A stretch of 64,000 bases of DNA from Chrysemys picta bellii (taxonomy: Eukaryota). The notes below the pieces were generated by a model, which searched no databases, was not told the origin of the DNA, and was given only the letters and a program-made list of their open reading frames with translations. A program made the translations under genes and the position numbers. This document shows positions 1-64,000 of the stretch, one piece after another (the first letter of the stretch is position 1; every line of letters begins with the position of its first letter). The stretch lies in NCBI RefSeq assembly GCF_011386835.1, contig NC_088793.1:205592001-205656000 (forward strand), in the 5' to 3' direction.

Positions 1-3000
1 CAATTGTTTTTCTTCCTCCTCTTTTCTCTGATTATAATTCCCCACAGGTGCAGGCTCATCAGTCTAAGAAAGAAGAATACACCAAACTGTTGAAGAGTCA
101 AATGAAGCTAAACCCTCAGCTAAATTGTGTTTGCTAATCATTTATGCCAGAATGCACAAATGGAGTTAGGCAGCAAAATACTTGTTTTGGCACCACTGCA
201 ATGCACAACCACCGCCAAATCCTGCAGGTGCCTAAATTCACTCAGCACCTAAGTTTCTGCAGTAAAAGTTCCCTAGGTACCTACGTTTCCACCTCTGGGC
301 TTGTGCAGTACTGCCTCCCTCTAAGCATCTGGGCACCTGTCTTCTGCCTGAGCCCCAGAGCAATTCACAAACCAGGGACGATAACTATGCAGCCACCTAA
401 GTCATATGCAGGGCCTGATCCAGTAGGCGTGCCCAGAGGCCACGGACCGGATCAGGCCCTCCGGTGAGTTAACATAAAACAGCCAGAGGTGGGCAGCGGA
501 AGGGGGTGGAGAAGGAGGAGTATTAGGATTAAACGCATTCAGGCCTTAGCGCTCTCAGCTACTTTTAACATCTTGTTTGATCAATATGTTCTAGCTTCTT
601 GCCTTGATATCATTTAAGTAACTAAGCACGGGGATGGCCATTTTCCCATTTCCTGTTTAGATAATATCAGTCCTGAAATCTATTACTATACAGTTTCCTT
701 AACATTTTTCTAGATCTTTTATCTAGCCAAGAGGGGGGTGAAAATCTATATTCTTATTCTTCAATTCCATGATTTTTTTCCTATTAAAAAAACCCACTGG
801 AATATTAAATAATGCTAAGAAACTCTTCAACCACAGAACTTTACATTATAAGGCATGCAGAAAAATATATCATTATTTAATATTAGACTAATCCCAAAGG
901 ACCACAGTCAAGATCAAAGCCCAGACAGACGAGCTGCTATACAAAAAGTTAGGGATGGTGCCTGTCCTGAAGAATTTACAATCTAAGAATATTACCGTTC
1001 TCTGAACATTTTGTACAATTTATTTTGGGAAATTAGGAAATGCTTTAACCTCACAACTTACTTTTTTCAAGTTTTGAAGAACAGATGTATTTTCATCCAC
1101 TGATTTCTTCAACTCCATACATCTATATTGAAAACAAATGACAAAGATTGTACGATCTCTTCTGCTGTATAAATGACTAAAACTGTGTACAATTTCTGAA
1201 ACATGTAAGTTAGCCCCCAATCCTGAAAACACGTATGTACATATGTAACTTTACAAACATGAATAGTCCCACTGAAGTCAATAGGGCTACTCAAGTGCAC
1301 ATGTAAGTGTTTGCAAGACCATAGGCAAAGGAGCTTTTCACAGGTGCAAGGACCTGGATTCATCCAGGATCAGTACCGTAGATTTTAAGCACCTTAGAAC
1401 AGGAACTTTGCCTTCCTAAATTCTCTGTCTGCATCTATGGTGCTATGTAAATAATAGCATAAGAAGAAACTAGTATTTGCCTCATGGTAGGCTAAAGCCA
1501 ACATCATCTGACACACAAGCAGAAAGAGATTACAACTTAAAAAAAATTTTTTTTTAAAGGAGAGCAAGCCACATGGCATCCATATGTCTTTTTCCACACA
1601 ATGGAGCCACACATGGAGGTGCCTCGGAACTTTGGCTGGAATAATTTCCACAAGAACTGCATTATGACGAGAGGGAGAAATGATGGCTGGACTCAGCCCA
1701 TGATATTGCAATACATGTGAAAATCATTTACTCAAGCTCTCTTTCCTATGAACAGAGCTACAGTTCTCTGCTACAGTTTTGTGCTGCTTTTTCTCCGAGC
1801 AAAGTGGTCAATCCACTGCACAGAAGATATACTATGCCTGCCAGGGCTAACCACCACAAATAGAACACTATCATACTATCAGTTTCAAACTTGTTGTTTT
1901 CTCTTGCACAGTATAAACCTGTGAAAAAGACATCAGTTTAGCACATCAAAATAAAAGTGTTTAAAGGGGTCTCATTGTATTATTAAAAATATTTTGATTC
2001 TGTCCTGAGCAAATGTACTCATTTAACAAATATTTTATCTCATATTTTACTGAAGGGTGCACTGGAAGTGTAGGCCCCAATTCTGCACTGTGTAGCACAC
2101 AAGCCAACTATTTGCACCTGCATTGAACCCTGCTGACTCCCATGGGGCTCATGCAGGTGCAGCAATCTGCCTGGGCCCCACACAACAAGATTGGGGCCTT
2201 GCTCTGTTAAATAATAAGGAATAACCTTATGCTTGAGCTACAGCCTTTATAGCAGAAATTCTATCCAGCAATTATCACATTCTCTGAGCATAAAAAAATA
2301 TTTTTAAAGTTAAGTAGCATAAGACCTTTTTGAGACCTGTTCATTTCTAAAAGGCTGATTTTGAATCTTCACTGCATATGTAAATAGTTCTCAATGACGC
2401 TTTCTGGTGCAGAGAGTTGAATAGGTTTCTTTCAAAATGACACAGTTTTAAAGAAAAAAAATGGTTCTGTGGATGTGTAGAAAAACTTTATAGTAAGTTT
2501 GAAGCTATATAATTGGCAGAATTGCACTGATGCAGAATGTGATCTGCACAGTACTGCAACTAGGTGGTTTATCAGCACACACAAGGTAAAAACGTCAAAC
2601 CCAGCTGTACTATATCATACATAGGTGGATTCTCTTCTGTATTTATTTTTAACCAAAAATTAAATGTAAAAGGCTTCTAGTATAATATTAGTTCACACGC
2701 AAGAAGTAAAATATTAAAAATCTAAGATTCATGGGGCAGCCTTAACTCACTCATACACATATAATATGCCATTTTTAAGTCCTTTATTATTTATGTAGTC
2801 CCATAGGTGTCCACTAATAGTGCACACAGTTAAGTACTAATTAGTCCACTGAATCCCTGATCCTGCAAATACTTCTGCATCTGCATGTGCTTAATTTTGC
2901 TCAAAGTAGTCCTATTGATTTCAGTGGGACTACCCACTGTAGTAAAGTTAAGCACGCGTGTAACAGTTTGCGGGATCAGGGCCTAAATGCGTATAATATT

Positions 3001-4249
3001 TTTGTTTACGCATATGTTCAGTGTGCGAGAGTTAACATCAACCTCTCATATTTTACCCTTTCCAATCCATTGCCTGACTTGGGAGTCCAAAGCAAAGGAA
3101 AGGTATATAGGAAGGACAGTATATTATCCTCATTTTACAGGTGGGGAAAAGAGGAACAGAAAGGTGAAACAGCTTGACCAAGGCTGCATAGGAGGTCAGT
3201 GGCAGAACTGGGACTAAAACCCATGTCTCCTGGCTCCCAGCCCACTAGTCTACTCTGCCACCCAATAATTCATTTATATGGGCATCCCTCCACATCACTG
3301 AAGATGAATTTATCAGCGAAATTGATTAGGAAAATTTCTATCAAAACCAGCTGCAGTTATCGCTCAGTGATAAATTGCTTAGTCATGAGATAGCTAATAG
3401 TGCATCACACAAATGTTACCCCCGCATCCTAGATTTCAGATATAGCAGTGCGCTTCGCCTCTATGCAGTGTGTACTGTTAGGGTTAATTACCTCTGAAAA
3501 AGGTACTTCCTTTTCGCAGGGTCTAGGGCCCCCCTCTCCTTGCTGTCAGCAAGCAATGCATCCACCTGCACGGTAAGAGTCCAGCCTTCAGAGATGGACA
3601 GCACGGGGCAGATAGGCTCAGTGGCTCGGATATCAAAGAACAGTTGTTCCCAACCCCCACCCACAACATCGGGGGCACCACTTACCCTACCCAGACTGGA
3701 TCCCACCAACCCCACCAGGAGGGGGCACCGCTCCCCCTCCCCAGACTGGATTCCTCCCACCCACCTCTCCAGCAGGGGGCAGCGCCCCTCCTGCCCAGAC
3801 TAGATCCCCCACCCAGCCAGCGGGGGCACCGTTCCCCCTGCGCAGAGTGGATCCCCCACACCCCGCCGGCAGGGGGCGCCGCTCCCCCTCCCCAGACTGG
3901 ATCCCCCACACCCCGCCGGCAGGGGGCACCGCTCCCCCTCCCCAGACTGGATCCCCCCACACCCCGCCGGCAGGGGGCACCGCTCCCCCTCCCCAGACTG
4001 GATCCCCCACACCCTGCCGGCAGGGGGCACCGCTCCCCCTCCCCAGACTGGATCCCCCACACCCCGCCGGCAGGGGGCACCGCTCCCCCTCCCCAGACTG
4101 GATCCCCCACACTCCGCCGGCAGGGGGCGCCGCTCCCCGCGCTGTAGCTTCGGGGCGGGGGTGCGCGGGACGGGCGGTACCTGCTGCCGCAACTCGCGGC
4201 CCCGCCGCTGAGCCCCCTGCAGCGGGCTCCGGCCCCTCCGCCCGGACAT
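1..4249 (-). CDS. NPHP1: Nephrocystin-1, 5' part (coding exons 1-4; gene continues beyond the left edge)
   Basis: Coding exons 4181-4249 (69 bp, MSGRRGRSPLQGAQRRGRELRQQ), 3492-3565 (74 bp, VDALLADSKERGALDPAKRKYLFQ), 1062-1122 (61 bp, CMELKKSVDENTSVLQNLKK) and 1-63 (partial, TDEPAPVGNYNQRKEEEEKQL). All junctions are GT-AG and phase-consistent. Resembles the recalled human NPHP1 N-terminal coiled coil ([28 protein letters not shown]...ADESAPVANYNQRKEEE). Confidence 0.95.
3121..3258 (-). mobile_element. MIR-like CORE-SINE
   Basis: attatcctcattttacaggtggggaaa...ccaaggctgcata...ggcagaactgggact is the reverse of the MIR core. Confidence 0.6.
3670..4140. repeat. 50-bp GC-rich minisatellite, about 9 copies, filling most of NPHP1 intron 1
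   Basis: Unit CAGGGGGCACCGCTCCCCCTCCCCAGACTGGATCCCCCACACCCCGCCGG (e.g. 4021-4070); copies degenerate toward exon 2. Confidence 0.95.
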
Positions 4250-4350
4250 CGTCGCTAAGGAGACGAACGCTTGGGCGCTCGGAACTGTCGTCATCGCCGC
4301 GCGTCGCGAACATCAGAGGGCGGGGGAGCCCGCAGCGGAGACAGAGGCGA

Positions 4351-4372
4351 ACTACGCGTCCCAGCATGCAAC
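4351..4372 (+). promoter_or_regulatory. ZNF143/THAP11-type (ACTACA-SBS) motif, NPHP1 promoter
   Basis: ACTACGCGTCCCAGCATGCAAC fits the ACTACAnnTCCCAGnATGCA consensus, about 100 bp upstream of the NPHP1 ATG. Confidence 0.75.
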
Positions 4373-4410
4373 GGGGCGGGCGGGCGAGCTCCTGAATCAC
4401 TGGCAGAGAC

Positions 4411-5538
4411 AACAACAACAAGGAGGAGTCCGGTGGCGCCTTAAAGACTAACAGATTTATTGGGCCTAAGCTTTCCTGGGTAAAAACCTCACTTCTTCGG
4501 CTGCATGGAGTGAAAGTTACAGCTGCAGGCATCAGATACTGACCCATGGAGAGCAGGGAGTTACTTCGCAAGTGGAGCACCAGTGTGGACAGGGCCAATC
4601 CCATCAGGGTGGATGTAGTCCACTCCCAATAATAGATGAGGAGATGTCAAGTCCAGGAGAGGCAAAGCTGCATCTGTAGTGAGCCAGCCACTCTCAGTCC
4701 CTAGTCAAACCCAGATTAATGGGGTTCAATTTGCAAATGAAGTTTAGTTCGGCTGTTGGAAGTCTGTTTCTGAAGTTTTTTTGTTCAATGATAGTGACTT
4801 TGAAATCTGTACTAGAATGACCAGGGAGATTGAAGTGTTCACTGACTGGCTTATGTATGTTACCATTCCTGAGGTCCGATTTGTGTCCATTTACTCTTTT
4901 GCGGAGGGACTCTCCGGTTTGGCCAATGTACATGGCAGAGGGGCATTGCTGGCACATATCACATTAGTGGATGTGCAGGTGAATGAGCCCTTGATGGTGT
5001 GGCTGATGTGGTTGGGTCCTCTGATGGTGTCGCTGGAGTAGATATGGGGACAGAGTCGGCAATGAGGTTTGCTACAGGGATTGGTTCCTGGGTTGGTGTT
5101 TCTGTGGTGTGGTGTAGTGTATAGTTGCTGGTATTTGTTTCAGGTTGGGGAGTTGTCTGTAAGCGAGGACTGGCCTGCTTCCCAAGGTCTGTGAGAGCGA
5201 GGGATCATTTTCCAGGATAGGTTGTAGGTCGTGGATAATGCGCTGGAGAGGTTTTAGCTGGGGGCTGTACGTGATGGCCAGTGGTGTTCTGGTATTGTCC
5301 CTGTTGGGCCTGTCCTGTAGTAGGTGTCAACACTGGTTCTCCACTTGCGAAGTAACTCCCTGCTCTCCATGGGTCAGTATATAATGCCTGCATCTGTAAC
5401 TTTCACTCTATGCATCCGAAGAAGTGAGGTTTTTACCCACGAAAGCTTATGCCCAAATAAATCTGTTAGTCTTTAAGGTGCCACCAGACTCCTTATTGTT
5501 TTTGTAGATACAGACTAACACCGCTACCCCCTGATACT
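4411..5538 (-). mobile_element. Penelope-like element (GIY-YIG type), 5'-truncated, with inverted pseudo-LTRs
   Basis: Minus-strand remnant encodes the RT-EN linker (RTPLAITYSPQLKPLQRII...AYRQLPNLKQ) and GIY-YIG domain (CQQCPSAMYIGQT...HFNLPGHS...AELNFICKL). Arms about 4411-4589 and 5327-5505 are inverted copies. Flanks TGGCAGAGAC (4401-4410) and TGGCAAAGAC (5539-5548) look like a 10-bp TSD with one mismatch. Confidence 0.9.
5412..5452 (+). ncRNA. Candidate minimal type I hammerhead ribozyme in Penelope pseudo-LTR (U4C core variant)
   Basis: GCAT-CCGAAGA-A-GTGAGG-ttttta-CCCAC-GAAA-GCTT-ATGC: stem I GCAT/ATGC, stem II GTG.G/C.CAC, palindromic AAGCTT in place of stem III. Confidence 0.55.
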
Positions 5539-5546
5539 TGGCAAAG

Positions 5547-5567
5547 ACTACACGTCCCAGAATGCAC
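5547..5567 (+). promoter_or_regulatory. ZNF143-type motif 2 (distal to the Penelope insertion)
   Basis: ACTACACGTCCCAGAATGCAC. Confidence 0.75.
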
Positions 5568-5623
5568 TGGGGCCCGAAAGTCACGCTCTCCTGTACCAGG
5601 CCTCGCTTGGAGCCTAGCGAGCA

Positions 5624-5644
5624 GTGCATGCTGGGGGCTGTAGT
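5624..5644 (-). promoter_or_regulatory. ZNF143-type motif 3 (inverted)
   Basis: The reverse complement reads ACTACAGCCCCCAGCATGCAC. Confidence 0.7.
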
Positions 5645-8600
5645 CTGCACGGGCCTAGCTCTCAGTGCTGTGTGTCTAGGTTAGTTGGAGGCTTGGAGGG
5701 ATTGGGGTTGTAACCAGTGGGTGCTGCTGATTTCACCTGCTAGGCGGCTGTGATTGCACCCACACACACAAAATATCCCCACTGAAGGGTAAAGGGAGGC
5801 AAAGAAAAATGCTGCTTGAGAATGTCTAGAGACAGTCAGTGCATAATGATTGTCTCAGTTGTGGGGAACGACAATTTAAATAACTATACATTTGAAAACA
5901 GGCTCAGAAATAAACATCTACATTATCCCCCAAAATTATACAAAATAAAAATTTAATTCTGCCAAACTTCTTGTTGTTATTGCCATAGCATAGCACTTAA
6001 GAGCTCCACTCATGGACAAGGACGGACCGACCATACTACAAAAAGAGACTTACAGTCTGCACAGCAGGGCTGTGTTGCAGGCAGAAATTCTAGCCGTGCA
6101 CCTGCTGGAATTCTTCTCTCTTACACCCACTGAGCCATGGAAGAAGCAATTTAATTTTCTGCGTAGCCTTTTCACATTAATTTGACATATTCCAAGGAAT
6201 TTTTTTCCTAGCAGGTGATCTGACATTTCTTCCCTCTGAACTCTAAACAGCTCCTACACTTCAGTATTTGCTGTTTGTTTCCAAAGTATTAGATAAGGAA
6301 ACGCAGCAGAGATGTACATAGAATTAATAGTGTTGTCAAGTTACAACATGTACTTGAGATCAAATGATCATGTGCCCTTTCCACATGAGGGTTTACTGTT
6401 TTTATTTTAATGATTTTTTTAAAAAACACTTTTAGGGTTATTGACAAGGCTTGAGAAAAAACTCCTTTGTAATCGTATTAAAATGATTAATTACGCTGAT
6501 ATATGCAACACCAGATTTAGAAAAAACTGTGCTGATATATCCAAAGAATTATTCAAGCCACTATCCAGAAATCTACCATCTATCTTTTCTTCTTCCTTTT
6601 TACCTTTTCCAGAAACAAATACTAGGTACACATTAAAAACATAAATAATTCATTGCAAAAAAAATGAATAAAAAAATCCTGGGTGCTTTAATAAATTAAA
6701 GTACAATTATATTTTAACATGTCAGTAAGTGCAAAGTTTGAGCTAGCACATGAACCATGTCTTCCAATGAATGACATTAAAATACCTGACCTCAGCTCCA
6801 TTTTGCACAGGATGCCCGCAAGTATATGCCAAATCACCATTAAATCAGCCTGATACAGCATTACACAGAAAACTTCTGTAACCAAGCTACATCTCAGCTA
6901 TAAAAGACACAAGATCTCCAACTTGGATAAGTCAACATTTCAAGATTCTGAATGGCATTGTTACACAGCAGCTGGGTTCACTGACCCCCTATGTTAGAAG
7001 GCATTGGAGCTCTGACGGATGGTGCACCTCATTAACTAATTCTGGGTATAAGTGAAGTGAGAGTGGCCCCCTGATCAGAGGAATCTAAGCCAGTGTTTCC
7101 CAGCTGGTGGGTCTCATGAAGATTCTATATGGATCACTGGGCCTTGAACTAGGCAAACATACACTTTACCAGCCAGGTGCAGAGAGGAGGGGACTGGAGA
7201 GTGAGGCTGTCCCACACTCACCCCACCGTGGTGGCTTCTGTCCTGCGAGGTTGGGCCTGGCTCCCCAGTCTGGGGATTGCAACCAGACACATGGGGTCGC
7301 AGAGCCACTGGCTGCCCTCCAAACCTGAGTGGTGCTGACACACTGTGTACCAGGTCGTAACACCTGGAGCAGAGACTAGCTAAGCCTAGTGCTGCGGAAC
7401 AAGAGCCGACTCAGTGGGGTGAGTGCATGGTGGGCTTGCTCTCCAAGCCCCCTTGTCCCGGCTTCCCCTCTGCACTGGGCCGGGATTCAGATTGCAGCGC
7501 AAGGGCAGAGGGTGCATATATGTAAGGGTGGGTTGCAAACAAGATGACAAAATGCAGTTGGTGGGTCACCTTCGTAAACAGTTTGGGAATCAATGGTCTA
7601 AGCCTTGCCAGTCCTAAGAGAAAAATCATAAGAACAGCCGAGCTTGGGGAGAAGGCATGGGCAGAATCTGTCTCCGCTTTTTTCTCTTTTTCCATTAGCT
7701 TATTAATAAAGTTAAAGCTAAGGGCAGGGAATGAATTCTGAACCTACATAGCCTTTAACTATTTTGGCACAATGTGGGGTTGGCATCTGCTTATAAATAT
7801 AAAAGGAGAACAAGATAGAAACACTTTAAAAATGTGTTGATTAGGAGATTTATTTTTTTTTTTGAGGGAAAAGCTGTGCACATATGCATGGAAGTAACAG
7901 AGAGATAGGGATGGCTGACATAGATGTAGCATGAGGCCCAGCAAGATTAATCAAAAAGGAAGTCCCAAGGATTTTAAATCATGATGTCCAGCATCTTTGC
8001 TGGAAGTGATGATGTGGCACAGTAAGTATATAGGGCTGATGTATTCTTAGTTATGGAGTTGGTAAGAGATCTAGACATAGAACATTGCTGAATTTCAGAG
8101 AAGAACCCCAGCATTACTGATTTAATATACGAATTTATCTTATCAGTGTACACTAGGATGCTTTTGCCTTAATCTTTTTGACCAACCCTTTGGTTGTATA
8201 CTTTCAAAGTTCCAAAATGTTTAACATCAGAATCTTTACATGTTTTCACTCCCCACCTAAGAGATACTTTATTACAAATTACTAGTAAGTAACTTAAGAT
8301 ATATCATTTTTAGTTTAATTTATTAAAATGTAAGGGTCAAATGTAGCTCAGGGCGAGCCTTAAGAGTCACAAAGCAAAACAGACACAAACATCCCTTAAA
8401 AACATAATGTGACAGGTTTGCACAGTCATAATACATATGAATTAATTAAGATCATCCCATAACATTTTGGTGGATAGGTTATTCTGATACATGTGAAGAT
8501 AAGCTTTGCTGATGTCAGTTTGGGCAAATGAGATTGTAGGATACCACAGATGCCTTCTTTTTTAGAATATGGTTGCTTATCAAAACATTTGTTTTTAAAG

Positions 8601-10078
8601 TCCATCTTTTAAACTGTGTTTAGACACAAATGCAGCAGGAGTCCATTTATTTTCATTCAGTTGTCAGCTGTCATCTGTATAAGGCTGTTAAAAGAAAGTG
8701 AAAAATTACAAATTGCACATAATTTCATGTTTGTTTGGGGTTTTTTTTAATTTAATAGCAAAGGTGATCAAAACAATGTTCAGTCAGATTATAATCTATC
8801 AAAAATAAAAGAAGAAAATCAGACATAAGAGAGATATTAAAAGGGGGCAGACAGAACATTGAGTAACCAAAGGGAAAGTGACAGAAACAATATATTATGT
8901 CAAAAATATTAAGGTAGAAAAATTTAAGTAAAAATGTACCCAAAATCATTGGTGTTCCCTCAAAATTTCATTAACAAAAGATTCCATTATTGGACATTTT
9001 TGGTGCGAACAAAAATGTTTCCAGATATTTACCAATACACGCCCATAGTCCCTAACAGCTACATCTCCTCCGTATATGCTCACAACCAAAAACCAACATT
9101 TATGCGAGAGCAAAGATAAATCAATCTATTTACAGCACCATTACAATATTTCAGTTATTAAGAGACAAGTTTGTGAAAATCAAGTTTAGTATATGGTAGT
9201 TAAATAGTAAGTCTCAATGCTGTTAGCACTTTAACTGAGTACTTCCAGATTGTCATTTAGATTTAGAGACTACAATAAAGCAACCTTGATTGTCAGGAAT
9301 TTAGAGTGTGCTGTAATAAACTATGTTGTAACAGTCAAATATATGATCTATTTATATTTAATATCTGACTGAGATAATTTCACTACATTTTGCAGAGGAG
9401 AGTCAGACAGACAAGACTGAGATATACATGAGTGCCAGCAGTGCATTCCCACGTCAGGCCACATGGTAACTTGAAAATGGGAGCTCTGTTGCATTTCAAA
9501 CCCTTGCTGAGAGAACCAGCTCTGATTTTTCAAATGGTCCAATCTCAGGAACATCTTTGTCCAAACACCAACTCTCCCCTTTCCACCCTCTCTGCCTCTC
9601 CTCCTCCCCCCCTCCCCCCAAAGCGTATCCCCTATCAGAGTTCCACACATGTAAACGTTTCAAATACTGTTTTAAGGTTTTTGGGAGCGGGAGAGGTAGA
9701 TTTATCTATTTTTTAAATCAGGCTCCCAATAGAAAACTAGCCTGAACTAGACAATATCTGAAGTGAGATACAATAGTCTCTCTCTATTCAGTAATACAAA
9801 ACAAAAACCCACAATGCCGTATGCAAAGATCAAGTAAAACAAGTTTTACACATGGGAGCTGTGTAGGGTTGGAGGGACACAATCCTTCTTCCCCCGAGGA
9901 GGCTGAAGTTTTTTCTTTATTCCCGGTTCCTTTTACTTGGCACCGGTTCCTTATTCAAAGGTCAAAATTACTTTGAAAATATATCAATGTAAAATTACAT
10001 TTTTAGAAATGTCATCAAATTTGCATGATTGGGTGTGATAAAAAAATTCCTAATTAATTCATTATTTATTAATTAAAT

Positions 10079-10298
10079 CAGTGGTTCTCAAGCTTTTGCA
10101 CTGGTGACCCCTTTCCCATAGCAAGCCTCTGAGTGCGACCCCCCCTTATAAATTAAAAACACGTTTTTATATATTTAGCACCATTATAAATGCTGGAGGC
10201 AAAGTGGGGTTTGGGGTGGAACTTGACAGATCGCAACTCTCCATGTAATAACCTCGCAGCCCCCAAAGGGGTCCTGACTCCCAGTTTAAGAACCCCTG
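10079..10298 (-). mobile_element. hAT-type MITE, 220 bp
   Basis: TIRs CAGTGGTTCTCAA / TTAAGAACCCCTG; perfect 8-bp TSD AATTAAAT; reverse orientation relative to the copies at 12327 and 13650. Confidence 0.9.
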
Positions 10299-10329
10299 AA
10301 TTAAATAATTAAGGCTCTGGGTTTTGACT

Positions 10330-10720
10330 GGCTGTACGTGACAAAATTAGTCTCAAATCACCCCACATGATTCATCCCTGCTGCCATTAGACTGTTCTGA
10401 AATAGCTGGGACATGCCACTCATCAACCTGATGCTTAGTTCCTGTGCAGTATGCTCTGATACATCATGCCCTCACTCCACTTCCATAGTGTACTTATGGC
10501 TTAAATAAGAAACTGGATTTTTAATTGACTGTACATGACAAAAGGTGTCTCCAGTCACCCCAAGAGATACATCCCTGCAACTGTTAGACTGTTGTGAAGT
10601 AGCAGGAACATGCCATTCCCTACGTAGGCCAAAACGTTGTTCTTCCTCTCATTTCTCCCTTCCACTTCCATATTGTAAATAGGGCTTGCATAAGGAACTG
10701 TATGTGACAGATAAGTCTCA
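10330..10720. repeat. Diverged tandem duplication (about 197-bp unit, 2 copies plus partial third)
   Basis: ctgtacgtgacaaaa (10332), ctgtacatgacaaaa (10529), ctgtatgtgacag (10698); colinear catccctg, ttagactgtt, acatgcca and tccacttccata blocks. Confidence 0.7.
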
Positions 10721-11018
10721 GCTCTTGTGATAACTGGGCCTACCTTTATTGTTAGCTCAACTGTGAGAAGTCTGTGAGATCTTACGAACTTTCACTATAA
10801 CCTTTAACCATAAATATTGATGGGAAAAGATGCAAAAAGGAGACAACAACTGAATTAATACAAACAAAGCTTAGTAATATAATTCAAGGACTGTGTTAAG
10901 ATCATTCCTGGTAAACGAAAACAGTGTGGAACCAGAAATCAATGGACTAAAATTCATGTGTCAGAAATTAAATAAAATAAATAAATAAGAGCCTGGCTTA
11001 GCCACCGAAGACTATGTA

Positions 11019-11396
11019 CAGTAGAACTTCAGAGTTACAAACTAACGGGTCAACCACACACCTCATTTGGAACCAGAAATACGGAATCAGGCAACAGCAG
11101 AGACACACAAAAAAAGCAAATGCAGTACAGTACTGTGTTAAACATACATTACTAAAAAAAGGGAAAGTTATTAAAAAAGATTTGACAAGGTTAGGAAACT
11201 TTCTGTGCTTGTTTCATTTAAATTAAGATGGTTAAAAGCAGCATTTTTCTTCTGCATAGTAGTTTCAAAGCTGTATGAAGTGAATGTTCAGTTGTACACT
11301 TTTGAAAGAACAACCATAATGTTTTGTTCAGAGTTATGAACATTTCAGAGTTACAACCTTTATTCCCGAGGTATTTGTAACGCTGAGGTTCTACTG
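11019..11396. mobile_element. Tc1/mariner (Tigger-like) MITE
   Basis: TA|CAGTAGAACTTCAGAGTTAC...GTAACGCTGAGGTTCTACTG|TA. Confidence 0.85.
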
Positions 11397-11737
11397 TATT
11401 TTGCCACACTGTTGTAAGCCTGTTACCAGAAAGAGGCAGCTAAAAGCAATGCCTTCACCCCGATACCCATACAAGTTTGCTAGGTCTCGGAGTGGCTAAT
11501 AATTGTGATAAGCCCCTTACTCAAGAAAAAATCCTAGACATTTAAAAACAAAATCTTTATATGGCAAATTGTCAGTGTTTATAGATAGTAAATTATTCCC
11601 TAGTATTAGGGAATGAGAACAAGATGACTGTCTCAAGGAAACTGGCTCCCGAAGGAGAGGGCTTTGACATTGAGGGACCAACAGAAATTCAGGTTACATT
11701 CTACACTGCAAAGAAAACCATGTAACAGCAAGTCTAA

Positions 11738-12038
11738 GGGCAGGTCTTTGCTACCCGCCAATCCGGCGGGTAGTGATCAATCTATTGGGGATCGACTTAT
11801 TGCGTCTAGTGAAGACACGATAAAATCGATCCCCGATGGCTCTGCGGTCGACTCCGGAAATCCACCACGGCAAGAGGCGGAAGCGGAGTCGATGGCGGCA
11901 CAGCAGCGGTCGACTCACCACCGTCCTCACAGCCAGGTAAGTCGACCTAAAATATGCAACTTCAGCTACGCTATTCACGTAGCTGAAGTTGCGTATCTTA
12001 GGTCGACCCCCCCCCCGCCCCGTAGTGTAGACCTAGCC
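11738..12038. mobile_element. MITE with GG..GTCTACAC-type TIRs (putative PIF/Harbinger)
   Basis: GGGCAGGTCT...GTAGTGTAGACCTAGCC, flanked by TAA/TCA; CpG-rich, internally palindromic. Confidence 0.65.
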
Positions 12039-12326
12039 TCAGAGCCCGGAGCACTTGACTTGGGATCATGCTACAGGGCTACAAATAACAGTGTAGGCAT
12101 TCAGCTCAGAGCTCATGTTGGAGCCTGGGCTCGGAAACCCAGAAGGGGTTGAGCCTCCAAACTGGAGCAGGAATGTCTACACTGTTATTTTTAGCTGGAT
12201 GCAAGCCCTAGTGAGTTGATCCCAATGCCGAGACTCGCTGCTGTGGGTATTGTTTTTTGCCATTCAGACGTACCCTCAGGCCCCAATCTGCGCACACTTA
12301 CACAAGCGCTTCACTTTGCTTTACAC

Positions 12327-12557
12327 CAGGGGTTCTCAAATTGGGGGTCAGGACCCCTCAGGGGGTCACGAGGTTACTACATGGGGGGGGGGGAGGTCGC
12401 GAGCTGTCAGCCTCCATCCTAAGCCCCGCTTTGCCTCCAGCATTTATAATGGTGTTAAATATATATAAAAGTGTTTTTAATTTATAGGGGGGGGGGGTCG
12501 CACTCAGAGGCTTGCTATCTGAAAGGGGGCACCAGTACAAAAGTTTGAGAGCCGCTG
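12327..12557 (+). mobile_element. hAT-type MITE, same family, downstream of MTLN
   Basis: CAGGGGTTCTCAAA...TTTGAGAGCCGCTG; TSD CTTTACAC/CATTACAT (6/8). Confidence 0.85.
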
Positions 12558-12699
12558 CATTACATTGAGTCGGGAGGGGAGGTGGCACCACCCGCCAGAG
12601 GCTGGCCGCGTCTACACTGGAGAAAGCTGTATTCCTACCGTGTTAACACACACACACACACCTGAGGCAGGGCTTTACACACGACTTAGCCGCTGGCGG

Positions 12700-13150
12700 T
12701 AAATCCTGGCCCAGGCTCGGGCTGTGACACAAGTGAGGCCCGGGGGGGGACAGTCCGGGCCGCCCCAGGGCCCCGCCCCCAGCCAGAGCCGCGCCGCCCA
12801 AGGTCACGGCCCCGCCGCGCGCCGCTCAGGCCACGTCCAGCTTCTTCTGCGTGGCCTCCAGCAGACCCTGCAGCCGCCGCTTCCTCCAGGCCAGGAAGCG
12901 CCTGCGCACGCGGTGGGCCTGCCAGCCCACCAGCACGCCCGAGGCGAAGGCCAGCGCCAGCGCCAGCTGCACCGGCCGCTCCCGCAGCGCCTCCGAGCCC
13001 AACGCCATGCTCCTACGGCAGCCCCGCGCGCCCAAACTACCGCGGCGCGCGCGCGCCGGGCCTCTCCCAGGCGTCGGCACGCGCCCGCCTGTCGGGCCCC
13101 CTCCCGTCGCCTGGGCTCGAGGCCCGCGCGCGCCGCCACGTGGCAGGAGT
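12700..13150. promoter_or_regulatory. CpG island of MTLN with palindromic E-box GCCACGTGGC (13135-13144)
   Basis: Dense CpG over the CDS and upstream region; a perfect 10-bp palindrome lies about 130 bp upstream of the ATG. Confidence 0.6.
12826..13008 (-). CDS. MTLN: Mitoregulin micropeptide (LINC00116/SMIM37 orthologue), 60 aa, uninterrupted CDS
   Basis: MALGSEALRERPVQLALALAFASGVLVGWQAHRVRRRFLAWRKRRLQGLLEATQKKLDVA closely matches recalled human MTLN (MADVSERTLQLSVLVAFASGVLLGWQANRLRRRYLDWRKRRLQDKLAATQKKLDLA). Lies in a CpG island next to NPHP1 on the same strand, as recalled for human 2q13. Confidence 0.95.
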   Translation of the reverse strand: MALGSEALRERPVQLALALAFASGVLVGWQAHRVRRRFLAWRKRRLQGLLEATQKKLDVA

Positions 13151-13649
13151 GGCTCGTGCACACGATCCGCCCAGACGGTCCTGTGCAGCCAGCCCCATCT
13201 CTGGCTGAGGTGGCTTCTGGGCATGGGGAGAGAGGGGGGGGAGAGGATGCCCTTTTGGGCAGGTGGGGAGGGGACTTTAAAATCTGGGCTGAGGGGGTTG
13301 TCTTGGATGTCTTGTTTCCCACCCGTCCCTTCCTTGGGAGCAACTGCTTTGGCAAGCAGAGCAATGGAACAAGTGACAGCTCTTAGTGCTATTGTGTCAG
13401 GCTCTCTGCAAATTCAGGCAGACACCAGGGCATCAGTTACACCCGAGTCACATTTTCAGACCTGGGCGCTAGAAAGATAATTTTTTAAAAACAAAATTTT
13501 TTATTTCATCCCTGTTTTCAAACCCAAAAATGCAGACCAATGATTCTTGGTCCATTAACACCATCCATTTAACACATAAGTAAATCCGGATTACTTCAGA
13601 GGTGAGCATTCCTTCATTGGGTCAGACGTCCTTTTTCCTTTAGATAGCA

Positions 13650-13869
13650 CAGGGGTTCTCAAACTGGGGGTCGGGGGCCCTCAGGGGGTCATGAGGTTAT
13701 TATATGGGGAGTCGCAAGCTGTCAGCCTGCACCCCAAACCTCGCTTTGCCTCCAGCATTTATAATGGTGTTAAATATATTTAAAAGTATTTTTAATTTAG
13801 AAGGGGGGGTCACCCTCGGAGGCTTGCTCTGTGAAAGGGGTCACCAGTACAAAAGTTTGAGAACCACTG
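13650..13869 (+). mobile_element. hAT-type MITE, same family, upstream of MTLN
   Basis: CAGGGGTTCTCAAA...TTTGAGAACCACTG; perfect TSD AGATAGCA. Confidence 0.9.
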
Positions 13870-14814
13870 AGATAGCACATGCAAGGTGAAGGCAATTGCT
13901 TTCTAGCTGGCTGTTGCTTGGTCCACCTAAGAAACGTGGTGGGCCAGATTCTCCACTGGCATAACTCCAATGAGTGTAATGGAGGTAATCTGTAATGCAG
14001 GTAATCTGTTTTAATGTCTGCAGAGGATTCTATCAACACCTAGGACCGATGGGATGCAGCTATCATTTTTGACATGACAGTTTCACAATGTAAGATTCTT
14101 GTTAGATTCAAGGCTGCTGTTGGATCCAAGGATGCTCAGAGAAGCTGGGGCATGGCCCAAAGCACATTTTCTTATCTGTACTTGATGAAATGGATGTGAC
14201 CTTCCTTTCAGACATGGGCCTACATTACTTACACATTTAAACAATTTAAACCCAGACTACAAGCTTCCAGAGTCTGCTGGGGACAGGTGAAACTATGTAG
14301 GGTTCTGCCCGCACAGCCAGAAAGCGCCTCCACACACTATCAGTCACTTTTCCCACTGTTGGTCACTTTCTATAATGTGGGAATTCTCTGGCTGTTAGAT
14401 TTTTTTTGTTTCCTTCCCCCAGGCTTTTAGATTGTTCCTGAATCTATGCCACAGGGTGAACAGACAGAAGGAGGGCACTCTCACTCTGGATCAGACAGGG
14501 CAGAGCAGATTAGCTGGCGCATCTGGGCAGAGGTGAAGAAAGGTGGTGGTGCTGGGTTCTTAACAATTTCTCATTGGCTGGTCACTTGCCTTGTCTATTT
14601 AGAATTTAAACCTTTGTGGCAGGGACTATGTGTTTGTATAGCATGTAGCACATTTTGGGTGCTGCAGCAATATAATATATGGGGGTACACTGCACTGTCA
14701 GGTTCTCCTGCAATACCTACTTTCACATGTCACCAGTATCAGCACCCTATCTCTGTAATATTTGAGCACATCATGCACATGAATGAACTTACTCTTGTCA
14801 GGGCAGGACAGTGC

Positions 14815-14955
14815 TATTAACCCCCTTTTACAGATGGTGAAACTGCGGCAGAAAGAAAGCAAAGTGACTTGCCCAAGGTCACACAGGGAGTCTGTGGCAG
14901 AGCCAGGAATAAAGTTCTGATTTCCTGAGACCCAGTCCAGTGCCTTCACCACAAG
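14815..14955 (-). mobile_element. MIR-like CORE-SINE
   Basis: ttttacagatggtgaaactg...gtgacttgcccaaggtcacacag. Confidence 0.7.
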
Positions 14956-15099
14956 GCCTTGGGCCTCTCTGTCTAGGGCTAAGCATTAAGTCCACAGCTC
15001 CCCAAAAATGTAAATTAAGGTCAGTTCCTGTCGCATGGAACAGAGAGAGTATACAGGAACTGGGTGCTGAGATTGCACAGGAAAGGCAATAAGGCTAAT

Positions 15100-15295
15100 T
15101 ATCCATTGGAATAATTTACCAAGGGTCATGGTGGATTCTCCATCACTGGTAATTTTTAAATCCAAGCTGGATGTTTCTCTGAAAGATATGCTCTAGTTCA
15201 AAAGGAATTCTGTTGGGGGAGTTCTATTGCCAGTGTTATATAGGAGGTCAGACTAGATGATCACAAAGGTCCCTTCTGGCCTTGAAATCTATTGA
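15100..15295 (+). mobile_element. CR1 LINE 3' end fragment
   Basis: ggattctccatcactg...aggtcagactagatgatcac...ggtcccttctggccttgaaatctat, typical CR1 3' terminus. Confidence 0.75.
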
Positions 15296-16634
15296 ACAAG
15301 CCAACTCTAACAGGAGCAGAGAATAGCAAGCTGCCCAGTGAGGACAAAATGAGGTAGCTCAGGAGAGAGTGCAAGGGTAGCGTAATAAGAAAGCTATTAC
15401 CAGTTTTAAAAAGTAAACCACTAGAAATAACCCCGCATCACTTTTTGCAAGGTTAAGAATATTAATTTGGATGTCCTGGCTAAATTCTAACTCAAATAAT
15501 TACCCTCTGCGCAATGTAAGGGTCTGTTTGACACTTGGAATTTCCACGATGGTTAACAGGAATCAGCCAATAGCTATAGAAATATCCTTCTGTTCTTTTT
15601 GAGTTGCAATTGGGCAATATGTTCTCACACCCTATATCACAGAAACTCAGACTGACATCCATGGGGGCTGGATTGGGCCTAAAACTAGACAACAAAAATA
15701 TTTAATAGCGTTGCTTCACTTTCTTCAGATACCCCGTGCCTGAGTTTTCAAGGAGATTTAACTGTAAGAAGAAACTGAAGAGATAGTAGCAGGGATTATA
15801 ACCAGGTGCTTTTGAGCTCGAGGGATCAAAAACAAGCCAGAATTTTAAACGAAGATAATTTTGTGATCTGTAACTCAGATTGGTAACATGGAAGTGTTTT
15901 TTATATACTTCAGAGTAAATTTTACAATTTTCAGGCCAAATCTTCTGACCCAAAGTTGTAGGAGATCAAAAATTGGGTTTGATAATGGAAGCTGGCTACA
16001 ACCTTAAGAATAGAGAGTCTGCCACCTCTCTGTAATACCAGACCTCTTCAGACTGCTGAATCCAGACACTCCCAAACTCTGGGGAAGTTCAGATTTGTTT
16101 TCAAACTTTGCGGCTTGGGCACATCTCTTAGCTAAATGTTGTCAAAAGCAGGAAAGGAGAAGCCTATTGAGGCATAATGAGCAATTCACTCAATTCAGTG
16201 ATCTAAAAAGTGTTTCATTTCATTTTGCATTTACTACATATCTGACCCTGTATTATCTCTGTCCCTGCATAGATAAATGCTTTCTCAGAAGACCAAAAGG
16301 CACAGACTGCTTATGGAAATACCAAACAATCACATAGAAACAGGAGGGAGGGAAACCTCTGACTGCAAGCTGAGCTTCCTTTTCCTTTCTGCTGACACCA
16401 CACTAGCAGAGGGGCCTTCTGCAGAGGAAGGGAGAGCTGAGAACAGGAACTGATTAAGCCTGAATGTGATCCAGATTTACCACAAACCCAAGATGGCAAA
16501 TCCACGCATGCATTTCCTCTGGATTTGGTGGAGTCAATATAAATAACACCAACAATTTAGGTGCCAATTAAGGTTGCATCAGGACAGACTCCACTGACCC
16601 AAAACTTCTGATTTCCATGCTTTTAAGGTTAATC

Positions 16635-17430
16635 ACAGAGTCAGAGGTTAAAGCCAGAAGGGACCACAGATCATCTTGCCTGACCTCCTGCACATCACAG
16701 GTCACTAAACCCCACCCAGTTACCCATATAGTGAGCACAATAACCTGGACAAAAGTATTACAGCCCTCCAGAGACTAAATGACTGTGTGCCACAGGCAGA
16801 GAATAGGTGGGACTGAGGCGCACCAGTGCCCAAGCCATTGCAATGCCAGGGAATTGATTTGGTGAGATATACCTAGGAGAAATTGACCTGCATTCTTTGC
16901 GACCTTCACATCACCTATAATACTATTGAAATACCCTTCAATCTAAGGCTGTCACTTCCATCTTCAACAGTTACTGATCCATGAGAGGGCCTTCCCTCTT
17001 ATCCCAGGACTGCTTACTTTGCTGAAGAGCATTTGGTATGGGAGCTTGTCAGAGGCTTTCTGAAAGTCCAAGTACACTACATCCACTGGATCCCCCTTGT
17101 CCACATGCTTGTTGTCATCCTCAAAGAATTCTAATAGAATAGGTGAAGCATGATTTCCATTTACAAAAGCCATGTTGACTCTTCCCCAACTTACCATGTT
17201 CATCTATGTATGTGACAATTCTATCCTTTACTATAGTTTAAATCAGTTGCCTAGTACTGAAGGAAGGCTTACCGGCTTGTAACTGCCAGGATCGCACCTG
17301 TAGAACCCTGCGTGGATACAAAATGTATATCCGCGTCCGATCTGCAAACATGGTCTGCGGATATAAAGCGCCTATCCGCAGATTTACAGGGCTCTACACA
17401 TCTGGCGCCTTTTTTCAAAAATACAGCTAC
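16635..17430 (-). pseudogene. CR1 fragments (3' end 16635-16900; RT fragment about 16930-17430)
   Basis: The ORF track shows VDKGDPVDVVYLDFQKASDKLPYQ...GIRGKALSWISN, the CR1 RT LDFxKAFD motif. Confidence 0.8.
17301..17396. mobile_element. 96-bp hAT MITE inserted in a CR1 fragment
   Basis: TAGAACCCTG...CAGGGCTCTA; TSD CGCACCTG/CACATCTG. Confidence 0.7.
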
Positions 17431-17671
17431 ATACAGCGAGTTCATAGTATCAAGCAGAATTCATAATTTATAGATAGACAGACTTCCCAGATCATCACAC
17501 TAATATATGTTCTAGTATTCCTTCTTATTGTCCTTAACTCTATTGGACATAGATTTTTCAGTGATACATTTAGCTTCCCTATCACTGTCTGCATTTCATA
17601 ACTTCTAATTGATCATAATTGCAATCAACTTCCCCTTTTTACCCCATTACATAAAAAGTTAATTCCTAGAC

Positions 17672-17855
17672 AGTGGGGTCTAGTGGATAAAGTGGTGGAC
17701 TGTGACTCAGGAGATCTAAGCCCAACTTTGCCACTGATCTTGGGCAAGTCACTTCATCTCCCTGTGCCTTAACTTCCCCATCAGTAAAATGTAAAGTGCT
17801 TTGAAATCTACTGATGAAAAGCACTATGTAGGAGATAGGGATTATTATTATTATC
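17672..17855 (+). mobile_element. MIR-like CORE-SINE with (TTA)n tail
   Basis: gtggggtctagtggata...ttgggcaagtcacttcatctccctgtgcc...attattattattat. Confidence 0.7.
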
Positions 17856-18289
17856 TAAATTTCTGCCTTAACATTGCTGAGGCTGCCTTTTAAGTTTTAT
17901 GTATGAGTTTGATGAAGTTGTACAACCCTGAAGATGCTCCTACTTAAGGGTCAGCCAGCACCACAAAGTCACAGCTCCAGCACAGTTGATAATGGGGCCT
18001 ATTGTTTGAACATGTATGACAGAATGTTTCCTTGTATTAGTGTGTGTTGCCTTGCCTTAGTGTTTGACTCTGTGTATGTGTTGTGACGGGAGCGAGAGAA
18101 TAATGTGTGCTAGAGGGACTGCATGTGTGTTTTGTCATGTGTGTGAGTGCTTGTTCCATGTGTGAGTGTGTCCTTATCTGGGTATAAGAGTTTGCTGTGT
18201 GTGTGTGTTTCCTCTCTGTTGTTCAAGGTGATTAGGTGGATCAGTGTGTAAGGGTATGTTGTCTTTCGTGTGCCCATGTCAGTATAAGC

Positions 18290-18900
18290 CTCCTTCAACC
18301 TATCTGTCTGTACCCCTCCCACAGCCTCCTCATCTATCCCTGGCTCATCTCTGCCTGTCCATCTGTTCCTTGACTCCTCTTCCCCTCAACCCACTTTTTT
18401 GTCTCTGTCCTGACCCTGACTGGGATCTCCTGTCTGACCATGGCTGCCAGTGCCCCCATCTGTCTGTCCATCCAGCCCTGGCAGACCCCAGCTGCTGGCA
18501 ATTCCCGGGTGGCCCTTGTCTGTCCGTCTGGCCCTGGCTGAGTTCCTCCCTGGGCTCTCCCCTGTCTGTCTATCCCGTGTATCTGGCTGAACTTCCCTTT
18601 CCCTGTTTGTTGTCAGTCTGTCTGTGCCTGGCCAGAATCCCCTCCCTCCAGTCGGTCTGTCCCTCCATCCCTGGCCCGGCTCCCCATTTCTGTCTGTCTG
18701 TCTGTCCCTGTCTGCAGTCCCCTCCCCTAGTCTAGCCATCCATCCCTGGCCGGGCTCCCCCTTTCTGTCTGTCTGTCTGTCCCCAGTTGCCATCCCCCTC
18801 CCCCAGTCTGTCTGTCCATCCCTGGCCGGGCTCCCCCTTTCTGTCTGTCTGTCTGTCCCGGCTGCCATCCCCCCCCCAGCCCGAGCCCGCCTGTCCCGGC
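18290..18900. repeat. Pyrimidine-rich compound tandem repeat (about 75-bp unit with (TCTG)n) upstream of TPC3
   Basis: CATCCCTGGCCGGGCTCCCC-like anchor recurs at 18666, 18741 and 18817; degenerate copies lie further upstream. Confidence 0.85.
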
Positions 18901-19150
18901 CGGGCTGCCCGCGGGCTGGGAGCTGTTTCCGCTGCCCGGAGTCACGTGCGGGCGGGGTTAAAGCTCGCGGCGGGGCTCGCCGGGGATGGAGCTAGCGGTG
19001 CTCTGAGCGGAGCCGGCCCGGTTATGTCCGCCGCAGCCCGGGACCCGCCGCTCGAGCAGGAGGTAACGGGGCTCGGCGGGCGGGTGCTGGGGCCATTCGC
19101 GGGGTGCAGGGTCCCGCCGGGACTGGGATCCGCGCATCCCCCCCGGCTGC
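18880..19150 (+). promoter_or_regulatory. TPC3 CpG-island promoter: CLEAR-like GTCACGTG (18941-18948), GC box (18950-18957), uORF 18986-19006
   Basis: Sequence GGAGTCACGTGCGGGCGGGGTTAAAG followed by gggATGGAGCTAGCGGTGCTCTGA. Confidence 0.6.
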
Positions 19151-22100
19151 TGCCTGCAAGCCTGTCCCTGGGCTGCCAGCTCCCTCCCCGGAGCCTTGAT
19201 GGGCAGGTCTGCACCCCCCCCCCCATGCACGCTGGGCTGTAGGGAGGGGCTCTTTGGCCAGAACCCCCCCTTTGCAGAACAAAGCTGGCAGCCTGCCCTT
19301 TGCCCCCTGCAAAGTGCCTGCACTAACCTCCGGGCGAGGGGCCACCTGCAGGGTGTGTCCGCTGGCCACGCTTCCCGGCCCGCTCTTGGCAAGAGGGGGA
19401 AGCCCTCTCTCTACCCTTCGACCTCCCTCTAGGGACGTCTAGGGGCGCAGGGCTAGCCATGGCCTGTCAGGCTTCGGTTTGCTGAGGGAGCGGGGCCTCG
19501 GCAGCTCCATCTGCTTTTGTAGCTTTATTCCCTGTTAAGAAATTGGACAGAGACCTCTGTGTAAGGAGGCAGTGTGGTCCAGTGGCTAGAGCATGGGATT
19601 CAGTCAGGAGACAGACCTGGATTATTTCCCTGGTTCTGCGACTAGCCCTCTAAAGAGAGGGGAAGTGACTCAGTCAGTGGGTGGGGATGCCATACTGGGG
19701 TATTTTAAAAATCAGTTGCCGATGGGATCGCAGGAAGGTGATGGAGACGACAAAGGCCCTTTCTACATGGCAAAATGTTTAGTCTTCTAACTGCATTTAC
19801 TATCTATGTTCTAAGCGACACCTGCTTACAGCACTTGTCTCCTGCACTGGATAAAGTGGGGGGTTATTTCATAGGGCATGTCTACACTGCAGGCATGGGG
19901 TGGGACTGCAGCTTGTGTAGACATACCTAAACCAGCTTTAATCTTGGTTTCAGAGTAGCAGCCATGTTAGTCTGTATCCGCAAAAAGAACAGGAGTACTT
20001 GTGGCACCTTAGAGACTAACACATTTATTAGAGCATAAGCTTTCATGGGCTACAGCCCACTTCTTCAGATGCATATCTTGTTAATCTTGTTAGTTGGATT
20101 GAAGTGAAGCCACCGTAGTTTCGGTCTCCACGTGCACTGTACAAGACTTGGGGCCCTTGGTAATTACGCAGGCAGCTAGCTTGTTCTGAAGCCTCGGATG
20201 CTGCCGCTTTTCTGCTCCAGAACCTGAGCTAGCTAATGTTCGCTTGGGTCTGTCTCCATGAGCCGCTGTTACACTCGTGATTGTGGTGTAGACATACCCC
20301 TAGTGTAGCGGGTATCTTAACCATGTTACAGAAATCTACAGAAATGGCTCTGTAGTGTAGGCAGGTTGTTTGACACGTCTACAGTCAACACAATTCAGCA
20401 CATCCATCAGCAGTGCTTTTTCTGACACAACTGTGTTAGCCTGTCTGTTTCTTCCCCTCTGTACAGTGGTGTTTGTATCCATGCATGCTGGGAAATTCTG
20501 TGTAACTATTGCCTATTGCCTCAGTTGCTGCGCAAGAAGCAGCCGATGTGTGGGTGTTCTTCACAGAGCAAAGTGTATTTTGGAATGGCCTCCTACATAG
20601 GGATGACCTGGGAGACAGAGGAATGGCTAAGCTGTCTGCACAGATGTTGATTTGGGGTCCTGAGACCCGATTCATGGCCTGAGAGTTATGTTACAGCCCT
20701 GGTCATGAGCAGAGTTGAAATACAGTCCAGAGACATGGTGAGAAACCATTTGTTCACCATACTTAGGTGTCTGTTTGTGGACATGAGCAGTGTGTTGTCA
20801 ACTATGTTACAAACTCCCTCTGGGGGGAAAAAAAACAAAAACACCAGTAGAGCAGGTGGGCTTAAAGAGCCTAGAAACGAAGAGCAGGTGTCTGGGAGCA
20901 AAGAGACGTCCTTTGGCACTGCTGCAGTTCTTCATGAGATCCACTAGATGTCAGGATCTCCCTGGCTGCTCGATTACAGACCTAAAAGTCACAATATTAC
21001 AACAACAAAAACAGACTCCAAGGAGAGACTGCTGAATTGGAATTAATTTGCAAATTGGACACCATTAAATTAGGCTTGAACAAAGACTGGGAGTGGATGG
21101 GCCATTACACAAAGTAAAACTATTTCCCCATGCTTATTTCCTCCCCCCCCCCCCCCCCCCCCCCACCCCTCCAGTTCCTCATATCTCCTTGTCAATTGCT
21201 GGAAATGGGCCATTTCCCTTACGACTCCAAGCAGGTTTGTTTTCCTCTCCTGCTGATAAAAGCTCACCTTAACTGATCACTCTCTTTATAGTGTGTATAG
21301 TAACACCCATTGTTTCATGTTCTCTGTGTGTGTATGTGTGTATCTATCTATCTATAATCTTCCTACTGTATTTTCCACTCCATGCATCCGATGAAGTGGG
21401 CTGTAGCCCACAAAAGCTTATGCCCAAATAAATTTGTTAGTCTCTAAGGTGCCACAAGTACTCCTGTTTTTTTTGTAGATGTCAACAGGTTCCTTTAAGC
21501 AGTTACTTGAGAAGAAAGACCCTCAATCACTGCATTTTAATAGTTAAGCCATTAAACACCGGTGAACACTGTGGGTCCTGTAAAGTCCTGTTAGAGTACA
21601 GACTTGCAGACACAGCCAAAACTTCCTCTCGTGCCCTCTGAACTAGCGAACCTGTGTTATTGCTCTTCCATGCCACATTAACAAGGCAGATGACTACCTG
21701 GCTCAGCTGCCAAAGTGCAAGCAGCCGAGCTGACTCTTCCTTGTTTAAAGGTGACCCAGAATGCTGCTGTGTATTGGCTAAACATACTCCGTATGGAGCT
21801 TCTCCATCCGTGTGTTAAATACTTGCACTGAAATCGTCTTTCTTTGAGACGAGCATGATAAGCGAATCAGCCCCTCTGTTCTGAGTCATTCATGCAATGA
21901 CACAATTGACAGAAACTAAAGGGGGGGCTGTATTGTAAATAGTGTGTATCTGGTACAAATGCAGTGAGATGGTAGGGTGATAATTTACATGTTTCCAGGA
22001 AAGAGAATTCAGGTGTTTGAAATCTATCCTAGGATGGCAAGAATCCTAGGTAGCTCATCCCTTTGAGAACTCCACCTCCGCTTCCCCCATCCAGAGTACT

Positions 22101-25100
22101 GCTAGGAGTACTTGGCTGTTGGCTACAAGAGAAGGAAAAAAAAAACATATGCTAATCTCCTCCATGGAGAGAGAAGAATAAAGTGCTCCCAGCACACAGC
22201 ACTTCCCTGGCAAAGTATTCCTAAAGTTATTAGACCGTTACTAGCCACCAGGTGATCTCACCTAAACCTCTCCTTGCATTGTATATTTCTAGCAATTTTA
22301 AATTTATAGTAAATAATCCTACAACCTTTTTGTTTTGCAATGAACTTTGGGTTTCTCTTCCAACATGAATAGGGGTGAGGAGAAGGTTGTATGTTTGCTT
22401 GTGCTTTTATAAATTAGAATTTATTTCAGAATCTGCATGTCATGAAGTCTCTTTATAGCACCATTATTCAGAGCACCATTTATTTTAATCTTCACCTAAA
22501 TGGAATGTCTCAAGGTAAAAAGATGCTTCCTTGGAAGGTCTCTTTGGAATTGCCTCTTTAAATGTAAGCGTGTCAAATTCTGACTGAATTAAACTGTGTC
22601 ACATTCTCCCACCCCCATCATCAACAGGACCTTCTCCTCGCAGCAGCTTATGTCTATGATGCTCAATATAATAGAAACATTCCGTTTGAAACCTCACCGC
22701 AAGCAGTCAGGTAAGAAAACACTCTAACATCCAGTACAACAATATTCTGTGTGAAGAATTAAAATATTTAACTGGGAAAATATCTTCACTTAATTGGGAT
22801 GAGGGGGACACTGGATACAAAGAAAATTTGGATTTAAATCAATTTAATTTATTCACTAAAGCTCGGCTCCCACAAATGTTTATGCACATGCTTAATCTAG
22901 CAACAAAGAATGTAGGCCATACTTCTGTGATGGGGGGGACTCTATCCTTGAGATGTTGAGAACAAAATGAATCAAGGAACAAAAGAACATAAGAAGAAGA
23001 AATTCTTTAATTGCCTGTACACCAATGCTAGCAGCCTGGGTAACAAACAAGGTGAATTGGAATTGCTCATTTTTTCTGCATAAATTCGATCTAGATGGGA
23101 TTACTGAAATCTGGTGGGATGATTTGCATGATTGGAATGTTAAAATCAATGGTTATAATGTGTTGAGGAAGGATCAAGTGAGCAAACGGGATGGGGAAGT
23201 GGCACTCTACATCAAAAATGACATTAGTGGTTTCTGAGTGACCAATAACTCAGAAGAAAATTATCTTTGTTCCTTAAGCATTAATGTCGGAACAGATAAA
23301 GCACACGATGGAGTATTAGGTGTCTGCTACGGACCACCAAATCACACTAGGGAACAGGGTGACCAACTCCTTACACTCCAGCCTATAACGTGTGTGTGGG
23401 GGCGGGGGAGAGAACCTGCATGATCATGGGGCACTTCAGTTTGAGTGACATGTGCTGGAGGTTCATGCTGCCCGCACTGAAACATCCTTGGAATTTCTAA
23501 GCATAATAGATGGCAATTTCCTAACTCAAAAAGTGTTGCAGCCAACATAGAACGAGGTCTAATGTAGAATTCCCTTAATGGATAAAGAGCAATTGATCAC
23601 AGAACTAAAAATTATTGGTAGCTTAGGTACAAGTGATTATAGCTGCTCACATTAGTCTAGACCATACACACACATTTTAGGAGATCAGTAGATAAAGGTA
23701 ATAGTGTTTGTAATAGACGTCTCTAAGATGTTTAACATGGTACCACTTGACATTAGATTAAAAAAACTAAAGCAATATAAAACGTATGGATCTCAAAATG
23801 TGATTGTAAATAGCGAATCCTCATCAAGTAGCTGTGCTTTGATTGGGGCCTGGCAGGGATCTGTTCTTAGCCCTACCATATTTAACGTTTTTATTAATGA
23901 CCTGGAAGGAAAAACTAAAATAATCACTCTGAAAGGTTGCAGATGACCCCCAAATTTAGGAAGTGGTAAAGAACTAAGACAACAGGTCATTGATTCAGAA
24001 CGACCTGGATTGTTTAGTAAACTGGTTGTAAGCAAGCACTATGCATTTTAATACAGCTAAATGTAAACGTCTACATCAGGGGTAGGCAATCTATGGCACG
24101 CGTGCCAAAGGCGGCATGCGAGCTGATTTTCAGTGGCACTCACACTGCCCGGGTCCTGGCCACCAGTCCGGGGGCTCTGCATTTTAATTTCATTTTAAAT
24201 GAAGCTTCTTAAACATTTTAAAAACCTTATTTACTTTACATACAATAATAGTTTAGTTCTATGTTCTAGACTTATAAAAAGAGACCTTCTAAAAACATTA
24301 AAATGTATGACTGGCATGCGAAACCTTAAATTAGAGTGAATAAATGAAGACTTGGCACAGCACTTCTGAAAGGTTGCCGACCCTGGTCTACATCTAGGAA
24401 TAAAGAATGGGGACGTCCCTCCTGGACGCAGTGACTCTCTGACAAAGATTTTGGTGTCATGGTGGATAATCAGCCGAACATGAGCTCTGTGTGATGCTGT
24501 GGAGAAAAGGACTAATATGATCCTTGGATGCATAAACAAGGGAATCTCAAGTGAGAGTAGAGAGGTGGTTTACTTGATAGTAAATTATGGATCGGTAACT
24601 GTTGGCAGGCATGCAGCCTTCCCCGCACCTTGTTCCTGGAGGGATCCGGTGTCACCAGCCCAACAACAGTGCAGGGAGCCCTCTGCAGCCTGGCTGTCAT
24701 GGACCCACTCTCGTGACAGCGGGACTGTAGAGGGCTCTCTGCAGGCGCCAGGCACGGGGAAATCTGGGGGCCTGGCCTGGCGGAGCAGACAACCCCAGCC
24801 AGGGCCATGAGGAGGAGGATGCTGAGGCCCTGGGGGAGGCCACCCTGCTGCTGTAATGCTTCTGCCTTGGGATAGAGCTGGGAGCTCATTCTCCTTCTTG
24901 TTAGGGTGACCATGTGTCCTGTTTTTAAAGGGACAGTCCCGTTTTTTGGGACTTTCTTATATAGGTGCCTATTACCTCCATTCTCCACCCCACCCCCTGT
25001 CCCGTTTTTTCACAGTTGCTATCTGGTCACCCTCCTTCTTGTGGTCCTGGCCATGGGGAGGCGTCTCTACTCCACCAGGCCAGGACTGCAGCATCCCTTG

Positions 25101-28100
25101 CACTCAGGTGTTTTGGGCTCCTTTGCTGTGCTGGGAGCCCCCTGCAACCCCCCTTCAGTGCTGTGTGAACCCTTATCCCTGCCTTAACTTCCAGCAACTG
25201 CAAAAATAGTTAAAAGTTGGGCGGGGCATCTTAATTGTCAAAATTAGAAAAAAATTCTAATTTTTTATTTCATATATTTGCAATGTAGGAAGACAAACTC
25301 TTCCCAGAGAGAGTGTTCTTGCCCCTCTCTTTCTCACCTTAATGAAGTCAAATCTTGATTCTTTCTCTCTCTCTTTTGCTGGAGAAATCTTCAGAGCACC
25401 AGTGTGGGACAGCGTCTTGCTACTACGAAAGAATAGCTGCTTGTTTCCCAGACCCTCCAGCAAATGGGAGGGGATGTTGACACATTCAGGAGTCTTTCCT
25501 CTCAGTTGTTTGACGAACTATCGACAAACAGCTTTTAACCAAAACAAAAATCTGCACTTTATCCTTTAAGTGACAAGCTCTTTTATTAAAGGTGAACATC
25601 ATTGTTGAGAGTATGAATTGTTTTTTTTTTTTTTAAGATTAAAGCATTTCTAAGTATTAAGAGAAAGTGACTAATACAAAAGGAAGAGCATACAGAAGAC
25701 TAGAGGCCGTACAGGCTGAGATACAGTGGATATACATGTTGATACAACAGTCTTTCCCCATCCTTTTATTTTATTTTTAACTTCAATCAGTTTGTCCCAT
25801 TTGGCTCATCTTCCGTCAAACAGCTTAGTGCTTGTATTAAAATACAAAGACATTCTAGTCCCTTAGTTCTCTTAGTCTGGCCAACCGTGTTTCTATCAGT
25901 GATTTTATGTGGTGGTGTGTGGTGGGGGTCGTGGTTTTTTTTTTTTTTTTTTTTTTTTTTCCCCATGGCCATAATCATGAAATATGTTTTGGAGGCTGCA
26001 GTCACCAATTCAGAACCAGTATCTGTCCTCCGGGGGTGCCATTTTACTGAGTGGTTCTTCCTGCCCTTCTCCCTTCCCCAGCGAAAAGAAAGCAAGTGTA
26101 GCACTTTGTATCAATGGACAATATTATAGAATCTTTGTATCTTAAAACAACAGTGACGGACGCACAGTACACGGTCATATTTACTATTTTAACATGTTCA
26201 TGGTAAAAAACTGAAAGTCAAATGGTGCGTTTGTAAGGATAAATAAAAGACACCCATGAAAGCTAGAATATCTCACTAATAAATATAATCTCGCTCCAGG
26301 GGTAACGTGTGCTGCCAAAAGTTACGGAACAGCGGGAGCATGCTCTGTAATGAAGGTGGAAGGAAGCTAGCTTTGTATTACATGCTCGTTCTTGGTTTTC
26401 CATCTTTCCCTGCCCACACTTTTCACAAAAGAAACCAATATCCCATCTCGGGGGAGAAATTTTATGGAAAATCTGGAGAAAAGGTGTTTTAAAGCTAGCG
26501 TTCACCAAAAAATCCTTAGTGATTGGGGGGGGCTGGGGGGAGACACCTTCCTAATGCTTTTTAGCTCCGATATCTTCAAAATGGCTTGGTCTTAAACCAG
26601 AACAAATTGGGAGTTTGGAGTTTGACTGTGCTGAGAAGTGACTCTCTAAAACGTTTGGTCAGGGTTGGTTGAGGCATTACTTGGGTATCTGAATCGGGGC
26701 GGGGGGGGAAGAGGGGGAGCTGGGCGTGTCTGTGCTTGGACAGCCGGCCCCAGCTGCTGCCTATGCTACCCTGGGCAATGCTACTATTTCTAGTCGGCTA
26801 GCTGGAGCACAGGTAGTGCGCATCTGTTTTCCCGAGCTGGGGAGCGTGCTGTCCGCTCCAGTGGTGACATAACTTAAGGGGAAGGGCTAGTTAGAGAGAA
26901 GAGGCAACTTTACCAAGTTTTTGTGTTAACATTTTAATATGAAACTGAATTGAAGAATACAGGTCCTGAGTCTTACCAGTCATCTGAACAGTTAGGAAGT
27001 TTCCAATATACACAAGAACTTGGCTAAATGAACTAGCTCATTCAGGAAAGTGCTTTACAGGGACAATTCTTACAAAATCTCAGCAAATAGCTGTTTTTTT
27101 TTTTTTTTTTGTGACCTCCTGAGGCCTTGCGAGATGGAATGGGTTCCCTAGGGAGGTGATGGACTCTCCATCCTTAGAGGTTTTTAAAGACCCGGCTTGA
27201 CAAAGCCCTGTCTGGGATGATTTAGTTGGGGTTGGTCCTGCTTTGAGCAGAGGGTTGGATTAGATATTCTATGCAGGTTGTATGTGTTCCAGTAGTCTTT
27301 GGGTCAGTGGTGGGTTGCATGTGGCCCACAGGCCGCAGGTTGCCCACCACTGCTTTGGGTGTTCACGGGCCACAATTGTGTACTGTCGGAAATCATAACC
27401 TCCTTTTGTTGGATTGGAAGGGCTTGTATTCTTCTCCCCACTGTAAACTTGCTGTATCAATACACATGTACTAGTGCCCTAATTTTTAATATCTGTGGTT
27501 TGCCTCCCCAGACTTTACTATCTCTATAACCATTGGACTATGCAAGCAGCCACCTACTTCTTTATCTTTGTAGACCTTTTCCTTGCTGTGTTTGAAGATC
27601 CTGCTGTGTACCCACTCCCTTTCTTGGTAAGCAGTGGGGTAAAAGGGAACAGCTTTGTCATGTTGATGGATGGAGAAAGTTCATGTCTTCTATAATACTC
27701 CAGTTCGTCGTATAAAGGAGTATTTTTCTGCTTGCATTCAGTAGAGGAGGCTACTTGACTCTTTTTTTTTTTTTTTTAGTAATATCCATGATCCCTGGTA
27801 CTGCTGAATTAATCTCCTCTTCAGAACTCTATGGGAGCATAGCAAATATAATCCTGTGCAAACAAGGAATGGCTCTCATCAATGTGTGCAAGCCCTGTTA
27901 ACGGTGATGAGTGTTGTGTATCCATCAGCAGTACCATGGAGTGCCCCTCTGCTCCACCACCAGGTTCAAAACCTTGTTGGCTCACTTTCAGTGTTCTCTG
28001 CTTTTCTGCCCTGCGTCCCCCTATGCACAGAACATCTCCCTGAGCTGGTTGCAAGGCCACTAACCTCACCTCCTTCCTCTCCCTCCTGGAGCTGCACTTA

Positions 28101-31100
28101 TCCTGCAAACTCTTCAAGAAACTGGCCAGTGAAGACCCTGAACTATTTTATTCCTTATTTTAAACAAATGTCTGTCTTCCCTCGCACTGTGTGCCTAGCC
28201 CTTTTTGAATAACTAGTCTTCTATTTCTGGCCCAACACCCTTTCTGTGGTCTCGTCTCATCCAAGGTTGGCTTGTGGCAGGGATTATGTCTCGAGCTGCA
28301 TTGTGAGATGCTTTGCACACCATTAAGATGATTATTTAGTGTTGGCTTCTGCCCGGGGTTCTTGTGTATTACATCAGGGAGGGCAGTGTTGCCTAAAGGA
28401 TAGAGCAATTAGACTGGGACTTCAGAGACCTGGAATCTGTCCCAGCTTGGTCATTGTTGGACGACTTGGGGAAAGTCACTTCACCTCTCTGTAAACTGGG
28501 GATAATGATACTGGCCTCCTCTGTAAGGTGCTTTGAGATCTATGGATGAAAAGCTCTCTAGAAGAGCTAGGGGTTCTATTTCCAGACTAGACTTCCATAC
28601 TGCACTGGCATCGTGAAACCGTCCCAAATTCTGCATACATAAAAATCTACTAACTCCCTAAGATGCCACCCTCATTAAATTCCTAGTGTTACGCGAGAAG
28701 CACCAAATAATAGTGGCCAACATTGAACAGGGGACTTTATTTTTTTAAAAACACTTTAGGATGAGAGACAGTTCGAAAAATAGCTCAATCAACAGCAAAT
28801 TCCCAGTGAAAACCAATCTGACATGTCCTCCTTTCTGTGTTTATTGTGACTCCCCCTTCCCTCTGGCTCACTGTCTGAACTTGTCCGGTGGCAGGTAGAG
28901 AATAACGCAGCTAAGGAGAAGATCTTGGGGCAGTCTAGCAATACAGTCGCCACTTTTTGTGGCTTAAACTTTTTGTCCTCCCTTTGCAGGCCACCTCGCT
29001 GGTGGAGGTATTGTGCCTTTTGGTGTTCTTCGGGCGACTGGTGCACTTTGCCAAAGTCACCCCTCGCAATGTGTTTTGGAAGGATACAAAGAATATCTGC
29101 ATCATGATAGCAATACTGGTGAGTTGCAGCCATGGTCACTGTGACGTGAAGGAATTAGGTGTGCGAAGCTAGATCTTCTGTAGACCTTTTTCCTACTTCC
29201 ACTTCCATTGTGACAAGAATTGTGTGAAATGATGAGGCTGGTTGATAGCCAGGTCTACAAACAGCCTGTTGTATGTTCTTCCCAATTGTTCAACTCCGAT
29301 GTGTCCCCCTCTTCTCTTAATAGATCAATTTCAGAGCATGACTTACAACAGAGGCGTAATTTCTGAAATTCTGTTGAAAGAAAATGTGGCAAGAGCAATT
29401 TTCTTTATTATATGTGCGTTGTCAGACTTGATGTCATAACATGGTCTAATCTACTGAAACTTCCATGTCCTGTAGGAGATAACACTACCCCATGAAACTG
29501 GGGTGTCTCAATTCTCAAAGAGCAGGTCCCTGTGTTACAATGAGTGGTAGACCAAACCCTTTCCTGTGAATTGTTGCTGCTCTTTCTTCCACAGGTGACC
29601 TTAATTGACCTGATTATCTATGGGGCACTTAAAATCTCGAACATAAACAGCATTAGATGGTCAAGATTCCTGAGGCCCATTTTCTTAATAAACTTTGCAG
29701 AAAGTCGCCAGGTAAGCAACACTTGGTCATCACATGAATGGGTTTGGGTGGTGGTGGTTGTCTGAAGTTGCCTGCTGATATCTTGGAGTAAGAGCATTTG
29801 ACAGAGTGGCTGTAACTGCTGCCTTCCGTAGAAGGCTCTCTTATGGCTCTTTTCTTACCATGTCTGCCAAGGCCCTCTTCTTCAAAGATACCCTTGTGGT
29901 TGGTCAGCGTGAGCATTGTTGGGTGTATGCAAACACGTCCCTCTTTCCCTTTGGTGTGAATCCAAAATGCTTCCAGAGCTTCATTGTCCCCAATGGTCAA
30001 GCTCTTGGTGCCTGGCTGTGGCAGAGCAGAGAGATTGTGACAGGGAACTCTTGTGTTCTGGGCTGTGACAGAGGGAGAATAGGGCGCATATCAGCAGGGT
30101 TTCTCTCCTGCGCGGAGTGAAGATCTCTCATTGACAGCCAGGTGAGAAGAAAGTGACGCCTGCAGGCAGTGATTCCATGGCGTTGGAATGGTGGAAATAA
30201 TGGGGAATTGAAAATAGCTTCAAAAATGAACCTCCATCTCCCCCTCTTCATGAGCAGGGAAGGATTGTTCCCTACTGTGGAGGGGGGGGGGGGGGGAGAG
30301 AGAGAGCTATCTCCTTCTGCCTGTGCGGTGACCTACCTAATCACTGCCACCTCTGAGAACAGGATTGAAAAACTTCTGGCTGTAACCTGAATCCTTGCAT
30401 GGTCCCAAGTTCTTTGGGGTCAGTTCACTTGGTTTGGATTCTTACTTAAGTTAATGTCCTAATTATTCTTCCCTAACCCTGCTTCTGTTGCCTGCTCTGC
30501 TCACTTGTCAACAATTACTTGTTTCTAGAACCCTTCTAGGCAAATGAGATCACAGCTGTGCTAATTACGCTGTCATCTCAACCACATAGGCTGCCCAGAC
30601 TTTGCTTGTTCACTCCTGTGTCATGAACAGACTGGATCACTGCCTCCAACCCTATCTTGGCCCTTGCTTGACCATCAAGGCACACCCTTTGCTGTGGGGA
30701 GACAGCAGATTCTTAAAATGAGAGCATGGGACCAGCAGCCTGGAGTTACAGGTTCTAATCTTGGTTCTGCCTCTGAGTTACTGCGTGATCTCAAATTGTC
30801 TGTGGCTGTGTGAATATGGATGATCCCTACCTTGTAGGGATTTGGAGGGTTGTCTAAGATTTGTTAAAAGCATTTGAACTCTGACTGGGCACTAAGGTGC
30901 AACGGGATGAGTGTGTATTTGGTGTAGGGGCAATTATCATTCTGCTGTGCTAGATGAAGGGGTTGGGACATGACTGATTTAACCCTTAGGCTGCCATTGA
31001 TGGTACTGGTGGAAACCAGGTGTGGCCAGAAGATTGCACAGCTCTCTCTTCAGGCAGGGCAGGTGGATTGCCACTGTACAGCAGCACTGACGCCATGCTG

Positions 31101-34100
31101 TCTGGAGGGTTGTCAGTGTGGCAGTGACTAACGTGGAAGAAGGGGCTTCAGGGACTTGATGGGCAGCACTGCAGCCCCAGTAGTGACAGCCGCATGTGAA
31201 TAGCGGGACCAGGGGAGCTAGCATCTTAAAACTTGGCCTGTTCTCTTCAGGTTCTTGAACTGTGCCCATCACCATGGTATCTGAGCACACTCTAACCAGC
31301 AAAATGGCAGGTGGGATTATTTCTTCCAACATGCACTTTGCACATAGCATTGAATTGCCAACTGTACATACCAAATGATGGGGGTCTAAATTAGCAGTTA
31401 CCACTAAGAAAGATCTTGGAGTCATTATGGACAGGTCTCTGAAAACATCTGTCAACATGCTGCAGCAGCAGTCAAAAAAGCTAACAACGTTGGGAGCCAG
31501 TAGGCTAGGGATGGATAATAAGAGGAAAAATATCATAATGCCACTGTATAAATTCATGGTACACCCATATTTTGAATACTTCCTGCAGTTCTGGTCACCC
31601 CATATTAAAAAAAAAAAAAATCTTAGAATTAGAAAAGATGCAGAGAAGGGCAACACAAATGATTAGGGGTATAGAACAGCTTCCACATGAGGAGAGGTTA
31701 AATAGACTGGGACTGTTCGGCTTAGAAAAGAGATGACTGAGGGAGGGATGTCCTAGAGGTCTATAAAATCATGAATGGTGTGGAGAAAGTGAGTAGGGAA
31801 GTGGTATTTACCCCTTCATGTAACACATGAACCAGGGGTCACCCAATAAAATATATTTAGCAGGTTTAAAAGAAACATAAGGAAGTACTTCTTCAATCAA
31901 CACAGTCAACTTGTGGAACTCACTGCCAGGGGATATTGTGAAGGCCAAAAGTATAACTGGGTTAAAAAAAGAACTAGGGCCATCAATGACTATTAGCTTA
32001 GATGGTCAGGGACAGAACCCTATGCTCTGGGTGTCCCTAAACCTCTGACTTCCAGAAGCTGGGACCGGGTGACAGGATGTATCACTTGATAATTGCCCTG
32101 TTCTGTTCATTCCCTCTGAACCTTTTGTCACTGGCCACTGTCAGAAGTCAGACTAGGCTACCTGCACCATTGGTCTGACCCAGCAAGGCCATTCTTATGA
32201 CTTAACATCTGTCTTGTGTGGTGCCATCTCCATTCCTCTCTCTCCCCAAAGGGAAATCTCCATGTTTTTGTGTAAGCTTTCATCCCTCCTACTCTGATTT
32301 AGACACAGCTCAGTTCAGCTCTGGCTCATGAAGTGGCCTACCCATGGTTCGAACGTGACTGCTTAATGTTGAACAACTTTTCCTCTGCCTGCCGGGGAAC
32401 TGTTGGGTGAGAGGCCGACTTGCTTTATAAACTTGGCGTATTTAGTGACTTAGAGGAGGCTTAGGCTTTGTCTACACTAGCACTTTTGTCAGTCAGGGAA
32501 GTGGTGGTGGGGAAATGTAATTTTCAATGACGAAAGCACTGGTTTGGACAATGCTGTGTTGGTGGGAGACGCTCTCCTGCCAACCTAGCTACTGCCGCTT
32601 GTTGGGGGTGGTTTAATTATGCCAGTGGGAGAGCTCTCTCCTACCGGCATAGAGTGGCTACACGGGAGACCTTAGAGCAGCACAGCTGCCCTGCTGTAAG
32701 ACTCATGTAGACATAGCCTTACACACTTGTCTGTGTCATGATGCAGGCTTCTGGGTAAAAGAGCTTTTCTAAGCAGTTGTACGGAGCAGTGATTTACGTG
32801 AGGATGATGGTCTTGGACTGCATCAACTGTAAAACCATGACCACCTGGTGACTGACTGGCAGAGTCTGGCAATGTTTGTTCGACTTTAGTGACTGAATTG
32901 TGCATGGGGACATCTTCAGGCGGGTGTGAGTTGAGAACCTTTGCTTGCGTCCCCTTTTTCAACAGGGTGTCTCTGCTGTACATAGATAGGGACTCCTCTT
33001 CTCTTCTGTCTCTTGGGGACGGGGGAAGAAGGCCCTGGTATCTTCCTAGGCTCTGCCTACATGAGATGCCATTCAGACTGTGTATGCTCAGTTGGCCAAC
33101 AAGCCCATGGAACCCAGAGAAGACTCCTCCATGGCAGTGCTTGTCTATACCAAGTGTGAAGTCGTGTCTAATACTGCTAGTTGAAATGTGTTGGCTCACA
33201 AGTTTCCTGTGATGCAGCATTTTCCTGGTGGAACATACCCTTACAGCAGACTGTGCTGATCTTCCTAGGATGATTGTCCCCTCCTTCCTTACACACTTCA
33301 TACACCGTACAATAGCTAACAATATTGTTAATTAAATCATTGTCACGGGACACCCGGGGCATTACCCCATTGAAACAAATGAGACTTTGGGGGGGAGGGG
33401 GGCCTCTCAAAGCTATTTTCACAGGCTGCCTGCAGACTCAGGCAGATATTGTTGCAACAGCTTACGCTTAGTTCATCTTTGGACGCTGGAAGGTTTTCTT
33501 TGCAAACATAAGGGCTAGAGACTTAACTTTGACATTCTGGGGACCAAGATGACATCCTCCAAAAACCAAGTTACCAGGCAGCCAATCTAGCTTGACCTGG
33601 CCCAGTTTGGGCCCTAGAGAAACAGGTGGTGTAACGATGCAGAGTGGAGTTTGCTGTTGGGCATAGTTAATTGGTGGCTAGATCAGTTTGTCTCACTGGA
33701 AAGAACTCCTATGTCCTGCCCTGCCTGATCATGGCAGGGCTACAAACTCCGGTATGAAAGCCACGGGGAAAGCTGACGCAGTTTGGTTTCTAAACGCTCC
33801 CTGTTGTGTCTTGGCAGATCCGGAGAGTGTTCCGCAGTATACGAAACACACTGCCAGAGATCACGTACGTCTTCCTGCTCTTCATGTTCAGCGTCCTCAT
33901 GTTCTCGCTCATGGCTCTGAAGCTGTTCGGTGACAGGTGAGAGCATTTTCCGTTCTGGAGTTCCCCGTGTGGTGGGTTTCAAGCTTTGGATCTGAGGGAA
34001 TCTGCTGGCTCCAAATCCTGCAGATGACGCAGTATGGCTGCGGTTCTAGAACTGCTGAGCAACCATGACTGGCTTTATCATCTGTGGGTATTGGGTACTC

Positions 34101-37100
34101 CCAAAAAATAAGGCCACAGAGAGTCTGACTACAGTGTCAACCACCCTGCAATAGCTGCGTGTCAGTGACTCGGTATCTGTGTGTGTGTAATTTCATGGTG
34201 TCTCTTCCTTTTCAGGAATCTCCGGACAGTGGAAGGATCTCCATATTTTACAAACTACCTAGAAATCGTATTTGATCTGTACGTGCTGGTGACGACAGCC
34301 AACAGCCCTGATGTCATGTATGTACCCTGCTCTGCAGATGCCAGGCTATCTAGGTGCACCAATGTATCTCTGGGCAGCCGGGAAGTGCAGCATAGCGCGT
34401 AGAACTGGAGCAGCAGTCTAGGGCCCAATCCAGAGCTCGCTGCAGTAGAAGGAAAGACATGCCGAGTCTGTCACCATATTTGATGTAAAAGGATCTCTCT
34501 GTTTTCTGGGTCCTTAAATCACAGATGATATAATCATCTAGGAAATCAGGAAGTCTCAAACAGCACAGTACTTCTAAAAGCCTCCAGGCGCTGTGTGATC
34601 TGACTGGCTTGGATGGACTTGGGAGGTGGGAGCATTTAACCTTGTCCTGATGGTGAGTGGCTTGACTTGCCCCTCACCCTGTAACCCTTACCACAGTGGG
34701 GACTATCACCACCTCCAGGCAGCACCCAAACCGTGATGAGGGTTTTATGGATTTTTTAGCCTTTAATTCAGAGTTGCATTTACCAGTGAGAGTATCTCTC
34801 TTTCTTTCTTCCCTCCTGCGCACCAGGAGCTGCATTCATTGTATAATAGCCTTGGGACCAAGAGAGCTGGAGAGGACTGCAGCATGGGGTGTCGCTGCTT
34901 TCCACCCTAGGGCCAAATTCTACACTCCCCTTCCCACCCACCCTTATCCACCTCATTAACAGTTGCAAATGAGCGCCCATGGGAAGAATTTTGACTCCAA
35001 GAACATGCTGCTTGTGATTCTTACGGAGTGATTGACTCGTTGAATTTCAGACTGACCTGCTCTAACGCTGCTTTCAGTCTCATGCCTATAAGGTGCAATG
35101 TATCCTGAGGCAGCATTTTGGAAGCTGTCCCAAAGGTTTTATTGCTATATATGAATCCCTGCTTTCACTATAAAATGACTAAAGCCACTCTCTCCCCGTC
35201 TAGGATGCCGGCGTTTGACTTCAGTTGGTGGTATTCCCTGTTCTTCATAACCTATGTAGTAATCAACACCTACCTCTTCATGTCTGTCTTCCTGGCTGTT
35301 GTGTACAACAATTACAGGAAACATTTAAAGGTAAAGTGTGTGAGGAAGAGCATCTCCTGGACTGGGCATAGCAATAACACGACTCTACCCATCTCTGCAT
35401 GGAGTGTTCTGTTTTAACAACATCTGTTTCCTCTTCTGGTCCTCCAAGTCTCAAGTGTTTGTGAATCCAGTGCAGACTGCTTTTGTGGAGTGAGTCCGAC
35501 TCCCAGCACTAGGCCACCAAATCAGTGGGACAGCGATATATTTTTTTTTTTGTGTTAGACATCAAGTGGGGTTTTGGTTATCCAGTAACCCTTCTTACGG
35601 CACAGCTGTAAGGTGCTGGCATTATGGCAAATTTCCTGTTACAGCCTGGTAGTGGGGTTGTACTGCGACATTGTTCAGTGGTGGGGGCAGAGAGAGGGGA
35701 AGAGACCCACAGAGCGTCTGCAAGGAAAGGCTCCTCAAGGCAACGTTCTGCAGCCACCCACTCATCCTTTCCAGGGGACAGTACGATGAATCAGTTGCTG
35801 ATTCTGAGCCATCCTTTAGTGCCAATTAATGAGGTTTCCATATGTCACTTAAGGGTTCTACTAGCACCCAGAGACCCCATGGCATTAGGCTCAGTATAAA
35901 CATGGGCCCTGCCCTGAAGAGCTTGCAGTCAAAGAAGACCAGGTGGGGAGAAGAGGGAAGCTCCCTAGGCAGGGACTGTCTCCCCGTTCCATGCCTGTCT
36001 GCCCAGCACCTAGTACCACGGGGTCCTGGCCCATGCCTGGGGCGCCCGGCTGCTACTTCAATAAAAATAAGAAATACAGAATGCCTTAATACTGATAGTG
36101 CCACAACCACCACTTGTTTTGAATTCTCACAGTAAATGCCTGGTGTGTGTGCTCATCAGTAGATTGGGTGCAGTCATCTTTGCACGCTGTTCCGGCTAAA
36201 CATTAGGAAAACCTCCCTTCCAGAATGTCTCTACTTGGAAGACAGCTGCCATCCAGCAGCAACTCTCTACATAATGTGTATTTGCTCTGTAACATACCCT
36301 TAAAGCACTGGCAGGAGGACAAAGCAGAGGATGCAATATTCAATCAGCGCGGCGTAGAACTTCCCTCTTCCAGGAGCGCCCACCAAATTTGGGGGTAAAT
36401 GAGGACACTATAAGAAGGTCTAGTGCTTGCAATTAAAGGGCTAATGCTAAAAGTTCCACTGAACTTTCATAAACAGACTAACCTTCCTCTCTTCTACACA
36501 AGGTCTCCTGCCAAATGCACTAACAGGAGGCCACAAAAACCATCCCTGCATGCTGTCTGCTGGGCAGACTGCCTAGTGGAGGTAGGGCACAAAGTTGGCT
36601 GACTCTTCTGCCCAAATTCCTGGAGCTAGCTGTTGGCAGGATCATCTCCCATACCACAGAAATCAGATGGGTAGCTGCCACTTTCCAAGTCCTCACTTGT
36701 TAGTGTTGATGTGATATCTAAATTGATTCCCTCCTCTTCTCTTCTACTCCAACCTGAGGGCCTTCCAGTCCATAATAAAGCCCTTGTGACTCACCCCTCC
36801 ATGCTGTTAGTTACATACCAACACTCTTTTCCCCCCTCCTCTCCCCCAATTGCACACCATCCTCCAAGGCCTAGTATAAGCCATCTAGATTTTTAATTTG
36901 CTAAGAGGTGTCCCATGGGAGCAAACTGTTGCTATGGATCCTACGTTGATATGTTTGGGAAGTTTTTGATCGACTGAGCAGGGAATAGGGGCTAGTGACC
37001 ACTCTACAGCAGAGGACAGGGCAGGACTTTCCTGGTAGCCTGCTGCAACTGCTGCACAGCTGGCCAGATGAGTCACTCTAGACTATTAGTCATTCTCTGC

Positions 37101-38437
37101 TTCTCTGGCTGAAAGGAACATTGTCAGTTGGGAACTTTTGCTCTCGGTTCATTTCCTGTAGCGTCCTTCTTGGCAGTCTAGTATAGAAATGCCAGAACAA
37201 ATCGGGTGTTCATGAATATCCCAAAACTACATTAAGTTTAAAAATAAGTGGGAGATGGGAGGGAAATAAACCCACCCTCCTGGTATCTGAAATCCATTGT
37301 CTCCTCCAGAATGAGATCCGCAAACTTGCTTACATGAAGCGTCACAAGATGATAGAAGCCTTCAACATCCTAAAGGTCAAGGAGGGCACAGAGTTTGTTG
37401 TTCAAGAATCCCAGTGGAAGCAACTCGTCAAACTAGTGGCCCCAGATATCAGCACTTCCCATCGAGAGCTCCTGTTGAGAGTATCTGATGAGGAACAAAA
37501 AGGTTATGTAGGTGAGTAGCAGTAAACCAACACTTGTTTGGGAGGCGTTACTGAAGTAGGGGAGGACCTTTGGGCTTAAGCAGTGAGATCTGTATTTTCA
37601 ATGTACCATATGTAACCAACCTGAAGTGAATGCTGAAAATCTACCCATCCGGTCACTTGGCTTTGTGTGACTGACTCTCAACCAGGCATAGCCTGCTACC
37701 TCACTTATCTAAGCTTGTAGCACTCCGTTTCTTTTCACACATTCTTTCTATTTAATTGTAACACTTAGGCCACTTTGTTTCTGTGCACAGAGTGTCTTGG
37801 AGCCTTCATGACCTCAAATTTAAAACTCCTACGTGATAAATGTGTAGGAGAATCTCCAAAGATGTTTGGCATTAAAAAAAAAAAAATCGCTTTCCATACA
37901 GATGAGGAAATCTGGTTTTTGTTTGTTTGTTTTTGTTTTTTTTGCCATGGCTTTTAAGCTCAGGGATATAAGTTCTCCTGCTGCCAGGCATGAGCCAGCC
38001 TCTCAGTGAAGGGGGTTAAGAAAATAACCTGATGATTGGGGGGAGTTTTCCTGCTGTGGGGTTTCTCGTGCCTTCCTCTTGAGCATCTTGTTGTACCCAC
38101 TACTAGAGACAGGATTCTGGGAAAGGTGGAGCTCTCATCTGATGCAGTCTGGAAATTCCTTTGTAGGTTAAATGTGCTTTCAGATTTCCAACCTCTATCT
38201 AGGAACAAACTTACAGTGGGGACTACTAAAAAGCCAGCATTTATTTTTCAGCAAATTCCTGAGTTATTACCTGTTAAATAGAAAAATGTTATTTGCAACC
38301 ACTTATGTTAATGAATGGTGATTACTTAACTGTGGATGTGTGATTTGACCACTACGTGTTTGTTTGTCTAAAGACTGACCTTCTTGAGATGAGGTTTAAA
38401 ATTTGGCAAGTAAGGAGTGAAATGAGTCCTATAGATG

Positions 38438-38472
<35 letters not shown>

Positions 38473-41400
38473 CCTCTTCTCCTTCCCCCTCGGCAAGTCT
38501 CTTTACAACTTCATGCCACAGCTCCTTGCACAGGTTAAGAGGGCTCCTAGCTAGTATGAAGCTAGCATGGCTGAAGGAAGCTCCCTTTTTGCCCAGGTGG
38601 TCAAGTCCTGTGTATTGGAGTGTGCATGTGGACAGAGTGAAGTACTGCTTTTTCACATAAGGCCTGTATTTCTGCAAATATGAAATGCTGCCATTTATTA
38701 TGCCTGTAGGCTAATGGGCATCTTTCCTGTCCACTACAGACAAAAAATCTTTTGTGCGTCTGGCAGACCTTCTGAACATCCAGGTGATTGCAATGAGGAT
38801 ACAAACCCACCCCCTGGAGCACTGGATGCCCCATGTGTATAACTCAGCAGTGAGCCTATTCATACGCAGCATGGTTCAACACAAGTAAGTCTGTCTCTGC
38901 CCTCACAATGAGCATCTCATAATGATGCTGCAAACCAGCATTTCCCTCTGGACAAGTGTTCACCTGGATGGCAGGCTGGAAAATGCCAGCACTGCAAGGG
39001 GAACGCTACAGGTGGGATTTTTTCAGAAGTGCTCAGTCTTAGCATAACTCTGCTCCCACTTGAGTTAGTGGAGTTTGATCCTTAACTTGAGTAGGAGTTA
39101 AACCAATGCTGAATGCTACTGAAAATCCCCACTTTCACGCTCCAGTCCCTCTAACTCAGTCGTGCTAATAGCACTGAATGATATCACAAGTATTCTACAG
39201 CAGATCTGCTGTATGTTCTGGCTTGAAAATACAGTCTTGCTCAAAAGGAGTCTGAATTCAGGTATGAAAACCTATAATAACCCAGCAGTCTCTGTAATAA
39301 AGTGGTATTGCGCTTTGTTTCACCGACCCCCTATTAAATTAGAATCAAGAGCTAATTTAGGGCTCAGTCTGATGTTTAATGTTCTCCAATTCCTTTCTAC
39401 TCTTCTGGGCAGTCTCACATCTATTTATGAGCGCTGCTTGATTTGATGCAGACTGAACTTCCAACTTCACTGAAAGCTAGATCTTGTCAACAACTGAGTA
39501 TACACACTTGTAGTAACTGGCTTCTCAAATGTAAGGTTAAATTACATCAACTCTCCTAAATTCTCCATCGGGGAAAAGGCTGTTTAAACTGAAACGCTGG
39601 CTGATATATGGCAAAGCTGGTTTTGTAACTGGGAAATGGGGATGTGGATGGGAGGGTTCTGAGGCTTTCTTGGAGCATCCAGAACTGTATGTTGCCTTGT
39701 AACATCTCTGCCTCAGCATCAAAGAAATCTGCTGGTGCTAAATTCTATGACCGCTCCCTGCCACTCCCAGTTTAACTGGCCCCACAGATTCCTCAGGACT
39801 CTGTCAGGCTTAACTTTGCCTTGCAGGTTAGGCCTTGGTATGTATCAGTTCCCAACCTGGAGAAGTGTCTCCCTGCAACCTCCAGCCCCATCACTGGACA
39901 CTCTCAAACTAGCAAGTCCACTGTCTCTAAAGAGACAGCATACACACCAGCTTGCTTGATTTAACCAGGAATTCACACTTTGCTTAATATAACACCACTG
40001 ATTTGTGCTTGTGATACAACAAGAAGTTTATTAACCGACAACTGAAAGAAAGACTAACCATTTCTGTCCATTTAGTTTTGCTTACAAATAAGACAGACAT
40101 ATAACACTCTTCAAGTCACTCAAACTTAACCGGCTACAATCCTTAGCTTTCTTATCTTAGTCATCTAAAGCGCCCGTTCAGCAGCACCCACCCACATGGT
40201 AGGGGATCCACCTTTCATGGATACAACGAATGCCGGCCCCCTATGTGATGGATAATAGAAACATCTTTTTGCTTCTCCTTCTATTCACCAGAGTCAGGAT
40301 GAATCACTAGGGTGCAGACGCGAGTGTGTTCCCATGTTGATTTCAGAACCTCCTATTAATTTGTTCTTCCAGTTTTTATCTCTGATGCAAATGAACTGCC
40401 CATTGAACATGGTGATGTCCGAGACCGTTCCCATTAGAGATGGAGGTAACTGTCCTCCCTCTTGTCTGGAAGACAACCTGGTTTTCTGTTTATTTGATCA
40501 CAGACTTGAAAGCATAATATCGGCAAGCGTCCGTAATTCCTTTTTTAGTGTTAATATATGTATTTTGCAATGATATTAATGACTAGTGTGCCACTGGCTT
40601 TCATCTGATATCTTAAACAACGTTCAGAACTACACAACAGTGGGCCTCTCTGCCAGTTGACATTGAAGGGCTCTTAAGGTCACAGGGGAGTCTTCTGAGG
40701 GATTTTTTTTTTTTAACTTTCATAGGCAGGTGCAAACAAACTCCTTCTTTTTTCTCCCCCTTCTTGCAGGGGCTTTGTTTGGACTTATGATGTAATCATT
40801 CTAATAAACGCCGTATTCATTGCTTTGGATGAGGAAAACCCACTGATTTCCTATGCAGAGTGGGTTTTCCTTTCTTTATATATCCTCGAGATCCTCTTGA
40901 AAGTGTACACTTATGAACCCAGGGCATTCTTTGCAAAGACCCAGTTCTGGAACTGGTAAGTAGGGTGCTGAGTTGCGGTGGTTTGGGGTAGAGGGGATAT
41001 GGGAAGAATGTCTTGCAACTTCTCTTCGCAGCCAAAATGACTTTCCATTCAGCCTCTTACTAGAATTAGATTCTTCTTGTAAAAACAACCAGCGCTAGAC
41101 TGGTAAAGTTCATACTTGCATAACCAACATATAACGAAAGCTATTGCAAACATGAGATGGCAAGAGAAATGCTCTAACCTCAAACTGGAGTGCAGGATTA
41201 GAAAACTGGACTGGTTTCTTGGTACCAGAGTGGAGGCGGGAGGTGGCTTGTCTTTAAAAAGGAATGTATGTTTTAATTGGGTTTTCAACAATTGGGTTTG
41301 TGCTGCTTTTTTAATACTACTGCAGGAAGGTCTGGAAGTGGGGTGATAGCTCTTGTGTGTATTTGCCCTACAAATATTGGGAATGTTAAGCCCTGGCTGT

Positions 41401-44400
41401 CACTGACTTGCTGGCAGACCCATTGGAGCTTGTAGGTATAAGAGCTTTATCATACTTTTGTTTTATTTAAAAAAAAAAAAAAAAAAAAGTGGGGTGGGAC
41501 TTAAATACCTGTTAACAGAAACAACCGTTAGTTCCAACAGTCAATACAAGAATCCCCTCACCCTTCTCATTAGCTGGGTTCTTCTCCCACCGTGATACTG
41601 GAACCCTACTAGTTTTCCAGTTGTCCAGAGACTTGTAGCACAGACTGGGCCTGAATTTCTAATGTAAACAAACAAGTAAAGAACATTCTAGGTCTCTTAT
41701 CCACTGTAAAGAAGCAAAAACCAAAAAAGCGTAAGCCATTCTCCCCCCTTGCAGGTCCTTTGCAAACCATATGTCCAATGTAGAAACTTTGCTTAGTCCT
41801 GGATGGCTGTTTCAGTGCATGAAGAAACACAAGGGCTGCTGTGCTAGGCAGACTGTACAAACTCGGAATAAAATACAGTCCCTGCCCCAAAGAGGTCACA
41901 GTCCAGCCATTTAGGGCCCAAACCTGCAAACGCTCCAGTACATGAATAGTTCCTCTGGCTCGGTAGGAATCCTTGTGTGCTTAACTTTAAGCACATGTTT
42001 GAGTGTTTGCAGATTAAGGCCTTGCATTGTGTCCATCACTATTAGTATCTAAATGGCTGCACTGCACTTGGATGTGCAATAGAATTATCTGTGTAATAGA
42101 ATTCTTTCCATCAACACTAGGTTTGATACCTCCATCATTATCGCTGCTCTGATCGCTACGATTCTCAACGCTTCACTTAAATCAGGTACAAACAGCATTG
42201 CGCTTTAAACCTTCTTCTGTGGCATTAGCAGACTGTTAATTTCTCAGGCACTTGTAGCTTACGTGGTAGGGTTTTTGTTTAAGATTTATCTCCTAATATC
42301 ACTCTCGACTCATGGTTTCCATTGAAACTTATGAAGAATTCTGCATGTTTTGGGGAAGTATAAAAAGATTTAAATAACAATCCATGGAAGAATGAACTCA
42401 TAATCTGTACCCTTTGAGTAGGTAACATTGTTTAGATTACAACATAGTTTGTGTTTATTCCAGCTATGTATGTAATAGCGATGAAAGGTAGCCATTTAAA
42501 TTAAATACTACCTCTTATGTTGGAGGGGGGCAGAAGCAAACTCCTTTATTTTATTTTGTGTTTTGAAATACAAACCACCCATCCCTGTCAGAATCTGAAG
42601 TATCGTGTACCGGAATTGTGTACACCTCTTTGAGGATGATAGACATAGAACATCTTGTGATGCACAACCATCTCAGGGCTCTGTCTCATTCTGCTATTGT
42701 ACTGTGACTGATGGGGGACACTTTCTGTGCTTTGCCTAGTGATTTAATTAGCCTTTGTCTTAAGCAAACAGGGAAGTATTGGAGATCATGTATACTAAAA
42801 GTTGCTGGTGCTTCTTTCTTCCTCAGCAAGTCAATACAACAGCCAGCAAGTGCTGGATATTGTCTTCATACTGAGAGTCCTCCGGCTCATCAGGATTGTG
42901 GATAGCATTCAAAGGTAAAGAATGTAATGGGGCTGTAGCCCTCTACCACTGCATTGAGCTGATCTAGAGGCTGGCAGGGGACCAGGTTTCCCAGTCAGCT
43001 GAGAAGATCAAGTTCTTGGTGACACACGTAAGCAATACTGGTGTAGCATGGCTGTATCCATGCTGCCGTATGGCTTTACAAGGGCTGCACAGCTTTACAA
43101 AGGGGCTTCGATACCAGTGTAGTTATTCCCATCTGGGAATGAGACGAAATTGTACTAGAATAAGGCACCTTTATCCTGGCATAAACTGCGTCCTTGCTAA
43201 AGGATTTTACCACTATGTTGGTGACACATCATCCCCCAACCCAACGAAGTTTGTACCAATGGAACTCAAGTGTAGACCAGGCTTAAGGGCCCCTAGCAGC
43301 CCTCTTCTCAAACAGGAATAAGCCCCACCACTCACTCAGACACCTAAGCAAGAGCCCACTAGAGCAGACAAAGCACTGCCCCTGTGAAATGGGGAAGCCA
43401 CACAAGGCCGCCCAGCAGCGGGCAGGCAGACCGTGTTAAACACGATCAAGCCTACACCCCAGCCCCATTCTGCATTAATGTGGGACAGTGGCAGAGAAAT
43501 GGCACCAACAACCAGCAGAGGCAAATGGGCCAGTGATCTCTGAGATCTGCCACCACTTTTCTCTCTCACGCCCCTGCAAAACAAAATGGTGCCTCTTTAC
43601 ACAATGGAGTCCCCCAACTATCAGGAATTCCTGAAATATCTCTTTAAATAAACATCTAGGCATGGGGCTCTCATGAATTGTCTTGTTCTAGGTTCCGGGT
43701 CATCATGAATACGCTCATAAACATTGTGCCGACGATGCTGACCTTTGGTGGGCTGGCTCTGGTAAGCACCCTGGACACGAACTCTGAAGTGCAGCAGTTC
43801 CTGCTGTAGCATGACCTTGTTTTCCTTAGAATTCCACGATTTTATCTTCAAAAGGTGAACTATAAAGCTTCAGAGCGGTCACTCTCAGGCCAGAATCAAG
43901 GCTGTATGCGTGGACCTGAATATTTTCAGGATTATTTATGCATAAAGCTGTTTCGCAGGATCTGGTTCTCCCTAGCTGCCAGTTCAGGAGATTAATTGAT
44001 CTGCTTGATGCTGCTGTGCATTTCTCCCCCTCCCTCACTCACCCCCAAAAAATTGGATGATAAATTGGAAAAACCCACCTCCATCAACTAAGGTTCCAGT
44101 TCAAAATTCTTCTCCCTCTGTGCTTAGTTTATCTTTAAACCTTGTATGGCATCACTACTTCCTGGACTAAGTCTCTGTTAATCTTCTAGTACCAGCTGTC
44201 CTCAAAAAGTGTCTTGGGGAGAAGCCACAGTTGGCTCAAGTGACCCAGTATTTAGGTACAGAATCTGGGAAGTGCATTGGGGAATTTGATGATGGAATCC
44301 TAGATGCTTCTGTACTCTGCTGGGTAAAGCTGTCATGTGACGTTCCCATCTATGGGAATGGGTCTCTTTCTCCCTAGGTGGTATACTACATGTTTGCTAT

Positions 44401-46700
44401 CATTGGCATGGAACTATTCCAGGGGAAAATCCAGTTCTTTCCCAGGAATTCCACTGCCCATCATGCCCTGGAGTGCGGAAACCCTGCCTTAAAAGATTCT
44501 ATGTTTGCTCGAGCCAAATACTGCAAGAACAACTTCAATGACATCACATCTTCATTCGTTGTTCTGATGGAGCTGACTGTTGTCAATCAATGGCATGATA
44601 TCCTTTCTGTATCTATAACACAGGGTCCAATCCAGAGTCCACAGAAGTCAATGGAAAGACACCCCCACACCATTGACTTCAATGGGATCAAAATGGAGAC
44701 AGAAATGCGATCTTAATTCCCTTCAGTAAAGTTTTTAACTAGGAAGCGTCACCCAGGGAAGCTCAAATGTGTCTTGTCTTGTCTTCATCCTGACTGTCCC
44801 AAGCAGGGTGTTCTCAGCAGGGAGACGTTCCCTTTCTGCCCTAGTCCTTAACTTTATACTTCTTGCCAATGGGTTTGCCCTGGTCACTCATCAGGCTGCC
44901 AAGCTGTACTTCATTGCCTTCCACATTGTGGTGGTGATCATGATCATAAAGTAAGTTCAGCGACGTTTCCATCTGTTGGGGGTGGGGAAGCATGGGGCTT
45001 AGAGTCACAGCCGGCTGAAGGCCTGACTTAATGTGTTCATGGGGCTCTTTCTGCCTGGAGGGCTGGAGCTCTGCTGCGTGGTTGGGCTGAAACACTTGGG
45101 CTCCGGGTTACGGTGGTTTCCCTGCAAATGCCTCCTGCTGACGGATGCATGAAGAGGTACTGAGCCGGGGGACACCTTACGGATGAAAAGGGCGATTTCT
45201 CCTCCTCAGAAGATGGAACAGCCTAGGCAGGAAGGAACGAGGGATTCTATGTCCCCCGCGGAGGAAGGATTGGGGGTGCTTTAGAGAGGGGAGGGGCAGC
45301 AAGCCCTAAACGAGTCTCATGGACAACAGCGCTTAACTCTGTAAAGTGCTGCTTGGGGCTGGAATTTTAAAGAATAAGAATTAAACTGTGTCTAGCTGCA
45401 AATCTGACTGGGACTCTGCAGGTTCCTCCATCCCTGTTCAGTGCCGGGCCATGAAGACAGGTGGGGGGGTCTTCGGCAAATAGCAAAGGCTATCTATTGC
45501 TCTGGGGGCATTTCCATGGTATCTAGGCACTGACCCATTTGTACTGATGGGCCATGAATTCCACAGTCTGCTATGGCAGAAATCCATTAATAATGCAAGG
45601 GCTTACTCTGCAAAAACATTGGGCATGTTGCTGTTTGTATAATCCTGCCTTTTCTTAGCATGTCTTTCCCCTTTCTCTCCCCCCCCCCCCCCTTCAGTAT
45701 TCTCATAGCATTTATCCTAGAAGCTTTCTTTGTGGAGTACTCCCTGGAAAAGAGTGAAGTAGAAACTGCCATTGAGAGGAAAATTCAAGAGCTGGGAGTA
45801 GGAATCCAAGAGTAAGTAAACTACAGGGGAAACGTGGTACTTTGTGGGTGGGTCTCTCAACACATCCATTACTGAAGGGAAGTGTAATCAGATTGTCCTT
45901 CGTGATGTGCAGCTGAGGGATCTAGGTTTCCAGAGTCTCCTGGGTGAGTTCAGTTCCATTTCCTTGTGGTGATCAGATGCCTTGGACAAGAAACAGGTGT
46001 CTCTTCTGCATAGGCTCTTACCTACGCTCCACTTTCTCTCACATTCCCTCCTGGGCGCACACACATAGCTCACCTGCCTTTGGCAGAGAGGGGTGTTCAG
46101 GGAGCTACTTTAGTGAAATCAATAAAACTGCTCTAGTCACTGTATTCAGAGACGGTCCGATTTCCCTCATTAGACAGGCTGAGTGGCTGCAGTGGGCATC
46201 TGCACTCTGATTGAAAGGTGTGGTGGTAGTTCCTTTAAACCCTAGCCTAGAACGTGGCTTGGGCAGGGGAGTGTGAGCTCAGGGAGCTGACTTAGCCCCT
46301 AATGGGCCAACAGCTAAAATGAGACCCTCTCTGGACAGACATCTCTGCTCATTCCCAGTCGCAGGGTGGGAGGCAGACCGGCACCTGCCTCTTGCTGTAA
46401 GAGGCCGGCATTTCACTGACCCCGTTGGAAGACTGTCAATAGCAGCAGTTGGTTGTATGTTTAGAATGGGGAAAGGTTGCTTTCTCCTTCTCCCTTCTCT
46501 CCTGACGTTGGTATGGGAGTTCTGCTCCTGCATCGTAGGGTCTGCTCCATTGATTCTGAGCCATGCTCTGCTTTGCATGCAGAGGGGCCTTTGGGGGAGG
46601 GACTGCTGGGGCTCCAAGCCCCAATAGCAAAAGCCTGGGAGAGCCAGTCCAGTCCATGAACTTGTGGAGAGCACTGGAGTGCATTTCTAAGTGGCTTCAT

Positions 46701-46737
<37 letters not shown>

Positions 46738-48700
46738 ATTTAAAGGGAAGAACTGCGTGATGGTAAACTAATAGACAACATGGAAACCAGTGAGAATGAC
46801 CTCGGAGGGGAAGAAATAACCAAGAAAAAGTCTAAAGGGCTGATGTTTAAAATAGCTTCTAAAAGTAAGTCCATTCCCGAAGGCTCTTCTCTGGGGAACG
46901 AATCCACTGCTGAATTCTCTGCTTGTCGGTCAGGTCTCTCGTGATTACAAATATTCCAGGGCGGTGAACTGCTGCTGGAAGACCCCTGGTGCTGACAAAC
47001 GGAGATTTACTGAATTGCTGTGAATTGGTATTAATCAACCCACAGCAATGAGTCAGTGAGTGCACTCTCGCAGGCGTGTGTGTGTTAGGTGCAGTGTGCC
47101 TCTACCCAACTGAGCCCCTCTCCAATAGCCTACTCGTGCACCGTTGCCATTACAGGATGGCGTGTTAACTTGACCATTTGGGGGGGAAGAAAAGAAAAGC
47201 TTAGTGGGACTGTAGAAGAAGCCACTCCTGGTGAGATGAGCTGTTCAAAACCTTAATTCTCCCCTGATCTCATCAAACACAGATGTCCAGGGCACTTCCA
47301 GTCCCAAGGCAGGGAGGGGAGCAGCCCTGCATTGGGGTGGCAGGGGAAGCTGATATAGGTGTAGCTGTCTCTGCAGCTAAAACCCACCTAGATCCCCTTT
47401 AAATGGCAGGCTGGGGCCAAGGAGTCTCTTTAGGAATATTTCCAACATGGACGAGAAGATATGTGAGTGAAGTATGATGGGAACTGGCAGGGCTCTTGGC
47501 TTGGCAGTTCATAGCCCCGGCACCTCTATGCTTGCTGCATCAGTTATGAAAGTTAAATTGCTTGAGCCCCCAGCACCTCTTTCATCGGAGCACGCCCACA
47601 TGTTTGTGCCATATTTGATCACAATCAGGCCCAACAGCCAATCAGAATGCAGTTTGGGGCTTTTGGGCATCCCCACTCCGATTCTAATAGTGTTTCTGCT
47701 GTTTTTATTGTAGCACTTTCTTTGTCAAGCTCCTGGGCTTTACAGCATGCGCTCGTTGCCTGCAGTAGCTACTTACACAAGGAACAGTCTTGGTGGTTCA
47801 GCTTCTCCAGATGTTAGGAAGCCTCTTTGTTGCTGTTTTCTCCTTGTATCCACTTCACTTTTATCCTGGCTGAGGCTCTTTGGTAACTCTTTGCAACTCT
47901 TACTGCTTGGTTTAATGCTCATCCTTCCCTCCCAGAAACTCTCTCCCTGTATCTTGGCTGTTTCCTGTTGAAGCTCACTATAAGCCTGGATTCACTGTTT
48001 AACACAAAAACTGACTGAAAGCCTGAGTCTAGGGGCCTCATATGGAGCTCCCTGCTTCAAGTGCTCTATCAAAACTAACAGGAGTACTTGTGGCACCTTA
48101 GAGACTAACAAATTTATTAGAGCATAAGCTTTCGTGGACTACAGCCCAAATCTATCAAAACTGCTTCATTTAAAAAAATCCCTTGAACGGGCAGCAGTTA
48201 ATGAAAACTGTTTGCTCTTTCAATGTGGATTTGTTCAGGATGTTCAAATAGTTATTGGGCAAAGTGCTAGAAAATGTGTTGTAGGGACCAATCCTACAGA
48301 GGGAGATTCTCACATGTATATGGTTTTTATAGTGGTAAATAACACATGCTGATTGAAAGAGCTGCCTTTGGTTGCTGGGGAATGGGGTGTAAGCCGGCAG
48401 GGTAGACACCTCAGTGACTTGTCACCCAGTGAGCAACATATCACAAAATGACTTGACTTGACCATTCAGCCTTTGAGCATAAAGTAGCCATTCCCTTGAT
48501 TTAACTAGCCGAGGCCAGTAGAGAAACCAATGTATTTTTTTTTTCTTTTCTCAGGGTACAGAACAGTTGACGCTTTGCTTCAGCGTATGTTTGAGGCAGA
48601 GATACTACCAGAAGATGATGGGCCATCAGTGGACGAAATCTTAAACCTCTCCCCTGCTGATGTTTACCCAAAGAATCCCACCTTTGACAGCGCTGCATAG
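19024..48700 (+). CDS. TPCN3: Two-pore channel 3 (TPC3), complete, 19 coding exons, 2277 nt = 758 aa + stop
   Basis: Exons 19024-19062, 22628-22710, 27512-27626, 28990-29118, 29595-29711, 33818-33936, 34216-34317, 35204-35330, 37310-37511, 38740-38884, 40770-40955, 42121-42185, 42827-42914, 43692-43761, 44378-44597, 44860-44950, 45698-45811, 46746-46864, 48555-48700. Phases close without a stop; all introns are GT-AG except 44598-44859 (AT-AC). Motifs: [28 protein letters not shown]4 RWSRFLRP, filter [12 protein letters not shown]4 LRVLRLIR, filter II VVNQWH. Exon 1 is the least certain (short, no conserved motif). Confidence 0.92.
19946..20074 (-). mobile_element. Solo Penelope pseudo-LTR nested inside a MITE
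   Basis: Contains gtagcagccatgttagtctgtatc...gtggcaccttagagactaac...gcataagctttc...cttcagatgcat, the same family as 4411-4589 and 5327-5538. Confidence 0.85.
20033..20072 (-). ncRNA. Candidate minimal type I hammerhead ribozyme with canonical CUGANGA/GAAA core
   Basis: The minus strand reads GCAT-CTGAAGA-A-GTGGG-ctgtag-CCCAT-GAAA-GCTT-ATGC. Confidence 0.65.
20968..21480 (+). mobile_element. Penelope 3' fragment (GIY-YIG C-terminus, 3' UTR, pseudo-LTR)
   Basis: Encodes [12 protein letters not shown] and, after a small deletion, [30 protein letters not shown]. Pseudo-LTR at about 21370-21480 with AATAAA at 21427-21432. Confidence 0.85.
22990..24590 (+). pseudogene. Degenerate CR1 ORF2 (APE endonuclease and RT pieces)
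   Basis: [65 protein letters not shown]; frameshifted and interrupted by a MITE. Confidence 0.85.
24077..24385. mobile_element. hAT MITE inserted in CR1
   Basis: CAGGGGTAGGCAATCT...AGGTTGCCGACCCTG; perfect TSD GTCTACAT. Confidence 0.9.
24902..25034. mobile_element. hAT/Tip100-like MITE
   Basis: TAGGGTGACCA...TGGTCACCCT. Confidence 0.7.
27110..27266 (+). mobile_element. CR1 3' end fragment
   Basis: ggactctccatccttagaggtttttaaag...ggttggtcctgctttgagcagagggttggattagat. Confidence 0.7.
27305..27352. mobile_element. 48-bp hAT micro-MITE
   Basis: CAGTGGTGGG...CCCACCACTG with perfect TSD CTTTGGGT (27297-27304, 27353-27360). Confidence 0.85.
28378..28570 (+). mobile_element. MIR-like CORE-SINE
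   Basis: ggcagtgttgcctaaaggatagagca...gaaagtcacttcacctctctgtaaactggggataat. Confidence 0.6.
31350..32200 (+). mobile_element. CR1 3' portion (RT C-terminus and 3' UTR)
   Basis: [32 protein letters not shown]; ends ggtctgacccagcaaggccattcttatg. Confidence 0.85.
32464..32718. mobile_element. Putative Harbinger-type MITE
   Basis: TTA|GGCTTTGTCTACAC...GTAGACATAGCC|TTA (3-bp TSD). Confidence 0.75.
44598..44859 (+). other. U12-type (minor spliceosome) AT-AC intron of TPC3, 262 bp
   Basis: 5' end ATATCCTTTC (U12 donor consensus), branch site TCCTTAAC at 44845-44852, terminal AC at 44858-44859. Joining G|TT gives in-frame NQWH-V-LANGF. Confidence 0.93.
46705..46734. repeat. (AT)15 microsatellite in the TPC3 exon 18 acceptor region
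   Basis: gggATATAT...ATATtttatttaaAG|G; AG at 46744-46745. Confidence 0.95.
48077..48150 (-). mobile_element. 74-bp Penelope pseudo-LTR fragment with perfect 12-bp TSD
   Basis: TCTATCAAAACT at 48065-48076 and 48151-48162 flanks aacaggagtacttgtggcaccttagagactaac...gctttcgtggactacagccc. Confidence 0.9.
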
Positions 48701-49184
48701 GGTGGAGAACAGAAGGGAATAGAAGTGGAAACACTAGTTGTCTCTATTAATTCTTAAGAGATCTCTGCTCTGACTCCAATTCATACAACTTTGGCACTGT
48801 CATGTACAAGATCCTTGGAGTTCTAGAGCAAGTCTGCACAATGATGCTCTTCTGCACATTGGACGGGTTATATTTAAAGTGGCAGCAAACTGGTAGCACC
48901 CTGTGTCAGATTGGTCAGTTTTACCGGGAGTAAAAGTCCACATATAAATCCTGGAAAGGCAAATATTTCCTAAAGGGAAAGCTCATGGAGTGTTAAGAGT
49001 GTGCATCTTACTTAGATAGCTCGGTAAGAGATCATGCTACCTAAAAATATTGTAGCATTACATATATTGTTTAAAAGTCTGACCTTGTTAAGGAATATTT
49101 AGCTACTTATAACTGGAAATTTTCTAGTACAGTGACTTTAGATGCACTACCAGTCAAGACTATATGGATAAATGTGTAAGCTAA

Positions 49185-49190
49185 AATAAA
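49185..49190 (+). terminator. Candidate TPC3 polyadenylation signal AATAAA
   Basis: Canonical hexamer about 490 nt after the stop codon; no transcript evidence. Confidence 0.35.
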
Positions 49191-51069
49191 AATGATTGGC
49201 ACAAAGCTCCTACTTAATGTGCTATTTCACTAGCCCTTGCCATGACATGCTTTCAAAGGGCTAATTAACCATGGCAGCTAAGTGGGGGGTGGGCAGAGGT
49301 TGGCCAGTACCTTAACCTTTCTCAGCTGCTAATATTCCACAGCTGTGGGCAAATCCAAATAGCCTGAAACACTGTTCTGCAGAGAGGTGCGTGCAGATGA
49401 GCCTCTCACTCGTTCTCTAGAGTCTCTGCTTTTTTCAAGAAAGGCTCTAGCTGTTCTGGTTGCAAAGAAATAGTCATGTCAGGTCTCCAGACTTTACTGA
49501 TGCAGAGATGTCTGCCTGATTTGTGCAAAGAGCCTCATACCATCATTCATTAAAGCATGTGAGGAAGTATCCTGCTGTAAAGAGACACCCAATCTACTCT
49601 GAGTAAGCAAGCACTCCTTTGGGATAAGCCTGTATCAATACAGCGTGGGTGAGAAGGAAGGTATAGTTGATTTCACTTTCATACAGGGGCCCACACAGCT
49701 TTCCAAGACTTGCCCGAAGGGTGGAAAGGAACAGGTTCTTCACCAGTAGTTCGTGGAGGAAGTTGCCTGTGTACATTGATGCTTGTGGGATGGGGGAGGC
49801 GCTCACCAAGAGCCAACTTTGGGTTCTGTCTGGCAATGCACAGTCTCCCTCTTCTACCCCCAAACATTTGAAGCTGAGGTTACAAAAGGGACATCTGGCC
49901 CCTGAATGCCTCTGTTCCTTCTGCTCACTCACAAAGGTCTGAGCCTGGAACAGTGGCTGAGGGCAAGGAGGGAGGACTGTGAGAGTGCGCAGGGCTGTGC
50001 TTTCATGCTGCAGTTGCAAATGAAGAATCCTTACAGCTGGGGGAGGGGGGGGGGAAGGAGGAGGAAGTAGTGCTCATAAAGGCAGTGGCAGGAGCTCTGT
50101 TCAGAGTCTGGAGGCTTAAAACCTGGGAGCCAGAAGTTAGATTGCCTTTCACCGCAGTCTGGTGAGAACCAAGAGGGACACTCAACTGGATCTGTGACTA
50201 CCCTATCACTTGAAAGCCTGCTGTAATGATTCACATTCAGGTTTGAGTTACACCACCTTCAAGAGAAAACCCAGTTCTAAGCCCCTAACTTCTATTCAAC
50301 ACAAACACAGTGTTTGCAGAGGGAGGTGTTTTACTACTGAATTGTAGTTTAACACAAAGATGCTGAAGCTTCACAACAGAGGTAACTTCCAACAGTATCA
50401 GTGGGAATGAATGAATTTCTCATCTATATAAACCATGAACATTTTTAGTTACTTATAAAGTACAAAGGGAAATGAAACCAAGCAGGATTCTTGTTTTGAC
50501 AAAACATTCATATGGGGTACAGGGGAAGAGACTGGATCTATCTGACAGCAAAAAACTAACAAACCTCCCCTAAATTCAAGTCCAGAAGAAGCTGCATTAA
50601 AGTGTATTAAGCATGATCCTATGGAAAGAAAAGCATATTTTTCTGACTCAGACTCATTTGGCAATGATTTTTTTCCCCTCTGATAAGTTACTTTATTTAC
50701 AAACATTTGAAAAATAGAAATAGCCCTAAATTCTCATCCCAGCTTTTCCCAACCATTTAACTTTTCCTGTGTGAATAGCCTCATCCCCTTTCAGACACAT
50801 GTATACACAGTATTTTGACTGAAGCAGTTGATACCCCTACTCTTCTTGTCCTTGGGAAGGTGTTTCCTTTCTTTGATTTCAGTCAGCTAGAAAGCAGAAC
50901 AGAACGCCTCTTGTTTCCTGACTGGTAGATTTTGAAGGATCAGGTATTTGTGCATGGAACCCTGAATGTAACTTTCCTTTCACTTTTTTTGTTTTTGTGG
51001 TAAGTCCTTGCACAATATTGTTCGCCTGTCCCTGAACAAGGGTAGAGAATTTCATCTTCTGAGAAGCAA

Positions 51070-63900
<12,831 letters not shown>

Positions 63901-63914
63901 CAAGGTTCCCCTTT

Positions 63915-64000
63915 AAAAAGCAACAGAGGGTCCTGTGGCACCTTTAAGACCAACAGAAGTATTGGGAGCATAAGTTTTCGTGGGTAAGAACCTCACTTCT
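63915..64000 (-). mobile_element. Penelope pseudo-LTR end upstream of TMEM178A (truncated by the window edge)
   Basis: ctgtggcacctttaagaccaacagaagtattgggagcataagttttcgtgggtaagaacctcacttct matches the pseudo-LTR at 4411-4500. Confidence 0.8.

What the first reader, a model, noticed from the sequence alone, without database searches (positions are those of the whole stretch)
4351..5644. A Penelope insertion splits a triple ZNF143-type motif cluster in the NPHP1 promoter
Seen: SBS-type motifs at 4351-4372, 5547-5567 and 5624-5644 (inverted), with a 1.13-kb Penelope element between the first and second. The apparent TSD (TGGCAGAGAC/TGGCAAAGAC) overlaps the first bases of motif 2, so removing the element and one TSD copy places motifs 1 and 2 about 58 bp apart in one compact promoter. 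Known: ZNF143 sites mark CpG-island and often bidirectional promoters. Inference: the insertion displaced two of three sites from a ciliopathy-gene promoter, and the orphaned distal pair may drive a new transcript or act as a proximal enhancer.
Basis: partly seen in the sequence, partly recalled or inferred. Interest (0 to 1): 0.75.

Follow-up and report, generated by a model that had tools for sequence, protein, structure and literature searches.

The report
Retrotransposon splits conserved NPHP1 promoter sites
In the painted turtle and the diamondback terrapin, a dead 1.1-kb Penelope-like retrotransposon sits inside an anciently conserved trio of ZNF143/THAP11-type sites in the NPHP1 promoter, moving two of them about 1.2 kb away; the insertion is well proven, but any effect on the gene is untested.

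Summary
Three SBS2-type (ACTACA + ZNF143 core) motifs lie at 4351, 5547 and 5626-5644 (inverted); 0.01 are expected by chance. Between motifs 1 and 2 lies a 1,128-bp 5'-truncated, fold-back Penelope-like element (4411-5538) with a 10-bp target-site duplication (4401-4410 and 5539-5548).

The window is Chrysemys picta bellii. NPHP1 exon 1 is on the minus strand, with its annotated start site at 4294, 57 nt from motif 1.

Malaclemys shares the insertion, with a secondary 385-bp deletion. The event therefore dates to the deirochelyine stem. The trio is as conserved as the coding exon and is recognisable in alligator.

Function is unresolved. The annotated NPHP1 start site is unchanged. The displaced motifs have no substitutions, while the DNA around them has lost about half of its CpGs; both signals are weak. 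I found no evidence for a new transcript, and read data could not be obtained. This is a well-documented natural promoter-architecture experiment, not a new kind of system.

The parts
4181..4249 (-). NPHP1 exon 1 coding part (MSGRRGRSPLQGAQRRGRELRQQ, then a GT donor)
   Evidence: Translation. Weak match to the N-terminus of PDB nephrocystin-1 6o1q (E 0.13, residues 2-23 to 6-27). In all 11 sauropsid loci (L001-L012 less L003's duplicate of the window) the gene called here has a product of 685-729 aa, with SH3 domains in all but Pogona, and lies downstream of MTLN. 83% of columns are invariant across 9 turtles.
4250..4294 (-). NPHP1 5' UTR up to the annotated transcript start at 4294
   Evidence: The gene start in L003 is 18715. 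L003 is 100% identical to the window, and window coordinate = 23009 - locus coordinate. Malaclemys and Dermochelys show the same 57-nt offset from motif 1.
4351..4375 (+). SBS2 motif 1 (ACTACGCGTCCCAGCATGCAACGGG), kept in the proximal promoter at -57 to -81
   Evidence: 84% invariant columns across 9 turtles.
4401..4410 (.). Left copy of the 10-bp target-site duplication, TGGCAGAGAC (one A>G change)
   Evidence: Seven empty-site turtles carry this sequence once (TGGCAAAGAC in Emys and one Mauremys, with 1-2 changes at its first bases in the others).
4411..5324 (-). Main 5'-truncated Penelope-like copy: 3' repeat arm 4412-4591 with a hammerhead-like motif, and a decayed ORF 4694-5326 ending in GIY-YIG (intact ORF piece 4694-4957)
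   Evidence: one frame, only 2 stops in 211 codons. Pfam GIY-YIG E 0.0019, 18.9 bits against a cut-off of 22.6. Nearest Atlas cluster carries GIY-YIG, score 0.95.
5325..5505 (+). Inverted 5'-truncated copy of the element's 3' region (right arm of the fold-back)
   Evidence: 91.7% complementary to 4412-4591. The layout matches that described for Penelope-like elements in PMC8557442.
5506..5538 (+). 33-bp 3' 'tail' (AGATACAGACTAACACCGCTACCCCCTGATACT), present at this end only
   Evidence: The same tail ends an independent Penelope-like insertion in L005-L008. A 30-40-bp tail at one end is typical of these elements (PMC8557442).
5539..5548 (.). Right copy of the target-site duplication, TGGCAAAGAC (ancestral state), overlapping motif 2 by 2 nt
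5547..5571 (+). SBS2 motif 2 (ACTACACGTCCCAGAATGCACTGGG), displaced to about -1253
   Evidence: Over the 26 nt printed, identical in Chrysemys, Malaclemys, Emys, L005 and L006.
5620..5644 (-). SBS2 motif 3 (inverted; ACTACAGCCCCCAGCATGCACTGCT on the minus strand), displaced to about -1326
   Evidence: 84% invariant columns across 9 turtles.
5549..5755 (.). Displaced outer part of the ancestral promoter and CpG-island shoulder, showing CpG erosion outside the motifs
   Evidence: 6 of 13 ancestral CpGs are lost in Chrysemys and 4 of 13 in Malaclemys, against 0 of 10 in Emys and 1 of 36 on the NPHP1 side. CpG observed/expected is 0.39 against 0.64 in Emys.
12826..13008 (-). Mitoregulin (MTLN) ORF, used as the syntenic anchor to fetch orthologous loci
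   Evidence: PF22002; exact match in two assemblies.

Best explanation
Shown: the ancestor of Chrysemys and Malaclemys (deirochelyine emydids), after its split from Emys, acquired a dead-on-arrival Penelope-like retroelement. The element is 5'-truncated, consists of a main copy plus an inverted 5'-truncated copy with a 33-bp tail, and made a 10-bp target-site duplication. It integrated exactly at the 5' edge of the second of three SBS2 (ZNF143 / THAP11-HCF1) sites in the NPHP1 core promoter. That trio, with two direct sites 63-64 nt apart and one inverted site 54-81 nt further out, is conserved in every other turtle examined. It is recognisable in a softshell turtle and in alligator. The insertion left site 1 at -57 of the annotated NPHP1 start and moved sites 2 and 3 from about -120 and -195 to about -1250 and -1330 (about -880 and -960 in Malaclemys, which later deleted 385 bp of the element).

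Inferred: NPHP1 is still transcribed from the same start, driven by site 1 and the GC-rich core. The displaced pair most likely still binds its factors and works as a promoter-proximal upstream module rather than as a new promoter. The intervening shoulder DNA has drifted out of the unmethylated island.
For: The motifs are real and non-random. The window is 100% identical to the Chrysemys picta bellii assembly. Empty sites with one copy of the target sequence occur in 7 turtles. Malaclemys has the filled site with an identical right junction and the same internal inversion breakpoint. Flank divergence is 1.6% to Malaclemys and 3.1% to Emys, which brackets the event. The Penelope-like layout rests. 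The motifs are as conserved as the coding exon (68-84% invariant columns against 23-36% in the spacers). Alligator and Pelodiscus keep three recognisable sites in the same orientation pattern. The annotated start keeps its 57-nt offset from site 1 in both filled species and in Dermochelys, and the NPHP1 product is 702 aa in both filled species. All 12 lineage-specific substitutions in 5549-5755 fall outside motifs 2 and 3 (P about 0.03), and the CpG inside motif 2 survives although 6 of 13 ancestral CpGs in 5539-5760 are lost.
Against: Gene starts come from automated annotation. The time since insertion is short (no more than about 3% divergence), so intact motifs are only weak evidence of constraint, and part of the shared branch predates the insertion. 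The CpG erosion could equally mean the displaced module is being silenced. That erosion is not unique to filled lineages: the two Mauremys are also CpG-poor there (observed/expected 0.30 and 0.45). ZNF143/THAP11 binding in turtles is assumed from mammalian data.
Confidence: 0.6

Rival explanations
1. The displaced pair is functionally orphaned and decaying. The insertion brought DNA methylation that spread over 5539-5760. Sites 2 and 3 are no longer used, NPHP1 runs on site 1 alone, and the motifs are intact only because too little time has passed.
For: CpG>TpG/CpA losses are concentrated in the displaced flank: 6 of 13 in Chrysemys and 4 of 13 in Malaclemys, against 0 of 10 in Emys and 1 of 36 on the proximal side (Fisher P 0.0007 and 0.036). 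CpG observed/expected falls from 0.64 (Emys) to 0.39. Flank divergence since the split from Emys is only about 3%.
Against: Motifs 2 and 3 have zero changes among 12 lineage substitutions (P about 0.03), and the CpG in motif 2 is kept in both species. The numbers are small, the region was defined after seeing the data, and Mauremys shows low CpG there without any insertion.
Confidence: 0.25
2. One reading: the orphaned pair now drives a new transcript, either divergent on the plus strand or reading into the element.
For: SBS sites are associated with bidirectional promoters (PMC3082894, listed). Motif 3 is inverted. A conserved block lies 60-110 nt beyond it (5700-5745, 59% invariant columns).
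Against: No gene is called between MTLN and NPHP1 in any of the annotated genomes examined. The flank is losing CpGs, which is not expected of an active island promoter. No RNA data are available. The conserved block exists in empty-site species too, so any divergent transcript would predate the insertion.
Confidence: 0.1
3. The insertion is an assembly artefact, or the two species acquired it independently.
For: Fold-back Penelope-like structures are known to trouble assemblies (PMC8557442). The family stayed active: Malaclemys has a private copy at L002:6857-7038. Within-element divergence between the two species (6.2%) exceeds flank divergence (1.6%).
Against: Two independent assemblies of two species have the same right junction, the same orientation and the same internal breakpoint at about 5325, and both keep a copy of the left target-site duplicate. 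The duplication and the empty sites match base for base.
Confidence: 0.03

Closest known systems
SBS2 sites (ZNF143/Staf site with 5' ACTACAN; THAP11/Ronin-HCF-1 site; promoter motif M4 ACTAYRNNNCCCR), Ngondo-Mbongo et al. 2013, PMC3627581
   Same: All three motifs have ACTACR, two or three variable bases, then (T/C)CCCAG-A/C-ATGCA. They lie within about 220 nt of a start site in a GC-rich promoter and occur as multiple sites per promoter, as in that paper's model.
   Different: Binding was not tested in turtles. Two of the three sites now sit 1.25-1.35 kb upstream. NPHP1 was not found discussed as a ZNF143 target in the paper library.
Canonical endonuclease-positive Penelope-like elements (Penelope/Poseidon, Neptune, Nematis): Arkhipova and colleagues; Craig et al. 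2021, PMC8557442; Cervera & de la Pena 2014, PMC4209133
   Same: C-terminal GIY-YIG remnant, heavy 5' truncation, an inverted 5'-truncated copy forming flanking inverted repeats, a 30-40-bp tail at one end only, a short target-site duplication, and a hammerhead-like motif in the terminal repeat.
   Different: No reverse transcriptase is left, so the clade cannot be assigned. The hammerhead-like core reads CCGAAGA (position 4 is C, not U), and no Rfam hammerhead model matches it.
Transposable-element insertions that rewire or split promoters and regulatory modules (a general, well-known class)
   Same: A lineage-specific transposable element is fixed inside a conserved cis-regulatory cluster, with orthologous empty sites in relatives.
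   Different: Here the element does not donate binding sites. It separates pre-existing, anciently conserved ones whose spacing had been held at 63-64 nt, and no phenotype or expression change has been shown.

Membership tests
SBS2 / ZNF143-THAP11 composite site | 25-bp layout: ACTACAN followed by the 18-bp SBS1 core (TTCCCA..ATGCA..GCG) | tested here: met
   Three matches to ACTACNNNTCCCAGNANGC, 0.01 expected. Layout compared with the probes quoted in PMC3627581.
SBS2 / ZNF143-THAP11 composite site | Promoter-proximal position near a start site | tested here: met
   Site 1 is 57 nt from the annotated NPHP1 start. In empty-site turtles all three sites lie within about 100-270 nt of the annotated gene start.
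SBS2 / ZNF143-THAP11 composite site | Evolutionary constraint on the motif relative to its flanks | tested here: met
   68-84% invariant columns in the motifs against 23-36% in the spacers across 9 turtles. Recognisable in alligator and Pelodiscus.
SBS2 / ZNF143-THAP11 composite site | Occupancy by ZNF143 and/or THAP11-HCF1 | not testable with these tools
   No ChIP data; needs an experiment.
Penelope-like element (endonuclease-positive) | Penelope-type reverse transcriptase | tested here: not met
   The copy is 5'-truncated. No Pfam hit in the upstream ORF pieces. Absence is expected for truncated copies, so this does not argue against a Penelope-like origin.
Penelope-like element (endonuclease-positive) | C-terminal GIY-YIG endonuclease | tested here: inconclusive
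   PF01541 at E 0.0019 and 18.9 bits, below the 22.6 cut-off. The YIGQTG...R...H motif is visible. The nearest Atlas cluster carries GIY-YIG, score 0.95 with 205 of 256 shared features.
Penelope-like element (endonuclease-positive) | Pseudo-LTR or inverted 5'-truncated copy, plus a 30-40-bp tail at one end | tested here: met
   Arms 4412-4591 / 5325-5505 and a 33-bp tail 5506-5538 at one end only. Description in PMC8557442.
Penelope-like element (endonuclease-positive) | Hammerhead ribozyme motif in the terminal repeat | tested here: inconclusive
   A CCGAAGA - hairpin - GAAA motif is visible at 5416-5446 and in the left arm. No Rfam hammerhead hit at E up to 10. The core has C at position 4.
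Penelope-like element (endonuclease-positive) | Insertion with a target-site duplication and an orthologous empty site | tested here: met
   10-bp duplication matching at 9 of 10 positions. A single copy of the target in 7 turtles.
Bidirectional promoter | A second gene or transcript starting within 1 kb on the opposite strand | tested here: not met
   The next called gene upstream is MTLN, on the same strand and 7-8 kb away in the eight cryptodiran turtle loci. Non-coding transcripts could not be checked.

The most novel reading that the evidence does not exclude
The insertion created a natural split-promoter allele. The displaced SBS2 pair has become an autonomous ZNF143/THAP11-dependent start region for a deirochelyine-specific transcript, or a methylation-sensitive upstream switch. 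NPHP1 dosage or tissue pattern in painted turtles and terrapins would then differ measurably from other turtles.
Probability: 0.1. Interest if true: 0.6.

Novelty: new member of a known kind. Interest (0 to 1): 0.4.

Why it matters
The trio of SBS2 sites in the NPHP1 promoter has kept its order, orientation and 63-64-nt spacing across all the cryptodiran turtles examined, and a similar pattern is recognisable in the softshell turtle Pelodiscus and in alligator. That makes it a strongly constrained promoter module of a ciliopathy gene. Two living genera carry a fixed 1.1-kb (0.75-kb in Malaclemys) wedge inside it, and a sister genus, Emys, does not. This is a clean natural experiment on whether multiple ZNF143/THAP11 sites must be adjacent and phased to work. 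It is directly testable by comparing start-site usage, factor occupancy and methylation between closely related species. It does not reveal a new mechanism, and no functional effect is shown yet.

Tried and rejected
No statement here rests on RNA or population data.

2. Rfam search for hammerhead ribozymes in the element arms and in the neighbouring better-preserved copy found no hammerhead hit at E up to 10. The motif is visible only by eye.

3. Pfam scans of the upstream ORF pieces for reverse transcriptase found nothing.

4. A long target-site duplication that includes the motif was considered, because motifs 1 and 2 form an 85%-identical 27-nt direct repeat. I rejected it: both motifs exist 63-64 nt apart in empty-site species.

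5. Independent insertions in Chrysemys and Malaclemys were considered because within-element divergence is 6.2% against 1.6% in the flanks. I rejected this because the junction and the internal breakpoint are identical.

6. The PDB sequence search with the 23-aa exon 1 gave only a weak nephrocystin-1 match (E 0.13). Gene identity rests mainly on synteny and the called SH3-domain gene.

7. NPHP1 was not joined across exons.

8. No contig taken for human was fetched. The only mammalian locus fetched was platypus (L013). Lizard (Pogona) and platypus showed no SBS cluster at the annotated NPHP1 start, so the depth of conservation claimed stops at turtles plus alligator.

9. The paper search for NPHP1 together with ZNF143 returned nothing relevant.

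Full report
**1. What is in the sequence**

The SBS-type pattern ACTACNNNTCCCAGNANGC (up to 1 mismatch) occurs three times in the 64-kb window and nowhere else. The sites are 4351-4369 (+), 5547-5565 (+) and 5626-5644 (-). Dinucleotide-preserving shuffles give 0.01 matches, and none of 100 reach three.

Extended to 25 nt, the sites read:
- ACTACGCGTCCCAGCATGCAACGGG
- ACTACACGTCCCAGAATGCACTGGG
- ACTACAGCCCCCAGCATGCACTGCT (minus strand)

This is the SBS2 layout of Ngondo-Mbongo et al. (PMC3627581): the 18-bp ZNF143 site preceded by ACTACAN. That paper reports that ZNF143 and THAP11 bind this composite site in a mutually exclusive way.

**2. The gene**

On the minus strand, an ATG at 4249-4247 opens MSGRRGRSPLQGAQRRGRELRQQ, followed by a GT donor.

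- This 23-aa peptide gives a weak hit to the N-terminus of PDB nephrocystin-1 (6o1q, E 0.13).
- In every sauropsid locus fetched, the gene called at this position has a product of 685-729 aa. Its precomputed Pfam hits are SH3 domains in all loci but Pogona. It lies downstream of mitoregulin.
- That MTLN-NPHP1 neighbourhood is the same as in human, from my own knowledge.

I accept NPHP1. [quoted passage not shown] The annotated gene start maps to window 4294, giving a 45-nt 5' UTR and placing motif 1 at -57 to -81.

**3. The insert**

Positions 4411-5538 (1,128 bp) carry these features:
- Inverted arms at 4412-4591 and 5325-5505, 91.7% complementary over 181 nt.
- A minus-strand reading frame from 5326 to 4694 with only two stops in 211 codons.
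- That frame ends in MCQQCPSAMYIGQTGESLRKRVNGHKSD..., a GIY-YIG signature. Pfam scores PF01541 at E 0.0019, which is below the curated cut-off. The nearest ESM-Atlas cluster carries GIY-YIG at score 0.95.
- A 33-bp extension at 5506-5538, on the right end only.

This is the arrangement Craig et al. describe for Penelope-like elements: heavy 5' truncation, an inverted 5'-truncated copy abutting the 5' end so that inverted repeats flank the unit, and a 30-40-bp tail at one end (PMC8557442).

Other points:
- The same tail sequence ends other copies in the window and an independent insertion in other turtles. The right boundary is therefore defined by the element family as well as by the duplication.
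- The arms carry a hammerhead-like CCGAAGA - hairpin - GAAA motif. No Rfam hammerhead model matches it, and core position 4 is C rather than U.
- No reverse transcriptase remains, so the copy was dead on arrival and its clade cannot be assigned.

**4. The decisive test: empty sites**

I used the mitoregulin ORF (12826-13008, minus strand) as a syntenic anchor and fetched 20-kb loci from twelve other assemblies.

| Locus | Species or assembly | State |
|---|---|---|
| L004 | Emys orbicularis | empty |
| L005 | GCA_003597395.2 (groups with Gopherus by sequence; I recall it as Chelonoidis) | empty |
| L006, L007 | two Mauremys assemblies | empty |
| L008 | Gopherus flavomarginatus | empty |
| L009 | Dermochelys coriacea | empty |
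| L001 | Natator depressus | empty |
| window / L003 | Chrysemys picta bellii | filled |
| L002 | Malaclemys terrapin pileata (PMC12886999) | filled, with deletion |

In all seven empty-site species the three motifs lie together, with motif 1 and motif 2 starts 63-64 nt apart. The target sequence occurs once, as in Emys...CCTGAATCACTGGCAAAGACTACACGTCCCAG....

In the window the same sequence is duplicated as TGGCAGAGAC (4401-4410) and TGGCAAAGAC (5539-5548) on either side of the element.

Malaclemys has the same right junction and the same internal breakpoint, and it retains the left duplicate. It lacks window 4411-4795 through a deletion between the short AGAGAC/AGTGAC homologies.

Flank substitution divergence is 1.6% to Malaclemys and 3.1% to Emys. 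The insertion therefore happened on the deirochelyine stem, after the split from Emys and before Chrysemys and Malaclemys diverged.

**5. How constrained was the module?**

Across nine turtles, the share of invariant columns is:

| Segment | Invariant columns |
|---|---|
| Motif 1 | 84% |
| Motif 2 | 68% |
| Motif 3 | 84% |
| Exon 1 coding sequence | 83% |
| Spacers | 23-36% |

Pelodiscus keeps three recognisable cores. Alligator keeps three sites in the same orientation pattern, with 62 nt between the two direct ones. Pogona and platypus show no such cluster at the annotated start. The insertion therefore broke an arrangement held since at least the common ancestor of turtles and crocodilians.

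**6. Consequences: shown and inferred**

Shown:
- The annotated NPHP1 start keeps its 57-nt offset from motif 1 in both filled species, as in Dermochelys.
- The predicted protein is full length at 702 aa.
- Motifs 2 and 3 are unchanged in both filled species.

Weak signals:
- By parsimony, 12 substitutions occurred on the deirochelyine branches within 5549-5755, and all lie outside the 48 motif positions (P about 0.03).
- Of the 13 CpGs ancestral to that flank, Chrysemys lost 6 and Malaclemys 4 (3 shared), all by CpG>TpG/CpA. Emys lost 0 of 10, and 1 of 36 were lost on the NPHP1 side.

I read this as follows. The shoulder of the island, now cut off behind a presumably methylated element, has become methylated in the germline. 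The two sites themselves, including the CpG inside motif 2, stay protected, which implies they are still occupied.

Caveats:
- The counts are small.
- The region was chosen after looking at the data.
- Part of the shared branch predates the insertion.
- The two Mauremys are CpG-poor there without any insertion.

The suggestion that the orphaned pair drives a new transcript has no support so far. No gene is called between MTLN and NPHP1 in any annotation. MTLN runs in the same direction as NPHP1, so a bidirectional promoter is not demonstrated.

**7. Comparison and novelty**

The sites meet the sequence, position and conservation criteria of SBS2; occupancy is untested. The insert meets the structural criteria of a Penelope-like element. 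Its endonuclease match is sub-threshold, its reverse transcriptase is absent through truncation, and its hammerhead is degenerate.

Transposable-element insertions in promoters are a well-known phenomenon. What is particular here is that the element separates pre-existing, deeply conserved and tightly spaced sites rather than donating new ones, and that filled and empty states exist in closely related living genera.

I rate it a new member of a known kind, with interest 0.4: a tidy, fully verified natural experiment with no demonstrated effect. Earlier notes of this scan on other parts of the same genome describe abundant Penelope-like fold-backs, 10-bp duplications and the position-4 U-to-C hammerhead core. 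They agree with what I saw here, but they are not independent evidence.

Noticed in passing
window 3671-4138; L002:18167-19749: A GC-rich 50-bp minisatellite in NPHP1 intron 1, just after exon 1, has 9.3 copies in Chrysemys and 31.3 copies in Malaclemys. It is also present in Natator.
   Followed up: partly
L002:17894-17920 versus window 4411-4795: Malaclemys has deleted the left arm of the fold-back and the end of the GIY-YIG ORF (385 bp) between the short AGAGAC/AGTGAC homologies. Divergence between the two species inside the element forms a gradient: about 15% next to the deletion, about 6% in the middle and about 2.5% in the right arm, against 1.6% in the flanks. The cause is unexplained; it could be error-prone repair, gene conversion or fast CpG decay.
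   Followed up: partly
L002:6845-7358 (orthologous point: window 15635/15636): Malaclemys carries a private insertion. Its first 180 bp are 97.7% identical to the right arm of the NPHP1-promoter element, followed by about 310 bp similar to window 24072-24383. It is absent from Chrysemys, so this Penelope-like family stayed active around or after the species split.
   Followed up: partly
L006:about 16940-17120, and the same place in L005, L007 and L008 (orthologous point near window 5847): An independent Penelope-like fold-back with the same kind of tail (…CAGACTAACACGGCT…CTCTGATAT) and a duplication of about 10 bp (TAGAGAYAT) lies about 200 bp beyond motif 3 in Mauremys, Gopherus and L005. It is absent in emydids and sea turtles. 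The NPHP1 upstream region was therefore hit at least twice in turtle evolution.
   Followed up: partly
window 5700-5745: A conserved block, TTGTAACCAGTGGGTGCTGCTGATTTCACC, lies 60-110 nt beyond motif 3 and is shared by all the cryptodiran turtles aligned (59% invariant columns). Its function is unknown. In tortoises and Mauremys it is preceded by a GTAAGT-like donor.
   Followed up: no
L006 and L007, between motifs 2 and 3: Both Mauremys assemblies lack about 27 bp of the spacer between motifs 2 and 3 (54 nt start to start against 79-81 in most other turtles aligned; Dermochelys 60). That spacing is therefore free to vary, whereas the 63-64-nt spacing of motifs 1 and 2 is not.
   Followed up: partly
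window 19950-20130 (-), 21270-21560 (+), 47980-48280 (-), 63830-64000 (-): There are four further fragments of related Penelope-like 3' repeats. The copy at about 20033-20072 has a near-canonical CUGAAGA - GUGGGC/GCCCAU - GAAA hammerhead core, yet no Rfam hammerhead model matches it at E up to 10.
   Followed up: partly
L012 (Pogona) 14989-15309; L013 (platypus) 12259-12579: The lizard NPHP1 promoter has no SBS-type site and instead shows a TGACGTCA palindrome. The annotated platypus start lies in AT-rich DNA without a cluster and may not be the true promoter.
   Followed up: no

What the first reader, a model, noticed from the sequence alone, without database searches (positions are those of the whole stretch)
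44598..44859. U12-type AT-AC intron immediately after the second selectivity filter of TPC3
Seen: the exon ends ...AAT CAA TGG CAT G, the intron begins ATATCCTTTC, has TCCTTAAC 8-15 nt from its end and ends AC; the join restores VVNQWHVLANGF. No GT donor is available at this position, and the ORF track reads into the intron ([10 protein letters not shown]..., stop at 44716). Known: AT-AC U12 introns are rare, often rate-limiting, and occur in voltage-gated Na/Ca channel genes. Inference: retention would truncate the channel before IIS6, making TPC3 output dependent on the minor spliceosome; the position may be homologous to pore-region minor introns in TPC1/2 or four-domain channels. GT-AG-only annotation is likely wrong here.
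Basis: partly seen in the sequence, partly recalled or inferred. Interest (0 to 1): 0.8.

Follow-up and report, generated by a model that had tools for sequence, protein, structure and literature searches.

The report
Ancient U12 AT-AC intron in TPC3
The two-pore channel 3 gene in this window has a real minor-spliceosome (U12-type, AT-AC) intron just after its second pore filter; transcripts splice it exactly as predicted, it is conserved from sea anemone to vertebrates, and it is an ordinary though previously undiscussed example of a known intron class.

Summary
Exon 44378-44597 ends ...AAT CAA TGG CAT G. The 262-nt intron 44598-44859 starts ATATCCTTTC, carries TCCTTAAC at 44845-44852 and ends AC. 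Exon 44860-44950 restores VVNQWH-V-LANGF.

Spliced contigs from four runs of four studies join 44597^44860 exactly (AT..AC, no ambiguity). The three neighbouring introns are GT..AG. The gene is TPC3: the best solved-structure match is zebrafish TPC3, and 17 collinear matches to it run along the window.

An intron sits at the same codon and phase in seven other animals:
- AT-AC U12-type in zebrafish, lamprey, amphioxus, oyster and Priapulus.
- GT-AG U12-type in Nematostella.
- Converted to a U2-type GT-AG intron in a bdelloid rotifer.

About half of 150 related predicted proteins are truncated models that read into the intron as "DIL" or "GIL". This shows that GT-AG-only gene callers fail here, whereas NCBI models are correct.

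The homology idea is not supported. In this genome TPCN1 and TPCN2 have only GT-AG introns at other positions. The known Cav/Nav minor introns lie in DI-S1 and, for Cav1, mid-IIS6.

A regulatory, rate-limiting role is untested. Verdict: real, ancient and specific to the TPC3 clade, but a new member of a known kind. Interest is modest.

The parts
44378..44597 (+). TPC3 exon (220 nt) encoding IIS5 end, pore helix and filter II, ending ...VVNQWH plus the first base (G) of the next codon
   Evidence: The contig pieces cover 44377/8-44597. Pfam Ion_trans. Zebrafish TPC3 structure 6V1Q residues 555-627, E 2e-29.
44598..44859 (+). U12-type AT-AC intron, 262 nt, phase 1
   Evidence: The joint 44597->44860 'skips 262, AT..AC, both 0' appears in X25, X32, X8 and X40. 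Orthologues have an intron at the same position and phase.
44598..44606 (+). U12 5' splice site ATATCCTTT (9 of 9 to consensus)
   Evidence: the only match in the window. It is the only U12-like donor that sits at an exon end in this gene.
44714..44716 (+). In-frame TAA reached if the intron is retained, 39 codons after His
   Evidence: The ORF 44378..44716 is listed. Translation.
44845..44852 (+). U12 branch-site box TCCTTAAC. The branch A is probably 44851, 9 nt before the first exon base.
   Evidence: Orthologues have TCCTTRA boxes 9-12 nt from the 3' end.
44858..44859 (+). 3' terminal AC
44860..44950 (+). Next TPC3 exon (91 nt) encoding (V)LANGF...IIS6 start, followed by a GT..AG intron
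   Evidence: pieces 44860-44950, next joint 44950->45698 GT..AG..

Best explanation
This is a genuine U12-dependent (minor-spliceosome) intron of the AT-AC subtype in the TPC3 (TPCN3) gene.

Mechanism, from established knowledge of the class: the U11/U12 di-snRNP recognises the ATATCCTTT donor and the TCCTTAAC branch box together. U4atac/U6atac.U5 then catalyses removal. This joins G(44597) to TT(44860) and makes the Val codon that links filter II (VNQ-W-H) to the start of IIS6.

The intron is removed in the steady-state mRNA. It is the only minor intron in the gene. It has stayed at this exact codon position and phase in the TPC3 clade since before cnidarians and bilaterians split, with occasional subtype switching (AT-AC to or from GT-AG) and conversion to U2-type. 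Unspliced RNA would meet a stop 39 codons into the intron. That would give either an NMD target or a subunit lacking IIS6 and the C-terminus, so functional TPC3 needs the minor spliceosome.

Shown here: the junction, the motifs, the conservation, and the absence from paralogues. Inferred: minor-spliceosome dependence and the fate of retained transcripts.
For: - Motifs and coordinates.
- Exact AT..AC joint in spliced contigs of four runs from four studies, flanked by GT..AG joints.
- Gene identity: zebrafish TPC3 structure 6V1Q at 104 bits against TPC2 at 40 and TPC1 at 37. 17 collinear tblastn matches to zebrafish TPC3 residues 40-773.
- Orthologous introns after NQWH plus one base: zebrafish ATATCCTTT..AC 596 nt, lamprey ATATCCTC..AC 1685 nt, amphioxus ATATCCTTT..AC 288 nt, oyster ATATCCTTT..AC 513 nt, Priapulus ATATCCTTT..AC 288 nt, Nematostella GTATCCTTT..TTTCCTTAGC..AG 675 nt.
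- These invertebrate proteins score far higher against zebrafish TPC3 than against a TPC1-like protein.
- Protein-level footprint: 56 [DNH]IL plus 14 [GS]IL plus 2 GIF read-throughs among 150 cluster representatives.
- Retained-intron stop codon.
Against: - No experiment or knock-down shows minor-spliceosome dependence. The class is assigned from sequence.
- All RNA evidence is from assembled contigs. These show presence of the spliced form but cannot measure efficiency or retention.
- The branch-A to 3' splice-site distance (9 nt) is at the short end of the usual range.
- Orthology of the invertebrate genes to TPC3 rests on similarity scores, not a rooted tree.
Confidence: 0.93

Rival explanations
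1. The intron is more than a conserved relic. It is a regulated, rate-limiting 'detained' intron whose retention tunes TPC3 protein output.
For: - U12 introns in Scn5a and Cacna1c are retained, and protein and current fall, on U6atac knock-down (PMC8767276).
- Retention here creates a premature stop.
- Run X32 holds one 167-nt contig inside the intron (44608-44774) at depth 2.4 against 12 for the mRNA contig, and none in the neighbouring introns.
- The position has been kept for more than 600 million years.
Against: - One low-depth intronic contig in one of four runs is weak. X8 has intronic contigs in two other, U2-type, introns and none in this one.
- Contigs cannot quantify retention.
- Long conservation is typical of U12 introns generally and needs no regulatory role.
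- A rotifer replaced it with a U2 intron at the same site.
Confidence: 0.2
2. It is positionally homologous to the minor introns of TPCN1/TPCN2 or of four-domain Cav/Nav channels, that is, one ancestral pore-region U12 intron.
For: - Cav/Nav genes are enriched in U12 introns (PMC6865273, PMC6259924).
- Cav1 genes do carry a U12 donor in domain II.
Against: - Same-genome TPCN1: introns at NSF^V (GTAAGA) and IIM^E (GTACGT...AG), the latter 8 nt downstream of the TPC3 site and in phase 0.
- Same-genome TPCN2: the exon runs through [16 protein letters not shown], and both flanking introns are GT-AG.
- The Cav1 domain-II U12 donor (AAC T|GTATCCTTT) is in mid-IIS6, 32 codons after the filter Trp. 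Anchored on the YF of S6, it is 4 codons away from either TPC3 intron.
- The pattern EDWN plus a U12 donor has 0 hits in the genome.
- The pan-Cav/Nav U12 intron is in DI-S1 (PMC6259924).
- No TPCN gene appears in the human and mouse minor-intron tables of Olthof 2019.
Confidence: 0.04
3. It is a U2-dependent AT-AC intron, the rare class spliced by the major spliceosome, as reported for a second AT-AC intron of SCN4A/SCN5A.
For: The terminal dinucleotides AT-AC alone do not define the spliceosome used. A pyrimidine run (ttccctttctgccct) lies 17-31 nt upstream of the 3' end.
Against: - The donor matches the U12 consensus at 9 of 9 and the branch box at 8 of 8, 9 nt from the 3' end.
- The same donor and branch boxes are kept in six other phyla or classes. 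In Nematostella the termini switch to GT-AG while the U12 boxes stay. That is the known behaviour of U12, not U2, introns.
Confidence: 0.02

Closest known systems
Conserved U12 (AT-AC) intron in DI-S1 of Nav1/Nav2/Cav1-3 alpha subunits (Wu & Krainer 1999; Fux et al. 2018, PMC6259924)
   Same: Same intron class and consensus (ATATCCTTT / TTCCTTRAC). Same superfamily of voltage-gated-like cation channels. Very old and positionally frozen.
   Different: Different place: S1 of domain I there, against just after the filter of domain II here. It is not present at that place in TPC3, where all other TPC3 introns look GT-AG.
CACNA1C minor intron 13 and its Cav1 paralogues (PMC8767276; Olthof 2019 supplement)
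   Same: A U12 intron in the pore module of domain II. Retention truncates the channel. In this genome the donor AAC T|GTATCCTTT matches the human and mouse strings ACT/ATT+GTATCCTTT.
   Different: GT-AG subtype. It lies in mid-IIS6, 32 codons after the filter Trp, so it is not at the TPC3 position.
Orthologous tpcn3 intron of zebrafish (gene of structure 6V1Q) and other animals
   Same: Identical codon position and phase, AT-AC termini, U12 boxes. Already spliced correctly in NCBI protein models.
   Different: Only length and internal sequence differ: 596 nt in zebrafish against 262 nt here.
U2-type AT-AC introns (for example the second AT-AC intron of SCN4A; Wu & Krainer 1997, from my own knowledge)
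   Same: AT-AC termini in an ion-channel gene.
   Different: Those lack the ATATCCTT donor and TCCTTAAC box, which are present here.

Membership tests
U12-type (minor) intron, AT-AC subtype | 5' splice site /ATATCCTT(T) | tested here: met
   ATATCCTTT at 44598-44606.
U12-type (minor) intron, AT-AC subtype | Branch-site box TCCTTRAY about 8-20 nt upstream of the 3' splice site | tested here: met
   TCCTTAAC at 44845-44852. The branch A is 9 nt before exon base 44860, the short end of the range.
U12-type (minor) intron, AT-AC subtype | The intron is removed exactly at AT...AC in RNA | tested here: met
   Joint 44597->44860, ends AT..AC, no ambiguity, in four runs of four studies.
U12-type (minor) intron, AT-AC subtype | Splicing depends on U11, U12, U4atac and U6atac snRNPs | not testable with these tools
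   Needs knock-down or in-vitro splicing.
U12-type (minor) intron, AT-AC subtype | Positional conservation with U12 boxes in orthologues, allowing AT-AC/GT-AG subtype switching | tested here: met
   Six orthologues keep U12 boxes at the same codon and phase. Nematostella is the GT-AG subtype. The rotifer is converted to U2.
TPC3 (TPCN3) two-pore channel gene | Two Ion_trans repeats collinear with known TPC3, and closer to TPC3 than to TPC1 or TPC2 | tested here: met
   17 collinear matches to zebrafish TPC3 residues 40-773. For the exon, 104 bits to TPC3 against 40 to TPC2 and 37 to TPC1. Separate TPCN1 and TPCN2 loci exist elsewhere in the genome.
Shared ancestral minor intron of TPC1/2 or Cav/Nav | A U12 intron at the same aligned codon and phase in the paralogues | tested here: not met
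   TPCN1 and TPCN2 of this genome have GT-AG introns elsewhere. The Cav1 U12 donor is in mid-IIS6. The Cav/Nav common one is in DI-S1.

The most novel reading that the evidence does not exclude
The post-filter-II U12 intron is a >600-million-year-old marker of the TPC3 clade, present in cnidarians and bilaterians and absent from TPC1/TPC2. It has been kept because its slow, minor-spliceosome-dependent (and, for AT-AC, CENATAC-type factor-dependent) removal gates TPC3 channel production. Lineages that lost or converted it, such as bdelloid rotifers, would have rewired that control.
Probability: 0.15. Interest if true: 0.5.

Novelty: new member of a known kind. Interest (0 to 1): 0.3.

Why it matters
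TPC3 is missing from human and mouse, so human- and mouse-centred minor-intron catalogues do not list any TPCN gene. I found no paper linking tpcn3 to U12 splicing.

The result adds a third, independent U12 position to the voltage-gated-like channel superfamily. It gives a clean clade marker for TPC3 orthology. NCBI names many invertebrate orthologues 'TPC1-like', yet they carry the TPC3 intron and score as TPC3.

It also explains a systematic annotation artefact: dozens of truncated '...NQWH-DIL...' protein models in public collections. In practice, anyone knocking down the minor spliceosome in zebrafish, chicken or Xenopus should expect TPC3 loss.

It does not change how U12 introns or two-pore channels are understood.

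Tried and rejected
- The first run search on 3.3 kb returned mostly DNA-like holders. Searching with the exon alone gave runs that proved to be transcriptomes.
- Searching the own genome with the TPC3 exon did not find the paralogues. A weak hit on C9 taken as possible TPCN2 was spurious: 30 kb read, nothing channel-like. TPCN1 was found with a TPC1-like protein. TPCN2 was found with a 32-residue stretch of the TPC2 chain as printed by the solved-structure search.
- The pattern EDWN plus one base plus RTATCC, which tests for a Cav domain-II U12 intron at the TPC3 position, gave 0 hits.
- Wu & Krainer 1999 (PMC84117) is not held, so the Cav/Nav positions come from PMC6259924, PMC8767276 and this genome.
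- A loose simulation of a donor plus a branch box within 5 kb shows such pairs arise by chance in about half of shuffled windows. Motif co-occurrence alone is therefore not evidence.
- Rfam found nothing above threshold in or near the intron.
- The search of earlier findings returned nothing.
- Amphioxus isoform P0046 and Lingula P0060 had no gene on record. Amphioxus was done with P0165 instead.

Full report
**What is in the sequence.** One search shows the + strand reading ...GTC AAT CAA TGG CAT G up to base 44597. ATATCCTTTC follows from 44598. Further on comes ...CCCTAG TCCTTAAC TTTAT AC, ending at 44859, and then TT CTT GCC AATGGG TTT from 44860. The exon begins at 44378 after an AG and translates to [14 protein letters not shown]...[23 protein letters not shown]. 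Joining 44597 to 44860 gives ...[36 protein letters not shown]. Reading on without splicing gives [10 protein letters not shown]... and a TAA at 44714-44716.

**Is it more than chance.** The nonamer RTATCCTTT occurs once in the window on both strands, against 1.07 expected. TCCTTAAC occurs five times against about 2 expected. A loose simulation shows that a donor-like and a branch-like motif within 5 kb of each other arise by chance in about half of shuffled windows. So the motifs alone prove nothing. What is not chance is that the single donor match sits on the exact base where the TPC3 reading frame breaks. The branch box lies 9 nt before an AC that restores the frame. No other U12-like donor in the gene sits at an exon end.

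**Transcript evidence.** Two run searches found public runs of the same species label. Laying four of them, from four different studies, on 42700-46000 gave long spliced contigs in each. These show that the runs are transcriptomes. All four contain the joint 44597->44860: 'skips 262, AT..AC', no shared letters at the joint, and 91 letters on the shorter side in three runs. The three neighbouring joints are all GT..AG: 42912/4->43690/2, 43760/1->44377/8 and 44950->45698. No contig uses the AG at 44843-44844. In X40 a second contig joins the same acceptor to an exon end that differs by two synonymous letters, which probably represents another allele. One run (X32) also holds a 167-nt contig inside the intron, at depth 2.4 against 12. 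This is a weak hint of some unspliced RNA. Another run has such contigs in two U2-type introns instead, so nothing can be said about preferential retention.

**Gene identity.** The exon matches Pfam Ion_trans. Its best solved-structure match is zebrafish TPC3 (6V1Q, residues 555-627, E 2e-29). Human TPC2 and mouse TPC1 follow far behind. tblastn of zebrafish TPC3 gives 17 collinear matches from about 22.6 kb to 48.7 kb of the window, covering residues 40-773. The genome has separate TPCN1 (contig C15) and TPCN2 (contig C4) loci. The gene is therefore TPC3, and by alignment with the VNN filter of TPC1/2 the intron follows the second filter (VNQ) by two residues.

**Conservation.** A full HMMER search with the exon returned 238 proteins. 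Of the best 150 cluster representatives, about 55 continue correctly into IIS6 ([VI][LI]..G[FHY]...). Another 56 continue as [D/N/H]-I-L, 14 as [G/S]-I-L and 2 as G-I-F. Those tripeptides are what results from translating one exon base plus ATATCCTn or GTATCCTn. They are read-throughs of a U12 donor, left by gene callers that do not know AT-AC or U12 introns.

I then fetched genomic DNA for named orthologues. In all of them the intron follows NQWH plus one base:

| Species | Donor | Branch box and 3' end | Length | Type |
|---|---|---|---|---|
| Zebrafish | ATATCCTTT | TCTCTTAAC ... AC | 596 nt | U12 AT-AC |
| Lamprey | ATATCCTC | CTCCTTGAC ... AC | 1685 nt | U12 AT-AC |
| Amphioxus | ATATCCTTT | TTCCTTGAC ... 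AC | 288 nt | U12 AT-AC |
| Oyster | ATATCCTTT | TTCCTTGAC ... AC | 513 nt | U12 AT-AC |
| Priapulus | ATATCCTTT | TTCCTTAAT ... AC | 288 nt | U12 AT-AC |
| Nematostella | GTATCCTTT | TTTCCTTAGC ... AG | 675 nt | U12 GT-AG |
| Bdelloid rotifer Adineta vaga | GTAAGT | ... TTTTTAG | 102 nt | U2 conversion |

These invertebrate proteins, though often named 'TPC1-like' by NCBI, score two- to six-fold higher against zebrafish TPC3 than against a TPC1-like protein. The exceptions are Priapulus and Nematostella, where only part of the protein aligned to TPC3 and the margin is about 1.2- to 1.6-fold. The intron thus predates the cnidarian-bilaterian split and belongs to the TPC3 clade.

**Test of the homology idea.**
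- TPCN1 in the same genome encodes ...YYLNNFDNILNSF | (V)TLFELTVVNDWYIIM | EGVTSQTSHWSRLYF.... This is a 47-nt microexon bounded by GTAAGA...CAG and GTACGT...TAG introns. The downstream intron lies 8 nt beyond the TPC3 site and in phase 0.
- TPCN2 encodes ...NNFDDFA | [28 protein letters not shown] |..., with GTGAGT and GTAAGT donors and no intron after the filter.
- Neither human nor mouse TPCN1/2 appears in the minor-intron tables of Olthof et al. 2019, which do list CACNA1C and SCN5A.
- For four-domain channels, the universally conserved U12 intron is in DI-S1 (PMC6259924). CACNA1C also has a second minor intron, intron 13 (PMC8767276).
- I located the Cav1 domain-II exons in this genome. 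They read ILTGEDWN[SA]VMYDGIMAYGGPS...[12 protein letters not shown] and end AAC T|GTATCCTTT. This matches the human and mouse CACNA1C donor strings. That U12 intron is in mid-IIS6, 32 codons after the filter Trp. It is not at the TPC3 position, nor at the next TPC3 intron (44951), which lies four codons away when anchored on the S6 'YF'.
- A direct pattern search for EDWN followed by a U12 donor found nothing.

The TPC3 intron is therefore an independent U12 position.

**Mechanism and function.** By the standard criteria of the class, met here as listed in the membership table, the minor spliceosome removes the intron. That step is inferred, not shown. Because the retained form stops after 39 codons with at least four exon junctions downstream, it should be an NMD substrate. 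Otherwise it would encode a subunit without IIS6, which could not form a pore. Functional TPC3 therefore depends on minor splicing in the same trivial sense as every minor-intron gene. Whether the intron is rate-limiting or regulated is open. I put that at about 0.2.

**Known or new.** NCBI models already splice it correctly, so the junction is implicitly annotated. I found no paper that mentions tpcn3 together with U12, AT-AC or minor introns. Human and mouse catalogues cannot contain it, because those species lack a functional TPC3 (from my own knowledge of the gene's distribution). It is a new, well-supported member of a known kind. The mildly interesting extras are its age, its TPC3-clade specificity and the widespread 'DIL' mis-annotation footprint.

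Noticed in passing
window 44621-44703 (inside the intron; arms 44639-44654 / 44670-44685): A palindromic hairpin-forming repeat (16-nt arms, 88% complementary). It gives a sub-threshold mir-1677-like Rfam match on both strands (28 and 24 bits against a gathering score of 84). At least six other copies at 78-91% identity lie elsewhere in the genome, so it is probably a dispersed MITE-like repeat and not a specific feature of the intron.
   Followed up: partly
L027-L031 (G000 C4, several places) and at least 12 small contigs listed: A Cav1-like domain-II exon ([40 protein letters not shown], ending AAC T|GTATCCTC) is present in many near-identical copies on C4 and on unplaced contigs. An amplified segment appears to have captured a calcium-channel exon together with its U12-like donor.
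   Followed up: no
L010:1215-1261 (G000 C15:6538814-6538860): The TPCN1 paralogue of this genome encodes VVNDWY in filter II, where mouse TPC1 (6C96) has VVNNWY. This Asn-to-Asp change in the selectivity filter could be real or an assembly error.
   Followed up: no
L022 (G000 C1:254929347, + strand): A further exon encodes ...[22 protein letters not shown] followed by GTAAAT. It is a channel-like pore motif that I did not assign to a gene.
   Followed up: no
window 44586-44597 compared with run X40 contig 5 (table 7): One transcript contig joins the same acceptor (44860) to an exon end reading ATCAGTGGCACG instead of ATCAATGGCATG, two synonymous differences in 12 nt. The genome holds only one copy of the exon, so this is probably a divergent allele or population variant.
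   Followed up: no
L017:3159-3262 (Adineta vaga): The rotifer orthologue has a 102-nt U2-type GTAAGT...TTTTTAG intron at exactly the position and phase of the U12 intron. It is a clean example of U12-to-U2 conversion in situ.
   Followed up: partly
window 51070-51321 and 53147-53359, minus strand: ORF pieces of a neighbouring gene on the opposite strand. The first matches Pfam Claudin_2 / PMP-22-EMP-MP20 just under threshold (27.9 bits against 29.1).
   Followed up: partly
window 31572-31736 (+), and 18001-20000 and 62001-64000: There is an ORF fragment ending ...[24 protein letters not shown] inside a TPC3 intron. From my own knowledge it looks like the C-terminus of a CR1-type LINE reverse transcriptase, but it has no Pfam hit. 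Two GC-rich blocks (0.58 and 0.66) may be CpG islands.
   Followed up: no
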